Shown here piece by piece: positions 1 through 64,000 of a stretch of 64,000 bases of DNA. The translations under genes were made by a program, and so were the position numbers. Under the pieces are notes generated by a model. That model ran no database searches, had not been told where the DNA came from, and saw only the letters and a program-made list of their open reading frames with translations. The stretch's first letter is position 1. Each line of letters opens with the position of its first letter. The DNA comes from an uncultured Gemmatimonadales bacterium (GTDB taxonomy: Bacteria; Gemmatimonadota; Gemmatimonadetes; Gemmatimonadales; GWC2-71-9): NCBI GenBank assembly GCA_963828735.1, contig CAWHFW010000005.1, positions 2,400,001 to 2,464,000 of the forward strand, given 5' to 3'.

Positions 1-991
1 GTGTGGTCCGCACCACCTTCTCGCCGGCGGCGATCCCGCTCACGACCTCGACCCGGTTGCCGTCGAGGTCCGCGCCGAGCGTGACCGCGCGGAGCGTGGT
101 GCGGTTGTCGTCCCACACGAGCGCGTAGCCGTCCTTGGCCACCGCCGAGCGCGGGATGGCGACGACCCGCCGCCGCTCGGCGCCGAGCTGCACGGTGACG
201 CTGCTGCCCGGCGTCAACGCCGAGCCGGGGGCGAGCTGCAGAATGACCTCGCGGGTGCCGCTCGCGGCGTCGATGACGGGCGACGTGCGAACGACCCGGG
301 CCTCGGCGCTGGCGCCGCGGACGGCGAGCACCCGCCCCGTCGCGCCGACCCGGATCGCGGACGAGGCCGTCTCCGGCACGCGGACCGCGGCCAAAACGGG
401 GGCGAGCGCCGTGACACGGAAGAGCGAATCACCCGCGTTGACCAGACGTTGCACGCGCGCCATCCGCGCGGTCACCACCCCGTCGAACGGCGCGACGATG
501 CGGGTCAAGTCGTAGTCACGCTGCGCCTTCCTCACCGCGAGATCGGCCGCGCGGTGCTCGAACTCCACCTGCTCGGAATCGGCGCGAGTGACCACGCCGG
601 CCGTGGCCAGCGCGCGTTGCCGCTCGACCCGCTGGGAGGCGTTGGCCGCCTGCTCGCGGGCCTGGTCGAGCGCGATCTCCTGGTCGGTACTCTCGAGCTG
701 GGCGATGAGCTGACCGGCCGCCACGCGCGTGCCGATGTCCGCGAGGATGCGCTCGACCTGCCCCGAAGACCGCGCAACGACTGCGGCGTCGTGTTCCACA
801 TAGAGTTGCGAGGAGAGGCTCAGCGGGCGGTCCACCGTCGTGCTTTCGGCTGTCTCGATGTTCCCTGGCGGAGGCGTCGTGATGGTGGCGGCGGCCGCGG
901 TCTCGATCGTGCGTTTGCGGTCCGGCACGTTGTCACCGGCGCCGGCGCAGGCGGTAAGCAAGATCGCGAGCGGCAGGGCGGTGCGGGTCAC
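1..991 (-). CDS. RND/HlyD-type periplasmic adaptor (membrane fusion protein), lipoprotein; runs off window start
   Basis: Own translation from GTG at 991, overlapping the upstream TGA: MTRTALPLAILLTACAG (lipobox), VVARSSGQVERILADIGTRVAAGQLIAQLE, IVAPFDGVV, VEVVSGIAAGEKVV. Absent from the ORF track because no stop falls in the window. Confidence 0.85.
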   Translation of the reverse strand, partial: MTRTALPLAILLTACAGAGDNVPDRKRTIETAAAATITTPPPGNIETAESTTVDRPLSLSSQLYVEHDAAVVARSSGQVERILADIGTRVAAGQLIAQLESTDQEIALDQAREQAANASQRVERQRALATAGVVTRADSEQVEFEHRAADLAVRKAQRDYDLTRIVAPFDGVVTARMARVQRLVNAGDSLFRVTALAPVLAAVRVPETASSAIRVGATGRVLAVRGASAEARVVRTSPVIDAASGTREVILQLAPGSALTPGSSVTVQLGAERRRVVAIPRSAVAKDGYALVWDDNRTTLRAVTLGADLDGNRVEVVSGIAAGEKVVRTT

Positions 992-2916
992 GACCAGATC
1001 CTCCACCAGAAGAGACGGCCCCACCGGAGCGGTCCGCGGAAGAGCCGCGTGGCTGCGGAGGCCGGGTCGGTGAGCACGCGGACGTAGGCCGCCATGCTCG
1101 GCTTGAGCGCGCCGTCGGGATTCGCCACGACGGCGCGGACGGGATAGCGCACCTCGCCCGCGGTGTCGGCCGGAATCGGGGCCACCGCCAGCACTCGGCC
1201 GACGAAGGTGCGCTGGGGGACCGCATCCACCCGCAGGTGCACATCCTGACCCGCGCGCACGCGATCGATGTCGCGCTGGGGCACCCCGAAGTCGAGCTCG
1301 AGCGAGTCGGTCCGCCCGATGGCAAGGAGCTCGTCGCCTTCCTCGAGGGACGCGCCCACGCGCTCGGTGACCCGCGGGGTCAGGACCACGCCGGGAACCG
1401 GCGCCCGCAGGGTCGTGAGCTCGACTTCTTCATCGAGCAGCGACACCTCGCGTCGCAGCGCGTCGCCGCGGAGCCGATGCAGCCGCTCCTCCGACGGGTC
1501 GCCACGGCTCGCGGCGAGCGACGCCAGTCGATCCGCGGAGGCGGCCTCGGCCGCGGTGGCTTCGCGGTCGGCGCGCAGCGTGGTGGCGCGGAGGTAGGCG
1601 ACCGGCGTCCCCCGGGACACGACGCTCCCTTCGGCCACCGGAATGCGCTCGACCACGCCCGCCACGAGCGCCCGGACCGGTGCGAATCCCATCGCGCGGA
1701 ACGCGGCGTCCTCGCCGGCTACCCGGAACGGCCAGCGAATGAGGAACAGCCCCGCGACCACGACCGCGGCGACGGCCGCGTAGATCTTGAGCCGGCGGTG
1801 TGGAATCGAGCGCAGCGCCTGCCGCTTGGCGGCCAGCGCACCCAGCGCGTCCACCATCGGGACCTGGTGGTAGAGCTGGGCATTCCGCAGCGCCACGGCC
1901 GTCTGGTTGGCCAGAATGGCGGCGACTTCGCGCTGCGTCGGCGTGGTGAAGTCGGCCGAGCCGGCCTCGAAGACCAGCACGCCGAGCACGCCCTCTTCGT
2001 CCTTGAGCGGGAGATAGAGGCCGCTCTCGACTCCATCGCTCTCCAGGTCCGGGCCGAAAATGGTGACGAACATCCGCTCGGCGTCCGAGCCGGGCGCCCC
2101 GCGCTCGACGAGGTAGAGCGGCTCGCCGCGCCCCGCGGCCCATTCGGCGCGGGCCACCAGGTCCTGCAGCTTGGGATCCTTCGGATCCACCGTCTCCTCG
2201 CCTGCCACCGCCCGGATGTCGCAGCGTCCCTTCTCGTACAGGGCGACGGCGGCGCGATCGAACGACAGCGCGCGCGAGGCCAGGTTGACCACCGATTGCA
2301 GCACGCGGTCGAGATCGAGTGTGGCCGTGATCTCGCGGCTGATGTCCAGCAGGACCGCGAGGTCACCGGCCCGCCGGCTCGCGGCGTGGAGCTGCGCGTT
2401 GCGCAGGGCCACGGCAGCCGTGGCCGCCAACCCCTCGAGAAAATCGCGATCGCGCTCGTCGAAGATGCCCTCGTCCGTGACCTTGCTGGTCACCTGGATC
2501 GCGCCCACGGTGTCACCGCCGGCCACCATCGCGGTGGCCATGACGTTGAAGCCAAGGGTTTCGGTCGAGGGGTCGGACCCCGGCTGAAATCGGGGGTCCT
2601 CCTGCGCACGGGTCGCCATCGTTGTCGTCTGCTGCTGGGCGGCCTCGCCGATGAGGCCGGTCCCCACGGGGACTTCGGCGCCGATCAGGCGCGAGCCTTG
2701 GCCGCCGACCGCGATGCGGCACCTCAGCACGTCGCCGTCGGCGATCCAGATGGATCCCCCTTCGGCGCCGAGGGCGGCGAGCACCCGGTCGAACACCTTC
2801 GGCAGCAGCTCATCGAAATCGAGGGACGCGCCCAGCTCCAGGCTGATGGACTGGAGCAGGCGCAAACGCTCGACTTCCTCGCGGAGTTCGTCGGTCGACG
2901 TTGCAGGTGCGCTCAT
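988..2916 (-). CDS. GAF-GAF-TM-HlyD family membrane fusion protein
   Basis: Two GAF repeats ending AVALRNAQL, TM segment IYAAVAAVVVAGLFLI, lipoyl-like halves VRALVAGVVERIPVAEG and LRAPVPGVV, beta-barrel ending LKPSMAAYVRV. Confidence 0.85.
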   Translation of the reverse strand: MSAPATSTDELREEVERLRLLQSISLELGASLDFDELLPKVFDRVLAALGAEGGSIWIADGDVLRCRIAVGGQGSRLIGAEVPVGTGLIGEAAQQQTTTMATRAQEDPRFQPGSDPSTETLGFNVMATAMVAGGDTVGAIQVTSKVTDEGIFDERDRDFLEGLAATAAVALRNAQLHAASRRAGDLAVLLDISREITATLDLDRVLQSVVNLASRALSFDRAAVALYEKGRCDIRAVAGEETVDPKDPKLQDLVARAEWAAGRGEPLYLVERGAPGSDAERMFVTIFGPDLESDGVESGLYLPLKDEEGVLGVLVFEAGSADFTTPTQREVAAILANQTAVALRNAQLYHQVPMVDALGALAAKRQALRSIPHRRLKIYAAVAAVVVAGLFLIRWPFRVAGEDAAFRAMGFAPVRALVAGVVERIPVAEGSVVSRGTPVAYLRATTLRADREATAAEAASADRLASLAASRGDPSEERLHRLRGDALRREVSLLDEEVELTTLRAPVPGVVLTPRVTERVGASLEEGDELLAIGRTDSLELDFGVPQRDIDRVRAGQDVHLRVDAVPQRTFVGRVLAVAPIPADTAGEVRYPVRAVVANPDGALKPSMAAYVRVLTDPASAATRLFRGPLRWGRLFWWRIWS

Positions 2917-2946
2917 GTCGGGTAGTTGAGGAGGGGCCTAACGACG

Positions 2947-3006
2947 GGCTCCGGCTTCCCGCAGTCGGGGGAAGCCGGAGCCGAGGCGCCCGCGGGAACC
3001 GCGGGC
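2947..3006 (-). other. Two GC-rich stem-loops between the peptide genes and the exporter
   Basis: 14-bp perfect stem 2947-2960/2969-2982; 8-bp stem 2988-2995/2999-3006; no U-tract. Confidence 0.6.
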
Positions 3007-3025
3007 GGACGATCTACGCCGCGAG

Positions 3026-3154
3026 CTAGATCTTCATCGGCGCGATCTTCTCCTCGAGCTCTTCGACGCCAAGCTCGACGTCCTTGGCCGGGACCGGCTT
3101 CTTCGGCTGCTGTTCGGGGGTCTTGGTCCGGGACTGCTCGTCGTGCTTGATCAT
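3026..3154 (-). CDS. Small peptide 2 (42 aa), ELxVEELExxIAP family
   Basis: MIKHDEQSRTKTPEQQPKKPVPAKDVELGVEELEEKIAPMKI; GAGAG upstream; paralogous motif. Confidence 0.75.
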   Translation of the reverse strand: MIKHDEQSRTKTPEQQPKKPVPAKDVELGVEELEEKIAPMKI

Positions 3155-3201
3155 GATAGCTCTCGTTTCGGAGAAGGTCGAGGGTGGAACGTCGTTTCGG
3201 G

Positions 3202-3360
3202 TTACTTGTGGCCCGGGATGATCTTGGCCGGCGCGATGCGAGCCTCGAGCTCCTCGACCGAAAGCTCCACGGCCTCGGCATCCTTCCCAGTCGCCTTGCG
3301 AATGCTGTCCTTCTGCTCGGTGGTCAGATCGATCCGGAACGAGTCCTTGGCGCTTGACAT
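3202..3360 (-). CDS. Small peptide 1 (52 aa), ELxVEELExxIAP family
   Basis: MSSAKDSFRIDLTTEQKDSIRKATGKDAEAVELSVEELEARIAPAKIIPGHK; AGGAG RBS; full-length similarity to 7784-7939. Confidence 0.88.
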   Translation of the reverse strand: MSSAKDSFRIDLTTEQKDSIRKATGKDAEAVELSVEELEARIAPAKIIPGHK

Positions 3361-3415
3361 CGTGAGCTCCTGGTGTGGGTCTGCGATTTGGGGGCGGCCA
3401 GACTGACTGGGAACG

Positions 3416-3469
3416 AACCTACCAGGCTGCCGTGAAAAGATCGTGATTGCCTACTTGCCCTTCCGTCAA
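3416..3469 (-). promoter_or_regulatory. Putative SARP-activated promoter of the peptide 1/2-exporter operon
   Basis: Minus-strand TTGACG (3464-3469), ATCACG (3442-3447) and TTCACG (3431-3436) at 22/11 bp spacing, then 9 nt, then TAGGTT (3416-3421). Confidence 0.7.
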
Positions 3470-3508
3470 TCCCCGATACGTTAGCAGGGTCTTCCCCTTG
3501 GACCATTC

Positions 3509-5758
3509 GTGTCCGCCTTCACGCTGCGACTCTTCGGTGCCCCAACCCTCGCGACCGCCGAGGGGAGAACGGCCGTGCCCGCCTTGGGGGCCAAGCCGCT
3601 CGCCCTGTTGGCGTACCTGGTGCTGGAGCCCCGTCAGCACACCCGAGAGGCGCTGGCAGGGCTCCTGTGGGGCGAGTCGCCCGAGGCCGAGGCGCGTGCC
3701 TCCCTTCGGCAGGCACTCAAGCATCTTCGGGACGTGTTCGGTGACCAGCTCCATGCCGAGCGGGCGCTCGTGGAGTTGGCCGCACCGCTCGCCTGTGATG
3801 CCCTGGAGTTCCGGGCAGCGGCGGAGCGCGACCCCGTCCATGCGGTCGGCTTCGACGTTCCCCGGTTCCTGGAAGGGTTTTCGGTGCGCCGAGCGCCGCA
3901 GTTCGAGGAGTGGGTTTCCACGGCGCGCGGGGGCCTGCTCCGGCTTTACCATCAGGCGCTCGATCGCGCCGCCCGGGAATCGATGCGCCAATGCCGGTGG
4001 CGCGAGGCGGTGGAGCTCGCCGACCGGTGGCTCGCGAGCGAGCCAGTGTGCGACGAAGCGGCCCATCTCGCCGTCGAGGCACGCTACCTCTCGGGCAACC
4101 GCGCCGGGGCGATGGCGCGGTTCGCGGAGTACCGGGATCTCCTGGCCCGTGAGGCGGGGTGCGAACCCGGCCGGGCCCTCGAAGCCCTGGTGCGGCGGGT
4201 CGAGGCGGATCGGACGACGCACGACGCGGCGCCGATCACCGACGAGTGGTACACCCGCGCTCCGACCTTCGACGCGAGCCTAGTGGGGCGCGACGCCCAG
4301 TGGAAGGCGCTCACCGCGGCGTGGAAAGGCGTACAGCGCGGACAGGGCCGCATCGTCCTGATCGACGGCGAATCCGGCGTCGGCAAGTCCCGCCTGGCCG
4401 ACGAGTTCCTGCGGTGGGTGGTGGCCGAAGGCGGGACGACTTTGCATGGGCGGAGCTACGACCGCCGCGCGGGCATTCCCTACGAGCCCGTCGTCGAAGG
4501 GCTCCGCTGTGCCCTCGGCGCCCCCGGACTGGGTGGCACCTCGCCCGAATGGCTGGTCGAGGTGGCGCGACTTCTTCCGGAGATTCGCGAGCGCTTCCCG
4601 GGCCTGCCCGCTGGGGGGGAAGCCGATGCGACGGAAGGGTGGCGGCTCTTCGAGGGCGTGGCGCAGCTCCTCAGCACCATCGCCGCCGAGCGGCCGGTGG
4701 CGATCGTCATCGACGACCTGCAATGGTGCGACGAGGACAGCTGCAACCTCATCCGGTTTCTGACCCGCCGTCTCGAGCGCTCCGCCGTCCTGTGGCTCGG
4801 CGTTTTGACCCTGGGTGAGGTCGAGCGTGACGCGCCCGCGTCCCGCCTCTGCCGAGCGCTCCGCGCCAAGGGTTCCGCCGACGCCCTCACGGTGGGGCCG
4901 CTCGGCGAAGAGGACATCTGGCAGCTGGTGCGCGAGATGGGGCACGTGAGCGTGCCCACTGGGGGGCGCCGACTGGCCGCTCGTCTCCATCGGATCACGG
5001 GCGGCAATCCATTCTACGTGATCGAGCTGCTCAAGACGATGTTCGCTCAAGGCCTACTCTCCATGGACGGGGATACCGGCGAATGGACCGTGGTGCCCTC
5101 CGAGGTCGGGGCGGGCCGGGAGGTGCCGGTCTCGCAGACGGTGCAGGACGTGATCGCCGAGCGGGTCGATCGGCTGTCCACCGACCTGCGTGACGTCCTC
5201 ATCACGATCGCGGTGAGCGGCGGCGGGTGCCGCCCGGACGTCCTTTCCCACGTGCACGGGATCTCCCGGCTTCGCGCCGCGTCCGCCGGCGACGCGCTGG
5301 TGGATCGCTATCTCGTCACCGAAGAAGGCGGCTGGTACCGGTGCATTCACCCGGTCATCGCCCACATGGTACGGGACGGCCTCACGGCCTCGCGCCGGCA
5401 GGAGGTGCACCGCGCGATCGCGTTGGCCTTCGAGCTGGTGATGGAGGGAGACGAGCTGGTCGCGGTCGCTGGGGAGATCGCGCGCCACGCGGAGCGGGGA
5501 GGCGAGCGGGATCTGGCGTATCGCCACGCGCGACGCGCGGCCGAAAGCGCGGTGACGCGCTACGCCTACGCCGAGGCACTCTCGTGGCTCGACCTCGCGG
5601 CGTCCTCCGCCCGCGGCTCCGTGCAGGTGCAGGCGGTGGATCAGCTGACGGCCGAAGTCATGGAACGCGCCGGTTGGAGCGAGGCCCCGCGCCGGGCGAC
5701 GGCGCCCGTCACGCGCGAGATCGTGAGCGAGGATTTCGACCTTCGTGTGCGCGGCTAA
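3509..5758 (+). CDS. AfsR/SARP-type regulator: winged HTH + BTAD + AAA ATPase
   Basis: LRLFG...ALLAYL...REALAGLLWGE...SLRQAL N-terminus; Walker A GESGVGKS; Walker B IVIDDLQW; TGGNPFYV. Confidence 0.9.
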   Translation: MSAFTLRLFGAPTLATAEGRTAVPALGAKPLALLAYLVLEPRQHTREALAGLLWGESPEAEARASLRQALKHLRDVFGDQLHAERALVELAAPLACDALEFRAAAERDPVHAVGFDVPRFLEGFSVRRAPQFEEWVSTARGGLLRLYHQALDRAARESMRQCRWREAVELADRWLASEPVCDEAAHLAVEARYLSGNRAGAMARFAEYRDLLAREAGCEPGRALEALVRRVEADRTTHDAAPITDEWYTRAPTFDASLVGRDAQWKALTAAWKGVQRGQGRIVLIDGESGVGKSRLADEFLRWVVAEGGTTLHGRSYDRRAGIPYEPVVEGLRCALGAPGLGGTSPEWLVEVARLLPEIRERFPGLPAGGEADATEGWRLFEGVAQLLSTIAAERPVAIVIDDLQWCDEDSCNLIRFLTRRLERSAVLWLGVLTLGEVERDAPASRLCRALRAKGSADALTVGPLGEEDIWQLVREMGHVSVPTGGRRLAARLHRITGGNPFYVIELLKTMFAQGLLSMDGDTGEWTVVPSEVGAGREVPVSQTVQDVIAERVDRLSTDLRDVLITIAVSGGGCRPDVLSHVHGISRLRAASAGDALVDRYLVTEEGGWYRCIHPVIAHMVRDGLTASRRQEVHRAIALAFELVMEGDELVAVAGEIARHAERGGERDLAYRHARRAAESAVTRYAYAEALSWLDLAASSARGSVQVQAVDQLTAEVMERAGWSEAPRRATAPVTREIVSEDFDLRVRG

Positions 5759-5777
5759 CTGGAGACCACGAGGCATC

Positions 5778-6692
5778 ATGTTACGCACCGCCCTGCTCGT
5801 CTCTGCCACCGTGCTGCTCGGCGCGGCCTGCGACGACCTTCGTCTTCCCGCGCTCCCCGCCAAGGCGGGAACCGACACCGCGGTGGCCACCGCCTCGCCA
5901 TCTTCACCGAAGCCGAACCGTCCTGTCCGTCGCGCCACCAACGTCGACCCGGCGCTCGCCGCCCAGCGGCTCGACCTCGTGCGCCGTGAGCTTCGCCGCC
6001 TGGTGGTCTCGGAAGAGACGTACTACGCGGAGAACGGGACCTATACCGAGGACCTCGCCCGGATCTCATTCGCGCCACGAAACGACGCCGACGTTCGATT
6101 CCTTTGGCTCGCGCGGGGCGGATGGGCGGCCAGCGGCACCCATCCCGATGTCCCCGGCCGCGATTGTGTGGTGTACGTGGGGCGGGCGCACGGCGCGCCC
6201 ACGACGCTGCACGACGTGCGTCAGGGACGTGAAGGCGCGCCCGTGTGCGACGGACCGCCGCCGCGCCCGGTCCCATCGCCGGCGCAGCCCCAGACGGCGG
6301 CGGGATCTCCCTCGAGCCCGGCCGTCGCCTCGGCGCCGACGGAGTCTCCGCCGACCACGCCCGACACGGGCAGCGCGCTCGACATGGTGGATCCTGCGGT
6401 TCAGATGCGCGTGGACCTTAGGAATCTCGTGCTATCCCAGGACACCTATTTCGCCAACCAGGGCATCTATTCCCGGCGGACCGAGCCGTTCGCGCTCCAG
6501 TACCTCTGGCACCGCGGCGTCACGATCTCGATTCTGACCGCGACGGATGCGGGGTGGTCCGCCAGGGCGACCCATGCGTCGCGGCCCGGGAAAAGCTGCG
6601 TCATCTGGCTCGGAACGGTGACACAGCGGCCGGCGACCGAGGCGCAGAGGCGCACGCCCGAGCAGCCTGGGGCGCCCGTCTGCGACAGCTGA
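5778..6692 (+). CDS. Lipoprotein with two tandem pilin-like globular domains
   Basis: Signal MLRTALLVSATVLLGAAC; internal repeats LRRLVVSEETYYAENGTY and LRNLVLSQDTYFANQGIY, each ending C..GAPVC. Confidence 0.7.
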   Translation: MLRTALLVSATVLLGAACDDLRLPALPAKAGTDTAVATASPSSPKPNRPVRRATNVDPALAAQRLDLVRRELRRLVVSEETYYAENGTYTEDLARISFAPRNDADVRFLWLARGGWAASGTHPDVPGRDCVVYVGRAHGAPTTLHDVRQGREGAPVCDGPPPRPVPSPAQPQTAAGSPSSPAVASAPTESPPTTPDTGSALDMVDPAVQMRVDLRNLVLSQDTYFANQGIYSRRTEPFALQYLWHRGVTISILTATDAGWSARATHASRPGKSCVIWLGTVTQRPATEAQRRTPEQPGAPVCDS

Positions 6693-6795
6693 GATCGCCA
6701 GGCCTAGGCGCTTCGGTTGGGCAGAACGATGACGCCTCGACCGTTACGGAAAGGGGTCTAACGAGAGCGAATTTCGCACGCCATTATTGCGCGAT

Positions 6796-7461
6796 ATGAA
6801 ACGGTTCGAGTGCTCCGGGGTTCTGTTCGATCTCGACGGTGTCCTGGTGGACTCCGCCGCGTACGTCGAGCAGCAGTGGCGAGGCTGGGCCAGCGCCCGA
6901 GGCCTTCGGCCCGAGCCGTTTCTCCGCGTGTGCCACGGGCGGCGTGCGCTCGAGACGATTCGGATGGCCGCGCCCCACCTCGATGCCGAGGCAGAGGTGA
7001 GAGCGTTCGCGCCGGTCGAGGACACCAGCACGAGGATCGGTCCCGTCGCGGGTGCGCTCCGGCTGCTCACCGCGCTTCCAGCGAACGGATGGGCGGTGGC
7101 CACCAGCGGGCTTCGATCCACCGCGGCGAGCCGCCTGCGTCAGGCGGGCTTGCCGGCTCCATCGGTGCTCATCTGCGCGGAGGACGTCGCCCACGGAAAG
7201 CCCAGCCCTGACGCCTACCAGCTGGCCGCGCGCGCCCTGGGCCTCGGGCCGCACGAGTGCGTCGTCATCGAGGACGCCCCGGCCGGCATCCAGGCGGCGC
7301 GAGCGGCCGAGATGGCGGTGATCGGTCTCACGACCACCCATTCGCTCGACCAGCTCCCGGCAGATGCGTGCGCCAGCTCGCTCCTCGGCGTCCATCTCGG
7401 GCGCGTGCACCAGAGGCCCGACGGGCGCGATCGGATGGAGTTGCTCGTCGTCGAGGCCTGA
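6796..7461 (+). CDS. HAD-IA family phosphatase (YfbT-like)
   Basis: FDLDGVLVDS, ATSG, GKPSPD, IEDAPAG motifs. Confidence 0.88.
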   Translation: MKRFECSGVLFDLDGVLVDSAAYVEQQWRGWASARGLRPEPFLRVCHGRRALETIRMAAPHLDAEAEVRAFAPVEDTSTRIGPVAGALRLLTALPANGWAVATSGLRSTAASRLRQAGLPAPSVLICAEDVAHGKPSPDAYQLAARALGLGPHECVVIEDAPAGIQAARAAEMAVIGLTTTHSLDQLPADACASSLLGVHLGRVHQRPDGRDRMELLVVEA

Positions 7462-7722
7462 GCCGTGGTCCCGGGCTCCCACCTGCACAGCGTCCCCCAA
7501 AATCCTCCTGGTCCAACGACGCCTCCGTTTTTCGTGGTAGTTCGGGAAGGGCGGGAGAATCGAGTCGCGAGGTCGGGCTTCTGCAAATGCATCTGGCTCC
7601 GACGATCGCACGGCATCCCCAACAGCCGGTTACCCCACCACCGCAGCTGGGGTGAGGGAGGAGCGGTAGAAACGGCCGTCTATGGAAGGTGGCGACGCGC
7701 GGTGAGAGTGCCGTGAATTGAG

Positions 7723-7757
7723 CGCCCCCTCCCGCCGCAAGTCGGCGAGAGGGGGCG
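7723..7757 (-). terminator. Stem-loop downstream of peptide 3
   Basis: CGCCCCCTC(T)CGCCG-ACTTG-CGGCG(G)GAGGGGGCG on the minus strand; weak U-tract. Confidence 0.55.
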
Positions 7758-7783
7758 GGACGGCCCAACGTCATTCGAAGACC

Positions 7784-7939
7784 TTACTTGTTGCCCTTGA
7801 TGGGGAAGGGCTTCGCCGGGGCGATACGCTCTTCGAGCTCTTCGACGTTCAACTCGAGGGCCCGGGCGTCCTTCCCGGTGGCGGCCTTGACCTGAGCCTT
7901 CTGCTCTTCGGTAAGCTCCAGGCGGATGTGCTCGGACAT
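7784..7939 (-). CDS. Small peptide 3 (51 aa), ELxVEELExxIAP family
   Basis: MSEHIRLELTEEQKAQVKAATGKDARALELNVEELEERIAPAKPFPIKGNK; AGGAG RBS; downstream hairpin. Confidence 0.88.
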   Translation of the reverse strand: MSEHIRLELTEEQKAQVKAATGKDARALELNVEELEERIAPAKPFPIKGNK

Positions 7940-7980
7940 TGTGCGCTCCTGTCGGGGTGGGGGACTGATCGACAGGGGGC

Positions 7981-8034
7981 AACCTAGGCCACCGTCGTGA
8001 ATATCCGGTGAATTTGGGCGCGGGCGACCGTGAA
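7981..8034 (-). promoter_or_regulatory. Putative SARP-activated promoter of peptide 3
   Basis: Minus-strand TTCACG (8029-8034), TTCACC (8007-8012) and TTCACG (7996-8001) at 22/11 bp spacing, then 9 nt, then TAGGTT (7981-7986); same geometry as 3416-3469. Confidence 0.72.
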
Positions 8035-8053
8035 CCAGGGCGCGGGAGTCGGC

Positions 8054-8503
8054 TCAGCTGGAGCTGACCCGCTGGGCAAAGTCGGTCCAGAACTCCTCGG
8101 TCAGCCGGCGCGCGGTTCCTTCCAGAAACCGGGCGCCGAGCTGCGCGACCGCGCCGCTCAAGTCGCTCGTAGCCGACCAGTTGAGCCGCGTATGCCCGTT
8201 TCCGCAATCCTCGAGGCGGAGGGACGAAATCACGTCGACCAGGGAGCCGGGGGCCTTGCCGGACGCGCGCATCCTGAGGCGCTCGCCTTCGACGATGTCG
8301 GATAGCTCAACGTCCAGGGTGAACCTCACCTTGACCGAACCCACGCCCAAGCCCGAGACCACCTTGAAGTGAGTGGGGTCGAGACGCTCGACACGCTCCA
8401 CACCCGGCCCCGAGGCGGCGACGAAGTCGGGATCCATCAGCTTCTCCCAGACCTTCGTGCGCGAGGCGCGGATCTCCGGAGCGCCGGCGAAGTCCCATTT
8501 CAT
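8054..8503 (-). CDS. CoxG/SRPBCC family protein
   Basis: VWEKLMDPDFVAASGPGVE...GVGSVKVRF...GAVAQLGARFLE pattern. Confidence 0.85.
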   Translation of the reverse strand: MKWDFAGAPEIRASRTKVWEKLMDPDFVAASGPGVERVERLDPTHFKVVSGLGVGSVKVRFTLDVELSDIVEGERLRMRASGKAPGSLVDVISSLRLEDCGNGHTRLNWSATSDLSGAVAQLGARFLEGTARRLTEEFWTDFAQRVSSS

Positions 8504-8674
8504 CAAGAAGATCCCTCGAGCGTCGGTCGGTGCGGCAGGAAGTGGCGGTAAGCGCGGCTGTCCAGGCGCGGGCCGCGAGAAGGTTGGTCTTCTCGCGAAG
8601 GAGGGTCAAGGTTCCACGCTCTTGACCTGCGAGGTCCCATCCCTGTAACCTCTCTGTCCGCTTGACCCTAGCTT

Positions 8675-8747
8675 TGGGGTGTAGCTCAATCGGCAGAGCG
8701 CCCGGCTGTTAACCGGGAGGTTGCTGGTTCGACCCCAGCCGCCCCAG
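8675..8747 (+). tRNA. tRNA-Asn(GTT)
   Basis: Cloverleaf: acceptor TGGGGTG/CGCCCCA, anticodon arm CCCGG-CTGTTAA-CCGGG, T-loop GGTTCGA; CCA not encoded. Confidence 0.95.
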
Positions 8748-8751
8748 TCGA

Positions 8752-8782
8752 CCGAGGGCCCGCGTTGTCCGCGGGCCCTCGG
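8752..8782. terminator. Hairpin between tRNA-Asn and the convergent hemolysin III gene
   Basis: 13-bp perfect stem CCGAGGGCCCGCG/CGCGGGCCCTCGG. Confidence 0.6.
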
Positions 8783-8810
8783 CGCGTTCGGTCGTCGTCG
8801 GCTCCCGCGC

Positions 8811-9446
8811 TCAGGCCGGCACGACGTGGAACAGCATGAAGGCGAAGTGGCAGCCGCTGCCCGCGAGCACCATGAGATGCCAGATCTCATGGTGGCCGAA
8901 GCGACCTGGGAATGGGTCGGGCCGCTCGCGCGTGAAGATCACGGCGCCGATGGTGTAGGCAATTCCCCCCGCGACGAGCCAGGCCATTCCGCCCATGGAA
9001 ACCGCGCGCGCAAGCGGCGCCGCGGCGATCAGCGCCATGTAGCCCATGCCGAGGTAGGTCGCGGTCGAGAACCAGCGGGGCGCGTCGAGCCACCAGATCT
9101 TGAACGGCACGCCCGCCAGCGCGATCGCCCACGCGGCGCCGAGCAGCGCCCATCCCGACGGTCCGTGCAGGGTGAGGATCGCCACCGGTGTATAGGTGCC
9201 CGCGATCAGGAAGTAGATCGCGATGTGATCCAGCATCCGCAGCTTGCGCAGCCGATGGCTGGGCAGGGGAAGGGCATGGTAGAGCGTGCTGGCCGCGTAC
9301 AGCAGGATCAGCGAGCCGCCGTAGACCCCGAACGCCAGCCGCTCCGCTGGGCCGTGCGAGAGGCGCAGCAGCAGCGCGGTGCCCGCCGCCGCCAGGACGA
9401 GCCCGACGAGGTGGGACCACGTGTTGACCGGCTCACGAAACCGCAT
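8811..9446 (-). CDS. Hemolysin III / PAQR (TrhA-like) membrane protein
   Basis: EPVNTWSH, STLYH, DHIAIYFLIAGTYTP, HEIWHLMVL. Confidence 0.92.
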   Translation of the reverse strand: MRFREPVNTWSHLVGLVLAAAGTALLLRLSHGPAERLAFGVYGGSLILLYAASTLYHALPLPSHRLRKLRMLDHIAIYFLIAGTYTPVAILTLHGPSGWALLGAAWAIALAGVPFKIWWLDAPRWFSTATYLGMGYMALIAAAPLARAVSMGGMAWLVAGGIAYTIGAVIFTRERPDPFPGRFGHHEIWHLMVLAGSGCHFAFMLFHVVPA

Positions 9447-9508
9447 GGAGTGAATGTAGCGGCGCGCCTACCCTTGTCGCCCGGCGAGGCCCGGTCTAGG
9501 GTTGAGGT

Positions 9509-10657
9509 ATGCGGATCGCCCTCTTCTCCGAGGTCTACTGGCCGATGGTGAGCGGGGTGGGCGTCACGCTCCTCCGGCTCACCGACGCGCTTCACGCACG
9601 CGGGCACCAGGTGCGCGTGTACAGCGCCACCTACCCGCTGCCGCCCGACACCCGTGACCGGCCCGAGGTGCACCGCTCGCCGAGCGTTCCGTTCTTTCTC
9701 TATCCCGACGTCCAGTGGGCGTTCCCCAAACTGCGCGAACTCGTCGAGGATCTCGAGGCCTTCAGGCCAGACGTGGTCCACGTGGCCACGGAGTTCTCGC
9801 TCGGCATCGCGGGGGTCAAAGCGGCCAGGCAGCTCGAGCTTCCCGTCATCGCCTCTGCGCACACCGACTACGACCAGTACGCCGCGCGCTACGGGGTTCC
9901 CTGGGCATTGCGGGCCGGGTGGCACTATCTCCGCTGGTTCTACGGTCAGGCGCACCGGGTGCTCTGTCCGTCGCGGATCTACGAGGAAGTCGTGCACCGG
10001 CATGGTGTGCCGCACACCGGCATCTGGAGCCGAGGGGTGGACCCCGGGGTCTTCTCGCCCCGGTTCCGGAGCGAGGCGTATCGCGCCGCGCTGGGCGCCG
10101 GGCCGAGCGATCTGGTCGTGACGTACATCGGGCGCATCGCCCGCGAGAAGAACCTCGGTCTTCTGCTGGAGGCCTGGGAGGCGCTCGCGCCGGAGCGTGG
10201 CGGGGCGCAGCTCGTGCTGGTGGGTCGCGGCCCGCTCGAAGAGGACATCCGGCGCCGCGAGCTGCCGGGCGTCCACGTCACCGGCCTGCTTCTGGGCGAC
10301 GCCTTGTCCTCCGCCTACGCCTCGGCCGACGTCTTCACGTTCCCATCGTCGACCGAGACGTTCGGCAACTCGCTGCTCGAGGCGATGGGCTCGGGCCTGG
10401 CGCCCATCGTGGCGGCCGGCGGCGGCGTGCTGGAGTTCGCCGAGCACGGGAAGAACGCGTGGCTGGTCGAGCCCGACAGCGCGCCGGCGATCGCCGACGC
10501 GCTCCGTCGCCTCTTCGCGGACCAACCCCTCCGACACCGGCTCGCGGCCGGCGCCTTGGCCACGGCGAGTGCTCGAGACTGGGCCACCGTCTACGATCAG
10601 CTGTTGGACGACTATCGCGCGGCGATCGCCGCGAAGGCGGAAACGCAGGCGGCGTGA
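9509..10657 (+). CDS. Glycosyltransferase family 4
   Basis: MRIALFSEVYWPMVSGV, GRIAREKN, PSSTETFGNSLLEAMGSG. Confidence 0.92.
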   Translation: MRIALFSEVYWPMVSGVGVTLLRLTDALHARGHQVRVYSATYPLPPDTRDRPEVHRSPSVPFFLYPDVQWAFPKLRELVEDLEAFRPDVVHVATEFSLGIAGVKAARQLELPVIASAHTDYDQYAARYGVPWALRAGWHYLRWFYGQAHRVLCPSRIYEEVVHRHGVPHTGIWSRGVDPGVFSPRFRSEAYRAALGAGPSDLVVTYIGRIAREKNLGLLLEAWEALAPERGGAQLVLVGRGPLEEDIRRRELPGVHVTGLLLGDALSSAYASADVFTFPSSTETFGNSLLEAMGSGLAPIVAAGGGVLEFAEHGKNAWLVEPDSAPAIADALRRLFADQPLRHRLAAGALATASARDWATVYDQLLDDYRAAIAAKAETQAA

Positions 10658-10731
10658 GGCAGACGGAGGGGGTGGGGCGATGGGATCGGGGAGAGGAAGC
10701 GGGCGGCGAGGACCCGGCTGGCGCCTGCCGC

Positions 10732-11763
10732 CTATCGCCGCACCAGCAGATAGGCGATCGCCGCGATCGCCGCCGCCATCGGGATCGTGAGCATCCACGC
10801 CCAGACGATGCGCGTGGCCACGCCCCATCGTACCGCCGACAATCGCTGAGCCGCCCCGACGCCCACGATCGCCCCGGTAATGGTGTGCGTCGTGCTCACC
10901 GGCACCCCCAGCTGCGATGCGATCAAGATCGAGATCCCGCCCGCCGTCTCCGCGCAGAATCCGCCGAACGGCCGGAGCTTCGTGATCCGACTTCCCATCG
11001 TCTTCACGATCCGCCAGCCGCCCAGCGCCGTCCCCAGGCCGATCGCGGTGTACGCCGACATCTCGACCCAAAGAGGAATACTGTCGGCCGTCGGCACGTA
11101 GAGGTGCCGAAGCAGCCCCGGCTCGTGGAGGAACAGCGCCTGCGTGGACACCAGCAGGCCGACGATGATTCCCATCGTCTTCTGCGCGTCGTTGGCGCCG
11201 TGACTCAGCGAATAGAGCGCCGCCGAGATCAGCTGCAATCGCCGGAACACCCGGTCGACCGGGCCGGGTGACGCGCTCTTGAGCAGCCACGAGAGCCCGA
11301 CCGTGAGCGCCAGCGCCAGCACGAGCCCGAGGATCGGCGACACGAAGATGAACGCGATGGGCAGCACCCACCCGCCGAGCTGCAGTGCCGGAAGCCCCGC
11401 CTTGGCGATCGCGGCGCCGCCGAGGCCGCCCATGAGCGCGTGGCTGGACGAGCTGGGGAGCCCGAAATACCAGGTGATGATGTTCCACGCGATCGCGCCG
11501 AGCAGCGCGCTGAGGATCAGGTTGGGATCCACGACCGACGGCTCGATCAGCCCCTTGCCGATCGTTCTCGCGACCGCGGTCCCCACCACGAACGCCGCGA
11601 GCACGTTGAACGCGGCCGCCCAGAGGACCGCCACGCCGGGCGAGAGCACCCGAGTGGACACCACGGTCGCGATCGAGTTCGCGCTGTCGTGGAACCCGTT
11701 GATGAAGTCGAAGACCAGCGCGACCCCGATGATCGCGAGGACGTAGGCCACGTCGTGCGGCAT
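10732..11763 (-). CDS. pit: Inorganic phosphate transporter (PiT family)
   Basis: NGFHDSANS, GLPSSSSHAL, HGANDAQKTMG, PVSTTH; ATG at 11763 directly after the DUF47 gene. Confidence 0.93.
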   Translation of the reverse strand: MPHDVAYVLAIIGVALVFDFINGFHDSANSIATVVSTRVLSPGVAVLWAAAFNVLAAFVVGTAVARTIGKGLIEPSVVDPNLILSALLGAIAWNIITWYFGLPSSSSHALMGGLGGAAIAKAGLPALQLGGWVLPIAFIFVSPILGLVLALALTVGLSWLLKSASPGPVDRVFRRLQLISAALYSLSHGANDAQKTMGIIVGLLVSTQALFLHEPGLLRHLYVPTADSIPLWVEMSAYTAIGLGTALGGWRIVKTMGSRITKLRPFGGFCAETAGGISILIASQLGVPVSTTHTITGAIVGVGAAQRLSAVRWGVATRIVWAWMLTIPMAAAIAAIAYLLVRR

Positions 11764-11765
11764 GC

Positions 11766-12386
11766 TCAGGCGTGCTTGATGGAGATCGACTCGAGCACGT
11801 TGCTCACGTCCTCGATGAAGTCGAGCGTCTTCTCGAGGTTGTCGTAGATCTCCTTCCACTTGATCACGGTGAGCGCGTCCGGGTGGCCCTCGAACAGGCG
11901 CGCGAGCCACTCGTGATACAGCGAATCCCCCTCCTCCTCGAGGCGCTTCACCTGAACGCACGCATTGAGCACCGTCCCATCCTTGTTCTTCTCGAGGGCG
12001 CCCACGCCCACGAGCACCTGCTCCGTCGCGCGCACGATGACGTCGGCGATCAGCATGGCGCCGCGGGGGGCGTTGCCGGCGTGAAAGATGTGGAGCCGCC
12101 TGGAGGTACCGTCGATGAGGTCGATCACGTCGTCGAGCCGCGAGGCCAGGGAGTGGATGTCCTCCCGGTCGAGCGGCGTGATGAACACGCGGTCGAGCCG
12201 GGTCACCACGTCGTGGGTGACCTGGTCGGCCTGGTGCTCGAGCCGCTTGATCTGGTCCACGATCGCGCCACGGCGATCGTGGTCCGCGCGCAGCAACTCT
12301 TGCTGCAGCCGGGCGGCCTCGACCGTGAAAGTGGCGACCGCCGTGAAGAGGTCGAAGAACTTCTCGTCGCGGGGCAGGAGGCGCAT
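11766..12386 (-). CDS. DUF47 PhoU-like phosphate transport regulator
   Basis: LEHQAD, FITPLDREDI, IKWKEIY; adjacent to PiT. Confidence 0.92.
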   Translation of the reverse strand: MRLLPRDEKFFDLFTAVATFTVEAARLQQELLRADHDRRGAIVDQIKRLEHQADQVTHDVVTRLDRVFITPLDREDIHSLASRLDDVIDLIDGTSRRLHIFHAGNAPRGAMLIADVIVRATEQVLVGVGALEKNKDGTVLNACVQVKRLEEEGDSLYHEWLARLFEGHPDALTVIKWKEIYDNLEKTLDFIEDVSNVLESISIKHA

Positions 12387-12547
12387 TGTCACGTCCAAGT
12401 AACGGGCCGCGGCAAGATAACCCAGCCCACGCGCGCCCGCACATTGGACGAACGTTCCTTGACGGGTAAGGTTTCCCCATCAGATTCCCGGAGTCCGCCG
12501 CTCCAAACGACGGCTCTCGCCGCCCTGCACCCGTGCGCCCGGCGTCT

Positions 12548-15500
12548 ATGACCGAGTTGCTGGCATCGAGTCTCCTCGACAGCCCTCCGGAGGAGGCATT
12601 TGACCGGCTGACCCGGCTGGCGTCCCGCCTTCTCGGCGCGCCGGTGGCGTTGGTGAGCCTGCTCGGTGATGACCGGGTTTTCTTCAAGAGTGCCATAGGG
12701 TTACCAGAGCCCTGGGCAACCCATCGCGAGACCCCTCTTTCCTATTCGTTCTGCCGCCACGTCATCGCGAGCGGGGAGCCGCTCGTCGTCGAGGACGCCC
12801 GCCGGCACCCCCTGGTCCGGAGCAACCCGGCGGTTCGTGAGCTTCGCTGGATCGCGTATGCCGGCGTGCCCATCACCATGGGCGATGGCCGAACGGCAGG
12901 TGCGCTGTGCGTGGTGGACGCTCTGCCGAGGGTCTGGTCGCCGCGTGACCTGGCCCTGCTCGTCGATCTGGCGGCTTCGGTGGCCACGGAGATGGAGCTA
13001 CGGGCCTCCACTCCCCGCCCGTCCGGGCCTGCGGACCCGTCCCAGGACGCGGCGGCGGCGGTGTTCGAGACAACGGCCCTCCCGATGGGGCTGATCCATG
13101 CTGACGGTCGCTGGCTCCGCGTCAACGCCAGCCTGGCCCACCTCCTCGGGAGCTCCCAAGAGGCGCTGGTCGGCTGTCCCGCCGAAGCGTTCACCCATCC
13201 GTCCGATCGGTCCGCTGACCAAGAGGCCATCCGGCTCCTCCGCGCCGGCGAGGTTGCGAGCTACACCGCGGAGAAGCGCCTGCTGCGCGAAGGCGAGGAT
13301 CCGATCTGGGTGCTCGCGACCGTCACGGCGATGCCGGGCGCCGAACCGCTGGCCACGCTTCACGTCGCGTTCCAGGACATCACCGACCGGAAGTCGGCCG
13401 AGTTGGACCTCCGGCACCGGGAGGAACGGTACCGGCTCGCGGCGGACGCGGCGGACGACGCCCTCTGGGACTGGGACCTGCTGACCGATCGCCTGGTCTG
13501 GACCGAGCGGCCCGACGGGAAGTTCGGGTACCACCGCTCCGGACGGAGCGCCTCGGCGGCCTGGTGGTACGAGCGGCTGCACGCGGATGACCGCGAGCGC
13601 GTGGTGAGCGGCATCCACGCAGCCATCGCGAATGGAGCCGCGAGCTGGACCGACCAATTCCGGTTCCGGCGCGCGGACGGACGCTACGCGCAGGTCCGCG
13701 ATCGGGCGGCCATCGTCCGGGACCAGGCGGGCGACGCGGTGCGGATGGTGGGCGTCGTGGCCGATACGAGCGAACAGACGCGCGCCGACTTGCTTGCCGG
13801 CGCGCAAAGCCAGCTGCTGGAACAGATCGCGGCGGGCCTCGACCTCGAGGCGGTGCTCGAGGGCGTGGTGCGCTTTGCCGAGACGCACGGCAGCGAGCTC
13901 ACGGTTGCCATCCTGGTCGTCGCTGCCGACGCGCAGGAACTCCACCTGGCGGCCGGACCCAGCCTGGAGGACGGTCTCCGCGACGCGTTCGCCCGCGTTC
14001 CACTCGAGCCCGCCGCCAGCGTGAGCGCGATGGCGGCTGCCCGTCGCGAGCGGGTCGTCATCCCGGACCTGGCGGCTCATGACTCGGTGGCCTGGCGCGA
14101 GCCCCTCCTGTCTGCCGGCGTCGCCTCGGCGTGGGCCGTGCCGCTCTTGGCGGCCGACGGCTCCCTCCTGGGTACGCTCGAGGTCCACTCTCGCAGCCCC
14201 CACGCGCCTGACGAGGCCGACAGCCGGCTCGTCGAGCTGGCCTGCCGGCTGGCCGAGATCGCCATCGCGCGCGATCGGACCCAGGAGGCGGTCACCCGGG
14301 GCACGAGGCTGCTCGAGCAGGTGCTGGACAACCTGCCCGTAGGCGTTTGGGTGCTCGACCGCGATGGGCGGGTCATGTTCGGGAACACGACCGGCCATCA
14401 GATCTGGGGCGGATCCCGCGAGTTCTCGTTCTACGAGTACGATGAGTATCGCGGCTGGTGGCCCGATACCGGCAAGCCGCTCGAGCCCAGCGAGTGGCCC
14501 GCCGCGCGCGCCATCCTCAAGGGCGAGACGGTCCTCAACGACGTGCTGCACATCGAGGGGTTCGACGGGGTGCAACGGACGATCCTCAACTCCGCCGTCC
14601 CCCTCCGGACCCTCGACGGGGAGATCGCCGGCGCCGTCGTGGTCAACCAGGACGTCACGGATCAGCATGCCGCCGAGGCCGCGCTCCGGCTGAGCGAAGA
14701 GCAGTTCCGTCACGCGCAGAAGATGGAGGCGGTGGGCCAGCTCGCGGGCGGGATCGCGCACGACTTCAACAACCTCCTCACCGGGATCCTGAGCTACAGC
14801 GAGCTGATCCTAGAGGAGCTCCGCCGCGACGACCCGATCCGCGGCGACGTCGAGCAGATCCGCCACGCCGGGCAGCGCGCCGCGACGCTGACCCGGCAGT
14901 TGCTCGCCTTCAGCCGGCGGCAGGTCCTGCAGCCGCGCGTGCTCTCCCTCAACACCACCGTCGGTGAGCTCGGCACGATGCTCCGGCGGCTGCTCGGTGT
15001 GGAGGTCTCGATCGAGACCGAGCTGGATCCCGCCCTCTGGTACGTCATGGCCGATCCCAGCCAACTCGAGCAGGTCCTGGCGAATCTGGTCGTGAACGCG
15101 CGCGACGCCATGCCCGGGGGTGGGGTGGTGACGATCGCCACGCAGAACCGGTTGCTCGAGCCGGGGGACGACGTAGGAGGGAATGGGGTCCGGCCGGGCG
15201 AGTACGTCGCACTCTCCGTGCGCGACACCGGGATCGGGATGGATCTGCCCACCCAGTCCCGGATCTTCGACCCGTTCTTCACCACGAAGGAGCCGGGCAA
15301 GGGCACCGGGCTCGGCCTGTCGACGGTCTACGGGATCATCGAGCAGAGCGGCGGGCACATCGCGGTCGAGAGCGCGCCGGCGCAGGGCGCCACGTTCACG
15401 GTGTTTCTGCCGCGATACCAACCCGCGCCGGGCTGGTCGGCGCCGGCGCCGGCGGACCGACGAATCCTGCCGGCCGGCGACGAGACGCTCCTCCTCGTCG

Positions 15501-15844
15501 AAGACGAGGCGGCGGTCCGTTCGTCGGCACGCCGACTGCTCGAGCGCCATGGCTACGCGGTGGTGGAGGCAAAACACGGGCGGGACGCGCTCAGGATCGT
15601 GGAGGAGGGCGAGCTCAGGATCGATCTGGTGATCACCGACCTGGTGATGCCGGAAATGGGCGGCCGTGAGCTGGTCGAGCGCCTCCGGGCCCGTGACCCG
15701 GGGATCAAGGTGCTCTTCATGTCGGGATTCAGCGAGCGAGCGGTGACCTCCGGCAACGCGATGCCGCCCGGAACCGGCTTCGTGGAGAAGCCATTCACGG
15801 CGGAGCAGCTCATCCGCAGCACCCGGGACATTCTCGACGACTGA
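12548..15844 (+). CDS. Hybrid sensor histidine kinase (GAF-PAS-PAS-GAF-PAS-HisKA-HATPase-REC)
   Basis: PEEAFDRLTRLA GAF; AHDFNNLL; NARDAM; GTGLGL; TDLVMP receiver; start could be GTG 12533. Confidence 0.93.
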   Translation: MTELLASSLLDSPPEEAFDRLTRLASRLLGAPVALVSLLGDDRVFFKSAIGLPEPWATHRETPLSYSFCRHVIASGEPLVVEDARRHPLVRSNPAVRELRWIAYAGVPITMGDGRTAGALCVVDALPRVWSPRDLALLVDLAASVATEMELRASTPRPSGPADPSQDAAAAVFETTALPMGLIHADGRWLRVNASLAHLLGSSQEALVGCPAEAFTHPSDRSADQEAIRLLRAGEVASYTAEKRLLREGEDPIWVLATVTAMPGAEPLATLHVAFQDITDRKSAELDLRHREERYRLAADAADDALWDWDLLTDRLVWTERPDGKFGYHRSGRSASAAWWYERLHADDRERVVSGIHAAIANGAASWTDQFRFRRADGRYAQVRDRAAIVRDQAGDAVRMVGVVADTSEQTRADLLAGAQSQLLEQIAAGLDLEAVLEGVVRFAETHGSELTVAILVVAADAQELHLAAGPSLEDGLRDAFARVPLEPAASVSAMAAARRERVVIPDLAAHDSVAWREPLLSAGVASAWAVPLLAADGSLLGTLEVHSRSPHAPDEADSRLVELACRLAEIAIARDRTQEAVTRGTRLLEQVLDNLPVGVWVLDRDGRVMFGNTTGHQIWGGSREFSFYEYDEYRGWWPDTGKPLEPSEWPAARAILKGETVLNDVLHIEGFDGVQRTILNSAVPLRTLDGEIAGAVVVNQDVTDQHAAEAALRLSEEQFRHAQKMEAVGQLAGGIAHDFNNLLTGILSYSELILEELRRDDPIRGDVEQIRHAGQRAATLTRQLLAFSRRQVLQPRVLSLNTTVGELGTMLRRLLGVEVSIETELDPALWYVMADPSQLEQVLANLVVNARDAMPGGGVVTIATQNRLLEPGDDVGGNGVRPGEYVALSVRDTGIGMDLPTQSRIFDPFFTTKEPGKGTGLGLSTVYGIIEQSGGHIAVESAPAQGATFTVFLPRYQPAPGWSAPAPADRRILPAGDETLLLVEDEAAVRSSARRLLERHGYAVVEAKHGRDALRIVEEGELRIDLVITDLVMPEMGGRELVERLRARDPGIKVLFMSGFSERAVTSGNAMPPGTGFVEKPFTAEQLIRSTRDILDD

Positions 15845-15899
15845 CCCCGGCGCCCGTCGTCGAACCCGCCGGGGCTGTCGCCGCCGGACGAGTCCGGGC

Positions 15900-16541
15900 C
15901 TACTCGAGCAGCGCCAGCAGGTCCGCGGGGCTCTCGAGCCAGTAGTCCGGCGTGGCGCCGGCGAGGTGCTCGCGACCGAACGGTCCCCACAGCGCCGCCG
16001 CGGTCCGCACCCCCGCGTCGCGTCCCGATACCATGTCGTGAATGCTGTCTCCCACGTACACCGTCGTGGCCGGGTCGGCGCCGAGCAGAGCGAGGGCCTT
16101 TTCGACCGGCTCGGGGTGCGGCTTTGGGTTGGCCACCTCGTCGGCGCACACCAGCACGTCCATCATCGGTTCGAGCTTCGCCAACGCCAGTCCGCGCTGC
16201 GCCCCCGATCGGTTCTTGCTGGTGACGAGCCCCGTCCTCCGGCCCGCGCGTCGGATCGCGTCCACGGCCGCGACGATGCCGGGGTATACGGTGACCATGC
16301 GATCGTGGTTGGCGAGGTTGTATTCGCGGTACGTCGCGATCAGCGCGTCGAGCATTCCCTGGTCGTGCCACTCGGCGAACTGCACGTTGAGCGGCGTCCC
16401 CACGCCGCGGAGCCAGTCTTCGTCGGTCCGCTGCGGAAGGCCGTGCGCGGCGAGCGTGTGATGGTAACTGTCGAGAATCAGCCGAATCGAATCGATGAGC
16501 GTACCATCGAGATCGAACAGAAAGGTCTGGATGGTGGACAT
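15900..16541 (-). CDS. HAD family hydrolase, PpaX-like
   Basis: FDLDGTLIDS, VTSK, PKPHPEP, VGDSIHD. Confidence 0.88.
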   Translation of the reverse strand: MSTIQTFLFDLDGTLIDSIRLILDSYHHTLAAHGLPQRTDEDWLRGVGTPLNVQFAEWHDQGMLDALIATYREYNLANHDRMVTVYPGIVAAVDAIRRAGRRTGLVTSKNRSGAQRGLALAKLEPMMDVLVCADEVANPKPHPEPVEKALALLGADPATTVYVGDSIHDMVSGRDAGVRTAAALWGPFGREHLAGATPDYWLESPADLLALLE

Positions 16542-16630
16542 GTGCGGAAACGTAGTCGGGTGGGTCTCGGGTTGCGCCCATGCTCCGGCATCTCTATGCT
16601 GACTGGTTTCCGAACCTCGGAGTGAAGCAC

Positions 16631-16819
16631 ATGCAGCCGACCGAGCTCGTGGCGATCATGGCCGCGATCATCTATAGCGGCCGACGCGAAGGCGACGGAC
16701 CGCACGCGGACACGCGGCAGACGGCCGTGGAAGAGGCCTGGCACATCTGGCACCTCGCTATGGACGAGTGGAGCGACCCGGGTGCCCGAAGGCTGGACAG
16801 GCATCCACTGCAGCCATGA
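16631..16819 (+). CDS. Small hypothetical protein (62 aa)
   Basis: GGAG RBS; MQPTELVAIMAAIIYSG...; fills an intergenic gap. Confidence 0.55.
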   Translation: MQPTELVAIMAAIIYSGRREGDGPHADTRQTAVEEAWHIWHLAMDEWSDPGARRLDRHPLQP

Positions 16820-16916
16820 TGACCGGACGCGCCGTTCGGGGAAGCTCGCCTGAGGCCGGAGTTCGCGGCCCGACTGGCATGATGGGCGGGCCCCTCGGGC
16901 TCGGGGAGTAGCGCGC

Positions 16917-19037
16917 TCACTCGAACAGCACTACCCCCGTCAGCCGCACCTCGATCGTATCCCACCGTGGCGTTGGCGCCGGAAGCCGCGACAGGATTGC
17001 GGGCATCCGGTCGGCCGACGCGTCGGCCATCCGCTCCACCAGCATCGCCTCACCGGCAGTATGTCCTCCACCGACGAAGGCCAACGCCTGCTCCAACTGC
17101 CCCAGCGTGCGGCGGTCGCGGGCTCGCGCGGCTTTGCCGACAGCCTCGGCGAGTCTGGCTGCGAGTCGCCGGGCGGATGGCGCCGGTTCCCCCGCCGCCC
17201 AGCGACGACCGCCCGCGACCACCAATCGCGCGCGGATCGGCGTCACGAGGCGATCGAGGGCGCTCCGAATGGAATCGGGCGATGCGGGTGCGCGGTTCTC
17301 CGAGCGGCCGGCTTCGTGCATGCGGCCCTCGATCACCGCGCCGTCCTCGGTCCAGCTGCCATCCTGATCGAGCCAGCCAATGACCGCCGCGAGCGGCTGG
17401 CGCCCGCCGGGGTGATGTGGCAGAAGGGTGAACCCGGCGAGCACGCCACGACACGAGGAGTCCCGAATGAGAGCGACTCCGCTCACGGCTGGGCCGTCGC
17501 CAAGCCGGTCGGCGAGCGCCGTGCGCCACCGCCACAGACGCACGCCCCGCGCGCCGAGTCCGGCATGGGCGGGGAGCCTCGCCTTGCGCTCGAGCCGCTG
17601 ACGAAGCCCGAGTGCTGCCTCGAGGGAGGGCGGCGTGCCGAAGCGCACGACGTCAACCCACCGGTGAGCCGAGCCCAGGCGCACCGCTCGGCCCTCTCGC
17701 TGCTCGAGCCGCATCGGAGTCCACGGCAGGTCGTAGTGAACGACGCGCTCGGCACGACGCAGGTCCAGGCCTTCGGCCGCGACATCCGTGGCCACGAGGA
17801 TCCGGGGCCTCGTCAGCGACACAGGAGCGCGTTCCCCGTCATCCTGAAACAACTGCATGACCAGAGATCGCGGCGCGGAGCAGGGGCCCACCCCCGCCCG
17901 GTCGCCGGTACACCAGGCGACCGGAACGCCGAGCCGGTCCCGCAGGTGGCGCACCGTCTCGCGACGCGTCGTGAAGACGAGCGTGGGACGTCCGTCGGAG
18001 AGAAGCGTCCGCAATCGATCGAGCTTGGCGTCGGGTGCGTCGGCTGGAGTGCCGGTCTCGACCTGCACCGCATCGATCGTGTCGAGGTCCTCGAGCGCGA
18101 CCTCCAGGTCGCCGTCTCCGTCGGCCACGAGCTCCCACAGCACAAGTTGGTCGTCGAGGTCTCCGGCAAAGGCCCGCAGCTCGGCGCGGCTCAACGCGCG
18201 ACCGGCTCGGCGCGCGTCGGCGGCGTGGTGCAGCAGGCCGCGGTAACGACGGAGTGCCCCCGCGAGCGCCGCCGGGCTCGAGGTCGCGGCCCGGAGCAGC
18301 ACGCCGCGGATCAGGGCCGCGGTCGGCGCGCGACGCGAAAGTCGGAGCCGGGCCAGGCTCGCGAGGATGCGTCGCCCGGACTCCTCCTCGGGCGGGGTCG
18401 GGTCGCTCGGGCGCTGCGTTCGGCCTGGACGCGGGCCGGCCTCGACGGTCTCTTCGAGGACCAATCGCCCGAGCGCGGCGATGCCGGACCCTCCTGTCAG
18501 CGCGGCCCGAAGAGAGACGACGCCGTCGGCGAGCAGCGCGTCGTCGCGGACGCCGAGCACGAGTTGGTGCGCGAGGTCGCCGAGGCGGTTGACGATTGGC
18601 GTGGCGCTGAGCAGCAGGACGCGACGGCCCAGCAGCCACGGTGCGACATGGTGGTACCGGCGGGAATGCGGATTCCGGAAGTGGTGACTCTCGTCGATGA
18701 TGACGAGCCCGGACGCGGCGGGGGGAAGGCGTCCTCGGCTCGCCTGCTGGTGGGTGCCGATCTCGACCGGCACGCCAACCGCCTGGGCCAGGCTCGACCA
18801 CTGGTGCGCCAGGGTGGCGGGGACGAGGCATGCGCACGGGGCGCGCAGTGCGGCGGCCACCGCGAGCGCGATGTAGCTCTTGCCGCTGCCGACGGGATCG
18901 GCGAGCAGCGCGCCGCCGAACCGCTCGAGCGCAGCCTGCACGCGCCGAAAGCTTCGCACCTGGCCCGGCAACAACCAGGGCGGGGCGGCCCTCGGGCTTT
19001 CCGGCGGCAGCGCAGCCCGCGCGATCGCGCGTGCCAC
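16917..19037 (-). CDS. SNF2-like superfamily 2 helicase (start uncertain; ORF open to 19226)
   Basis: LADPVGSGKS, DESHHFRN, LSATP, ATDVAAEGLDL, YDLPWTPMRLEQREGR. Confidence 0.82.
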   Translation of the reverse strand: MARAIARAALPPESPRAAPPWLLPGQVRSFRRVQAALERFGGALLADPVGSGKSYIALAVAAALRAPCACLVPATLAHQWSSLAQAVGVPVEIGTHQQASRGRLPPAASGLVIIDESHHFRNPHSRRYHHVAPWLLGRRVLLLSATPIVNRLGDLAHQLVLGVRDDALLADGVVSLRAALTGGSGIAALGRLVLEETVEAGPRPGRTQRPSDPTPPEEESGRRILASLARLRLSRRAPTAALIRGVLLRAATSSPAALAGALRRYRGLLHHAADARRAGRALSRAELRAFAGDLDDQLVLWELVADGDGDLEVALEDLDTIDAVQVETGTPADAPDAKLDRLRTLLSDGRPTLVFTTRRETVRHLRDRLGVPVAWCTGDRAGVGPCSAPRSLVMQLFQDDGERAPVSLTRPRILVATDVAAEGLDLRRAERVVHYDLPWTPMRLEQREGRAVRLGSAHRWVDVVRFGTPPSLEAALGLRQRLERKARLPAHAGLGARGVRLWRWRTALADRLGDGPAVSGVALIRDSSCRGVLAGFTLLPHHPGGRQPLAAVIGWLDQDGSWTEDGAVIEGRMHEAGRSENRAPASPDSIRSALDRLVTPIRARLVVAGGRRWAAGEPAPSARRLAARLAEAVGKAARARDRRTLGQLEQALAFVGGGHTAGEAMLVERMADASADRMPAILSRLPAPTPRWDTIEVRLTGVVLFE

Positions 19038-19107
19038 CTCCAAGCCAGACGCGAGTGGCCCGCACCCCAAGCCCGTTCGCAGCGGATCCGTGACTGCGGT
19101 GAGTGAC

Positions 19108-22100
19108 TCAGCGACGATGCGAGGCGCTGGCGGCCACGAGGCGGGCCAGCGCGGCACGATCGCGGGAGGACAGGTCGAGGTGCCTGGCCGCGAGATCATC
19201 GAGCTCCTCCTGCGCCAGAGTGCCATCGCGGCCCGACCGCGCGGCGGCCAGGAGCGCGTCGTCGGTGAGCACCGCTGGGGGCAACGGCAGCCGGCTCACC
19301 ACGGCCGCCGTGAACCGGTGGAAGCCACCTGAGGCGGGCACCGCACCGACCCGGGCAATGGCGCGCACCCAGGTCGAGTTGAGCCAAGTGGCGAGACGCT
19401 CCGCCTCCGCCTCTGTGTTGGTGGGCGCGACGTAGCAGGTGTTGAGAGGGATGTGATCGGCGTGATGCTCGCCCGTGAGCGCGCACGCGGTCAGTCGGCG
19501 GGCAAGGTCGGCCCAGATGAGGCGGTGGCGCGCCGACGCGGCCGTGGTGCGGAAGAGCGTCCAGGATGGTGGGCCGGCATAGTCCGCGCGGGCGCGAAGG
19601 ACAGACTCGTGCGAGCGGACATGTGCGGCCGCGCCGGCCGGGAGCCGCTGGAGCGGCGACCCGTCGGGTGCGTGGGTCCAGAGCAGGCGTCGCCTCGGAT
19701 GGGCCTGAAAGGGTCGCACGTCGCGCCCCCGGACGGCCCATCGTACGAGCCACGGCTCGACGGTGTCCGGCGGATCGACGAATACGCGGTTGGCGCCGGT
19801 CTTCACGCCGAGCTGGCAAGTGAGCCGGTCGCCGAGCGTCGGGTGCGCGCGCAGCAAGCGGGCGATCACGTCCCGGGCCCGGTCCGCGGCAAGGATCCAC
19901 GGCCCCCCGCCGCGAAGTCGCGCCTGCAGATACGCCGGGCCCTTGGGTGCCGCGCAATGTCGCGCGCACGCGGTGCCCGGCGCCGGGGCGCACGTTGCGG
20001 GTGATGAGCGCGAGCGGATAGACGGTCGCGTCGAAGGCGACGTCCGGGCGTCCCGTCAGGTCCGCCACCCGGAGCAGCGTGGTCGTCGAGGCGAGACCGT
20101 GCCGAGCCGCGGCGCCGTACTCGGCGGTCGCGAGTTTGGCCGGTACCAGCAGGGCGACCACGCCGCCGGGCGCGGCGAGCTCGAGCGCGCGTTCGACGAA
20201 CGCAACCGCCAGATCGGGACGGTGGCCGAACGCGATGCCCGCGCCCCGCCACCAGCGGTAGCGACCCGCCAACCATCGCCGCATTTCCGTGGGGATTTCC
20301 TCCGCACGGAGCCACGGCGGGTTTCCGACGATGAGATCAAAGCCGCCTCCGGCGAACACGTCCGCGAAGTGGCTTTGGTAGTGGAACCAGGGCACCTCGC
20401 GCTCCCGGACGATGCTGCGCCGCGCGCCCCGAATGGCACTGAGCCCCGCGCGCGCCTCTGCGAGCGGCGCGCGGAGCTCCCGCTCGGTGCGGCGGCGCTC
20501 GCCGAACAGGTCCACGCTCCGCGCGGTTTCGAGCAACTCGTGGATGCGAGCGCGGGCCGACTCTTCCGCCGCGCGGAACGCGGTGTCCGCCGCGCGACAT
20601 TCGGCCGTCCGAAGGTGCCGCACGAGCCCGCGCTTGCGGGCGCCGGTGGCCGTGACGAGCTCGCGCCGGAGGGCGGCCACGGTGGCCGCAACACCCGGGT
20701 CGATCCCGTGCGCTCCGGCTGCCATGCCCGCGGGTTCGAGCAGACTGTCGCCTTGCCGTATGAGACAGTCGAGGTTGGGTAGCGGCTCGACCTCCTCCGG
20801 CCGCTCGGCGGAGTCGTCGGCGATCACGGCCAGCCAGAGCCGGAGCTCCGTGAGCCGGACGGCGGCGGCACTGCGGTCTACTCCGAACAGGTTCCGCTGG
20901 AGGATGCGGCGCCGGCACGCGCTTCGATCGGAGCCGGCGCGCGAGGCAACGGCGGAGAGGTGTTCGAGGGCGCCGAGGAGGAAGGCACCCGAGCCCGCCG
21001 CCGGATCGAGCAGCGTGACGCCTTCGAGCAGCGCTACCGCCTCAGGAGCCCCCTCGGCGAGCCGGTGCTCCGCGACCTCCTCGGACCATCGGGCGCGGCC
21101 GGCAACGAAGGCGATGAACGCCGCGTCCAGCATCGACCGCACTAGCGGCGCCGGCGTGTAGTAGGTCCCGGACGCGCGGCGCGCGTCCGGTGCCATGACG
21201 CCTTCGAACACCCGTCCCAGCATGTCCGGCGCGATGCCGCCGGAGCCGCCCGTTTCGGCGACGACGAAGTGATACCGCTCGAACAGCAGATCGAAGGCGT
21301 CGCGCCATACCGTGTTGGAGATGTCACCCCGGAGCGCGCGCTCGAGCGGGTGCGGCTCGAACAGGCCGCCGTTGAGAAACGGGATCCCGCCGAACAGACG
21401 GGTCCCGCGACTTCGCTCCACCATGGGACGATTCAGGGTGCCGAAGAAGAGCGGGCGCAGGAGATCACGGTGAATGCACCGCTTCCGTGCGAGGCAGGAG
21501 TCAACCGCATCGGCCAGGAAGCGCTCGCGCCCGCCCAGCCATCCCTTGGCCTGGATGAAGTAGAGGAACAGCACCCGGGTGAGCTGCAGGAGCGCGAGGC
21601 TCCTTCGATCGTCGCCGCGAAGGCGGGTGGGCAGAGCGGCGGACATCCGGTCGAGGGTGGCCTTGAACTCGCGAAAGAAGCGGCGCCCGACGGCCTCGCC
21701 GCTGAGCGCCTCGGCGACTCGGGCGGCAAAGGCCAGGACGCCCTCGTCGGCGCGCGACAATCGCACCACCGACGCGAGCGCGTCGGGCCGCGGACAGTCC
21801 AGATCTACGAGCAGGCTCGGATTGCGCCCGAACGCGACCGACAGGCCCAGTTGGCGGCGCTCGGTGTCCAGCGCGAGGACCCCGGCGGTTCGCCCGCGCG
21901 CAGCCAGCCGCCGCGCCACGCGACGCGCCAGCCGCTCCGGATCGGCCCCGGCCACGGCAAACCAGGCGAACGCTCCGTTGCGACCCACCGCCAGGGCCGT
22001 GCCCGGGTCCCGGTGCGTGGGGCGCGCAACCAGGCCAGGCACCGGCTCGTTCAGCGGCTCGTGTCCGAGCGCGGCCAGCACCGGCCGCAACGACTCCAGC

Positions 22101-22159
22101 GAGTCGACCCGGGCCAGGAGCGCGCCGAGGGTGGGGATCGTCCGGGAAGCCGTAGGCAC
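19108..22159 (-). CDS. Eco57I-like N6-adenine DNA methyltransferase, frameshifted near 19930
   Basis: IPFLNGGLF, GTYYTP, LDPAAGSGAFL, IVGNPPW; C-terminal TRD-like part (GVKTGANRVF, LNSTW) continues in the adjacent frame. Confidence 0.82.
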
Positions 22160-22264
22160 GGTGCAGCATGGGCCGCGAGGCCTGGCCTGCCGGCATCATT
22201 CTCCCGCGCCCGGGGACACCATCCTGCTGGACGACGAGGCAGGCGCCCACTTATCGTGCACGCT

Positions 22265-22936
22265 ATGACTCTCCCCATTCGAAGCCTCCTGGGCGGCGTG
22301 CTGACGCTGGGCGCTGCCGGCTCGGCGTTCGCGGGACGCTTGGACGCGCAGACCGCGGCTGCCGACAGCGGCACGTTCGTCATCCGTCATGCCGCCGATA
22401 CCATCGGCATCGAGCGGTTCGAGCGGACCGCCACCACGCTCAAAGGCACGCTGGCGCTCCGGAGCGCGAAGGGCACGGCTCAGGTATACGAGGCCGTCGT
22501 TGCTCCCGACGCGTCGGTCGCGCTCATCGAGGTGACGGTGCAGCAGACGCCGGACAGCGGGCAGACGAAGGGCAGGGTGGTGCAGCGGGCTCGGGTCATC
22601 TTCAAGGAGGACAGCGCCGCGGTGGACGACGTCACCAATCACGGACTGCAGACCCGGGTGTTCGGAACGGAGCGCGGTGCCGTTCCCTATCTCAACTTGT
22701 CTTTCGCGCTGCTGGAGCAGGCGATTCGCCGTTCCCGCGTGTCGAGGCTCGAGGTGCCGCTCTTCAATCTGGGCGGCGGGCAGACGGTGGACGGCAAGGT
22801 GTCACCGCTCGGCACGGACTCGCTGGCGCTCGCCATCGGGAGCGTCGAGTTCCATCTGCGCGTGGACGACGCCGGGCGGGTGCTCGGCGCGCGCATCCCG
22901 GCTCAGGAAGTGGTGGCGGAGCGAATCGGAAGCTGA
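22265..22936 (+). CDS. Secreted hypothetical protein
   Basis: Signal peptide MTLPIRSLLGGVLTLGAAGSAFA; beta-rich body; coding-like codon bias. Confidence 0.7.
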   Translation: MTLPIRSLLGGVLTLGAAGSAFAGRLDAQTAAADSGTFVIRHAADTIGIERFERTATTLKGTLALRSAKGTAQVYEAVVAPDASVALIEVTVQQTPDSGQTKGRVVQRARVIFKEDSAAVDDVTNHGLQTRVFGTERGAVPYLNLSFALLEQAIRRSRVSRLEVPLFNLGGGQTVDGKVSPLGTDSLALAIGSVEFHLRVDDAGRVLGARIPAQEVVAERIGS

Positions 22937-23010
22937 GTCACCCCGTCCGGGCCGGGATCTCCGGCTGGCAAGCGGCTCGTAGTGGCCAGCGATCGCGGCC
23001 GTGCCCGCAT

Positions 23011-24177
23011 CTACCTGTTGTCGACGCTGTCCCCGCCATCCCTGTAGACCCGACCCCGCCATTCCACCCGCCTGCCTCCCCGCCAGATCGACCGCGCGAC
23101 GATGTAGAGCGCCATTCCCGCGCCGACGGGAAACCCCGCCCCGTACGCGACCGGAATCCGCATGCCGAACGACACGAGCATCCAGAACACCGCCGACGCC
23201 GCCGTTGCGGCCAGGGCCGCCGGCGCGAGTCCGGCGACCTCTGCCCCGAACGCCTGGGCGAACAGCAGGCCCGGCGGGATCAGCCAGAACAGCAGGGCCG
23301 CGAGCAGCATGATGGGCACCAATGCCCGGCGAACCGGCTCGTCGGGAAACGAGCGCCGCCCGCCAAGGTAGACGTTCTTCGACCAGCCTTCCACCAGATG
23401 CGGCAGGCTGTGATACATCCGCGTCTCCATGAGCCGATCGGCGAAGGCGAAGTGAATCCGCCGGCCGTGTCGCAGGTAGACCTGGGCCAGCGCCAGGTCC
23501 TCGGCAACCTCGTGACGCACCGACGCGTGAGTGCCGACGGCGTCGTAGGCGTCCCGCCGGGTGAGAATGAATTGCCCGTTGGCGATCACGTCCCGCTCGC
23601 GGCGGGCGCGATTCACCCGCTTCGGATGGTAGCGCAGTGCGAGCAGCAGCCAGATCTGTGGCATGATGAGCCGCTCCCAGAACGTCACGCATCGCTGATG
23701 AGGCGCGACGGTGACGAGGTCGGCCGCCTCGCGCTCGAGCGCCCCGACCGCCCGACCCAGGAGATCCGGTTCGTGGCGCGTGTCCGCATCGGTGAAGAGC
23801 AGCAATCGACCGGTCGCGGCCACGGCCCCCTGGGCGCACGCCCACGGCTTTCCATACCATCCCTCCGGGAGCGGTCGGCCGGGCAGGAGCCGGACGCGCG
23901 GGTCCTCCACCGCAAAGCGCGCCACGATCGCGGCGGTGTCGTCGCTCGAGCGGTCGTCCACGACGATCACCTCGAACGGGTGGTAGCGCGAGGCGAGCAC
24001 CGAGCGCAGCACGGTCGCGATCGTCGCGGACTCGTTGCGGGCGGGAATGATCACCGAGACCGGCGTGCCGTCGACGGGGGGAACGTCGCTCAGGTTGGGA
24101 TGGGCGTCCGCGAGGCGAGCCAGGCTCGCGAACGGCGCGACCCATGGGAGGGCCGGGAGGAAGTCGGCTGGCGCCAC
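23011..24177 (-). CDS. Glycosyltransferase family 2 (HpnB/CrtQ-like)
   Basis: IIPARNE, VDDRSSD, GWYGKPWA, FTDAD, AEDLAL, C-terminal TMs, WRGR. Confidence 0.88.
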   Translation of the reverse strand: MAPADFLPALPWVAPFASLARLADAHPNLSDVPPVDGTPVSVIIPARNESATIATVLRSVLASRYHPFEVIVVDDRSSDDTAAIVARFAVEDPRVRLLPGRPLPEGWYGKPWACAQGAVAATGRLLLFTDADTRHEPDLLGRAVGALEREAADLVTVAPHQRCVTFWERLIMPQIWLLLALRYHPKRVNRARRERDVIANGQFILTRRDAYDAVGTHASVRHEVAEDLALAQVYLRHGRRIHFAFADRLMETRMYHSLPHLVEGWSKNVYLGGRRSFPDEPVRRALVPIMLLAALLFWLIPPGLLFAQAFGAEVAGLAPAALAATAASAVFWMLVSFGMRIPVAYGAGFPVGAGMALYIVARSIWRGGRRVEWRGRVYRDGGDSVDNR

Positions 24178-24187
24178 GGGCTGGCGG

Positions 24188-24751
24188 CTAGCGCTCCTGC
24201 TGCTTGATCACCCCGTGAAGCTGCTGCTCGATCCCGTCGAGCTGGCGCTCGACGTCGCCTGCGTCGTACTCGGTCGCGAAGGCCGGCACGCCGTTCTGCG
24301 CAAACAGCGTGGCTACCAGGGCGTCGGTGTATCCCACGACGGCGACCGCGATACCCTTGTCGATGACGCGGTTCAGGCGGAGCATGATCGCCATGCCCTG
24401 GCGGGCGCGCATGGCCGCGAGCACCGGCGCGAGATTGCGGATGAGCATCTCGCGGAGGAACTGGAGCTCTTCGACCACTTCGCCCGCGGCCAGTCCGCGC
24501 GTGGCGGCGATCCGGCCGTAGTGCTCGCAGGCGTGCAGCCAGACGGGACCGACTTCCCGGCGGAGCGGCCCCACCATCTCGCTGATGATATCGAGGAGGA
24601 TGCGGAACTCCCGTTCGACGAGAGCCCGCGGTATCGTGGGAGCGGCGGTAATGCGGTCGCCGAGCCAATCGGCCCATTGGAAGACCATCTGGTCCCGCAA
24701 TTCGGCGATGACACGGCCAGCAGCGAGCAGCGCGGGCTGCGAAGCACGCAC
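24188..24751 (-). CDS. Hypothetical helical protein (RsbRD-N-like)
   Basis: HYGRIAATRGLAAGEVVEELQFLRE pattern. Confidence 0.65.
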   Translation of the reverse strand: MRASQPALLAAGRVIAELRDQMVFQWADWLGDRITAAPTIPRALVEREFRILLDIISEMVGPLRREVGPVWLHACEHYGRIAATRGLAAGEVVEELQFLREMLIRNLAPVLAAMRARQGMAIMLRLNRVIDKGIAVAVVGYTDALVATLFAQNGVPAFATEYDAGDVERQLDGIEQQLHGVIKQQER

Positions 24752-24801
24752 GAGACCGTCCTCCCTGACAAAGGTTGCGGCAATCTAACCGTGGAGCGTT
24801 G

Positions 24802-25764
24802 ATGGGGTCAAAACCATTCGTTCGACCGCCGCGACTTGATCGCGGAAGTCGCGTCGCGCTCGTGGCGCCGGCCGGCCCCCTGCTGGAGGAGGACGATATA
24901 GCACGCGCCGAGGCGCTGTGCCGTGCGCTGGATTACGAACCGGTCCTCGGCGCCCACGTGCGCGGTCACTTCGGGTACTTCTCCGGCACGGACGACGAGC
25001 GTCTGGCCGACCTCAACGCCGCGTTTCGTGATCCCGGCATCGACGCAATTTGGTGCATCCGCGGCGGGTACGGCATGACCCGCATCCTGGACGGGGTGGA
25101 CTTCGAGGCGCTCGCGCGACGGCCTCGTCCCATCCTCGGCTACTCGGACATCACGGCCCTGCTGGCCGGTGTCGTCCGCCGGGCGGGCATGGTGGCCTTC
25201 CATGCGCCGACCGCTCGCTCGCAGATGCCCGCGTTCACCCGGCGCCACTTCGCGAAGGTCCTCACCGTACCCGAGCCCCCGGGAGTGCTCGAGCCGTTGC
25301 CGATCCCGTCGGACGTGCTCGTGCCTCGAGCCGATCGAGTCGTCGCCATGCGCGGCGGCAGGGCGGAGGGACCGCTCATCGGCGGCAATCTGACGCTGCT
25401 CCAGTGCCTCATCGGCACGCCGTATTTTCCCGATCTGGACGGCGCGCTGCTCTTCCTCGAAGATGTAAACGAGGATCTCTATCGGATCGATCGGATGCTT
25501 GCACACCTGCGCGCGGTCGATGCGCTCGCGCGCCTCCGGGGCGTGCTGGTCGGGCGGTTCACCAGGCTCAAGCGCCACATCGAAGACGGCGCGTTCGGCG
25601 TGGACCAGGTGCTCGCGCACTACTTCGGGCCCCTCGGCGTGCCGGTGCTTCACGGGCTGCCCATCGGGCACATCGACGACCAGTGGACCCTGCCGCTCGG
25701 CGTGCGGGCCCGGATGGACGCGGATGCCGGCACGGTGGAGCTGCTCGAGGCGGCGGTCGCTTGA
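24802..25764 (+). CDS. ldcA: LD-carboxypeptidase (peptidase S66)
   Basis: RGGYG, GYSDIT, GGNL, FLEDVNE, IGH. Confidence 0.9.
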   Translation: MGSKPFVRPPRLDRGSRVALVAPAGPLLEEDDIARAEALCRALDYEPVLGAHVRGHFGYFSGTDDERLADLNAAFRDPGIDAIWCIRGGYGMTRILDGVDFEALARRPRPILGYSDITALLAGVVRRAGMVAFHAPTARSQMPAFTRRHFAKVLTVPEPPGVLEPLPIPSDVLVPRADRVVAMRGGRAEGPLIGGNLTLLQCLIGTPYFPDLDGALLFLEDVNEDLYRIDRMLAHLRAVDALARLRGVLVGRFTRLKRHIEDGAFGVDQVLAHYFGPLGVPVLHGLPIGHIDDQWTLPLGVRARMDADAGTVELLEAAVA

Positions 25765-25824
25765 CCCGGGGGGCCCGGACGCCCGGCTGCGTTCCCGGCG
25801 CCTCACCAGTCGTTAACTTTCGAC

Positions 25825-26655
25825 ATGGCTACCCCCACCCTGACCCGCCATCGCCTGCCCGGCGTTCTGGGCGAGATTCTGATCGACGCGCGTGCGGGCG
25901 GCCGCGAGTCGCCGCGCCCCGCTGTCGTCGTCATCCACGGATTCAAAGGATTCAAGGACTGGGGCTTATGGCCCAACCTCGGCGAGCGGATGGCGCGCGC
26001 CGGATTCTCTGCCATCACCTTCAACCTGAGCGGAAGCGGCGTGGACGATACCGGGGAGTTCGTCTATCCGGAGCGGTTCGGCCACAACACGTTCTCCGCG
26101 GAATTGCAAGACGTGCGCCGGGTGGTGGACGCGCTCGCCGCCGGTGAACTCGGCGTCGCGCCGCCCACCCGGCTGGGGTTGCTGGGACACTCCCGAGGGG
26201 GGGGCATAGCGGTGCTTCAGGCGGCGGCCGATCGCCGAGTCCGCGCGCTCGTGACCTGGGCCGCGATCTGGACGGTGGACCGCTGGCCGACGGCGCAGCG
26301 CACGGCGTGGCGCGCCGCGGGGGTGAACGAAGTGAAGAACACTCGCACCGGCCAGATCCTGCCCCAGTATCCGGACGTGCTCGATGACATCGAGCGGAAC
26401 GCAGCGGCGCTGGACATCCCGGGGGCCGCCCGCGCGATCGCGGTACCGTGGCTCATCGTTCACGGCACCGACGACGAGGCCGTGCCGCTCAGTGAGGGCG
26501 AGCGCCTCTCCGCGGCGGCGCCCGGGGCGCGCTTCCTCGCGATCGCGGGCGCCGGTCATACGTTCGGCGCGGCGCACCCGTGGCGCGGTTCCACGCCCGA
26601 GCTTCAGCAGGTCGAGGACGCGACGCTCGCCTTCTTCGCCGGGGAGCTGCGCTAG
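25825..26655 (+). CDS. Alpha/beta hydrolase
   Basis: HGFKGFKDWG, GHSRGG, HGTDD, GHTF. Confidence 0.88.
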   Translation: MATPTLTRHRLPGVLGEILIDARAGGRESPRPAVVVIHGFKGFKDWGLWPNLGERMARAGFSAITFNLSGSGVDDTGEFVYPERFGHNTFSAELQDVRRVVDALAAGELGVAPPTRLGLLGHSRGGGIAVLQAAADRRVRALVTWAAIWTVDRWPTAQRTAWRAAGVNEVKNTRTGQILPQYPDVLDDIERNAAALDIPGAARAIAVPWLIVHGTDDEAVPLSEGERLSAAAPGARFLAIAGAGHTFGAAHPWRGSTPELQQVEDATLAFFAGELR

Positions 26656-26657
26656 AC

Positions 26658-27539
26658 GTGCCGGCCAGGCGCTCCCTCCCGGGCCTGAGCGGTCGCGTCT
26701 GCGTGATCACGGGTGCGACCCGGGGCATCGGGCGCGCGGCAGCCGACCGTCTTACGGCCCTCGATGCACGCCTCGTGCTGCTCTGTCGGCGCCTGGCCGA
26801 TGGCGAGCGAGTCGCCACGGAGCTGCAACAGGCGCACCGCGCGCCGCGCGCGGACGTCGTCGTCGTCGATCTTTCCTCGCTGCAATCCATCCGAGAAGCG
26901 GCCGAGACCGTGCGCGCGCGGCATCCGGCGATTCACGCGCTGATCAACAACGCGGGCGTTATCCCCCGGCAGCGGCAGGTCTCGCTCGACGGCTTCGAGA
27001 TGCAGTTCGCGGTCAATCATCTCGCGTATTTCGCGCTCACCAATCTGCTGCTCGACCGGGTGACGGCCGCGGCGCCGTCCCGGGTCGTGAACGTCTCATC
27101 CGGCGCCCATCAGGGCGGGACCCTCGACTTCAACGATCTCCAGAGCGAGCGGCGCTACGACCCCGTGCGGGTGTACGGGCGCACCAAGCTGGCCAACGTG
27201 CTGTTCACTTACGAGCTTGCCCGCCGCGTCCGGTCGACGGGCGTGACGGTGAACTGCCTGCATCCGGGCGTCATCGCCACGCAGCTGCTGGCCGACTACA
27301 TGAACGTGCCGCTCGTCGAGGACGCGATCGCGCTCACCCTGGGCGCCGATGCCACCGAGGGGGCCGAGACCATCGTGTACCTTGCCGCGTCGCCCGAGGT
27401 CGAGGGCGTGACCGGGCGTTACTTCGTGGGCCGCCACGAGGCCCGATCCTCCCCGGCCTCCTATGACGAGAGCCTGCAGGGGCGACTTTGGGAGGAGAGC
27501 GCCAGGCTCACCTCGCTCGCGGGCGCACCCACACCTTGA
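26658..27539 (+). CDS. Short-chain dehydrogenase/reductase (retinol-DH-like)
   Basis: TGATRGIG, NNAG, YGRTK, HPGVIAT. Confidence 0.9.
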   Translation: MPARRSLPGLSGRVCVITGATRGIGRAAADRLTALDARLVLLCRRLADGERVATELQQAHRAPRADVVVVDLSSLQSIREAAETVRARHPAIHALINNAGVIPRQRQVSLDGFEMQFAVNHLAYFALTNLLLDRVTAAAPSRVVNVSSGAHQGGTLDFNDLQSERRYDPVRVYGRTKLANVLFTYELARRVRSTGVTVNCLHPGVIATQLLADYMNVPLVEDAIALTLGADATEGAETIVYLAASPEVEGVTGRYFVGRHEARSSPASYDESLQGRLWEESARLTSLAGAPTP

Positions 27540-27569
27540 CCGTCCGCGCTTGCGCGGCGAATCTCCGGC

Positions 27570-27797
27570 ATGCCCATCTACAACTATCGTTGCTCCGCCT
27601 GTGGCGCCGAGTTCGAACGGCTGGTCCGCTCCGACACGAAGGTGACGTGCCCCGCCTGCGATGGCCGGAAGCTCGAGCGGCTCATGTCGCTCACTGCTCG
27701 CCCGGCCGGTGCCGCCGCTACAGCCGACTATAGCCGCCTGGGCCCGCCCCCGGGCGGCGGCTGCTGCGGCGGCGGATGTCACTCGCACAACCACTGA
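27570..27797 (+). CDS. FmdB family zinc-ribbon protein
   Basis: MPIYNYRCSACG...CPAC, C-terminal CCGGGC. Confidence 0.88.
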   Translation: MPIYNYRCSACGAEFERLVRSDTKVTCPACDGRKLERLMSLTARPAGAAATADYSRLGPPPGGGCCGGGCHSHNH

Positions 27798-28366
27798 GCC
27801 TTCGGCTCGCTCGGCTGCGTGATCGGCTGGCCGGCCACCTGCCAGCCACCGACGACGGCGACGATGGCCTGATCTGGGCAGCCGTCGCCGTCGTGCTGGT
27901 GCCTTCCCCGGATGCCGTCCTTCTCATTCATCGCGCCGTGCGCGAGGGCGATCCATGGTCCGGCCACGTGGCGCTCCCCGGCGGACGCCGTGAACCCGAG
28001 GATCCCGACCTCGTGGAGACGGCCATTCGCGAGACGTTCGAGGAGGTCGGCCTGACGCTCGCGCGCGCGGATCTGCTGGGCGGCCTCGACGACGTGGTGC
28101 CCCGGACGCCCGTCCTGCCTCCCATCGCCGTCCGACCCTTCGTCTTCTATGTGCCCGGCCGCCCGGCCCTCACGCTCAGCCCCGAGGTGGCCGGCGTGCA
28201 CTGGGTACACCTCGACCATCTGCTGCACCCCGAGACCTACCACTCCGCTCGCTTGGAGATTCGCGGCGAGCCCCGCGACTTCCCGGCCTATCGGGTCGAG
28301 GAATCCATCGTCTGGGGCATGACCGAGCGGATCCTCACGGCCCTCCTCGATCAGGTACGGCAGTAG
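27776..28366 (+). CDS. Nudix CoA pyrophosphatase
   Basis: HVALPGGRRE...TAIRETFEEVG, IVWGMT. Confidence 0.88.
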   Translation: MSLAQPLSLRLARLRDRLAGHLPATDDGDDGLIWAAVAVVLVPSPDAVLLIHRAVREGDPWSGHVALPGGRREPEDPDLVETAIRETFEEVGLTLARADLLGGLDDVVPRTPVLPPIAVRPFVFYVPGRPALTLSPEVAGVHWVHLDHLLHPETYHSARLEIRGEPRDFPAYRVEESIVWGMTERILTALLDQVRQ

Positions 28367-28381
28367 GCGCGTTTGGGGTCG

Positions 28382-28423
28382 TTGACATTTGCTTTGCCTC
28401 AGCGCATTATTAGCCATGCCTAA
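28382..28423 (+). promoter_or_regulatory. Sigma70 promoter with overlapping MntR/DtxR-type operator
   Basis: TTGACA (28382)-N17-CATTAT (28405); near-palindrome TTAGCCATGCCTAA (28410-28423). Confidence 0.7.
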
Positions 28424-28436
28424 ATCAGAGTTTCGT

Positions 28437-29123
28437 ATGCACACAACTACTGCCGCCGATGCGCTCACCCGTTCGGTCGAGGATTATCTCAAGGCCATCT
28501 ACCGGCTTAGCCCCGAAGGCCGGCCTGCGTCCACGAGCGACATCGCCCACCTGCTCGAGCTCTCCGCGCCTTCCGTCAGCGGGATGGTGAAGCGGCTGTC
28601 CGAGCTCGGCCTGCTCGAGCACATTCCGTACAAGGGTGTCCAGCTGACGGATGCCGGCCGCTTTGCGGCGCTGCGCATGGTGCGCCGCCACCGGCTGATC
28701 GAGGCCTACCTCGTCCAGTTCCTCGGATACAGCTGGGATACCGTGCACGCGGAGGCCGAGCGGCTGGAGCACGCCGTTTCAGACACGCTGGTCGAGCGGA
28801 TGGCGGCCGCGCTCGGGCACCCGGTCGTGGATCCTCATGGCGACCCGATCCCGAATGCCGACGGTTCCATCCACGAGCTCGCGTCCACGCCCCTGGCCGA
28901 CGTGCCGGTCGGCGAGACGGTCGAGATCCGCCGGGTGGACGAGCGGGAGCCCGAGCGGCTTCGCTATCTGGCGACGCTCGGCCTCGTGCCGGGAGTCGTG
29001 CTGACGCTACGCGACCGCCAGCCGTTCGGCGGCCCCGTCACGGTCGAGTCGGCTGGTGAGCAGCACGTCATCGGAGCCGAGCTCGCGCAGGTGGTGTTGG
29101 TGGGCGTGGAGGACGAGCGATGA
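28437..29123 (+). CDS. mntR: DtxR/MntR metal-dependent regulator with FeoA domain
   Basis: [33 protein letters not shown]. Confidence 0.92.
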
Positions 29124-30478
29124 GCGCTGCGTCGACCTCGCCCGTCGAGGAGCTTGGCGGTTGGCGGTATCCTCGAACGCTGCCGAGCCTGCCCGAGTCG
29201 CATCACAGCGTCCTCGTTCCTCGCGGCGTGTCGTTCTGGCGAAAGGCGCTGGCCTTCGCCGGGCCCGGGTACATGGTGGCCGTGGGCTACATGGATCCAG
29301 GCAACTGGGCCACGGATCTCGCCGGAGGCGCGCGCTTCGGCTACACGCTTCTCAGCGTCATCCTGATCTCGAACCTGATGGCGATCCTGCTGCAGGCGCT
29401 CGCCCTCAAGCTGGGGATCGTGACGGGCCGCGATCTCGCGCAGGCCTGCCGCGATCACTACCCTCGCCCGGTGAGCTTCGTGCTCTGGGTGCTGTGCGAG
29501 ATCGCGATCGCCGCGTGCGACCTTGCCGAGGTCATCGGCTCGGCCATCGCGCTCAACCTGCTGTTCGACATTCCGCTCGTCTGGGGCGTGTGCCTCACGG
29601 CGCTCGACGTGCTGCTGATCCTGCTGCTTCAGCACAAGGGCTTCCGCTACCTCGAGGCCGTCGTCATCGCGCTGGTGGCCACCATCGGGGTCTGCTTCGC
29701 CGTGGAGCTCGTGATGGCGCGCCCGGCCATCGCCGAGGTGATGTCCGGACTGCTGCCACGTACCGAGATCGTGAGCAATCCGGCGATGCTCTATATCGCC
29801 ATCGGCATCCTGGGCGCCACCGTGATGCCCCACAACCTGTATCTCCATTCCTCGATCGTGCAGACGCGGAAGGTGCTGCCCGACGCGGCGTCGAAGCGCG
29901 AGGCCGTCCGCTTCGCCACGCTCGATTCCACCGTGGCGCTCCTGTTCGCGTTCTTCATCAACGCGGCCATCCTGATTCTCGCGGCTGCGACGTTCAACCG
30001 GACCGGTCACCAGAACGTGGCCGACATCGGCGACGCCTATCGCCTCCTCGCCCCGCTCCTCGGCACGACCGCCGCGAGCACGCTGTTCGCGGTGGCCCTG
30101 CTCGCCTCCGGGCAGAACTCAACCATCACGGGGACACTGGCCGGCCAGATTGTCATGGAGGGCTTCCTCAACATCCGGCTGCCCGCCTGGCTTCGCCGTC
30201 TCATCACCCGACTCATCGCGATCATACCTGCCGTGATCGTCACCGCCCTGTACGGCGAGCATGGCGCGGGGTCGCTTCTCATCCTGAGCCAGGTCATTCT
30301 GAGCCTTCAGCTCTCCTTCGCCGTGGTTCCGTTGGTGTACTTTACCGGCCAGCGAAGGAAGATGGGCGACTTCGTCAACTCCCCTTGGCTCGCGGGCCTG
30401 GCCTGGACCGTTGCCATCGTCATCATGGGCCTCAACGCCTGGCTCCTCATCGGGACGTTCCGCAACTGGCTCGCGTGA
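29120..30478 (+). CDS. mntH: Nramp divalent metal transporter
   Basis: [19 protein letters not shown]. Confidence 0.95.
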
Positions 30479-31293
30479 TCCTTCGGCGACTCCCCGTACG
30501 CAACCTGCTGCTCCTCCTGCTCGCCCGATCCGTGGGCGCGCAGGAGGCGTCGAGCAACCAGCCGATTTCCGACAACAGCTTTCTGATCGAAGAGGCCTAC
30601 AACCAGGAAGCTGGAATCGTGCAGCACATCAGCACCTTCCTACGCCCGGACGGCGGCGGCAGCTGGGCCTATTCGTTCACGCAGGAATGGCCTTTCCTGG
30701 GGAGCGTGCACCAGCTGAGCTATACGATCCCCGTCCTGAGCGACTCGGGGAACGGGACAGGGCTCGGGGACATCCTCCTCAACTACCGCTATCAGCTCGT
30801 CGCCAACGGCGACGACGGGCTGCATGTCGCCCCTCGCCTGAGCGCCGTCCTTCCCTCGGGGGATGAGCGCCGGAGCCGGGGCAGGGGAGGCCTGGGAATC
30901 CAGACGAATCTCCCGCTCAGCATTCGGCCGCGCTCGTGGCTCGCGCTGCACGCCAACGCGGGCTTGACCTGGACGCCGGACGCGAAGAACCAGGACGGTG
31001 AGACGGCCACTACCTTGGACACCAACCTTGGCGGCAGCGCCATCTGGCTGCTCCGGCGCAATTTCAATCTGATGCTGGAGCTCTTGTGGCTGCGCAATCA
31101 GGGAGTGGTAGGCCCCGGTCGACACGGCACGGCGGATCTCGTGTTCCTCAATCCGGGTGTCCGATGGGCCTTCGACTTCGCCAGTGGTCTCCAGATCGTG
31201 CCGGGAGTGGCGTACACGCTCGGCCTCACGGACGCCGCCGGCAAGAACGTGCTGTTCCTGTACCTCAGCTTCGAGCATCCCTTCCGGCATTAG
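30475..31293 (+). CDS. Putative outer-membrane beta-barrel (transporter/porin-like)
   Basis: GTG overlaps the mntH stop; signal peptide; [17 protein letters not shown] motif; C-terminal LYLSFEHPF. Confidence 0.72.
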
Positions 31294-31354
31294 GTTTCGC
31301 TGCACCACAGCGCACGCCACCCTGTGGCGTGTGGCTTTCCTGTGGTGACCTTCG

Positions 31355-32197
31355 ATGAACGCACTCGCCGGCCTTTACCTCGTTCTCCTGATAGGCGCGA
31401 CGGCCGTGGGCGCCGACGGACAGGGCGGAAGCGGGCTCCCCGAGGTTGCCGTCGAGCGCCGCCTCGCCCGGGAGCTGTCGCTGCGAGTGGGTGACACCAT
31501 TCGCCTGGGGACGGCTCCCGACTCGATGCGCGCCATCGCCACCGTCGCGGCGATCTACGAGCCGCGCCCCGATCCCGCGGAGGTCACCAGGGACGAGCGG
31601 CGCGTCCGCCTGCACCTGCCCGATCTGGCCGCGCTGCTCGGACAGCCGGACCGCGTCGACCGCTTCGGGATCGGGCTCGTGCCGGGCACGCCGGTGGACA
31701 GCGCGGTCGCCGAGCTCGAACGCAGCGCGTTCGGATACCGTGCCTATGGGTCGCGGTCCATCGCCGCCGAATCCTCCCAGACCTTCCTCGTCGTGAGCCG
31801 ATTCCACCGCGCCATCGCCGTCATCACGATCGTCGCGAGCGCGGTCTTCCTCCTGTGCCTCATGATCCTCAAGGTCGAGGAGCGGCGGATGGACGCCGCA
31901 GTCATGCGCTTCGTCGGTGTCCGTCGGCGAACCATTTTCGGCGCGCTGCTGCTCGAGGCGGCCGTCGTGGCAGTGGCGGGATCCGCACTTGGCACCGGCC
32001 TCGCCCTGCTGGCGGGTGCCGCCACCAATGCCTACTATCGCCGCTTCTTCGACACCGCGCTCACGTTCTCGCTCATCACGCCGGAGATCGTGTTGTTCAG
32101 CGTGGCGCTGTCGCTCGCCCTCGGCGTGGTCGTGGGGGCGGTGGCGGCCTGGCGGCTGGTGCACACGCGGCCGATGGTGCTCTGGGGACGCGGATGA
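31355..32197 (+). CDS. FtsX/MacB-like ABC permease
   Basis: VEERRMDAAVMRFVG, C-terminal TMs. Confidence 0.85.
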   Translation: MNALAGLYLVLLIGATAVGADGQGGSGLPEVAVERRLARELSLRVGDTIRLGTAPDSMRAIATVAAIYEPRPDPAEVTRDERRVRLHLPDLAALLGQPDRVDRFGIGLVPGTPVDSAVAELERSAFGYRAYGSRSIAAESSQTFLVVSRFHRAIAVITIVASAVFLLCLMILKVEERRMDAAVMRFVGVRRRTIFGALLLEAAVVAVAGSALGTGLALLAGAATNAYYRRFFDTALTFSLITPEIVLFSVALSLALGVVVGAVAAWRLVHTRPMVLWGRG

Positions 32198-33384
32198 GGG
32201 GTGTCGCCTGGGGCCTCCGGAGCCTCGTGCGCCAGCCGCTTCGCACGGGCCTCTCGTTGACGGGCATCGCGGTCGCCGCAGCGATGCTGCTGGACATGGT
32301 CATGCTGAGTGGCGGCATCGACAAGTCGTTCTCCGAACTCGTGCTCCGCCGCGGGTTCCAGATGCGCCTCACGCCCAAGGGCACGCTGCCGTTCGACAGC
32401 GAGGCGAGCATGGCGGGCGCCTCGCGGATCCTCGCCACGCTGCGCAGCGACCCGGACGTGGCCGCTGCCGGGGCGGTCCTCGGCACGTCGCTATACGGAC
32501 GGAGCTCCGATTCGCTGGTCACGCTCTTCGGCTACGGCATCGAGCCGGAGGCGCAGGCGCTGTACCAGCTCATGGCGGGACGCGATCTCGCGCCAGGCGA
32601 TACCGCCGGGGTCGTGCTGAGCGAGCCGGCGGCTCGCATGCTCCGGGCCTCGATCGGCGATACCGTCACGCTGATCGGTCGCTTGGACCCGCAGGTCGTC
32701 ACCGCCACCCTGGGCCGCCGTCTCGTGGTGCGCGGCACGGTCCGCTGGATCTACGACTCTCGCGGCCAGCCATCGGTCGGCACCGTGCTGCCGGTCATGC
32801 AGCGGCTGGCCAGGCAGTCCGTGGATCGCGCCTCCGTGATCCTGGTGAAGGCCCGCCAGGATGCCGCGGTGCCGGCATTGACCGAGCGCGTGCGGCGGCG
32901 GCTTCCCCAGGTCGAGGTCAACAACGTCGCCGATCTCGTCGCCCATTTCCGGGAGCGCCTGGTCTACTTCCGCCAGCTTTCGTACATCCTCGGTAGCATG
33001 AGCCTGATCGTGACGGTGCTGCTGATCGCCACTCTGCTCACGATCACCGTGAACGAGCGGCTGGGCGAGATCGCCACACTGCGGGCCATCGGCGTGAGTC
33101 GGGCCACGGTGGTGCGTCAGGTCCTGACGGAGGGCACGGCGCTGACGCTGGCGGGAGCAGGGTTCGGCATCCTGCTGGGATTGGCCACCGCACGGTACCT
33201 GGACGCCATCCTCACCAGCTTCCCCGGCCTTCCCGCGGCGTTCTCCTTCTTCGTTCCCCGGGCGGAGGCGCTGGCGTTCGCGGCGCTCGTACTCCTCGTG
33301 ACCGGGACGATCGCGGGCCTCTACCCGGCCTGGCTCGCCTCGCGCGCGCCCATCGCCGTCACGCTTCGGGCCGAGGCTACGTGA
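32194..33384 (+). CDS. MacB/LolE-like ABC permease
   Basis: RTGLSLTGIAVA, VNERLGEIATLRAIG, YPAWLASR. Confidence 0.88.
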   Translation: MRGVAWGLRSLVRQPLRTGLSLTGIAVAAAMLLDMVMLSGGIDKSFSELVLRRGFQMRLTPKGTLPFDSEASMAGASRILATLRSDPDVAAAGAVLGTSLYGRSSDSLVTLFGYGIEPEAQALYQLMAGRDLAPGDTAGVVLSEPAARMLRASIGDTVTLIGRLDPQVVTATLGRRLVVRGTVRWIYDSRGQPSVGTVLPVMQRLARQSVDRASVILVKARQDAAVPALTERVRRRLPQVEVNNVADLVAHFRERLVYFRQLSYILGSMSLIVTVLLIATLLTITVNERLGEIATLRAIGVSRATVVRQVLTEGTALTLAGAGFGILLGLATARYLDAILTSFPGLPAAFSFFVPRAEALAFAALVLLVTGTIAGLYPAWLASRAPIAVTLRAEAT

Positions 33385-34055
33385 CCGTGCCGCCCCTGCT
33401 CGCCCGGGAGCTCCGTAAGGACTATCCGATGAACGGCGTGACCGTCCACGCGCTGCGGGGCGTGTCCCTTCGAGTCGATCGTGGCGATTACGTCGCCATC
33501 GCCGGCCCCTCGGGCAGCGGGAAGTCCACCCTGCTGCAGCTCCTCGGCGGCATCGACACGCCCTCGGCCGGGAGCGTGGAAATTCTCGGAACGAGGCTCG
33601 ACACGTTGAGCGACGGCCAGCTCACACGCCTGCGCCTCACGCGGCTCGGATTCATCTTTCAGCGCTTCCACCTCCTGCCGGTCCTCACGGCCCGTGAGAA
33701 CGTCGAGCTCCCGATGGCCGAGGCAGGCGTCTCCCGGGTCGATCGCCGAGCGCGCGCCCGCGAGCTGCTCGCGTACGTCGGGCTCGCTCACCGCGCGGAG
33801 CACCGGGCGACGCAGCTCTCCGGCGGCGAGATGCAACGTGTCGCGATCGCCCGCGCGCTCGCCAACCGGCCGGCGGTCCTCCTCGCCGATGAGCCCACCG
33901 GCGAGCTGGACGCGGCCACGGGCCATGACATCCTCGACCTCTTCCGACGCCTCAATGCCGACGGCACCACGCTTGTCGTGGTGACGCACGACGAGCGGCT
34001 CGCCGCGGAGGCGGCGCGGGTCATCCACATGCTCGACGGGAGCATTCGCGACTGA
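33381..34055 (+). CDS. LolD/MacB-type ABC ATPase
   Basis: GPSGSGKS, LSGGE, LADEPTG, VTHD. Confidence 0.93.
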   Translation: MTVPPLLARELRKDYPMNGVTVHALRGVSLRVDRGDYVAIAGPSGSGKSTLLQLLGGIDTPSAGSVEILGTRLDTLSDGQLTRLRLTRLGFIFQRFHLLPVLTARENVELPMAEAGVSRVDRRARARELLAYVGLAHRAEHRATQLSGGEMQRVAIARALANRPAVLLADEPTGELDAATGHDILDLFRRLNADGTTLVVVTHDERLAAEAARVIHMLDGSIRD

Positions 34056-35515
34056 TGCTGCTCACCCTGGCCTTCCGCCACCTGTGGGTTCGGAAGCTCC
34101 GCTCGCTCTTCCTCCTGCTGGGATTCTCGCTGGGAGTCGGGGTGATGGTGGTGCTGCTGTCCGTTGGCGAGGCCATGCTCGACCAGAGTCGGGACGTCTC
34201 GCTCGTCGGAGGCGGTGAGGTGACCGTGCTCCCGCTCGGGATCGACATCGAGGCGATGCGCACCGGCGGTCTCAGCAGCATGTACTTCGGCATCGACCGC
34301 GCCCGGTTCCTGACCCGTCAGGCGCTCGGCGGCCCGCGGTACGCCGCCGTGATCCGCGCCGTCGCGCCGGGCATCGAGGGCAAGCTCCTCTATCTGTGCA
34401 AGGACCAGGGCGCCTGCCGTCCGACGGCGGTCCGCGCGGGCGCCGAGATCCCGAGCCGCGCCGCCGCGCTGGGAGCCGGCCTCGACGTCCGCGAGGGCCG
34501 CTGGGGCGACACCCCCGGCGACTCGGCGTACGTCGCTCCGACCGCCCAACAGCTCTATGACGAGCTGGACCGGTTCCATATCCCCGCCAAGCCCGACAGC
34601 ACCTGGGGCGAGTGGCAGTACTTCAACCTCACGGTCTCGCCCCACGAGTGGTGGTACGTGACGTATCTGGTCGGCGGTGCGGTGCCGACCGGCCGGTGGG
34701 GAGGCAGGCTCCTCGTGACGCATCGCCGGGCCGACGGCGGCTATGAGCGCTTCACGACAGACGTCCCGGCCGAGCAGGTGTCGCTCGACACCGCCGCGGC
34801 GGACCTGGTCATCGGCGCGAGCTCCGTCCGGCAACGGGACGGGGTCTATCGCCTCGTGGCTCGTGCTAGGGGCGAGCGGGGTCCACTTCGGCTGGACCTC
34901 GAGATCCGCCCGGAGACCAATCGCTATTTCCCGCCCGTGGAGCTTCGTGACGACGAGTTCCTCTCGGGATACGTCGTACCGGGCCTCGGCGCCGCCGCCA
35001 GCGGCACGATCTGCGTCGCGGGTCACTGTGACCGTCTTTCGGGCGCGCCGGCCTATCACGACCACAACTGGGGGGTATGGCGGGACGTGACCTGGGAATG
35101 GGGCGCCGCCCGCGGCGCAGCGCTGAGCCTCCTGTACGGCGGGGTCTACGGGCCCGAACACGAACGGAGCGGAACGCGCGCCGTGACGTCACCGTTCTTT
35201 CTCACGCTCGTCGACTCGCTTGGCGTGCGACAGGTGCTGCGGTTCGGTCATCTGGCCTACGAAGGCGCGATGCCGGCCGAGGGCGCACGAGATGCCCTGG
35301 CGCCCGCGCGCTTCTCGCTCCTGGCCACGAGGGGGGCGGACAGCGTGCGACTCGCGGTCGAGGTCGAGCACGCGCTCGCAAGCGAGATGCGCGCCTCGGC
35401 GTTCGACCGGCTGTTCTTCCAGATGCGGGGGCGCTTCACGCTGCGTGGACGCGTGGCTGGCGCAGAGGTGAGCGACACTGGCCGGGGCTTCTTCGAGACT
35501 TATCGCACCAGATAG
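34055..35515 (+). CDS. ABC-permease N-terminus fused to lipocalin-like (CrtC/AttH-like) domain
   Basis: N-terminal RSLFLLLGFSLGVGV TM; EWQYFN and YHDHNWG motifs; C-terminal GRGFFE. Confidence 0.65.
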   Translation: MLLTLAFRHLWVRKLRSLFLLLGFSLGVGVMVVLLSVGEAMLDQSRDVSLVGGGEVTVLPLGIDIEAMRTGGLSSMYFGIDRARFLTRQALGGPRYAAVIRAVAPGIEGKLLYLCKDQGACRPTAVRAGAEIPSRAAALGAGLDVREGRWGDTPGDSAYVAPTAQQLYDELDRFHIPAKPDSTWGEWQYFNLTVSPHEWWYVTYLVGGAVPTGRWGGRLLVTHRRADGGYERFTTDVPAEQVSLDTAAADLVIGASSVRQRDGVYRLVARARGERGPLRLDLEIRPETNRYFPPVELRDDEFLSGYVVPGLGAAASGTICVAGHCDRLSGAPAYHDHNWGVWRDVTWEWGAARGAALSLLYGGVYGPEHERSGTRAVTSPFFLTLVDSLGVRQVLRFGHLAYEGAMPAEGARDALAPARFSLLATRGADSVRLAVEVEHALASEMRASAFDRLFFQMRGRFTLRGRVAGAEVSDTGRGFFETYRTR

Positions 35516-35528
35516 ATTCCGCGCGTCC

Positions 35529-38443
35529 ATGAGCGAGCTCCTCGACCGGCTCCGGGCCGCGCTGGCCGGCCGCTACGGCCTCGAAGGCGAGGCGGGCGCG
35601 GGTGGATGGCGATTGTCTACCGGGCGCACGACGTCCGGCACAATCGCACGGTCGCGCTCAAGGTCGTCCGTCCGGAGCTGGTCGGCGCCCTGGGCATCGA
35701 TCGGTTTCTGCGCGAGATCGAGCTCGCCGCCAGCCTTCAGCACCCGCACATCCTTCCGGTGTTCGACAGCGGCGCCGTGGACGAAGGCACTCCGCGGGCC
35801 GTGCCGTGGTTCGTCATGCCGTTCGTGGAGGGGGAGTCGCTCCGCCAGCGACTTCAGCGGAGCGGGCGCCTCCCGGTGGATGACGCCGTCGCGCTGGCGG
35901 GCGAGGTGGCGGACGCGCTCGCCTACGCGCACGCTCACGGCGTCGTCCACCGTGACGTGAAGCCGGAAAACATCCTGCTGACCGGAGGCCACGCGGTCGT
36001 GGCCGACTTCGGCGTCGCCAAGGCGATCGAACGCGGCGCCGCGGTGACCGCGACCTCGGGCACCACGCCGCAGCTCACGCGCGTGGGCATCGCGGTCGGC
36101 ACGCCGGAGTACATGAGCCCCGAGCAGGCCACCGGCGCCGACGTCGTGGACGCGCGCGCCGACCAGTACAGCCTCGCCTGCGTCCTGTACGAGATGCTGA
36201 CTGGCACGCCCCCGTTCACCGGCGCCAATCCCCAATCGGTCATCGCCCAGAGCATGACGGCCCCGCGCCCTCGCGTGGCGAAGCTTCGCCCGGACGCGCC
36301 CGCCGAGCTCGAGCGCGTCGTCGTCCGGGCGATGGCCGCCGACCCCGCGGAGCGCTTTCCCGACATGACCGCGTTCGGCGCCGCGCTCCGCGTGTCCCGC
36401 GGGTCAGGCGCCGTCGTCGGCCGGCGTGCCCTGGTGATCGGCGGAGTGGCGATCGCGGTGATCGCCGCGCTGGTCGGGGCGTGGCTCGGCACGCGCGCCA
36501 GCGCACACAAGGTGGCGCCCGCGGCGGAGGTGCTCGCGATCCTGCCGTTCAATGCCAGCGGCCCGGGCGTCGGGTTGCTGGGCGAGGGCATGGTGGACCT
36601 GCTCTCGACCAACCTGCGAGGGGTGGGCGGTATCCGGACGATCGAGCCGCGCGCCGTGCTGCACCGCTGGTCGAGTCGAGGCAAGAGCGGCACCGACGAG
36701 GTGAGCGACGCCCTGGCGCTTGGCCGGGAGCTCGGGGCCGGAAGCGTGGTGGTGGGAAGCGCGGTGTCCACCGGCCCCCGCGTCCGGCTCGCCGCCGATC
36801 TCTACGCCGTCGGCGGCGACCGGCTGGGCCGGGCCCAGGTGGACGGCCCCGCCGACAGCGTGCTCGGCCTGGTGGACCGGCTCAGCGTGGCGCTCCTGCG
36901 CGACGTGTGGCGCTCGCGCGAGCCGCTGCCGAGCCTCCAGATCGCCGGGCTCACGACCGACTCGCTCGCCGCCTTGCGCGCCTACCTCGAGGGCGAGCAG
37001 GCCTACCGACGGGTGGCGTTCGACACCGCGCTCGCCGCCTACACTCGGGCCATCGAGGTGGACTCGACCTTCGCGCTCGCGCACCTCCGCCGGGCGCTGG
37101 TATACGGCTGGACGGGGGGCTACGGCAGCGCCCAGTCCAACCAGGCCGCCGAAGCCGCGTTCCGGTTCGCCAACCGGCTTCGGCCGCAGGAGCGCCGCCT
37201 GCTCGACGGCTATCACGCCTTCGAGCTGGGTGAGCCCCGCGCGATCGACTCGCTCCGCGCGTTCGTCAACGCCTATCCCGACGACCTGGAAGGCTGGTAT
37301 CTCTACGGCGAAGCCCTGTACCATCTGCGGGCCTTCGCGCCGGTGAGCCCCGATTCCACCATTCACGTGCTCGATCACGTGCTTCGGGCGGACTCGACGC
37401 TGGTACCGGCGGTCATTCACCAGCTCAACCTGAGCGTCATCTACCTGAATCGCGATCAGTACTATCGATCACGGCGCCTTTTCGACCGGTACGCCCCGCC
37501 GCTCCATCGTGACGCGGAGGATCTGGCCGCGGCCATCGCGTTCGGTCCGCCTCCCCCCGACTCGTTCTTCGCGCGCGTCACGTCCCAACGCTTCGGCGCG
37601 ATCGGGATCATGGCCGTCGGCACGGTGTGGCGCCGCCCCATGGCCACTTCCGACACCGTGCTCGACCTCTTCCGCTGGGCCGCGCGCTCCGGTCCGGGGA
37701 CGCCCGGGTTCCGGATGACCGAGCTGCTCGCTCGTATGTACGCGACCGTCGGCCTGGGACGGCTCAAGGAGGCACTGCCGCTCATTGACTCGCTCAAGAC
37801 AATCGCGCCGGGTCCGGCCGCTGGGGCGATCGCCGGGCCCATCGCTCTGGGCATCGCGCCCCCCTCGTTCGGCGGACACCGCCTCGACAGCCTGATGGCC
37901 TCCACGCCGCCCGGAGCGTTGCGTCAGTACGGGAGGGCGTTCTTCGCGCTGAGTCGAGGCGACGTGGCGGCGGGTCGACGTGAGGTGGAGGAAGGGCTGG
38001 CCCTTGGAGACACGATCGGACCAACCATGCACGGGATGCTGGTGGCCACTGGTGGCTGGGCGTCCCTCGTGGCGGGCGACACGCTCGCGGGCGTGCGCCA
38101 ATTGCGGCAGGGAATCAACGAGGTCTCGGGACCAACCGCCGCTCCGATGTCCGCCTTTCTCCGCTTCCAGCTGGCGTTGGCGCTCTCCGCGCGTCCGGAG
38201 ACGCGAGAGGAAGGCATCCGCTGGCTGCGCTACGCCTTCGACGATCCGGAGAGCTACCTGATCCCGCTCACGTATCTCGCCCTGGGCCGGGCGTGGGAGG
38301 CGGGAGGGCAGCCCGACTCGGCGCTCTACGCGTACGGCAAGTTCGTTCGGCTGTGGGACCGCGCCGATCCATCGTTGCAGGGCAGGGTACACGAAGCGCG
38401 CGAGGCGATGACGAGACTGAGCGCGGAGCGGAAGGGGAACTGA
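35529..38443 (+). CDS. Ser/Thr protein kinase with TM and TPR-like sensor region; frameshift at ~35604
   Basis: MSELLDRLRAALAGRY..GAG in one frame, MAIVY..VALK, HRDVKPEN, DFG, GTPEYMSPEQ in the next. Confidence 0.9.
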
Positions 38444-38688
38444 GGCGGGCGGGGCGCCCAACGCGGCACCCTAGAGTCCCACCCGCACCGGCACCCCTGC
38501 GGCCCCGAACCGGAACGCGCTGGTCGTGGAGCTCACGGCGCTGTTGGTCAGGCCCCCGAACGCCTCCACCCGATTTCCCGTGCCCCACCGCCGGCTCAGA
38601 GTCAAAGGCGGTTTGCCCCCGCGACGCTCGGGTGAGTGCCACTATCGTCACAGCGCGGAGTGCCCGCGAAGGATGTATGTTGGAAGGT

Positions 38689-39126
38689 ATGCCCTCGGAG
38701 GAACTTCCCCAGACTCTTGCGCCTGAGCAAGCGCCTGACACGCGTGCGGTCGGCCGAGCCCTGATAGACACCTTCGGAAAAGGGTGGGCCAAGCCTAACA
38801 TCGACCAGCTGATGTCAGTCTTCACACCAAGCGCGGTTTTCGTCGAAACGCCGTTTTCCGAACCGGTGCGCGGGGCCGAAGCCATCCGGCGCTGGTGGCT
38901 CGACGCCCCCTACAGTCAATCCGAGATCACCTTCACCTCGGGCGAGATCTACGCCGCAGGACCCTGGTTCTCGACCGAGTTCAAGTGCGTGTTCCGGCGG
39001 AAGCGGACCGGTGAGTGGGTGGACGCTCGGGGAGCGATCTTTTGTGAAACGGACCGGGGCCTAATCAGTGAGATGCGGATGTATTGGCATCGCTGGAATG
39101 GTGGTCGCGAGACCAGCAAGGCCTAG
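38689..39126 (+). CDS. SnoaL/NTF2-like protein
   Basis: FTPSAVFVETPF..RGAEAIRRWW, MRMYW; GGAAGG RBS. Confidence 0.8.
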   Translation: MPSEELPQTLAPEQAPDTRAVGRALIDTFGKGWAKPNIDQLMSVFTPSAVFVETPFSEPVRGAEAIRRWWLDAPYSQSEITFTSGEIYAAGPWFSTEFKCVFRRKRTGEWVDARGAIFCETDRGLISEMRMYWHRWNGGRETSKA

Positions 39127-39241
39127 CCGTTCCGGCCGGCCATCCTCAAAGAGGACAGTCGCTTGGGCCGGAGAGCTTCAAAGAGGACGACAGGGAACCG
39201 GACGCTGTCACTAAGTGTTGACAGCTCATGGCAGTAGCCTG

Positions 39242-39257
39242 TGGCACAGGGCTGGCA
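39242..39257 (+). promoter_or_regulatory. Possible sigma54 promoter
   Basis: TGGCAC-AGGGC-TGGCA has GG-N10-GC spacing with an imperfect -12, about 90 bp upstream of 39344. Confidence 0.3.
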
Positions 39258-39343
39258 GTGCGGAATACGGACTTCTGTGTGATCTACAACCCGGTGCCTA
39301 GTCGAAGTTTCCACGCTGGAACAGCGGTAATTCGGGAGGTGCC

Positions 39344-41041
39344 ATGATCACGGCCCTGCTCCTTCCCCTCCTCGCTCTCGGCGGCCCACGCGAGGCGGTG
39401 CGGTCCGTGGGTAGCGATGACCCGGCCATCCAGATTTGGATCAGCAACGATCGCCGGTTTCTCCCCGGAGACGGCGCCAAGGTGCAGGTCCGCACCCGCG
39501 AGGATGGCTATCTCCTCGTGCTTCATACCGATCCTGACGGCAACCTCCGAGTGCTGTTCCCGCTGGATCCGGGAAACGACGACTTCATCCGAGGTGGGAC
39601 CAAGTACGAGATCAAGGGTCGAGGCGGTCGCGAGACGTTCACGGTGGGCGATCGCCGCGGCCAAGGGACGGTGTACGCCGTCGTGTCCCGCGATCAGTTC
39701 CGCTTCGATGAGTTCGTGCTGGGCGATCATTGGGACTACCGCAAACTGGCGCCCGGCCGCCTCTCGGCCAACCCCGAGCAGGAGCTGAACGACCTGGTTC
39801 GCCGCATGGTGGACAACAGCTTCGACTACGACATCCTCACGTACGACGTGCTGGAACACGTCGTCTATGCCTCGGAGTACAACTCCGGCTACTACGACGG
39901 CTGCGGGTACTCGTACTCGTGCGGCGGGTCGTATTACGGCTCCTACGGGTTCTCCGTAGGCCTGTTCTTCGGATGGCCGTACTATCGGCGTCCGTACTAC
40001 GATCCATTCTTCGTCGGGGTCACCCCGTACTACAGCCCGTTCTTCTACAGTCCCTACTACTACCATCCGTACTACTACCGGCCATACTACGCGCCCGCGT
40101 ATTACCCGGGCTACGGGTACCCCTACTACGGGTACTACGGATCTCCCTATTACTACGGCAATCACTACTACGGCTACTCCGGCAATCATTACTACGGCAA
40201 CTACGGCAATCGGTACTATCCGGGCGGCGCTGGAGGTCCCTTCACTCCGTATCGTTTCCGGCCGGCGGATGGAGCGTCCGCCAACTACCGCGGCCGTCAA
40301 TTCGTGAACACGGTCTATATGCCGCCGGCGGTGCGCGGCCGGTCAGTGAGCGCGAGCCCCGTCCGTCGCGTCACCGACACGCGGCCGGCTGCCGCTGCTC
40401 CAACGATCGACGGTCGCGCCAGGGTCCCTGCCGGGGAGGCAGGTGCGGCCCGTCGCGCCGCGGATCGTACGCCCTCACACTCGGCTGACGCGAACGGGCG
40501 ACGGGTCGAAAACCGCATGGCTCAACCGAGCATCGACGCGCGACGCGCGCGCCAGCCTGAACAGGTGAGGAGCATCATTCCAGACAGCCGCAGCCGGGCC
40601 GACGCGCCGAACATGCCGACGGAGATTCGCGTGAGCCGCACCGACGATACGCCCCGACGGGCAGTGGACCGTTCGTCGGAGTCGCGCGGCAACGGCACGC
40701 CACAGCGCATCGAGGCCCGGCCGGCGCATCGGGACGAGGGCAGCCGGTCTGATGGAGGCGGGTATGCAGCCCGGGACACTCGCGGCGATGCGCAGCCCGA
40801 CCCGCGCCGTGCCGACGCGCAGTCCGGTGAGGCGAGCGGAGTGTATCGCCCCGAGCCACGGTCGGACGATCGTGGAGGGGACCGCGGCGGGAGTCGCGGC
40901 GGCGATCGTGGCAGCGATCGTGGCAGCTATTCTCCGCCTTCGCGCTCGGCACCGCCATCCGGGGGGGGCGGGACGTGGGGTGGGTATGGGGGTGGCGGTG
41001 GTGGTGGCGGTGGTGGCGGCGGAGGGTTCCGCCGGCGGTGA
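39344..41041 (+). CDS. DUF4384 domain protein with Tyr/Gly-rich and Arg/Gly-rich low-complexity tail
   Basis: DGYLLVLHTDPDGNLRVLFP; GGAGG RBS; YYG repeats. Confidence 0.8.
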   Translation: MITALLLPLLALGGPREAVRSVGSDDPAIQIWISNDRRFLPGDGAKVQVRTREDGYLLVLHTDPDGNLRVLFPLDPGNDDFIRGGTKYEIKGRGGRETFTVGDRRGQGTVYAVVSRDQFRFDEFVLGDHWDYRKLAPGRLSANPEQELNDLVRRMVDNSFDYDILTYDVLEHVVYASEYNSGYYDGCGYSYSCGGSYYGSYGFSVGLFFGWPYYRRPYYDPFFVGVTPYYSPFFYSPYYYHPYYYRPYYAPAYYPGYGYPYYGYYGSPYYYGNHYYGYSGNHYYGNYGNRYYPGGAGGPFTPYRFRPADGASANYRGRQFVNTVYMPPAVRGRSVSASPVRRVTDTRPAAAAPTIDGRARVPAGEAGAARRAADRTPSHSADANGRRVENRMAQPSIDARRARQPEQVRSIIPDSRSRADAPNMPTEIRVSRTDDTPRRAVDRSSESRGNGTPQRIEARPAHRDEGSRSDGGGYAARDTRGDAQPDPRRADAQSGEASGVYRPEPRSDDRGGDRGGSRGGDRGSDRGSYSPPSRSAPPSGGGGTWGGYGGGGGGGGGGGGGFRRR

Positions 41042-41138
41042 GCCGGCTGCCTGACAACACCCCGGCATGGCAGAGGGGGCATGACCGAAGTCATGCCCCC
41101 GCTGCATTTCTGCGCTACCGTCGACTGGGTGCTCGAAG

Positions 41139-41606
41139 TCAGGGGGGAGTATGCCGCTGGGCATACCCGGTCCCCCACTCCAGGAGCTCGGCGCTGCGCA
41201 AGCCGACGCGCATGGCCTGGCCGACCGCGTCCTCCTCTTCGAGCCCATGATCCAGCATGAGAAATGGCAGCAACGCGCCGCCGACGCGGTTCCCACTTCC
41301 GCAGTGGACGAACACCTGGCGATCGCCGGCCCCACGAAGGATCTCGAGGACGCGGTCGAGCGTCTCGTCGGTCATCGTGCCGCCGGCGACCGGCACGTTC
41401 TCGTATTCGAGGCCCAGCGACCGCGCCACGGCCGGCTCGTCGAAGGGACGTGGCTCCATCGGATCGCGCAGGTCGAGTACGAGCTGGCCGCCTGCCGCCT
41501 TGAACGCGGCGAGGTGGGCGGGCGATGGCTGACCCCCGGTGACCACCGTGGAGACCAGCTGGCAGGCGTTGGGAACGCCCTGGAGCGCTTCCATCGGCGA
41601 GCTCAT
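41139..41606 (-). CDS. Cys-based phosphatase/sulfurtransferase (BLH/DUF442-like)
   Basis: GGQPS, HCGSGNR (CX5R); ATGA overlap with the DUF190 gene. Confidence 0.82.
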   Translation of the reverse strand: MSSPMEALQGVPNACQLVSTVVTGGQPSPAHLAAFKAAGGQLVLDLRDPMEPRPFDEPAVARSLGLEYENVPVAGGTMTDETLDRVLEILRGAGDRQVFVHCGSGNRVGGALLPFLMLDHGLEEEDAVGQAMRVGLRSAELLEWGTGYAQRHTPP

Positions 41607-41959
41607 GAATGTTCCGTCTGGGGCTCGGTACCCCGGTAGATGACGACCTTTGCCCGCTCGAGCGTGATCAGGCCGCCACCGATCATACGGTCGAGCTCCG
41701 GCAGGATCGCCTCGATCTTCTCGGCGGTCTCCACGCATTCCACGATGAGGGGCAGGTCGAGCGAAAGGCGGAGGATCTTCTCGCTGTGAATGCCGGCGCT
41801 GGCGCCGAAGCCCATGATGCCCCGCAGCACGGTCGCCCCGGCGAAGCCGCGCTCGCGGAGGAGCAGGACAATCGCCTCGTAGAGGGGCTTGCCGTGATGC
41901 TTGTCCCGCTCGCCGATGTGAATGCGCATCAGCGTTCGCTCACCGGTCAGGCCGTGCAT
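41603..41959 (-). CDS. DUF190 (PII-like) protein
   Basis: GATVLRGIMGFG, LSLDLP; typical neighbour of crcB. Confidence 0.9.
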   Translation of the reverse strand: MHGLTGERTLMRIHIGERDKHHGKPLYEAIVLLLRERGFAGATVLRGIMGFGASAGIHSEKILRLSLDLPLIVECVETAEKIEAILPELDRMIGGGLITLERAKVVIYRGTEPQTEHS

Positions 41960-41999
41960 CGGCGCCCCTCCACCGCATCATCCATCATCTCGTGCGAGC

Positions 42000-42389
42000 T
42001 CACAATTTCATGCGCACGGCGATCAGCTCTCGTGCCGCGGCAAATCCGAGGAACGTCGCGAGCAGCGAGACGCCGACGCTCAACAGGACGTACAGGGCCG
42101 CCCTGGGCCACTGGCCGTCCTCCATGAGCGCGGCCGTCTCGTAGCTGAACGTGGAGAACGTGGTGTACCCGCCACAGAAGCCGACCGTAAGGAAGGCGCG
42201 GACTTCGGGCGTGATCGTCGGCGTCTCGACGCCATAGCGCAGGATCATGCCGAGCAGGAACGACCCCGTGATGTTGACGGCGAGGGTGCCGACAGGGAAG
42301 GTGCCGGCGGTCAGTCGCTGGATGACGCCGCCGAATAGATATCGGCTGACTCCACCGATGGCGCTTCCCACCGCGATGTACCAGAGCAT
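42000..42389 (-). CDS. crcB: Fluoride channel Fluc/CrcB
   Basis: GTLAVNITGSF, GFCGGYTTFSTF. Confidence 0.95.
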   Translation of the reverse strand: MLWYIAVGSAIGGVSRYLFGGVIQRLTAGTFPVGTLAVNITGSFLLGMILRYGVETPTITPEVRAFLTVGFCGGYTTFSTFSYETAALMEDGQWPRAALYVLLSVGVSLLATFLGFAAARELIAVRMKL

Positions 42390-42412
42390 GCTGGAAGGTA
42401 TACATTTCGGCC

Positions 42413-44230
42413 GTGCTCCGCCTCGCCATCGCTCAGCTGCGCCCCCGAAAGGGAGCCTACGAGGAGAATCTCCGGCGGCTCGGCGCCGTGTTCCGGGACG
42501 CCGCCGAACAGGCCGAGCCGCCTGAGCTGGTGGTCGCGCCGGAGGCGGCCCTCACCGGGTACTTCCTCGAGGGCGGCGTGCGCGAGCTCGCCCTGAGCGC
42601 GGACCAGCTCTTCCACGACCTGGCCTGCCAGCACCGCGACGCCAAGGCCCCGTCACTCGACGTGGCCCTGGGGTTCTACGAGGTGCACCAGAACCGCCTG
42701 TACAATTCGGCCATCTATGCCACGCTCGGCGGTGCGGACGCGGGCATCCACCACGTCCACCGGAAGGTCTTCCTGCCGACCTACGGCGTGTTCGACGAGG
42801 AGCGGTTTGTGGAGGCGGGGCGGGGTGTGCAGGCGTTCGACACGCGGTGGGGGCGTGCGGCCATCCTGATCTGCGAGGATGCGTGGCATTCGTTCATGCC
42901 CATGCTCGCGGCGCTCGCCGGCGCCCAGCTCATCCTGATTCCGAGCGCGAGCCCCGCTCGCGGGGTCGTCTCATCCGAGGAGGCCCCCGGCCGGCCGGCC
43001 AGCCTCGGGAGATGGACGCGCATCGCGCAGGACATGGCCGGCGAGCACGGCGTGTATGTCGCCCTCGCCCAGCTGGTCGGGTTCGAGGGCGGGAAGGCCT
43101 TTCCGGGTGGGAGCCTCGTGGCGACTCCTCGGGGGGATGTGCTGGCCGAAGCGCCGGTGTTCGACGAGGCGGTGCTTCGGACGACGCTCGATTTCGAGGA
43201 GATCACCCGCGCGCGGACCGATCTTCCGCTCCTCGCGGACCTCGAGATGCGCTTGCCCCATCTGCTGGGCTCGCTGCACGACGCGCGTCGTGGCGGGCGA
43301 CCGGGCGGCGGCTCGAAGCGGGAGGCCGGCGGCGAAGACGGCGCCGGGGCATCCTCACGCACTGCCCCGCGGCCCGCGCTCGCGCCCATCGCCATGCGCG
43401 CTCGACCCGACCTTGATCCATTGGAGATCGATCCGGAGCTCACGCGCCGCTGGCTCGTCGAGTTCATCCGGGACGAGGTTCAGCGCCGGCGTGGGTTCGA
43501 GCGCGTGGTCATCGGTCTCTCCGGCGGGGTGGACAGCTCGTTGGTGGCCTACATAGCCGCGGAGGCCGTCGGCGCCGGCAACGTGATCGGTGTGCGCATG
43601 CCGTATCGGACCTCGAGCTCCGAGAGCCTGTCGCACGCGCAGCTCGTCATCGACGCGCTCGGCATTCCGGCCGAGACGGTGGACATCAGCGCGGCGGTGG
43701 ACGGTCTCGCCGCGGCCGTGCGGGAGAAGCCGGGGCCGGGACGTCTCGGCAACATCATGGCCCGAACGCGCATGATCACGCTGTTCGACCTGAGCGCCGC
43801 GCATCGGGCGCTGCCACTGGGGACGGGCAACAAGACCGAGCGCCTGTTCGGCTACTTCACCTGGCACGCGGACGACTCGCCCCCGGTCAACCCGATCGGC
43901 GACCTGTTCAAGACGCAGGTCTGGGCATTGGCCCGACACCTTGGAGTCCCGGACGTCATCGTCTCCAAGCCCGCGAGCGCCGACCTCATCAAGGGACAGA
44001 CCGACGAGGGCGACTTCGGCATCAGCTATCCGCGTGCCGACGCGATCCTCCACTGGATCCTGCTCGGGTACAAGGCGCCGGAGATCGCCGCGCTGGGCTA
44101 TGCGGAGGCGGAAGTCGAGCTGGTGAGGAAGCGCCTCGATTCCACCCACTGGAAGCGGAGGCTTCCGACGGTCGCGATGTTGAGCGGAACGGCGATTGGC
44201 GAGTACTACCTCAGGCCGGTGGACTACTGA
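42413..44230 (+). CDS. nadE: Glutamine-dependent NAD+ synthetase
   Basis: Nitrilase triad PE/RK/ICED; SGGVDS; GNIMARTRM; GTGNKTE. Confidence 0.92.
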   Translation: MLRLAIAQLRPRKGAYEENLRRLGAVFRDAAEQAEPPELVVAPEAALTGYFLEGGVRELALSADQLFHDLACQHRDAKAPSLDVALGFYEVHQNRLYNSAIYATLGGADAGIHHVHRKVFLPTYGVFDEERFVEAGRGVQAFDTRWGRAAILICEDAWHSFMPMLAALAGAQLILIPSASPARGVVSSEEAPGRPASLGRWTRIAQDMAGEHGVYVALAQLVGFEGGKAFPGGSLVATPRGDVLAEAPVFDEAVLRTTLDFEEITRARTDLPLLADLEMRLPHLLGSLHDARRGGRPGGGSKREAGGEDGAGASSRTAPRPALAPIAMRARPDLDPLEIDPELTRRWLVEFIRDEVQRRRGFERVVIGLSGGVDSSLVAYIAAEAVGAGNVIGVRMPYRTSSSESLSHAQLVIDALGIPAETVDISAAVDGLAAAVREKPGPGRLGNIMARTRMITLFDLSAAHRALPLGTGNKTERLFGYFTWHADDSPPVNPIGDLFKTQVWALARHLGVPDVIVSKPASADLIKGQTDEGDFGISYPRADAILHWILLGYKAPEIAALGYAEAEVELVRKRLDSTHWKRRLPTVAMLSGTAIGEYYLRPVDY

Positions 44231-44288
44231 CGCGCTGAGACGCTTTTCATCCATCCGCGCTTCGCCCTCCCTCCTCCGAGGAACCCCG

Positions 44289-44753
44289 ATGCAGCCCGCT
44301 TCGCGCCCGATGTCGCACAGCGTCGGCACCATCACCACGTTCGTCATGCCCAACATGCAGAACGTCCTGGGCGACCTGTTCGGTGGGGAGCTGATGGCGC
44401 TGGTGGATCAGGCGGCGGCGGTGGCGGCGATCCGCCACGCGGGCGGGCCGGCCGTGACGGCGAGCATCGACCGAGTGGACTTCCGGGAACGCATCCGGGT
44501 CGGATCGCTGGTCACCTGCGAGGCCACCGTGGATTTCGTCGGCAACAGCTCGATGGACATCACGGTCGAGGTGTACGCCGAGACCGTGAGCACCGGCGAG
44601 CGGCGCCACACCCACACCGCGCACGTCGTGTTCGTCGCCATCGACGAGACCGGGAAGCCGCACCGTGTTCCCCGGCTGATTCCGGAGACACCGGAGCAGC
44701 GGGAGCGCTACGCGCGGGCGGAGTCGCACCGGCTGGGCAAGCGCCCGGCATGA
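44289..44753 (+). CDS. Acyl-CoA thioesterase (hotdog fold)
   Basis: NVLGDLFGGELMALVD, VTASID, GNSSM. Confidence 0.9.
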   Translation: MQPASRPMSHSVGTITTFVMPNMQNVLGDLFGGELMALVDQAAAVAAIRHAGGPAVTASIDRVDFRERIRVGSLVTCEATVDFVGNSSMDITVEVYAETVSTGERRHTHTAHVVFVAIDETGKPHRVPRLIPETPEQRERYARAESHRLGKRPA

Positions 44754-45595
44754 GCGGCCGCGCTTTCGCGCTGGTGCTGAGCGGCGGCGGCGCCAAGACG
44801 GCCGCCCACCTCGGAGCCGCGCGTGCGCTGGCCGAAGCTGGACTGGCTCCGGCGCGATACGTGGCGACCTCGATGGGCGCCGTCATCGGGGCAGGGCTCG
44901 CCGCCGGCACCGCCCCCGACGTGCTGCTGGACCGGCTGGTCGACGTGGGAGCCGCCGGGGTCGTGCGGGACCCGCTGGCGCTGGTGGCCGGACTCTTCGC
45001 GCGCGCGCTGTTCCGGCCGGCGCCACTGCGGCGCGCGTTCGAGGCGCTGGTCCCCGCGCGCCGCTTCGCGGAGCTGCGCACCCCCCTCACAGTGGCGGTG
45101 GCCGATCTCGACTCACGCGAGCTGGTGCTGTTCGGCGCGAACGGCGAGGATGCCCCCCTGATCGACGTGCTCTGCGCCACCTGCGCGCTGCCACTCTACT
45201 ACCCGCCCGTGATGCTCGGCGGCCGCCGCTGCGGCGACGGCGGGCTTCGAGGAGTACTTCCGCTCGCGGCGGCCGCCGCGGTCGCCGTGGAGCCGGTCGT
45301 GGCGGTGGACGTCGGACCGGGGCTCGATCTGCCTCAGGGCGCGGCCGCGGGCATCCCACCCCTGATACGCGCGCACGACGAGGCCCTGGGCATCGTGATG
45401 GCCGCGCACACCGGGGCGCTCCTGGAAGCCTGGCGGTCCGACCCCCGACGCCCTCCGCTCACCTACATCCGTCCGCGGGTCGAGCCCAACGCGACTTTCC
45501 AGGTCGACCGCATGCGGCGCTACGCCGAGGAAGGCTACCAGGCCGCGCGTGCCGCGCTCGCGGGCTTGACCCCCACCTCGTTCGGCGCAAATTGA
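44750..45595 (+). CDS. Patatin-like phospholipase
   Basis: LSGGGAK, ATSMG, DGG. Confidence 0.85.
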   Translation: MSGRAFALVLSGGGAKTAAHLGAARALAEAGLAPARYVATSMGAVIGAGLAAGTAPDVLLDRLVDVGAAGVVRDPLALVAGLFARALFRPAPLRRAFEALVPARRFAELRTPLTVAVADLDSRELVLFGANGEDAPLIDVLCATCALPLYYPPVMLGGRRCGDGGLRGVLPLAAAAAVAVEPVVAVDVGPGLDLPQGAAAGIPPLIRAHDEALGIVMAAHTGALLEAWRSDPRRPPLTYIRPRVEPNATFQVDRMRRYAEEGYQAARAALAGLTPTSFGAN

Positions 45596-45600
45596 GCCAC

Positions 45601-46008
45601 ATGAAAGCCTCTGAGGCGATGGTGCGCGATCCCCACGTGGCGGTAGCAGGTGTGATGGCCAGCGAAGTGGCGATCATGCTGAAGACCCGCAACATTTCGG
45701 TCGTGCCCGTGGTGGACGATCACCGCACCCGTCGCTTCCTGGGCACACTCAGCGACCGCGACCTCGTCACCCGCTGTCTCGCCGAGGGCAAACACCCCTG
45801 GCACACGCGGGCCGACTCGCTGATGCGCACCAACTCTCCGGTGGTGCGGCCCGACCAGGAGCTGGACGGGTACAAGGTACGGATGGATCTGGACCCCAAT
45901 GAATCGCACCTGCGCCCCACGATTACGGTGGTGGACGGCGACGGGCTGGTGATCGGATTCATCAGCCACCCTGAGCAGATTCCCGGGGTCGAGATCGTCT
46001 GGGGGTAA
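45601..46008 (+). CDS. CBS domain protein
   Basis: VPVVDD..GTLSDRDL. Confidence 0.78.
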   Translation: MKASEAMVRDPHVAVAGVMASEVAIMLKTRNISVVPVVDDHRTRRFLGTLSDRDLVTRCLAEGKHPWHTRADSLMRTNSPVVRPDQELDGYKVRMDLDPNESHLRPTITVVDGDGLVIGFISHPEQIPGVEIVWG

Positions 46009-46010
46009 CC

Positions 46011-46436
46011 ATGCCGGAATTCAAGCTGTTCACCCTGTCCGAGGCCGAGCGCACACTCCCGCTGGTGCGGCGAATCGTGCACGATCTCACGTCGGAGTAT
46101 CCGACGTGGCGCGCGGCGGTGAGCCGATTCGAGATTCTGACCGGCGGCGCGCGGGCGGACTGGGGCGAGACCCAGGAGCTCGTGGCGGCGCGTGAGGAGG
46201 TCACGATGCACGCCGAGCGGATCAACCGCTACCTGCAGGAGCTCGACGCCATCGGATGCGTGTTCAAGGGCTTCGAGGCCGGCCTGGTGGACTTCTATTC
46301 GCTGCGCGAGGACCGGCCGATTTTCCTCTGTTGGCGACTCGGTGAGGACCGCATCACCCACTGGCACGAGATCGAGGCCGGCTTCGGCGGCCGCCAGCCG
46401 ATCGACGGCGCCATCCTCTCCTCCCTGAGCACATGA
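46011..46436 (+). CDS. DUF2203 family protein
   Basis: FTLSEA..LP, GLVDF, LCWRLGE, GFGGRQPI. Confidence 0.88.
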   Translation: MPEFKLFTLSEAERTLPLVRRIVHDLTSEYPTWRAAVSRFEILTGGARADWGETQELVAAREEVTMHAERINRYLQELDAIGCVFKGFEAGLVDFYSLREDRPIFLCWRLGEDRITHWHEIEAGFGGRQPIDGAILSSLST

Positions 46437-46891
46437 TCCGTTTCTGGCTGTTGCTTCATCTGCTCGGCTTCACGATGTGGCTGGGCGGGGGGCTCGCCAC
46501 CATGGTCGCGGGCATCACCGGCGGGAAGGAGCAACCGCCTGGGCTCGCGGCCGTGGCCCGCGCGCAGGCGGCAATGCAAAAGACCATCATCGCACCGGGC
46601 GCCCTGCTGGTGGTCCTGTCGGGGCTCATCCTCACGTTCTCGGTGTCCGGCCGCATGGGCGAGCTCGTGGGCTTCAACGTCTGGCTCATCGTGATGCAGG
46701 GAGCCGGACTGGTGGGGGCGCTGGTGGTGCTGTTGATCGGACTCCCGACGGCCGCGAAGCTCTCGCGACTCGACGCGTCCGGGCCCGGTGCGGCGTATTT
46801 CGACGAGCTGCGGCGGCGGCAGAAGGTCGTCGGGTCCGTGTCGGGCACGCTGGCGCTCGTGGCGCTGGTGGCGGGGGCGATGTTGGCGTAG
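46433..46891 (+). CDS. Four-TM hypothetical membrane protein
   Basis: LHLLGFTMWLGG; four hydrophobic segments; ATGA overlap. Confidence 0.75.
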   Translation: MIRFWLLLHLLGFTMWLGGGLATMVAGITGGKEQPPGLAAVARAQAAMQKTIIAPGALLVVLSGLILTFSVSGRMGELVGFNVWLIVMQGAGLVGALVVLLIGLPTAAKLSRLDASGPGAAYFDELRRRQKVVGSVSGTLALVALVAGAMLA

Positions 46892-46974
46892 GTCGCACGA
46901 GCGGGGTGTGGCGGATGGCAGAATCGTCCGTGAGTCGGTAGCAGCCACCCACGCCGAACGCACGAGTCGCGAGG

Positions 46975-47271
46975 TCAGCTCGCCGGCCAGCCGGCGGCTA
47001 GATCCTCCCAGGACGGATTCGTCTCCTCGATCAACGCCATCTTTCGTCTGCGGGTCCAGCTTTTCAGCTGCCTTTCCCTCCGCATGGCGTCCCTGGCCTC
47101 TCCCGCGGCCTCCACGTGCACCAGCCGGGAGGTTGCGTGGCGAAAGACATAGCGGTAGGGGTCAGCCCCTCCGCGGTGCTCGGCGACGCGACGGATCAGG
47201 TTGTTCGTGATGCCGATGTAGAGCTCGCGTGCATCGCTCGCGAGGATGTAGACGTAGAACACCCGGCGCAT
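46975..47271 (-). CDS. Small GIY-YIG nuclease
   Basis: YVYILAS..LYIGITNNLIRRVAEH, RERQLKSWTR, NPSWEDL. Confidence 0.9.
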   Translation of the reverse strand: MRRVFYVYILASDARELYIGITNNLIRRVAEHRGGADPYRYVFRHATSRLVHVEAAGEARDAMRRERQLKSWTRRRKMALIEETNPSWEDLAAGWPAS

Positions 47272-47402
47272 GCCCACCAGTTTGGGACCCCATCGTCAAC
47301 GTCGCTTCAACGGCTGGTCAGGGCCTTTCGGGGCGTTCCGGGTGACTCTTACGCGCGACGGTCGCGCGCCCAAGTCCCGTCGCCGACCGCTGATCTCGCC
47401 TC

Positions 47403-48155
47403 TCACCGCTCACCGCGCCCGCCTCTCACCGCGCCCGCCTCCCGGCCCTCTGCGTCCGTCCCTCTGGCGGTCGACCGCCGGCCCGTCCGACACACCCTGC
47501 TGACGGGACACTCCTCGCACCGCGCCACGCGCGCCGTGCAGATGAGGGCGCCGAGCTCCATGATGGCCTGGTTGAATGCCCACGCCGTGCCTCCGCTCCG
47601 ACGAGGCATGATGGCGGCCCCGGTCTCCCAGAGGCGGTGGTCCTGCCCACGCTGAGCGAGCCGCGGGTGGAAGGCCCGGCGGATGACGCGGGCCACGTTC
47701 GTGTCGATGGCCGGCGTCGCCCGCTCGTAGGCGAAGCTGGCCACCGCGCCGGCCGTGTAGCGGCCCACGCCGGGCAGCGCCAGGAGGCGCTCGGGGTCGG
47801 ACGGAATGATGCCGGCGTGCTCGGCAACCACCGTCCGGGCCAGGAGGTGGAGGTTGGCGGCGCGACGATAGTAGCCGAGTCCGGCCCAGGCCTCGCGGAC
47901 CATCGCAGGATCCGACCGCGCCAGAGATTCGACGGTCGGATACCGGTCGAGGAATCGGTGATAGTAGGCCTCCACCCGCGTCACCTGCGTCTGCTGCAGC
48001 ATGAACTCGGCGACCGTGACGTGGTACGGGTCGCGCGTGCGGCGCCAGGGGAGGTCACGGCCGTGGCGGCGAAACCAACGCAGCAGCCGGCGCCGGAACT
48101 CGGTCGCGTGCGCGGGCGCCGAACGGGCGCGGGCAGGGGTGGACTTGGGAGCCAT
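47403..48155 (-). CDS. mutY: A/G-specific adenine glycosylase, short form
   Basis: RDLPWR, EFMLQQT, WAGLGYYRRA, LPGVGRYTA, DTNVARV, 4Fe-4S CX6CX2CX5C. Confidence 0.88.
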   Translation of the reverse strand: MAPKSTPARARSAPAHATEFRRRLLRWFRRHGRDLPWRRTRDPYHVTVAEFMLQQTQVTRVEAYYHRFLDRYPTVESLARSDPAMVREAWAGLGYYRRAANLHLLARTVVAEHAGIIPSDPERLLALPGVGRYTAGAVASFAYERATPAIDTNVARVIRRAFHPRLAQRGQDHRLWETGAAIMPRRSGGTAWAFNQAIMELGALICTARVARCEECPVSRVCRTGRRSTARGTDAEGREAGAVRGGRGER

Positions 48156-48260
48156 GGGGGGTGAAGATAGAGGGTCAACGCGGTGCCCGGCCACGCCGGG
48201 GAGCCCCGTTCCGCCCCTTCGATGCCCGACCGCCTGCTCACCAGGAGCCGCTCCCCGCTC

Positions 48261-49049
48261 ATGGCCACCGAAGCTCTCGCGCTTCCCCGACTGGTCGGTC
48301 GCTGGTTCCTGAACGCGACTTCCCACGTCGGCCGGGTGTCGATGCTGGTGGTGGATTTGGTGCGCAGCCTCAACGAGGTCCGCATCTGGGTCCCCAGGAT
48401 GTTCACCGAGGCCTGGAACATCGGCGTCGGCAGCCTGTTCATCGTGCTCCTCATTTCCGGCTTCGCCGGCGGCGTCACGGCGCTGCAGGCCCGGTACCAG
48501 TTCACCGGCACGATCCCGATCTACTACCTGGCCGGCGTGATCGTCGAGTCCATCGTGCTCGAGCTCGGCCCCGTGCTGACGGGGCTTATCCTGGCCGGCC
48601 GGATCGGCGCGCGGTACGCCGCCGAGCTCGGGACGATGCGGGTCACCGAGCAGATCGACGCGCTGGAGAGCCTCGGCCGCTCGCCGTCGTCGCATCTGAT
48701 CCTCCCGCGGGTGATCGCGGGGCTCATCATGATCCCCGTGCTCACCGTGTTCGCCGACGTCATGGGCATCGGCGCCGGCTGGTTCAGCATGAAGCTGGTG
48801 CTGCCGATCACGGACTCCGACTTCGCCTACGGCGCGCGCACGTTCTGGCGCTCGTTCGACGCGACCTATTCGGTCATCAAGGCGTTCGCCTTCGCCGCCT
48901 GCATCACCGTGATCTCGTGCTACATGGGGTTCAACACCAAGCAGGGCGCCGAGGGCGTGGGTCGCTCGACCACCGGCGCCGTCGTGAGCAGCTCGGTCAT
49001 GATCCTGCTGCTCGACGTCATCCTCACCAAGCTGCTGCTCAACCAATGA
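48261..49049 (+). CDS. mlaE: MlaE permease
   Basis: ELGPVLTG, AELGTMRVTEQIDAL, GAEGVGRSTT. Confidence 0.93.
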   Translation: MATEALALPRLVGRWFLNATSHVGRVSMLVVDLVRSLNEVRIWVPRMFTEAWNIGVGSLFIVLLISGFAGGVTALQARYQFTGTIPIYYLAGVIVESIVLELGPVLTGLILAGRIGARYAAELGTMRVTEQIDALESLGRSPSSHLILPRVIAGLIMIPVLTVFADVMGIGAGWFSMKLVLPITDSDFAYGARTFWRSFDATYSVIKAFAFAACITVISCYMGFNTKQGAEGVGRSTTGAVVSSSVMILLLDVILTKLLLNQ

Positions 49050-49798
49050 TCGAACTGCGCGACGTCTACAAACGCTTCGGCAAGCAGGTCGTCCTCGACG
49101 GCGTGAACTTCAACGTGGAGGAGGGCGAGACGGTCGCGCTGCTGGGACCGTCCGGCACCGGGAAGAGCGTCCTCCTCAAGCACATCATCGGCCTGATCCA
49201 TCCCGACCGCGGGACGATCATCGTGGACGACAAGGATGTGGTGCGCCTCAAGCGCCACGAGCTGGCCGAGTTGCGCTCCCATATCGGATACGTCTTCCAG
49301 AACGGCGCGCTGTTCGATTCGGACGACGTGTTCGAGAACGTCCGGCTCGGTATCACCGACGACGCCAAGTACCGCGACCTCGACTACGCGCACACGCGCG
49401 TGGCAGAGTGCATCAAGCTGGTGAATCTGCCGCCCGAGACGGTGGACAAGTTTCCGGCCCAGCTCTCGGGCGGCATGCGGAAGCGCGTGGGCATCGCCCG
49501 CGCGATCGCGGGGAACCCCAAGTATCTGCTCTATGATGAGCCCACGTCCGGCCTCGACCCGGTGAACGCCGACGTGATCGACGAGCTGGTCCGGAGCCTG
49601 GCCGAGACGCTAGGGGTCACGGGCGTCATGGTGACGCACGACGTGCGGGGCGCGTTTCGCACCGCCAACCGGCTGGCCCTGCTCACCGGCGGGAAGATCG
49701 TCCAGCAGGGCACGCCGAAGGAGTTTCTGGCGTCGAAGGACCCGAGGGTGCAGGAGTTCCTCGAGCGCGACTTCCACAACGCCATCATCGCAGCCTGA
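49046..49798 (+). CDS. mlaF: MlaF ABC ATPase
   Basis: GPSGTGKS, FQNGALFDS, LSGGMRKRV, YDEPTSGLDP. Confidence 0.93.
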   Translation: MIELRDVYKRFGKQVVLDGVNFNVEEGETVALLGPSGTGKSVLLKHIIGLIHPDRGTIIVDDKDVVRLKRHELAELRSHIGYVFQNGALFDSDDVFENVRLGITDDAKYRDLDYAHTRVAECIKLVNLPPETVDKFPAQLSGGMRKRVGIARAIAGNPKYLLYDEPTSGLDPVNADVIDELVRSLAETLGVTGVMVTHDVRGAFRTANRLALLTGGKIVQQGTPKEFLASKDPRVQEFLERDFHNAIIAA

Positions 49799-49805
49799 GC
49801 CGCCC

Positions 49806-50718
49806 ATGGACCTCGCCTACAAGCAGGAAGCCACCGTCGGCACCCTGGTCATCCTCGCGTTCGTGCTGTTCTTCGTCGGCACGACCTGGCTGAGCGGGCG
49901 GTCCGTCGGGGTCGGACAGCGACAAGTTCTACAAGATCCAGTTCACCGACGCGTCCAATCTCAAGGCCAGCTCCGTGGTGCGGATCTCGGGCGTGGGTGT
50001 GGGCAAGGTCGAGAAGATCAGCCTCGCCGACGTCGGCAAGGTGGTCGTCTCGGTGAGCCTGCCCGAGCGGATCAAGCCGCGGCTCGACGCGACGGCCTCC
50101 GTGGTGGCGGTCGGATTCGTGGGCGACGCCGCCATCGAGTTCGACCCGGGGAAGGCGCCCGAGGCGCTGCCGCGCGACCACATCATCATCGGCAGCATGA
50201 AGTCGGGGCTGACCGATCGCGCCGCGCAGCTGAGCGACCGCGCCGACAGTGTCCTCCTCGGCGCGCAGTCCATCGTCAATCAGAAGACGGCGGACGAGCT
50301 GTACGAGACCATGAACGCGCTGCAGGCTACCCTCAAAGCCACGCAGCGGACCATGGCGGTGTTCGCCGATCCACGGAACGGCGTGTCCGCCGAGCTCACC
50401 AAGACCATGGCCTCGTTCCGCTCGCTCGCCGGCCGGCTCGACAGCACGCTGGCGAACCCCGCGCTCGCCCGGACGCTCGGGCGCGCGGATACGCTGACCG
50501 CGAACCTGGCCACGATGACGGCGCAGCTCACCACCACGGGCGCACACCTCGACAGCGTCCTCGCGGGCGTCAACAGCGGTCGCGGCACGATCGGCAAGTT
50601 CGCGACCGACAGCGGGCTGTACACCGACCTCCGTGAAGTGAGTCAGAGCATGAAGCGATTGCTCAACGACCTGGAGAAGCACCCAGGCAAGATCCCGGTG
50701 ACGGTGAAGATCTTCTAG
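49806..50718 (+). CDS. mlaD: MlaD/MCE protein; frameshift at G-run 49908-49911
   Basis: N-terminal TM in one frame; FTDASNLKASSVVRISGVGVGKV and helical tail in the next. Confidence 0.85.
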
Positions 50719-50792
50719 CACGGGGGAGGCTGGGCGTCGCATCGCGCGTTCCACCCTCTCCGCCCGCTCCATCCTCCGTTACTTTCCCCCCC

Positions 50793-51707
50793 ATGCTTTC
50801 GGTCACCTTCCTCGGCACCGGCGCCGCCTGTCCAACGGTGGAGCGCAACGTCTCCGGCCTCGCGCTCCAGCGGGAAGGGGAGACGATGCTCTTCGATTGC
50901 GGCGAAGGCACCCAGCGCCAGATGATGCGGTACGGCGTCGGGTTCTCGTTCGCGGAAGTCTTCTTCACCCATTACCACGCCGACCACATGTTGGGGATCA
51001 TCGGGCTGCTGCGGACGATGGGCCTCCAGGACCGCACGGCGCCGGTGACCTTGTATGGCCCGCGGGGTGGCGACCGGATCCTCACCGCGGCGATGAGCCT
51101 GGGCATCGAGCGCAACAAGTTTCCGGTCACCGTGGTCGAAGTGCGGCCTGGGGAGCGGCTCCGCCGCGAGGAGTACGACATCGTCGTGTTCGAGACCGAC
51201 CACCGCGCCGACACGGTGGGCTACGCGCTCGTCGAGCACACCCGGAAGGGCCGGTTTCACCCCGAGCGCGCCCGCGAGCTGGGAGTGCCCGAGGGACCGA
51301 TGTGGGGGCGCCTGCACCGGGGAGAAGCCGTGCGGCTGGACGACGGCCGCGTGGTGAGCCCGGAGGATCTGGTCGGCGCGCCGCGACGGGGTCGCACGGT
51401 GGTCTATTCCGGCGACACGCGGCCCCATCTGCCGCTCCTCGAAGCGGCGCGCGGAGCCGATCTTCTCATCCATGAGGCGACGTTCGGAGGGGACGAGGCC
51501 GCGCGTGCGGTCGAGACCGGGCACAGCACGGCGTCGGAGGCCGCGCGCGTGGCGCTCGACGCCGGCGTGCGGCGGCTCGTGCTGACGCACATCAGCCCGC
51601 GCTACAGCCGGGACGCGCCGGAGCTGCTGGCGGAGGCGCGCGCGGTGTTTCCGGAGACGCTGATCGCCCGGGACGGGATGGAGGTGGAGGTGCCGTTCGC
51701 GGAGTGA
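50793..51707 (+). CDS. rnz: Ribonuclease Z
   Basis: FLGTG, DCGEGTQ, THYHADH, SGDT, HEATF, HST, THISPRY. Confidence 0.93.
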   Translation: MLSVTFLGTGAACPTVERNVSGLALQREGETMLFDCGEGTQRQMMRYGVGFSFAEVFFTHYHADHMLGIIGLLRTMGLQDRTAPVTLYGPRGGDRILTAAMSLGIERNKFPVTVVEVRPGERLRREEYDIVVFETDHRADTVGYALVEHTRKGRFHPERARELGVPEGPMWGRLHRGEAVRLDDGRVVSPEDLVGAPRRGRTVVYSGDTRPHLPLLEAARGADLLIHEATFGGDEAARAVETGHSTASEAARVALDAGVRRLVLTHISPRYSRDAPELLAEARAVFPETLIARDGMEVEVPFAE

Positions 51708-51808
51708 GGTGATCGGCTCGATGGCCGCGGGCACCGCGACTTTCGAGAGAGCGACGTGCTCGCCTATTCTTCAGCATCCCGACCACAACCCAACCCTCTG
51801 GAGAGCCG

Positions 51809-52441
51809 ATGCGCGCGAAGCCGTCGAGCTACGAGCTGGCCCTGCTCGGAAGCATGGTGGTCCTGCTCGCCTGGTCAGGGATCCGGCCGCACGACCGGTT
51901 CACCTGGCGGCTCGAGACCGCGCCGATCTTCATCGGGGTGCCCGTCCTCATCTGGCTCTACCCGCGGCTCCGTCTGACCCCACTGACCTACACGCTCGTG
52001 TGGCTCCACTGCCTCATTCTCATGCTCGGCGGCCACTACACCTACGCCCAGGTGCCGCTCGGATTCTGGATGGAGGGGTGGCTCGGCTTCAGCCGGAACA
52101 ATTACGATCGGATCGGACACCTGGCCCAGGGATTCATCCCGGCGATGCTCGCCCGCGAGATCTTCATCAGGCGCTCGCCGCTGGCGGGGAGCCGATGGCT
52201 GCCCTTCCTCGTCGTCTGCTTCTGCCTGGCGTTCAGCGCTTTCTACGAGCTGATCGAGTTCTGGACCGCCCTGTCCGCGGGCGGGGCGGCGACGGACTTT
52301 CTCGGCACCCAAGGCGACGTGTGGGACACGCAGTGGGACATGCAGCTGGCGCTCATCGGATCGATCGTCTCCCTGGTGATGCTGTCACGGGTTCAGGACC
52401 GACAGCTGGCGAAGCAGGGCGTCCCGAATCGGTCCGCATAG
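51809..52441 (+). CDS. DUF2238 (YjdF-like) membrane protein
   Basis: GGHYTYAQVP, RNNYDRIGH, FLGTQGDVWDTQWDM. Confidence 0.9.
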   Translation: MRAKPSSYELALLGSMVVLLAWSGIRPHDRFTWRLETAPIFIGVPVLIWLYPRLRLTPLTYTLVWLHCLILMLGGHYTYAQVPLGFWMEGWLGFSRNNYDRIGHLAQGFIPAMLAREIFIRRSPLAGSRWLPFLVVCFCLAFSAFYELIEFWTALSAGGAATDFLGTQGDVWDTQWDMQLALIGSIVSLVMLSRVQDRQLAKQGVPNRSA

Positions 52442-52530
52442 CTCCGCTCGGGCCTGGTCCCGTGCCGGCGCAGGCCTTCCGCCGATTCGGGGCGCGAGGG
52501 GCCTTGGAGCGCATGGTAGATTCCTCCTCC

Positions 52531-53694
52531 ATGAGAATTCATTTCCAGTCTCGCGTGGGCCAATCGATCGTGACCGCAATGGCATTGGCCGGATCGCTCA
52601 CGGGCTGCGGTGGAGAGAGCGGCGCTCGCCCGCCTCGACGGGATCCCGCCGCCGTCGCTGGCTCCAAGGCCCCCGTATCGGCCGTTAGCGAACCCGCGAC
52701 TCCAGCCTGGATTCCCAAACCGATCGTCGTTCAGCCGCACCCCAAGGCTGTCCGCCAGGATACCGCTCGCATCGCCCTCGTCGCGGACACCACGCGCGTC
52801 GATTCCGGAGGAGCCCCGGCGAAGCGTCTCGCCCGGAAGCGGGCTCCCGGCGAGCGCCGACCCTACGAGCTCACCCCGGCCGACTCAGCGCGCTGGCCGG
52901 TGAAGGGACCCGCGCCGCTTCCCGGCGCCCTGCTGCCCGAGAACCGGATCGTTGCTTTTTACGGGAACACCAAGTCCACGCGGATGGGCATCCTCGGTCA
53001 GCTGCCGCCGGCGGAGATGCTGCCGAAGCTCGAGCGGACGGCGGAGGAGTGGGCCAAGGCCGACCCGGGACGCCCGGTCATGCCGGCGTTTCACCTGATC
53101 GCGACGGTGGCTCAGGGCAAGCCGGGGGCGGACGGGAAGTATCGGCTCCGCCATTCCGACCGGGTCATCGAGCAGGTGCTCGGGTGGGCCGAGGAGCGCG
53201 GCTGGGTGGTGTTCCTGGACGTGCAGATCGGGCACAGCACCGTGGCCGCGGAGCTACCGCACCTGGTGAAGTACCTGGAGCGTCCGTACGTGCACCTGGC
53301 GCTGGACCCCGAGTTCGCCATGACCCGCGGGGGTGTTCCGGGCGGGCGAATCGGCACGCTCGACGCCACGGACGTGAACTACGCCGTCAAGCTCCTTGCG
53401 GACATCGTCGACAGGAAGAAGCTCCCGCCGAAAGTGCTTGTGGTGCATCGGTTCACGCAGCGCATGTTCACCAACCACGACAAGGTCGTGCTGGACCCGC
53501 GAGTCCAGGTAGTGGTGGACATGGACGGCTTCGGCGCTCCGTGGGACAAGGAAAAGGCGTACAAGCTCTTCATCGTGCCCGAGCCCGTGCAGTACGCGGG
53601 GTTCAAGCTCTTCTACAAGAACGACAAGCCGATGATGACGCCGGCGCAGGTGACCAAGCTCTGGCCGGCGCCGGTGTACGTGCAGTACCAGTAG
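52531..53694 (+). CDS. Hypothetical lipoprotein
   Basis: Lipobox LTGC; globular region RIVAFYG...HLALDPEF...DMDGFG. Confidence 0.75.
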   Translation: MRIHFQSRVGQSIVTAMALAGSLTGCGGESGARPPRRDPAAVAGSKAPVSAVSEPATPAWIPKPIVVQPHPKAVRQDTARIALVADTTRVDSGGAPAKRLARKRAPGERRPYELTPADSARWPVKGPAPLPGALLPENRIVAFYGNTKSTRMGILGQLPPAEMLPKLERTAEEWAKADPGRPVMPAFHLIATVAQGKPGADGKYRLRHSDRVIEQVLGWAEERGWVVFLDVQIGHSTVAAELPHLVKYLERPYVHLALDPEFAMTRGGVPGGRIGTLDATDVNYAVKLLADIVDRKKLPPKVLVVHRFTQRMFTNHDKVVLDPRVQVVVDMDGFGAPWDKEKAYKLFIVPEPVQYAGFKLFYKNDKPMMTPAQVTKLWPAPVYVQYQ

Positions 53695-53705
53695 CGCGAC
53701 CGCTC

Positions 53706-55379
53706 CTACTCCATCGCCAGCGTCACATCCGACTTCGCCCACACCTTCTTGAACTGGATCGCGACGGAATCCGCGTCACGGCCCCGCCCCTGCGCGCGGA
53801 GCGCCTCGGAGAGTCCGTAGAGCGACCAGCCGTTGTTCGGGAACTGCACCAGGTCCTGCCGGTACGCCTGCTCCGCATCCCTGGTGCGCCGGGCGGCCAG
53901 GAGGACGGCGCCGAGCTGCTGGCGGAGCGGAAGTGGCCAGGCGGTGGGCTCATCGTAGACCAGATCATCCTCGATCGCGATGCCATGCGTGAAGCTTCGC
54001 ACGGCCTCGTCGGTCTTGCCGGCTCTCGCCGCGATATTGGCCGCGAGGTGGCGCTCGGCGATCTGGAGCAGCGCCCGGCTCGAGTTGAGGTTCGCCATCT
54101 GCTCGGGCGGAGTCTTCGCCGCGATCGCGCTCACGCTGTCGAGCGCTGCCCGCGCCGAGTCTGCCTTCCCCTTCGCCGAGAAGGCGAGCCCGCGCGTGTA
54201 GTACCAGATCCCGGTGGTGTAGCGGAGCCCAGGCGCCGGCGCGGGCTCCGCCAGGATGTCGTCCCATCGTGAGAAGCGGGCGAGCGTGAACAGCACCACC
54301 GGCGAGTAATACTCCAAGGGCGGGATCATGTGAACCACGTCCGCTGGAACCTTCTCGACGATCGTCCGGGCCGCCGCGAGTGCCTCGGCGCTCCGCCCCA
54401 TCATCTCGAGCGCCTCCCACATGACGTGGTAATTGTGGGGCACGTATCCGAGCGGATACACCCCGGTCGGGTGACGCGAGTCGAGATACTGCTGGTCCAC
54501 GTGCACCGCAGTCGCGTTGTGATCGACCGCCTCGTCCCAACGTCCGAGCCGCATGTAGATGTGCGTCGGCATGTGGACCAGGTGACCAGCGCCGGGCACG
54601 AGGCTGCCGAGCCGCTCGGCGCACGGCACCGCCTTGGCCGCGAAGTTGGAGGCCTCGATCGCGTGGATATAGAAGTGGCACGCACCCGGGTGGTTCGGAT
54701 TGCGCTTCGTCACGTGCTCCAGGACCGTCACCTGCTCCATCGTGCTCGGCGCGAGCGCCTTGCCCGCGTTGGTCCAGTAGTTCCACGGCCGCAGGTCCAT
54801 GAGCGCCTCGGCGTAGAGCGTGGCGGCGTCGTCGTCCTTCGGGTAACGGCGGGACACCTCGCCGATGGCCTTGGCCCAGGCCGAGTCCTCGGCGGCTCGG
54901 CTGGCGGCGGGCTCGGCGACGTAGCGCGCCTCGAGCGCCTTGATGTATGCCTGCTCCCTGGGACTCACGCCGGGAGCGAACCGGACCGCCTGCCGCAGCG
55001 CCGCCCACGCGGGACGCACGGCCGCGGTGTCCATCGGGAGGTTGATGTTGGGGCCCAGCGCGTAGGCGATTCCCCACCAGCACATCGCGCAGGTGGAGTC
55101 CTCCCGGGTGCCCTCGGTGTACGACTTGATGGCCTCGTCGTGGTTGAAGCCGTAGGTGAGCCGGAGGCCCTGATCGAAATACTTCTGGGCCACGGGCGAC
55201 CGGGTCGTGATCGCCATGTGGTAGGTGCCCAGGTTGTCGTAGAGCGGCGTCCGGCCGCCCGACGAGGAGTCGGCCGGAGCCATCTCCATGTCGTGGTTGT
55301 GGCCTTCGTGCTCCTGGGCCGCCAACATCCCTGCCGCTGTGCCCATCATCGCAACCGTCACCAGCCATGTCCCGCGCAT
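53706..55379 (-). CDS. Secreted TPR-repeat protein
   Basis: Signal peptide; FDQGLRLTYGFNHDEA, HPGACHFYIH, HLVHMPTHIY, PNNGWSLYGL. Confidence 0.85.
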   Translation of the reverse strand: MRGTWLVTVAMMGTAAGMLAAQEHEGHNHDMEMAPADSSSGGRTPLYDNLGTYHMAITTRSPVAQKYFDQGLRLTYGFNHDEAIKSYTEGTREDSTCAMCWWGIAYALGPNINLPMDTAAVRPAWAALRQAVRFAPGVSPREQAYIKALEARYVAEPAASRAAEDSAWAKAIGEVSRRYPKDDDAATLYAEALMDLRPWNYWTNAGKALAPSTMEQVTVLEHVTKRNPNHPGACHFYIHAIEASNFAAKAVPCAERLGSLVPGAGHLVHMPTHIYMRLGRWDEAVDHNATAVHVDQQYLDSRHPTGVYPLGYVPHNYHVMWEALEMMGRSAEALAAARTIVEKVPADVVHMIPPLEYYSPVVLFTLARFSRWDDILAEPAPAPGLRYTTGIWYYTRGLAFSAKGKADSARAALDSVSAIAAKTPPEQMANLNSSRALLQIAERHLAANIAARAGKTDEAVRSFTHGIAIEDDLVYDEPTAWPLPLRQQLGAVLLAARRTRDAEQAYRQDLVQFPNNGWSLYGLSEALRAQGRGRDADSVAIQFKKVWAKSDVTLAME

Positions 55380-55529
55380 CGTCAGTCTCCTTGGCGTGTG
55401 GCCATTCTACTGCTCACCGCCAACCTACGGCGGCCGCGCAAGAGGTACTTCGCCCAAAACTACCATTCGCTCCATGCGCAGGTCATGGCCGAAAGCGGCC
55501 ATGGACACCCCCGCGCACGGGTGACGCCA

Positions 55530-55650
55530 CTACAGTAGTCCCGCCTTGGCGGCCCAGGCAACGGCGGCCGCCCGGGAGGGGAAGTCCTGTCTTCGTGAGG
55601 ATGTTGGTCACGTGCCGGTGGATGGTATGCTCACTCAGCTCCAGGCGAGC
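55530..55650 (-). pseudogene. LuxR-type HTH remnant
   Basis: ARLELSEHTIHRHVTNILTKTGLP, frameshift, SRAAAVAWAAKAGLL*; in-frame stop upstream and no start. Confidence 0.65.
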
Positions 55651-55814
55651 CGGCCGGCCTCCAGGCTATGATCGGCGGGGTTCGTAGGAGAGCGGTGGCC
55701 AGAGTGGGGGTCTCGGAGGCTCCGGGACTCCTGAGAAGTATCGCGGTGATGCTCCTTACGGCATGACGGCGGGGGCCGCGCCAGATTGGCGCATCCTTTG
55801 ACCGGGGAGCCCCA

Positions 55815-56102
55815 ATGGCTGGGAGAACGAAGCGGTTAGCGAAGGCGGTGGTCGTGCTCGCGACGAGCGCGGCGGTACGGAAGGCGGTGCAGAAGGCAGC
55901 GGAGGATCCGCGGGTCAGGAAGCAGGCCATCAAGGTCGGTGCCGTCGTAGGAGCAAAGGCCCGGGCCGCGGGCAGGGCGGCTAGCAAACGCGCGACCGCG
56001 CTTGCACAGGACGCGGGCACGCGCATGGGAAAGAAGCTTGCTGGACCCCGGAAGACCGCGGGGAAGAAAATCAAACGGCTGGGCAAGGTGGTCGCGGGCT
56101 AG
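55815..56102 (+). CDS. Small basic Lys/Ala-rich hypothetical protein
   Basis: GGGAG RBS; 95 aa; hairpin downstream. Confidence 0.6.
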   Translation: MAGRTKRLAKAVVVLATSAAVRKAVQKAAEDPRVRKQAIKVGAVVGAKARAAGRAASKRATALAQDAGTRMGKKLAGPRKTAGKKIKRLGKVVAG

Positions 56103-56128
56103 AGCGGGATCATGGGTCGGGAGTTGCG

Positions 56129-56156
56129 AAGGGGCGTGCCGCGGCACGCCCCTTTT
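56129..56156. terminator. Intrinsic terminator between convergent genes
   Basis: AAGGGGCGTGCC-GC-GGCACGCCCCTT followed by TT. Confidence 0.65.
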
Positions 56157-56188
56157 CGCCTCCTGTACCCACGGCCCGCTGGATCGCC

Positions 56189-57388
56189 TTAGCCGCGGTC
56201 GAAGCGAAACAATTCGGCGTCCGGATTCGGCCGGCCGAGGAAGAGGTCGAGCAGGATTCCCGCCGCGATCCAGCTGAACGTGATGCCGTTGCCGCCGTAG
56301 CCCAGCGCGAAATAGCCGTGCGGGAACTGCCGCGCGGTCCCGATGCAGGGCAGGCCGTCGGGCGTCTCGCCGAAGGTCCCGCCCCACCGCCAGTCCGCGT
56401 CGCCGCGAATGGCCGGAAACATCTCCCGGAACTGCCGCTCGAGCCGCTGACAACGCTTGACGAGGAGCACGTCGCGCTTGTGCGCCCGGGAGAAGGGCGT
56501 GTCGGCGCCGCCCACGATGGCGCGGCCATCGGCCGACATGCGGGCGTAGAAGTAGGGGCGTGCCGTCTCCCAGATGAGGCAGCGGTCCTCCCCCCACCCG
56601 TCGGCGCCGTCGAGCGGCTCCGTCGCGAAGGCGTAGGTGCTGAGGAGGCGCACGAGCGAGCGGTCGAGGAACTCGGGCGTCTCGTAGCCGGTCGCGAACA
56701 CCGCCTTGCGAGCGTGCACCCGTGCCCCGCCGGAGGTGCGGAGCTCGACACCCTGGCGCTCGCTATCGTAGCCTACCACCGGCGTACGGTCGTACACCTC
56801 GAGCCCCGCGGCGGTCGCCTCGGCCAGCAGCTTGTGGGTCAGGCGGTAGGCATCGACCTCTCCCGCGACGGGCGAGAGCAAGGCGGCCGGCCGCGAGAAC
56901 GAGAAGCGCTCGCGGATGTCGCGCTCCGAGAGCAGCTCGAGCTCGATGCCGGCCGTGCGGCGGGCAAGCCACTCCTGCTCGAGCACCCGGCGGTCGCGAC
57001 GGCGGCTCGCGAGATACAGGCTCCGGGTCGCGCGCCAGCCACACGCGTCGCCGGCCAGCGACGCGATGCCGCGCACCGCATCCACGCAGAGCTGGTAGCT
57101 CCGAACGGCGCGGTCAGCGCCGACGCGCTCGATCAGGTCCACGAGGTGGGTGTCGATCTCGTACTGAATGAGGGCGGTGCTCGCGGCGGTGCTGCCGCGG
57201 GCGATCTCGCGGGATTCGAGCAACACCACGGCGATGCCCTCCCGAGAGAACCGATGCGCCACGAGCGCGCCGGTGATCCCGCCGCCGATGACGGCGACGT
57301 CGCACGTGCGATCGCGATGGAGGCGGGGGTACACAGCGGGCAGGCCCACGAGGGTCGGCCAGAGCGGGGTGCCACTCGTCAGGTCCAT
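56189..57388 (-). CDS. FAD-dependent oxidoreductase (DAO family)
   Basis: IGGGITG, GSTAAST, ATGY, TPDGLP, GYGGNG. Confidence 0.9.
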   Translation of the reverse strand: MDLTSGTPLWPTLVGLPAVYPRLHRDRTCDVAVIGGGITGALVAHRFSREGIAVVLLESREIARGSTAASTALIQYEIDTHLVDLIERVGADRAVRSYQLCVDAVRGIASLAGDACGWRATRSLYLASRRRDRRVLEQEWLARRTAGIELELLSERDIRERFSFSRPAALLSPVAGEVDAYRLTHKLLAEATAAGLEVYDRTPVVGYDSERQGVELRTSGGARVHARKAVFATGYETPEFLDRSLVRLLSTYAFATEPLDGADGWGEDRCLIWETARPYFYARMSADGRAIVGGADTPFSRAHKRDVLLVKRCQRLERQFREMFPAIRGDADWRWGGTFGETPDGLPCIGTARQFPHGYFALGYGGNGITFSWIAAGILLDLFLGRPNPDAELFRFDRG

Positions 57389-57563
57389 GAGTCACATACT
57401 GGCGCCCTGCCGGGAGGAGGCGCGGTGACGCGGGTCGCGGGGCGCCGATCGGCTAACCCGCGCGGCTGGTCGCCCAAGGCGGCGCCGTAACCGGAGGCGG
57501 CGTCGCTCGTTAGCGGGCGTCGATCGAAGTGGTCAGTGCGGAGCTTGGGGGCCGCATCGAGCG

Positions 57564-57592
57564 TTGACGGGCCTACCCCCGCCCGCTAGGTT
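57564..57592 (+). promoter_or_regulatory. Sigma70 promoter of the tRNA-Ala/tRNA-Gln operon
   Basis: TTGACG-N17-TAGGTT ending 25 bp before tRNA-Ala. Confidence 0.7.
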
Positions 57593-57616
57593 TACGGCCT
57601 CGCGGGACGAATCCCT

Positions 57617-57689
57617 GGGGCTGTAGCTCAGCTGGGAGAGCGCTGCAATCGCACTGCAGAGGTCAGGGGTTCGATCCCCCTCAGCTCCA
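57617..57689 (+). tRNA. tRNA-Ala(CGC)
   Basis: Acceptor GGGGCTG/CAGCTCC with G3:U70; anticodon arm CTGCA-ATCGCAC-TGCAG. Confidence 0.95.
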
Positions 57690-57708
57690 TGACAATCGAA
57701 GGCAGTAC

Positions 57709-57781
57709 TGCCCCTTGGTGTAACTGGCAACACGCCTGACTCTGGATCAGGAGAGTCCTGGTTCGAGCCCAGGAGGGGCAA
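57709..57781 (+). tRNA. tRNA-Gln(CTG)
   Basis: Acceptor TGCCCCT/AGGGGCA; anticodon arm CCTGA-CTCTGGA-TCAGG. Confidence 0.95.
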
Positions 57782-57782
57782 T

Positions 57783-57813
57783 GGCCGGTGCAATTGCACC
57801 GGCCGTTTTCTTT
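57783..57813 (+). terminator. Terminator after tRNA-Gln
   Basis: GGCCGGTGCAATTGCACCGGCC followed by GTTTTCTTT. Confidence 0.75.
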
Positions 57814-58041
57814 GGGGGGCCTGCTGGGGCCAGCCATGCCAACATGCCAGGAGCGCACGTGAGCGGTTCGTTCGTGCGGGCACGAAAGCGTTCATCCCTT
57901 TCTGAAACAATCCTCACCAACATCTCACCCCGTCTTATATCTCTGAAAGACACTTTGTACTTCCTCGAATTGTTGTCACCGTCGCGCGTTACACCGGCAA
58001 TAGGTCGCCGCCACGTTAATGACTCGAAAGACGGGAACACT

Positions 58042-59079
58042 ATGTCTCGACCAACGCTACTCGCCACCACGGTGGGCGGCCTCTGCCTGGCACTCGTGGC
58101 CTGTGAGAGCCCCTCCGGGGCTGGCCTCACGGAGCCAGAAACCAGAGGCCAAACGGCTCCAAGCGCAGCCGCCGCAGGCAGTGCTCTAACATTCAACGGC
58201 ACCTGGAGGACGATGCCCTCCCTTCAGCCGGCTCGCTGGCGGCATGCCGCGGATGTCCTCGGCAAGTCCATCGTCGTGGTTGGCGGGCTGAGCGGAGACC
58301 AACGGCAGGCCTTGAGCAGGGTCGACGCGTTCAATGTGGAGACGCGGACCTGGACTGCGTTGAAATCCTTGCCGATTCCGTTGTATGACGTCAACGGGGC
58401 GACCCCCGTCCAAGGCAAGCTTTACGTTTCAGGAGGGAGATCGTCACCGGACGAAGACTGCGCAAAAACTCTGTTCGTCTATGACCCCGCGACGAACTCC
58501 TGGGCTCGCAAGGCAGATATGCCATTCAAGGGGTGTGTCGGGGTCCAAGCTCACGTTCACGGTCAACTCTACGTGTACACCTTCCCCCAATCACCGCCGG
58601 ACATAAGGCTCTTCGCGTCGTACAATCCCAAGACGGATAAGTGGGTGCGCCGGCCCCTCCCCAAGGGCTTGCACTTCGCTTACCCAGTGGCCGGCGCAAT
58701 CGACGAGAAATTCTACCTCACTAGCGGAGAGGCGTTCACAGGACTTTCCGATAGTGAGCTCGAGGTCTATGATCCAGCGACCAGAACGTGGACCACGAAG
58801 AGTCCTATGCCCAGTGGACGGTCCGTTGCGTCCGCCGCCGTCCTGCATGGGAAGCTCTTTGTGGCCGGGGGTGTAGTGGACCGGAACGGCCTGGCGATTG
58901 TGACCGGCGCCATCGAGGCATATGACCCCCTGAGCGATACCTGGGCCACCGGACCGTCGATGCCCACTCCGAGGGCGCACGCAGCTTCCGCGTGGGCAGG
59001 TGGGAGGTTCTTCGTCATCGATGGTATTAGAGGTGGTCCATTGAGCAGCCAGGTCGAGGCCTTGTCGACGGCGTACTAG
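58042..59079 (+). CDS. Kelch-repeat lipoprotein
   Basis: Lipobox LVAC; about six repeats of the GKLYVSGG..YDPATNSW type. Confidence 0.88.
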   Translation: MSRPTLLATTVGGLCLALVACESPSGAGLTEPETRGQTAPSAAAAGSALTFNGTWRTMPSLQPARWRHAADVLGKSIVVVGGLSGDQRQALSRVDAFNVETRTWTALKSLPIPLYDVNGATPVQGKLYVSGGRSSPDEDCAKTLFVYDPATNSWARKADMPFKGCVGVQAHVHGQLYVYTFPQSPPDIRLFASYNPKTDKWVRRPLPKGLHFAYPVAGAIDEKFYLTSGEAFTGLSDSELEVYDPATRTWTTKSPMPSGRSVASAAVLHGKLFVAGGVVDRNGLAIVTGAIEAYDPLSDTWATGPSMPTPRAHAASAWAGGRFFVIDGIRGGPLSSQVEALSTAY

Positions 59080-59120
59080 TACAGGTCAACACAGGCTCAC
59101 AACAGGCGACGTAGGCAAAG

Positions 59121-59150
59121 GGCCCCACTGGTCGCTGAACCAGTGGGGCC
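59121..59150 (+). terminator. Hairpin after the Kelch gene
   Basis: GGCCCCACTGG/CCAGTGGGGCC 11-bp stem. Confidence 0.55.
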
Positions 59151-59381
59151 GCTCGCGGCCAAACATCACCTCATTCCATGACGGTAGAGCTTAGCAATTC
59201 CAGCCCCTCGATGAGCTGAGTCTCACACACCCCTCGGCTCACTTCAGCACCTCACAGGCGCTCGGCATCGACGGCGAGCGGGTGAACGCCCACGAGCGGG
59301 AACGCCTGGCCAGCGGCCCGCTCTACCGTCAACGTGGAGCATGGCGGCTCTCCGCTGGGCCGACTTCAGCAAACTGTGACA

Positions 59382-59541
59382 TTTGAGTGGGTAAAGTACG
59401 GCAAAGTCGAGCATTCAAGTGGCCAAACTCCAGCATCGGGTGACACGAACTCGCGTAAAGGCTGCAAGTTGCTGGAATTCGGGGTGTTCTACTGCCCCCT
59501 CTGGATCAGGAGAGTCCTGGTTCGAGCCCAGGAGGGGCAAT
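59382..59541 (+). repeat. Conserved arm + tRNA-Gln 3' half (att-like), copy A
   Basis: 59499-59541 identical to 57740-57782; 59382-59480 similar to 62213-62310. Confidence 0.9.
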
Positions 59542-59837
59542 CAAGCCCGGCAACGACTTAGCTGTTGCCGGGCTCGGCAAGGCCGTTGGGGGATCATCCT
59601 CACGCGGACTCGATCAAGCAAGAGCGGGGTACCTGCAGCGGAGGCTAGTGTACCGCTGCTATCAGGCGTTATCTGGATCCGCGAGCCTGACACACTGGGC
59701 GCTTCACCATTGCCGCAGCCAGCACCCAAGCCCAAAACAGAGCTGCCAAGTATTCCCGTAAGGCGGTGCACAAGCTGGCGGCGCGACACATGAGCCGAGA
59801 TCAATTCTTTCCAAAACGAAGTAAGAAGGCTGTCCAT
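59541..59837 (-). pseudogene. Probable truncated Tat-lipoprotein gene fragment
   Basis: AAGGGAGG RBS; SRRQLV twin-arginine motif and GAGC lipobox; ORF ends at the att junction. Confidence 0.4.
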
Positions 59838-60359
59838 CTGACCCTCCCTTGAAGGAGTTAGCGAGGTAGGACATTTCCTGTGACTTCGTTTCCCACTGTT
59901 CGTCTGGCCGATCAACCATAGGTATGTCAGAACACTTCAGACCATGACTGAGTCAGCTCAAGCAATTGGAGGGGATACGCGGGCCCAGTCCATGCTCGAC
60001 TTCATGGCGCTTTGATGGTACAGGTAACAGTATGGGCAAGCCGCGGAAGGTGGACGACACGGCTACGCGGCTCACTGTGAAGATCGGCGAGATCCACGGC
60101 CATAAGGCGAACCTCAAAGCCGGCTGGTGGGTGCAGGCGAGGCTAGCCGTGGCTATTTGCAGCCCTGTGTGAGTTCCTCTGTGAGTTAGTTCCAGCGTTA
60201 AGTTCCCCGGAAAGCATGCCACAAGCTTCCATCCGGCCCTCTCAGCTGGTAAGCCCTCCTGAGGCAATAGGCGGCCAAGCGCCGGTCTACTGGCTTGCCG
60301 ATGCCGCTTCTACTTGGGATCAGAGAGATCGGTACCTCACCAACCCGTAGATGAGCTGT

Positions 60360-60616
60360 CCGGAACCGACCTAGGGCTATCTCCGCAACCTTGGCATTCC
60401 CGGTGGCCCGATTCATCTGAGCATCAGAGTGTCCAGCCGTGCGTTCACGGAGTCCATCAACCGCATCTGCTGCCGCATGTCCATGCTCATCATCATGCCG
60501 TGATGCATATTGTCCGTGGCATATGCGGCCGGGTTGCTGCGCGGCCAGTGGGTGGGGTGGGTTCCGAGGAGCAGCGTCAACAGAGCCGCTCCGAATGCTC
60601 CGACCTTCATAGTCAC
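60360..60616 (-). pseudogene. Met/His-rich secreted protein remnant
   Basis: Signal-like N-terminus, MHHGMMMSMDM..MDSVNARLDTL, apparent continuation MNRATGNAKVAE in a shifted frame. Confidence 0.4.
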
Positions 60617-60690
60617 AGCTCCTTATCCCGACAATGTGGCGCCGCCGAATGGATGCATCCGGCGGCGCCTTGATACCCGGGCAACGGCGC

Positions 60691-61804
60691 TTATGGAATG
60701 TACTGCAGGTTGTCAGCAGGCGCGGGGACTCCGCCCACCAGCTCGATACGCGGGCTGCCATTGCGCAGGACCTTGGTTCCCGCGGCGTTGACCACAGGGC
60801 TCGGCAGCGAGGCCCGCCGGGTCCACGCGTCGGTCACCGGGTCGTACACGATGGTGACATCCAGTTCCTGGAGCTCATTTGCGATCGGATCGTACCGAAG
60901 GCCGCCCATCACGTACAGCTTGCTACCCAGCACGGCCGTTGCCACACCGCTGCGTGCCAGTCCCAGTGGATTCTTGGCCGTCCACCGGTTGGTGGCAGGA
61001 TCATAGACGGACAAGCGTCCCTTATTTCCATAGTCTCCTCCCATTACGTAAAACTTTCCCCCAATCACCCCTCCCGCGAGCGGTGTCCACACCATCTCAT
61101 GCGCCGTCGCCGCGGGAAACGGCGGAGCGAGCGTGACCCACCGGTCGGTTACCGGGTCGTAGCGGAACAACCGTGGACCGGTGAGGTCGCCTTCGCAGAC
61201 GTCATCCTCAGTGTAGTACACGCGCGAGGAGCACCGTGTGACCACGTAGAGCTTGCCGTTGATCACGCCGGTCACACCGTTGGATCCCACCGTCCAGTCC
61301 TTACGTGGGACCTCCGATCGTCGGAAGGTCGTGCTTCCGGGTCCAGGTATTCGTGCCGGGATCGTACACGTAGAGCGCCCTAGTGGGAGGAGCGTCTCCG
61401 CTCGTTGAGAACCCGCCGGAGACGTAGATCTTTCCGTTGATCACGCCGGCGCCGTTGGACGACGCCAAGGGAACGGGGAGCGGCCGCCGCTCGGTCCAGG
61501 TATTGGTGGCGACATTGTAGGCCGTGACCTTCCTCAGCGGGCTCACCGGGTACACATCGGTAAATCCGCCTATCGCATAGACGATCGACTGCCCGGCTGC
61601 GTTCGTCACTGTAGCCACAGCAAGATTTCTCCGCACGCTCGGCAGGTTTTTCCGTGTGATCCAGCTGTTGCTGGCAACTACCAACTCGGGCCCGCTCAGC
61701 GTGGGCTCCGCTGGCTGGGTCGGCTCGGTTGAATTATCGCTGCACGCCGCGACCCAGGCCATGCTGAGGGCCAGTGCGCCGGGTACTAGTGAACAGTATC
61801 TCAT
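60691..61804 (-). CDS. Kelch-repeat lipoprotein, frameshifted near 61300
   Basis: MRYCSL..VAAC lipobox; Kelch repeats GVINGKIYVSGG..YDPGTNTW continue across two frames. Confidence 0.82.
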
Positions 61805-62212
61805 TGCGGTCTCTTCTTCCTTGGCGGGAGCGGCGCTCCCAGCAACCACGTACTCGGCGAGCGATTCACGCCAGCCGCTGCCTGATGCTCTAGGCAGGGC
61901 AATTATGCATCAGAGGCTCGGAAACGGTGGTGAGGTCCTGCTGAAGAATTCTTCATCCCTCCACCTTGCCCCCCGGGGTTCCTTGCAGCAACAATGAGCC
62001 GCACTCACCTCGGGATACATGCCCGGGTGTCCGGCGCCTGGTGCTTCATCGGCAGCGGGTCACGCATCGGAATCACAGCACCACCACTCGCAGCACCGGA
62101 GAACCTCCGAGGATCTTCTCAGTGCGCGGTACTGCATAATTGACGGTGCTGACACCGTGCGCATTCTACGAGGCTACAAGAAGTGTGGCTGCGGATCCGG
62201 CAAAGTACGACG

Positions 62213-62371
62213 TTTGAGTGAGTAAGTACGGGCAAAGTCCGGCATCCAAGCCGGCAAACTCTGGCAGCGGGTGACACGAACTCGCGTAAATGGTGGCAAG
62301 TTGCCGGAGTTTAGGCGGTTACAGCGGTCCCTCTGGATCAGGAGAGTCCTGGTTCGAGCCCAGGAGGGGCA
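62213..62371 (+). repeat. Conserved arm + tRNA-Gln 3' half (att-like), copy B
   Basis: 62331-62371 identical to 57740-57780; 23-bp CGGGTGACACGAACTCGCGTAAA shared with copy A. Confidence 0.9.
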
Positions 62372-62373
62372 CT

Positions 62374-62412
62374 GAAAGCGCCGCATCGGGTTTCCCCGGT
62401 CGCGGCGCTTTC
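62374..62412. terminator. Hairpin after att copy B
   Basis: GAAAGCGCCGC...GCGGCGCTTTC. Confidence 0.6.
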
Positions 62413-62485
62413 CCTATTTGCGGCTCATGGCGGAGCAGAGTAGCCGGCCGGTCGCGTACCCCTTGCGCTCCAGTTGCCAGGTGTG

Positions 62486-62501
62486 TATGATGATCATCAT
62501 A
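62486..62501. promoter_or_regulatory. Putative TetR operator 1
   Basis: Perfect palindrome TATGATGATCATCATA abutting the TetR start codon. Confidence 0.75.
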
Positions 62502-63094
62502 TGAGAGCCGCCACCTCGAGAGGACCCGCCCCCAGCCGTAAGGAAGCCACCCACGAGCGCATCGTGGAGACCGCCGCCCGTGCCATTCGGCGGAGCGGGT
62601 ACGATGGCGCTGGCGTGGCCGAGATCATGAAGGAGGCAGGCCTCACCCACGGCGGCTTCTACGCTCACTTCGACTCGCGCGAAGGGATGTTGGCCGAAGC
62701 GGCAGACCGGGCCGGCGCTGACACAGTGGCCTTCCTGACGCGGGTCGCCGCTGCGGCACCGGCCAAGCAGGAGCTCGAGGCCATGCTCCGCAGCTATCTC
62801 TCGAAGGAGCATGTGGCAGCCCTCGACGGCGGATGCGCCGTCGCCGCGCTCGGCTCGGAGATGCCACGCCAGTCGACCAAGGTGCGCCGGGCCGCCACCC
62901 GCCGGATCAAGGAGATGATCGATCTGGTCGCTCGCCAGTCGCCGGATTGGGGCCAGCCTGGTGCGCACCAGCGCGCGCTCGTCACCATGGCTACAGCGCT
63001 CGGAGCCTTGGTCCTGGCCCGCGCCGTGGACGACCCCAAGCTCTCCGATGCGGTGCGCGAGGCGGCCCTGAACCATCTCACCCGAACAGGCTGA
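62501..63094 (+). CDS. TetR/AcrR family regulator
   Basis: IMKEAGLTHGGFYAHFDSRE. Confidence 0.92.
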   Translation: MRAATSRGPAPSRKEATHERIVETAARAIRRSGYDGAGVAEIMKEAGLTHGGFYAHFDSREGMLAEAADRAGADTVAFLTRVAAAAPAKQELEAMLRSYLSKEHVAALDGGCAVAALGSEMPRQSTKVRRAATRRIKEMIDLVARQSPDWGQPGAHQRALVTMATALGALVLARAVDDPKLSDAVREAALNHLTRTG

Positions 63095-63130
63095 TACTAT
63101 GCGCCGGTGCCGGATTTGCGTTTGCCTAGG

Positions 63131-63150
63131 AATATGATGATCGTCATATT
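63131..63150. promoter_or_regulatory. Putative TetR operator 2
   Basis: AATATGATGATCGTCATATT, one mismatch from operator 1, upstream of the SDR gene. Confidence 0.75.
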
Positions 63151-63189
63151 GCAGTTGAAGAATGGACCCCAAGAGAAAGCGAGCACGGT

Positions 63190-64000
63190 ATGGCAGGCAA
63201 TCAGCAGCAGACTCGGCCCGTGGCGATCGTGACGGGCGTATCGGGAGGGATCGGCGAGGCCACCGCGCGGGCGCTTCACTCGGCCGGCTATCGGGTGTTC
63301 GGCACCTCACGCCGGGCGCCAGCGACGAAGTCGCCGGGGATCGAATACCTGGTGTGCGATGTGACCAGCGAGGAGTCGGTGCAGGCCGCGGTCGGTGAAG
63401 TGCTGTCCAAGGCAGGCCGCGTCGATCTCCTGGTCAACAACGCCGGGGTGGGATTAGTCGCCGGCGCGGAGGAGTCGTCGCTAGAACAGGCGAAGTCCCT
63501 CTTCGACGTCAACCTGTTCGGCCTGATTCGCATGACCAAGGCCGTCCTTCCCACCATGCGGAATCAGCGGGCGGGACGGATCGTCAACCTCAGCTCGGTC
63601 ATGGGGCTGATCCCGGCGCCGTTCATGGCCCTGTACGCAGCCAGCAAACACGCGGTGGAAGGCTATTCCGAGTCGCTGGACCATGAGATCAGGGGCTCGG
63701 GTGTCCGAGTGGTGCTGGTCGAGCCGGCTTATACCCGGACCGCTTTCGAAGGGAACGTCTACCAGGCAGACCAGCAGCTCGATGTCTACCGGTCGGCGCG
63801 AACGAATGCCGAGGGAGTTCTGCGGGATGGGATGAAAACCGCCGACACGCCGGAGCTGGTCGCGAGCGCTGTGGTGAAGGCCTCCACTGAGCTCAATCCG
63901 CGCCGCCGCTACACCGCAGGACGGGCCGCGCGCCAGATCAGTCTGCTCCGGCGCTTTGTTCCCACCGCGGCGTTCGACAAGAGTCTGCGGAAACAGATGC
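63190..64000 (+). CDS. SDR oxidoreductase; runs off window end
   Basis: Own translation: MAGNQQQTRPVAIVTGVSGGIG, NNAG, YAASK, EPAYTRT. Confidence 0.9.
   Translation, partial: MAGNQQQTRPVAIVTGVSGGIGEATARALHSAGYRVFGTSRRAPATKSPGIEYLVCDVTSEESVQAAVGEVLSKAGRVDLLVNNAGVGLVAGAEESSLEQAKSLFDVNLFGLIRMTKAVLPTMRNQRAGRIVNLSSVMGLIPAPFMALYAASKHAVEGYSESLDHEIRGSGVRVVLVEPAYTRTAFEGNVYQADQQLDVYRSARTNAEGVLRDGMKTADTPELVASAVVKASTELNPRRRYTAGRAARQISLLRRFVPTAAFDKSLRKQM

Follow-up and report, generated by a model that had tools for sequence, protein, structure and literature searches.

Putative SARP-type operators of a divergent AfsR-like regulator at two small-peptide loci of an uncultured Gemmatimonadales bacterium

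Which protein controls the small peptide genes that lie on both sides of a wHTH-BTAD-ATPase gene in an uncultured Gemmatimonadales bacterium, and through which sites? In the window, that is, the 64,000-nucleotide stretch of contig CAWHFW010000005.1 analysed here, the minus strand upstream of both peptide loci carries three T(C/G)AC(G/C) pentamers (plus-strand starts 3464/3442/3431 at locus 1 and 8029/8007/7996 at locus 2), followed after 9 nt by TAGGTT. These repeats, the 9-nt gap and the TAGGTT positions had been reported in the initial annotation and were all found to be correct when the window was read again. The box unit is the hexamer TTCACG, of which the distal TTGACG and the middle ATCACG of locus 1 are variants. 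The elements are as follows.

3464..3469, minus strand: distal box of locus 1, TTGACG, one mismatch to TTCACG
3442..3447, minus strand: middle box of locus 1, ATCACG, predicted at -38..-33, where a -35 element would stand
3431..3436, minus strand: proximal box of locus 1, TTCACG, predicted at -27..-22
3416..3421, minus strand: predicted -10 TAGGTT of peptide locus 1, predicted start ~3409
8029..8034, minus strand: distal box of locus 2, TTCACG
8007..8012, minus strand: middle box of locus 2, TTCACC
7996..8001, minus strand: proximal box of locus 2, TTCACG
7981..7986, minus strand: predicted -10 TAGGTT of locus 2, predicted start ~7974
57564..57592, plus strand: tRNA-Ala promoter TTGACG-17-TAGGTT, hexamer at 57587, a reference outside the regulon

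SARP regulators bind repeats 11 or 22 bp apart, the last of them 8 bp from the -10 (PMC10936776). The boxes stand in this register, as had been proposed, with 11-bp repeats and a last-box spacing equal to the AfsR rule in 59/59 regulator-adjacent regions. The distal spacing of 22 bp holds in the window but ranges from 21 to 23 bp across relatives, and the third box can decay in the 59 regions. Similarly, TAGGTT is the shared hexamer of the two window loci and, as claimed, the -10 of the tRNA promoter at 57587, but it varies in relatives, where only -11A and -7T are kept; many -10 variants exist, and TAGGTT is the one in 3/55 tRNA upstream regions. The sequences between the elements were said to be unrelated, which is true of the spacers (5/17, 2/6 and 2/9 identities between the loci) but not of the final 18 nt through the ATG, which contain the RBS regions and are identical at 14/18 positions. 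Since the peptides of the two loci are also 61% identical, the two promoters are probably duplicates and not fully independent. A generic promoter scan did not detect the peptide promoters.

The motif is not common at random positions. The full three-box plus TAnnnT pattern occurs three times on both strands of the 4.78-Mb genome, at the two window sites and at C5:778205, which has a further divergent wHTH-BTAD gene 42 bp away, and a weight matrix trained on relatives only placed the window sites on top (37.1 and 34.1; next 22.0), with maxima of 14.5 and 23.2 in two simulated 2.4-Mb genomes. All 59 regulator-adjacent regions examined share the element TTCACG-N5-TTCACG, 9 nt, N-A-N-N-N-T, with the TCAC pair in each. 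A at -11 and T at -7, which were not selected for, are invariant (59/59; 38/39 and 39/39 in a smaller set), while -12 is C28/T20/G8/A3. The box was found in 65/65 loci with the regulator and before 81/89 first-in-array peptide genes, against 0/85 control stretches. Among 60 relatives, the motif is present in 34/34 genomes with a regulator ortholog and 2/26 without, and the reversed pattern in 0/60, a count that is partly circular because the pattern was derived from genomes inside it and kin are not independent. In a draw across the phylum, 27/31 ortholog genomes match strictly and the remaining 4 carry variant boxes beside the gene; the reversed pattern matched in 3/251.

Some loci depart from this pattern and count against the link. 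In genome G089 the regulator faces the GAF-HlyD gene without a box between them, the box having moved along with the peptide, and in G120 a 37%-identical gene has neither box nor peptide. Three other family peptides in the present genome lack boxes. The predicted regulon is likely small, comprising unlinked peptide genes along with a handful that encode secreted proteins, kinases and a LuxR-type protein. Several further sites were rejected as operators: a box-like site at 7686-7716 (score 10.6), which overlaps a terminator tail and was unseen in 6 relatives; the relaxed matches C2:12777 and C2:45696, which we take to be rRNA sequence; C2:86673 and C5:47490, which are low-scoring or in coding DNA; and the pattern matches C5:1047742 and C5:1051079, inside peptide coding sequence.

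The divergent gene and its predicted promoter are located as follows.

3509..5758, plus strand: wHTH-BTAD-NOD-short TPR regulator, 749 aa, AfsR-like STAND protein (Pfam, AfsR matches, structure model)
3455..3482, plus strand: predicted sigma70-type promoter of the regulator, TTGCCC (3455-3460), 16 nt, TACGTT (3477-3482)

The reading of this protein as a SARP/AfsR-type wHTH-BTAD-ATPase is borne out by its domains, sequence and modelled fold, by which it is a SARP-NOD (STAND) protein. Pfam assigns BTAD (37.8 bits) and AAA_16 (101 bits) over the cut-offs and Trans_reg_C (E 0.0024) under it; the N-terminus matches the AfsR structure 8hvr (E 1e-6), and AfsR is also the best fold match of the predicted structure (pLDDT 86), with Apaf-1, 6mfv and 8bob among the other matches. 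The STAND residues G290/G292/K293, D402/D403 and H614 are conserved. The regulator is AfsR-like in its predicted working but not an AfsR ortholog, as it scores 19.9 bits with the AfsR model NF053617 (cut-off 1430), its TPR-like part spans ~100 aa, and the HD latch of AfsR is not kept. The conserved DNA-contact residues of SARPs are Q48, W74, P79, T88, R94 and K95. At the AfsR contact positions, W74, R87 and R94 are kept, T88 is replaced by Q, and P79 and K95 differ; this Q (Q68 in the regulator) is invariant in 49 orthologs, and the R92 position is H in the regulator and H/Q/R/A overall, a difference from AfsR that counts against the reading.

Taken together, the TTCACG repeats are likely the operators of the divergent wHTH-BTAD-ATPase, through which it would activate weak peptide promoters as AfsR does afsS. 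With no usable -35 and an often non-T -12, these promoters are typical of the activator-dependent kind. By analogy with AfsR, two adjacent regulator monomers would occupy the boxes near -38..-33 and -27..-22, replacing -35 recognition and recruiting the housekeeping sigma factor, and the NOD domain would hold the regulator off until a signal arrives, most likely from the Ser/Thr kinase encoded in the same operon. An observation beyond the initial annotation is that the regulator's own predicted promoter holds the distal box of locus 1 within its spacer. TTGCCS-16-TASGTT is present in 55/59 regulator-adjacent regions, with a spacer of 16 in 54, and this geometry makes autoregulation likely, probably negative. 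The predicted output would be the peptide transcript and the downstream GAF-HlyD, MFP and RRE-site-2-protease-HlyD genes.

The genes and hairpins on the minus strand are the following.

3202..3360, minus strand: precursor peptide 1, 52 aa, leader end ELEARIAP, predicted core 8 aa
3026..3154, minus strand: precursor peptide 2, 42 aa, leader end ELEEKIAP, predicted core 3 aa, without its own box
2947..2982, minus strand: strong hairpin after peptide 2, no U tract, predicted expression step-down before the export genes
7784..7939, minus strand: precursor peptide 3, 51 aa, leader end ELEERIAP, predicted core 10 aa
7723..7757, minus strand: hairpin after peptide 3, likely terminator, present after the matching gene in 6/6 relatives looked at
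988..2916, minus strand: GAF-GAF-HlyD adaptor protein, first gene of the predicted export operon
1..1024, minus strand: second membrane-fusion protein

The promoter match had been taken as independent support for the tiny ORFs being real genes. That they are genes is upheld, by conservation more than by the match of two probably duplicated promoters: the family has 800 representative proteins at E<=0.001. The predicted cores have a median length of 8 aa and varied end residues. Soil RNA contigs also cover the peptide genes, although runs X1 and X5, with coverage of most bins, may contain DNA, and the small shares in 15 of 19 RNA runs count as no evidence. The contig over peptide 1 (3120-3398) has 0 mismatches, and in two studies contigs terminate at 3398 and 3396, a weak hint at the predicted start near 3409; at locus 2 one RNA-library contig ends at 7973, while another (7791-8016) crosses the boxes, a point against the proposed promoter. 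No terminator with a T run came out of a terminator scan, and Rfam returned only the tRNA over 2900-8800.

Outside the window, the operon continues with a gene for an RRE-site-2 protease fused to HlyD and with two genes for Ser/Thr kinases. Against the daptide metalloprotease model, the protease reaches E 7e-60 and 203 bits, under the cut-off of 300, and its HExxH is intact; as Foldseek of the protease model gave adaptor proteins only, the RRE assignment draws on NCBIfam matches and the secondary-structure pattern. Judged by sequence, the downstream genes are predicted to serve peptide processing and export, in which the leader would be cut after ...IAP and cores of 3-15 residues exported. The system is widespread and apparently undescribed: the accessible portions of the literature on EERIAP, M50/HlyD/RRE, Gemmatimonadota BTAD/SARP, Gemmatimonadota RiPP/site-2 protease and SARP divergent autoregulation contained no description of it.

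Could the repeats instead belong to an OmpR/PhoB-family response regulator of the CreB/BlrA type, with the BTAD gene a mere neighbour? The cre/blr-tag, TTCACnnnnnnTTCAC (PMC3660660), is the same motif (exact at locus 2, one mismatch at locus 1), an identity not mentioned in the initial annotation; the genome encodes 6 OmpR-type genes, and strict matches occur in 30/220 phylum genomes without a detected ortholog. The 20 such matches that were examined have neither a BTAD nor a peptide gene close by. However, no box lies within 2.5 kb of the 6 OmpR-type genes, and creD was not found in this 97.5% complete genome. The motif is absent from most near-complete genomes that lack the ortholog; of 6 genomes in genus g3, the 4 without the ortholog do not have it and the 2 with the ortholog do. 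There is no box at a Longimicrobiales locus that has peptide and export genes but lacks a regulator within 10.6 kb. Moreover, boxes beside other BTAD genes vary with the BTAD helix: xAC-11-xAC-9-A...T is found in 17/34 other wHTH-BTAD upstream regions against 1.1% of shuffles, and in paralogs with their own divergent boxes the third base of the box follows the residue at the AfsR-T88 position (Q-C, R/K-A, E/D-G). The rule draws on about five clades, and 2 of the 10 R-type regions that have a box are exceptions to it. In AfsR, T88 contacts the base pair equivalent to this third base. This co-variation points to the BTAD protein as the binder; an OmpR/CreB regulator in that role is improbable.

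It is similarly improbable that the BTAD protein binds but mainly represses, or that the paralogous Q-type SARP C5:778163 is the true activator. The boxes do cover the -35 and spacer region, and the paralog shares the Q residue and comes with four TCACG boxes. Against this, the promoters have the features of activator-dependent ones described above, close orthologs of the paralog (62-68%) were found in only 4/60 other genomes of the genus, and the boxes track the large regulator. A duplication relic without present function, which the alike peptides and RBS regions might suggest, is very improbable and largely refuted by conservation, as boxes and -11A/-7T persist where spacers have diverged, among regulators that share no more than 42-81% identity, and the box precedes unrelated genes in several genomes.

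Activation by the AfsR-like protein is the preferred reading. A wider proposal, which we consider tentative and rather unlikely, is a peptide-signalling loop with an NLR-like transcription factor in a diderm soil phylum, in which the protein would switch on hypervariable mini-peptides and their RRE-protease-adaptor exporter, repress itself via the distal box and be switched by the peptides or leader, and in which one recognition-helix residue would set the third operator base (Q-C, R/K-A, E/D-G) across many Gemmatimonadota SARPs as a usable code. The conserved C-terminal tail of the regulator, E-I-x-x-E-D-L-D-L-R-V, resembles the leader by eye, a likeness that the peptide profile, which does not score the tail, does not add to. 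A complex prediction for regulator residues 95-726 with a precursor peptide scored 0.00, which is evidence neither way.

SARP-type activation has so far been characterised mainly in Actinomycetota, and a Streptomyces-type control circuit would here reach another phylum. For an uncultured lineage, the DNA suffices to propose an operator with its regulon, a probable site of autoregulation, a candidate residue-to-base code and a candidate control of the peptide-export system, and targets may become predictable for the ~12 BTAD regulators that each genome encodes. With its short TPR part, the protein may offer a simple model for what activates AfsR-like STAND regulators.

The closest known system is AfsR-afsS of Streptomyces coelicolor, with AfsK (PMC10936776), which shares the SARP-NOD-TPR architecture, 11-bp direct repeats overlapping the -35 and spacer, a small-protein target and a Ser/Thr kinase gene in the cluster. 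The AfsR core TTCAGC at -38..-33 stands in the same register as TTCACG here, and the afsS -10, CACTGT, is weak with a non-T first base, as -12 often is here. The present system differs in its host (Gemmatimonadota, not Actinomycetota), its 749-aa regulator with a short TPR part and a low AfsR-model score, the changes at T88 and R92, and HP with an invariant H614 in place of the HD latch (bioRxiv 10.64898/2026.09.02.748808), as well as in its divergent layout, with the distal box in the regulator's own promoter, and its targets, leader-core precursors and export genes. The cre/blr-tag of CreB/BlrA (PMC3660660) has the identical motif TTCAC-N6-TTCAC and its regulators the same winged-helix fold, whereas here the motif follows the BTAD protein, in a genome where creD was not found and no box lies near the six response-regulator genes. 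The leader end ELEERIAP parallels, in the same register, the daptide ELExMEAP (PMC10036551), the RRE-intramembrane protease is homologous to DapP/MpaP over residues 12-411, though under the model cut-off, and both systems have several precursors per cluster. In contrast to daptides, the cores are short, basic and Pro-rich with no invariant C-terminal Thr, the protease is fused to HlyD, two more adaptor proteins are present, and the cluster has no ABC transporter; no tailoring (Dmp-installing) enzymes were seen in the conserved cluster, and there is no room for them between regulator and kinases. In Rgg/SHP and other RRNPP pairs, the regulator gene is divergent from a small peptide gene, and the peptide is processed by a site-2 protease and feeds back. 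While the regulator here belongs to the STAND ATPases, has only a short TPR part and works in a diderm host, with no import route identified, its divergent layout, site-2 protease and predicted feedback resemble those of such pairs.

Re-reading confirmed exactly the coordinates that the initial annotation had assigned to the pentamers, spacings and TAGGTT hexamers upstream of both peptide loci (minus-strand boxes at 3464/3442/3431 and TAGGTT at 3416-3421 for locus 1; 8029/8007/7996 and 7981-7986 for locus 2). Its other readings also held: the tRNA-Ala promoter with TAGGTT as its -10 reads TTGACG-17-TAGGTT, and the intervening spacers are unrelated, with only 5/17, 2/6 and 2/9 identities between loci. 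The pattern of three TTCACG-type boxes plus TAnnnT occurs only 3 times in the 4.78-Mb genome, at the two window sites and at C5:778205. Over the final 18 nt, up to and including the ATG, 14 positions are identical between the loci, so the two promoters are probably duplicates. The downstream ORFs encode peptides that share the leader end ELE(E/A)(R/K)IAP:
3360-3202, minus strand, peptide ORF of locus 1 (52 aa)
3154-3026, minus strand, second peptide ORF of locus 1 (42 aa)
7939-7784, minus strand, peptide ORF of locus 2 (51 aa)

The motif is conserved in relatives. In all 59 distinct regulator-adjacent regions (that of the window and those of 58 orthologs with 42-81% identity), the box pair (at most 1 mismatch) is followed 9 nt on by an A...T hexamer, with C28/T20/G8/A3 at -12; the distal box lies 21-23 bp upstream, with at most 1 mismatch, in 50/59 and is lost in 8. 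Among 39 distinct relative sites selected on TCAC-N7-TCAC alone, and counting from the predicted start, 38 have A at -11, 39 have T at -7 and 12 have T at -12. A weight matrix trained on relatives and run on the window's genome gave its highest genome-wide scores to the window sites (37.1 and 34.1), followed by C7:41066 (22.0) and C5:1704342 (18.6), and its maxima in two simulated 2.4-Mb control genomes were 14.5 and 23.2.

The peptide was found by search in 34/60 relatives, and in named records the family belongs to Gemmatimonadota at 78/79 loci, the remaining one being a short Acidobacteriota contig. A box precedes 81/89 first-in-array and 31/79 inner peptide genes versus 0/85 control stretches, in genomes that partly overlap the training set. 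In the tandem arrays L013, L014, L015, L018, L020, L022 and L028, the second peptide's box pair begins at or just past the first gene's stop codon. Upstream of three other family peptides of the window's genome, no box was found. A family peptide at G000:C5:2539841 (L256), with the core end ...NHNEPMLDRLA, lies directly behind a TPR-like coding sequence without a box; among homologs there are cores of the NHNE type as well as a cassette protein with 8 repeats (P0123). A near-identical peptide gene pair (G000:C5:1047741 and 1051078, L003) keeps the N-terminal leader helix and lacks both the LEERIAP end and a box.

The boxes largely co-occur with the regulator. In the 60 relatives (orthologs at ≥50% identity), the strict 14-base pattern is present in 34/34 with an ortholog versus 2/26 without, a partly circular comparison among non-independent kin; the two exceptions are G015 (63% complete) and G039 (one match), and the reversed pattern was found in none of the 60. 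Of 251 genomes drawn from the phylum, 31 bear the ortholog (E≤1e-100; G151 excluded, 33% over a 1402-aa frame); the match is strict in 27 of these, and variant boxes lie next to the gene in the remaining 4. Counting against this linkage, strict matches also occur in 30/220 genomes without a detected ortholog, versus 3/251 for the reversed pattern. Some orthologs may have been missed because four candidates per genome were scored; in G206, for instance, the boxes lie at genes that also bear them in ortholog-bearing relatives. No BTAD or peptide gene was found near any of the 20 such matches inspected in 17 of these genomes, and the downstream genes are of mixed kinds. In genus g40, where the ortholog search found none, a strict box pair is conserved before one gene (L208; G211, G187, G151), which resembles a pyruvate phosphate dikinase gene. 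At L206 and L213, a box pair lies ahead of a ccmE-like gene.

Which protein reads the boxes was approached through the other BTAD proteins. The genome holds 13 BTAD matches; besides the window's, four face divergent repeats at 11-bp spacing that are followed after 9 nt by TAnnnT, with a different box at each gene (TCACG, TGAC, CGAC and GAACG), and several others have no placeable start. Other wHTH-BTAD genes supplied 34 upstream regions, 30 from the best-ranked loci and four from this genome; the repeat geometry is present in 17 of them, versus 1.1% among shuffled sequences. At the third position of the box, the base varies with the residue at the position of AfsR T88, which touches the corresponding base pair (PMC10936776): Q goes with C/C (3/3), R with A/A (8/10), K with A/A (1/1), E and D with G/G (2/2), and N is one mixed case. 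This rule is suggestive only, since about five clades carry it. The residue is Q68 in the regulator and is invariant across 49 orthologs. An OmpR-family response regulator resembling CreB/BlrA is a very improbable binder: the box motif equals the cre/blr-tag TTCACnnnnnnTTCAC of that family (PMC3660660), but no box pair lies within 2.5 kb of any of the genome's six OmpR-type genes, a search of the genome for creD found none, and the base-residue rule would remain unaccounted for. The conserved operator-promoter is real, and we hold it highly likely that the adjacent AfsR-like protein reads it. Elsewhere in the genome, a 260-aa SARP at G000:C5:778163-778260 (L002:8164-8260) has four TCACG boxes that recur every 11 bp and faces a divergently oriented lipoprotein-like gene, a layout shared by G033 and G010. 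An R-type SARP clade (L229, L231, L233, L237, L238, L242, L246, L250) has a distal TCACG and two (C/A/G)AACG boxes, then a CAG(T/C)GT-like -10; further downstream, the opposite strand carries a TTGCCG...TACGTT promoter.

The regulator (3509-5758) carries BTAD and AAA_16 domains and matches AfsR in sequence and fold (structure model pLDDT 86), but scores far below the cut-off of the AfsR model (19.9 versus 1430 bits). The conserved order is regulator <- boxes -> peptide(s) -> GAF-HlyD -> MFP -> protease-HlyD -> kinase, with the regulator at 65/79 loci and a box at 65/65 of those. The regulator's conserved acidic C-terminal tail (5714-5755; D-L/F-D-L, with D at both positions in 60/67) resembles the peptide leader by eye only and is missing from a few orthologs. 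Downstream in many relatives, as in the window (5778-6692), is a predicted lipoprotein with two copies of an unnamed domain, for which a Pfam search gave no family over cut-off. The regulator's own promoter is predicted from a sequence pattern:
3455-3460 and 3477-3482, plus strand, predicted regulator promoter (TTGCCC, 16 nt, TACGTT)
This pattern recurs in 55/59 regulator-adjacent regions, and in 54 its spacer is 16 nt long. The distal box sits within the spacer, and autoregulation through it is likely, probably as negative feedback. The locus-2 distal box likely serves activation too, because it is kept there without a divergent gene.

Boxes in relatives also precede unlinked peptide genes, kinases and lipoproteins. 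In the window's genome they precede a gene for a secreted DUF4440 protein (C7:41066; boxed also in G010, G012 and G036) and a LuxR-type gene (C5:1704342; 6 relatives have this site too). The protease-HlyD is similar to the daptide metalloprotease, scoring under that model's cut-off (E 7e-60), and has invariant HELGH and NPLxPLDG residues; daptide leaders end in ELExMEAP and are cut off by an RRE-site-2 protease (PMC10036551). The median length of the cores past IAP is 8 residues in 254 proteins, with P, G, K, R and T abundant, and the encoded system would cleave the leader and export the peptide. Just past the kinases, genes for arginine biosynthesis form an operon (L001:350-9447) that includes a P-loop gene without a name (1680-2825).

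Expression was assessed from contigs of 4 of 19 listed RNA runs; because the runs were picked through the window sequence, their depths carry no ranking. X8 covers 4/30 bins, all at peptide genes. Its contig 3120-3398 and the X17 contig 3290-3396, both with 0 mismatches, end 11-13 nt inside the predicted locus-1 start, a weak hint at the start position. The X1 contig 7782-7973 ends one base from the predicted locus-2 start, but this run, with 27 bins covered, may contain DNA. Another X8 contig (7791-8016) runs across boxes of locus 2, pointing to read-through or DNA.

A literature search, judged from listings alone, gave no report of this host phylum, operator, divergent autoregulatory layout, peptide-export regulon or candidate recognition code; the survey of bioRxiv 10.64898/2026.09.02.748808 concerns Actinomycetota. 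The promoter logic itself is already known from Streptomyces. SARP repeats lie 11 or 22 bp apart, the last 8 bp from the -10, and afsS has CACTGT as its -10 and TTCAGC at -38 to -33 (PMC10936776). As in AfsR-afsS, the middle box here also lies at -38 to -33, given that our numbering assumes the -10 element to be placed at -12.

Follow-up and report, generated by a model that had tools for sequence, protein, structure and literature searches.

Islands that lack an integrase are usually regarded as dead ends, mobile only in the tow of a conjugative element. Among the described systems, CIMEs measure 1.2–13 kb, gene-less microCIMEs 130–220 bp, and the composites of S. salivarius hold two or three elements, according to the sections of PMC5704250 and PMC7563491 compared here. 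With the streptococcal CIMEs of the ICESt1/ICESt3 type, the tRNA-Gln array analyzed in this work shares the retention of att sites, the loss of integrase and transfer genes and the stacking at one target. Unlike the composites in those sections, it comprises 17 units, and its parents are integrase islands in which no conjugation genes were found. The gene-less units found here differ from microCIMEs in being 67–88 bp long and in lying at a second tRNA point, the T loop, and the 21/24-nt inserts had no counterpart in the part of the CIME and microCIME literature that was compared.

Islander, as described in the excerpt of PMC4383910 used, requires an integrase per island and a length of at least 2 kb, distinguishes anticodon-centred (A) and T-stem (J) sub-sites in tRNAs, and lists, for 3919 islands, 4 tandem groups with at least three members. 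The present units resemble these islands in the tRNA with a displaced 3' fragment in the same orientation, in sub-site A and in tyrosine integrase ancestry; unlike them, they lack an integrase per unit and would be filtered out. In the extract available from 10.1101/2020.12.28.424599, the Tycheposons of Prochlorococcus integrate successively at a tRNA, push elements inward and leave partial tRNAs and broken integrases in a host without conjugation. Serial integration at one tRNA, partial tRNAs and broken integrases are also seen here. Tycheposons, however, encode their own integrase, whereas the recently transferred unit described below has none.

Integron arrays are polarised rows of small units with one recombination site each and the enzyme off the unit. 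The present array is likewise a polarised row with one site per unit and no enzyme on the unit; judged by joint anatomy, however, its joints consist of a tRNA half plus a double-stranded arm and are not attC. The best match to the integron integrase model TIGR02249 in the source genome scored 94 bits against a cut-off of 265, so that "integron-style", as an earlier sequence-only reading had put it, is an analogy only. Neisseria minimal mobile elements exchange cassettes between conserved flanking genes by homologous recombination, the mechanism of the chief rival explanation discussed below; here the flanks are instead repeated att joints of integrase origin. The TRIP1 repeats of E. coli were considered and are unrelated, as far as the account in PMC10888264 goes. 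The array is not an integron.

Joints and extent of the tRNA-Gln array

The features of the locus within the window, the whole stretch of 64,000 nt that was analyzed, are collected in Table 1. The claim that the 3' half of tRNA-Gln recurs from the anticodon loop onward was confirmed for both copies. As the anticodon occupies tRNA position 34, the loop begins at 57740, and the identity of the repeats to the tRNA ends exactly at its first base. The att spacings of 1759 and 2832 agree with the units of about 1.76 and 2.83 kb proposed earlier. An extra A behind position 62370 was present in 4/4 public runs compared (20 listed), so the copy at 62331 is probably also full length. Folding of the 50-nt windows after the three tRNA ends gave –28, –27 and –31 kcal/mol, bearing out a different hairpin behind each; the first alone passed a simple terminator scan and, by likeness, may be assigned to a micro-unit. 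Rfam returned just the two tRNAs above threshold over 55000–64000.

Table 1. Features of the tRNA-Gln(CTG) locus in the window.
Feature	Position	Strand	Remarks
tRNA-Ala(CGC)	57616..57690	+	host gene directly upstream of target
tRNA-Gln(CTG), intact, integration target	57709..57781	+	57740 onward (3' half) forms the repeated att core
Hairpin 1 and T run	57783..57812	+	type of terminator in relatives' 67–88-bp T-loop micro-units; lacks micro-unit 3' end
Unit 1 cargo: Kelch-repeat protein	58042..59079	+	345 aa
Arm A of unit 1	59370..59498	+	12-nt direct repeats at 59370, 59402, 59424 (spaced 32, 22)
att copy 1: tRNA-Gln 3' half	59499..59541	+	43/43 identical
Hairpin 2	59544..59574	+	family of hairpin at left end of G019 integrase-bearing element
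Decayed left-end block, TGTGAG repeats	60152..60185	+	like those beside integrase in G019, G070
C-terminal remnant, tRNA-Gln-targeting tyrosine integrase family	60207..60401	-	66 residues; profile E 3e-8; BLASTP E 2e-11
Met/His-rich ORF	60413..60616	-	67 aa; no Pfam match
Unit 2 cargo: Kelch-repeat gene split over two frames	60691..61804	-	break near 61290–61340
Arm A of unit 2	62200..62330	+	
att copy 2: tRNA-Gln 3' half	62331..62371	+	41/41; alignment of 44 nt, one gap
Hairpin 3, left end of unit 3	62374..62412	+	cargo next, without arm-type repeats
Unit 3 cargo: TetR regulator	62474..63094	+	
Unit 3 cargo: short-chain dehydrogenase	63190..64000	+	unit end beyond window, G000:C5:2464985

The arms upstream of the two window att copies are 82% identical over 173 nt. 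In addition to its direct repeats, arm A of unit 1 holds a TGAG-type block and one inverted 12-nt copy, the end of which is at 59481; the repeats are putative integrase and accessory-protein sites. Coding or three-base periodicity was absent from the arm (0.82, 0.79, 0.79). The TGTGAG block inside unit 2 suggests a fusion of two units. The frame break in its Kelch-repeat gene may be an assembly error; one public contig over 61097–61531 differs from unit 2 by one gap.

The array was not confined to 57709..62412. At least 17 att-to-att units were counted over 62.8 kb behind one tRNA-Gln in the source genome (G000), 16 of the 17 ending in the conserved arm A of about 130 bp. The further arm and att copies looked for beyond 64000 were thus found, and the TetR–SDR block, suspected of being a third unit, proved to be unit 3. 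In the 4.78-Mb genome, 26 places matched an arm plus att profile. Of these, 21 lie within the array or just distal to it, so the window repeats are not due to chance. tRNA halves stand on both sides of 15/17 units (one half shortened), while two units meet at a joint keeping the arm alone. Several units are multi-gene, with cargo in either orientation.

Comparison of the locus among relatives detected the arm in 55/102 members of the genus and the same architecture in 63 stretches of the genome collection. Because the arrays were selected through arm or att matches, pooled counts lean to arm A; kin, moreover, are not independent. Over 22 tRNA-anchored arrays, att mismatches rose with rank from the tRNA (rho 0.37, n=83). 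At the level of sequence, architecture and polarity are established, and serial accretion by anticodon-loop integration is supported, with decay rising with distance from the tRNA. The observation made from the window was real, and its interpretation partly supported.

An assembly artefact would be conceivable in an uncultured-type assembly with 5% estimated contamination, the more so as none of the public contigs listed spans a whole att joint. Nevertheless, the repeats are short and diverged, the architecture recurs in the relatives and stretches just counted, and contigs from 4 studies agree at 99–100% with parts of units 1, 2 and 3; the probability of an artefact is close to nil. No excised circle was detected in 4 public runs, the short contigs of which could not reveal one: their joints are explained by other att-hairpin variants, and unitigs are unable to resolve 43-bp repeats. 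The same public runs showed higher depth over unit 3, which was not counted as evidence.

Descent and movement of the units

The sequence-only reading had stated that no integrase was present. This stands for intact genes: PF00589 gave 8 matches in the source genome, none inside the array, a dedicated profile detected remnants only, and a Pfam scan covering 40 of the 71 ORFs in or beyond the array plus 9 window ORFs assigned no integrase or transfer gene. It does not hold for remnants. Including the one in unit 2 (Table 1), C-terminal scraps of the same integrase family were found in 7/17 units overall, on the expected strand and 36–903 bp from att. Over all arrays, remnants or genes occurred in 18/127 units, intact in 2/127 and in 0/17 of the source genome; both intact genes, and likewise both near-complete ones, stood at first position.

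The three closest integrase matches (55–100%) in 351 genomes of the order all lie at tRNA-Gln(CTG), and relatives carry 12–22-kb integrase-bearing elements at the same site. In G046, a 22-kb element has an intact integrase and, on its right, a homologue of arm A; an integrase-less unit of 1.8 kb that bears the same arm comes next. In unit 1 of G070, an integrase with an internal deletion is linked to arm A. Within the genus, an open-frame cognate integrase was found in G100 only, those of G019 and G102 being broken and that of G084 cut by a contig end. A small HTH protein is encoded upstream of the integrase in the G100 and G046 types. A frameshifted family member at G000:C5:597390-598680 was rejected as helper, since it sits at tRNA-Ile. 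The remnants in 7/17 units show that the units, like CIMEs, descend from integrase-bearing islands. Descent from large islands, which had been named as evidence against small mobile cassettes, is therefore half borne out by these remnants and the relatives' islands; some units nevertheless travel small.

Unit 3 (2.65 kb) was 99.5% identical over its whole core to unit 1 of G122, against a host background of 69.4% identity over 14.2 kb. Its boundaries are the same in both hosts, its rank is 3 in the source genome and 1 in G122, and the neighbors differ, with none in common. It has no left-arm repeats, yet stands directly at the tRNA in G122. Moreover, unit 12 matched unit 1 of G113 at 96.1% against a background of 75.6%, and two shared units stand in opposite order in G000 and G098. 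The claim that minimal integrase-less pieces travel thus holds for at least some units. Most units had no match elsewhere, and no whole copy of window units 1 and 2 was found among 102 relatives. Other copies of the TetR–SDR cargo had differing boundaries, many of 30 loci being without att in the flanks retrieved. Seven 'K1' units were rejected as one lineage, both boundaries being common to G000 and G122 only.

The preferred reading, to which we give a probability of about 0.56, is a polarised accretion array of decayed integrase islands at tRNA-Gln(CTG), some small units of which still move via a helper integrase. Islands with a 390–420-aa tyrosine integrase would cross over in the anticodon loop, and an incoming island would rebuild the tRNA with its own 3' half and hairpin, displacing older units outward. 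Islands would then shed most of their length, the integrase included, and neighbors would fuse by deletion, the outcome being 1–7-kb units closed by arm A and a tRNA half. Most likely, a passing helper island would provide the integrase that excises some small units and re-inserts them; for this, the unit's single right arm and core would suffice. DNA entry would most likely be by transformation or transduction, not conjugation, and homologous exchange between repeated joints would additionally reshuffle arms. Mobilization in trans, proposed from the window, is something we infer, as are the sufficiency of one arm and the vehicle; no intact cognate integrase was found anywhere in the source genome by PF00589 or the dedicated profile, and homologous arm exchange is a live alternative. 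The arm pattern and the G100 integrase gave no match in viral contigs.

If every unit were an in-place remnant of a large island, none having moved since shrinking, the integrase remnants and the many unmatched units would be expected. So would fusion by deletion, which is visible in one unit common to two genomes: it ends in arm B in G000 and in an arm B piece followed by arm A in G098. The G000/G122 pair, however, with its identical boundaries, would not arise from two independent decays and strongly disfavors this explanation, barring an assembly cross-over; we regard it as improbable. Judged by the identity of that pair, one whole unit was recently shared across species, and the array is not merely a graveyard.

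Carriage in cis by an adjoining ICE or IME that later leaves alone, as in classical CIMEs, would agree with the anatomy, which fits the CIME definition in the sections of PMC5704250 and PMC7563491 compared, and transient helpers could be lost from assembled genomes. The VirB4 family PF03135, the one family searched, was nevertheless detected in 1/103 genus genomes (control 1/14), and two relaxase families are absent from G000. A reading by eye, with a Pfam scan on the integrase only, suggested defence or unknown genes for the ORFs in the integrase-bearing elements of G046, G100, G191 and G170. Such carriage is very improbable here.

A more serious competitor, though still unlikely, shares the same origin of the units but lets taken-up DNA be spliced in by homologous recombination via the arm and tRNA joints of about 175 bp, with no integrase. 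ComEC, present in G000, and the scarcity of VirB4 are in its favor. Comparison of G000 with G122 gave 9/135 differing sites in the arm and 13/2519 in the rest of the unit, 7 of the 9 lying at most 44 bp from the core; this excess is not predicted by pure core-site recombination. The other near-identical pair gave 19/135 in the arm and 107/2808 elsewhere, so that in both pairs divergence is far higher in the arm than in the cargo. The core-proximal 32 bp are slightly more alike within genomes than between them (71% vs 65%; permutation p 0.004, 66 arms), while the full alignment showed no whole-arm homogenization (71% vs 72%). Among units with a non-A left end, by the author's own motif classes, 19/31 carry right arm A and 3/31 have matching ends. 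Against this, phased repeats and invariant blocks are kept across hosts and for 59/72 arms the nearest match lies in a different genome, which selection for protein binding fits better than local homogenization. In addition, the first-position units of G122 and G113 have just 43 bp of left homology, and polarity towards the tRNA is simpler with a site-specific enzyme.

Short inserts in the T loop

Many att joints carry hairpin inserts of 21–88 bases, a tier absent from the sequence-only reading. Both the 67–88-bp units and the 21/24-nt hairpin inserts enter the tRNA-Gln T loop at one fixed point, and their stems covary. The 21/24-nt inserts were found in 33/116 spare att copies and in 0/26 intact tRNAs. 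At other tRNAs of the source genome, 136 loose matches, read by eye, included no T-loop unit.

Searches with PF01797 and PF07508 found no enzyme for these inserts. The Y1 HUH transposase (PF01797) is absent from the source genome and present in 50/103 genus genomes, and no serine recombinase (PF07508) was found in the source genome. Y1 co-occurs with the inserts in 24/34 vs 26/69 genomes (p 0.003), a count confounded by kinship. The Y1/RAYT transposase, as expected for non-autonomous elements of the REP/RAYT or IS200/IS605 kind, was rejected as the T-loop enzyme: 0/30 of its loci lie at a tRNA, and the flanking palindromes differ, with 1 incidental pattern match.

Tentatively, two nested non-autonomous systems may occupy the one tRNA gene, namely one-armed cassettes and 21–88-nt T-loop elements. 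A visiting integrase could excise any DNA lying between a tRNA half and arm A and insert it again, making the array a cross-species gene store without a resident enzyme. The T-loop element would consist of a T, a stem, a variable middle, a stem and a 3-bp mini-hairpin, and an enzyme recognizing a hairpin with one bulged T would insert the element at one T-loop point. The long form would supply both a terminator and a new 3' end for the tRNA, and be tolerated at a live gene, whereas the 21/24-nt form would destroy the T arm and persist in spare copies only.

Implications

A 2.65-kb unit is 99.5% identical between hosts of about 69% identity, in a genus from which the VirB4 family is almost absent. 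With one intact integrase (G100/G046) and one unit, trans-mobilization and homologous exchange become directly testable. Such arrays, which in the source genome amount to more than 60 kb of accessory genes, escape island finders that depend on an integrase. Along the array, the T-loop inserts serve to mark age, and they hint at an undescribed process writing very short hairpins into one tRNA position; if genuine, the T-loop elements would rank with the smallest site-specific mobile DNAs.

Extent and contents of the tRNA-Gln array

The perfect copies of the tRNA-Gln(CTG) 3' half that start at the anticodon loop (att), reported by the sequence-only reading, were confirmed, and a distinct hairpin stands behind each of the three tRNA-Gln 3' ends. 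The 3' halves are spaced by 1759 and 2832 bp. Both copies are preceded by an arm of ~130 bp (arm A; 82% identity between the two), and GC content is 56-65% in most 500-bp windows of units 1 and 2, compared with 69% contig-wide.

Features of the window at the tRNA-Gln locus (window positions)
Feature	Position	Strand	Remark
tRNA-Ala(CGC)	57616-57690		
tRNA-Gln(CTG)	57709-57781		
tRNA-Gln 3'-half copies	59499-59541; 62331-62371		first base is the anticodon-loop start
Unit 1 cargo			Kelch protein
Unit 2 cargo			Kelch gene split over two frames
Decayed left-end block	60152-60185		before the integrase remnant
Integrase remnant in unit 2	60207-60401	minus	found by integrase profile
Unit 3 cargo			TetR, then short-chain dehydrogenase; unit starts at 62331
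Near-palindromic 17-nt repeat	62486-62502; 63133-63149		before tetR; before the dehydrogenase gene

The 17-nt repeat of unit 3 is likely to be the TetR operator. At position 62370 all four public runs examined carry one extra A; a base is probably missing from the assembly there.

The array proved larger than first reported. An arm-plus-att profile matched 26 places in the source genome (G000), in which the window spans C5:2400001-2464000, and 17 units of 1.2-7.3 kb run from tRNA-Gln to C5:2520583 on the contig (62.8 kb in total), 16 of them closed by arm A. Weaker arm/att pieces follow at C5 2533-2564 kb, and orphan copies lie at 517, 721-722 and 754 kb. An assembly artefact is scarcely credible, since pieces of units 1-3 have matches of 99-100% in contigs from four studies, although none of the matches listed bridges a joint. 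The array cargo comprises transport, redox, regulatory and small-enzyme genes, as scanned in 40 of the 71 ORFs called over C5 2463-2555 kb, with kinase-like and most distal ORFs excluded.

In arm A a 12-nt repeat occurs three times in direct orientation, at spacings of 32 and 22 bp, and once inverted; the TGAG block of the arm recurs at left ends adjoining integrase genes; the repeats and the block are putative protein-binding sites. At G000:C5:721337-722698 (locus L007) two arm/att copies, one with its arm split and partly inverted, flank a dehydrogenase gene in facing orientation, with no tRNA in the vicinity. The orphan att copies at G000:C5:517255-517393 and 753655-753698 follow tRNA-Lys(CTT) and tRNA-Lys(TTT) at a distance of a few hundred bases.

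Descent and movement of the units

The sequence-only reading had seen no integrase, and this holds for intact genes: PF00589 has eight matches in G000 and none in the array, and a profile search found no intact cognate integrase in that genome. Nevertheless, a profile built from 119 family members detected C-terminal remnants in 7 of the 17 units, one of them in the window. For comparison, 45 array stretches from 43 genomes were divided at their att copies, which gave 127 units with a median length of 3155 bp (≤5 kb in 96, >10 kb in 13); pooled counts lean towards arm A because the stretches were picked by arm or att matches. Matches occur in 18 of the 127 units, always on the minus strand and near the unit's left end, which indicates descent from integrase-bearing islands. 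The counter-reading, that relatives would show the units to be deletion remnants of large islands with an integrase, is thereby half borne out. Pure decay of the units in place is unlikely. Unit 2 is probably a fusion of two units, because its remnant stands behind a decayed left-end block.

Intact integrases were found only in the first units of relatives G100 and G046; that of G102 is broken and that of G070 is internally deleted within a unit closed by arm A. All four units hold first position. In G046, from another family, a 400-aa PF00589 tyrosine integrase ends beside tRNA-Gln(CTG). The element that holds it is 22 kb long and has a right arm homologous to arm A; the next unit, of 1.8 kb, has an arm of this type and no integrase. 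The top three integrase matches (55-100%) in 351 genomes of the order all lie at tRNA-Gln(CTG). Of the other 27 loci examined, one shares that site and most adjoin tRNAs for Pro or Ala. The same integrase family occurs at G000:C5:597390-598680 in four reading frames, with an HTH gene upstream, converging on tRNA-Ile. Integrase-bearing elements at tRNA-Gln (L027-L028, L140, L246, L247) carry long ORFs that by eye resemble defence-system methylases, helicases and ATPases.

Over its core, unit 3 shares 99.5% identity with G122 unit 1; the two have the same boundaries, and their neighbours are unrelated. For core DNA of the two hosts the figure is 69.4% (eight segments, 14.2 kb, at most 73.9% in any one). 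The match between unit 12 and G113 unit 1 is at 96.1%, against a host background of 75.6%, and that between unit 9 and G098 unit 2 is at 94.6%; the order of two shared units is reversed between G000 and G098. TetR-SDR cargo is present in 52 of 102 relatives; among 30 such loci examined, many without a nearby att, both unit 3 boundaries are common to G000 and G122 only. For units 1 and 2 the matches obtained, in two and seven of 102 genomes respectively, were no more than partial (65-84%).

Unit 3 lacks left-arm repeats. Of 31 units whose left end is not of the A type, 19 are closed by right arm A and 3 have matching ends, in end classes of our own definition. These observations fit a system for which right arm and core would suffice; to integration of the units in trans we assign a probability of about 0.56. 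Between G000 and G122 there are 9 differences in the 135 sites of the arm, most of them near the core, and 13 in the other 2519 sites; core-proximal arm sequence is slightly more alike within genomes than between them. From both points we conclude that arm/att joints undergo homologous exchange, which may also be what moves the units, a possible account of distinctly lower probability than trans-integration. Cis-mobilisation is very improbable. Profile searches of G000 found neither of two relaxase families, nor one serine recombinase family; ComEC is present. The VirB4 family PF03135 occurs in 1 of 103 genus genomes, and viral contigs gave no match for the arm pattern or the G100 integrase.

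Short elements in the T loop

The sequence-only reading missed a second tier of elements. In nine att copies of the G000 array the T loop is interrupted, between T and TCGAG, by one short insert or two, single ones nearer the tRNA and double ones in the six most distal copies (G000:C5:2468359-2520660, L001-L004). The pattern is confined to att copies in G000 (13 of 13 matches), and across the 45 stretches it occurs in 33 of 116 spare copies versus none of 26 tRNA-headed copies. Over 22 tRNA-anchored arrays, with rows that are non-independent (G000 supplies 16 of the 83), att mismatches rise with rank from the tRNA (rho 0.37, n = 83) and so do inserts (rho 0.58, n = 72; 1/21 at rank 1 versus 13/18 at rank ≥6). 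A monomer usually measures 21 or 24 nt and consists of T, a 4-bp stem, a loop and GCC-TTC/TGC-GGC. The first stem, in five different sequences, is perfect in 50 of 54 monomers parsed from 38 inserts, six of which were parsed in part only; the second stem is constrained by the search pattern. The inserts are in large part genome-specific in sequence, and their sequence does not depend on which hairpin lies downstream. At G098:27422 and G113:15670 the insert stands behind differing upstream sequence, so any conversion tract would be limited to the 43-bp half.

The same plan recurs in gene-less units of 67-88 bp (24 of 25 short repeats; examples L018, L026, L011, L181, L183 and L185, the last with three in tandem): the last 19 nt of the tRNA, a terminator, the reverse complement of the unit's start and a mini-hairpin. 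Their right junction folds as a stem with one bulged T. Such a unit immediately follows the live tRNA in 4 of 24 arrays, and rows of three behind the live tRNA also occur; the first hairpin is of this type in 8 of 24, that at window 57783 included. Among 103 genus genomes, G065 counted in, 34 have the junction motif; at phylum level it was detected in 22 of 401 genomes, and in family f2 in none of 93. A Y1 transposase search of 103 genus genomes found no enzyme for the T-loop elements. A RAYT-like Y1 transposase (L253-L282) is present in 50 of the 103, mostly single-copy and often at a shared locus, with flanking palindromes of its own. One possibility is that the T-loop elements belong to a T-loop integrase as extreme microCIMEs and have spread by conversion; another is that they represent a separate hairpin-guided system.

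Distribution and relation to known systems

The arm without its tRNA part was matched in 55 of 102 other genus genomes at E≤1e-8 (G065 included). Scanning the genome collection with an exact pattern returned 63 stretches, 61 titled Gemmatimonadales or related ranks and two naming other phyla. The latter, L055 and L082, match arm plus att and come from contigs whose titles give Chloroflexota and Gaiellaceae, through either misbinning or wider transfer; L055 carries four T-loop inserts in tandem. Within the G113 array (L145, position 12462) lies a second, damaged tRNA-Gln 5' half.

E. coli tyrT repeats likewise duplicate a tRNA 3' end, with hairpins. Integron membership fails for the array, and the profile search of G000 found no integron integrase. 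The units have the anatomy of cis-mobilizable elements (CIMEs), which span 1.2-13 kb (microCIMEs 130-220 bp), with Streptococcus salivarius tandems of three elements at most (PMC5704250, PMC7563491). In mode of working the array resembles CIME accretion (PMC5704250, PMC7563491) and tycheposon islands (10.1101/2020.12.28.424599). Islander demands an integrase per island and has four tandems of at least three among 3919 islands (PMC4383910); integrase vestiges are lacking in 6% of att-delimited islands in another survey (10.64898/2026.01.13.699239). Among titles and abstract openings in the literature covered, mostly outside subscription papers, none describes this array or inserts in the T loop.

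The array is real and a variant of a known accretion arrangement. What makes the locus notable is the length of the array, the pair of units shared across species and the unexplained T-loop elements.
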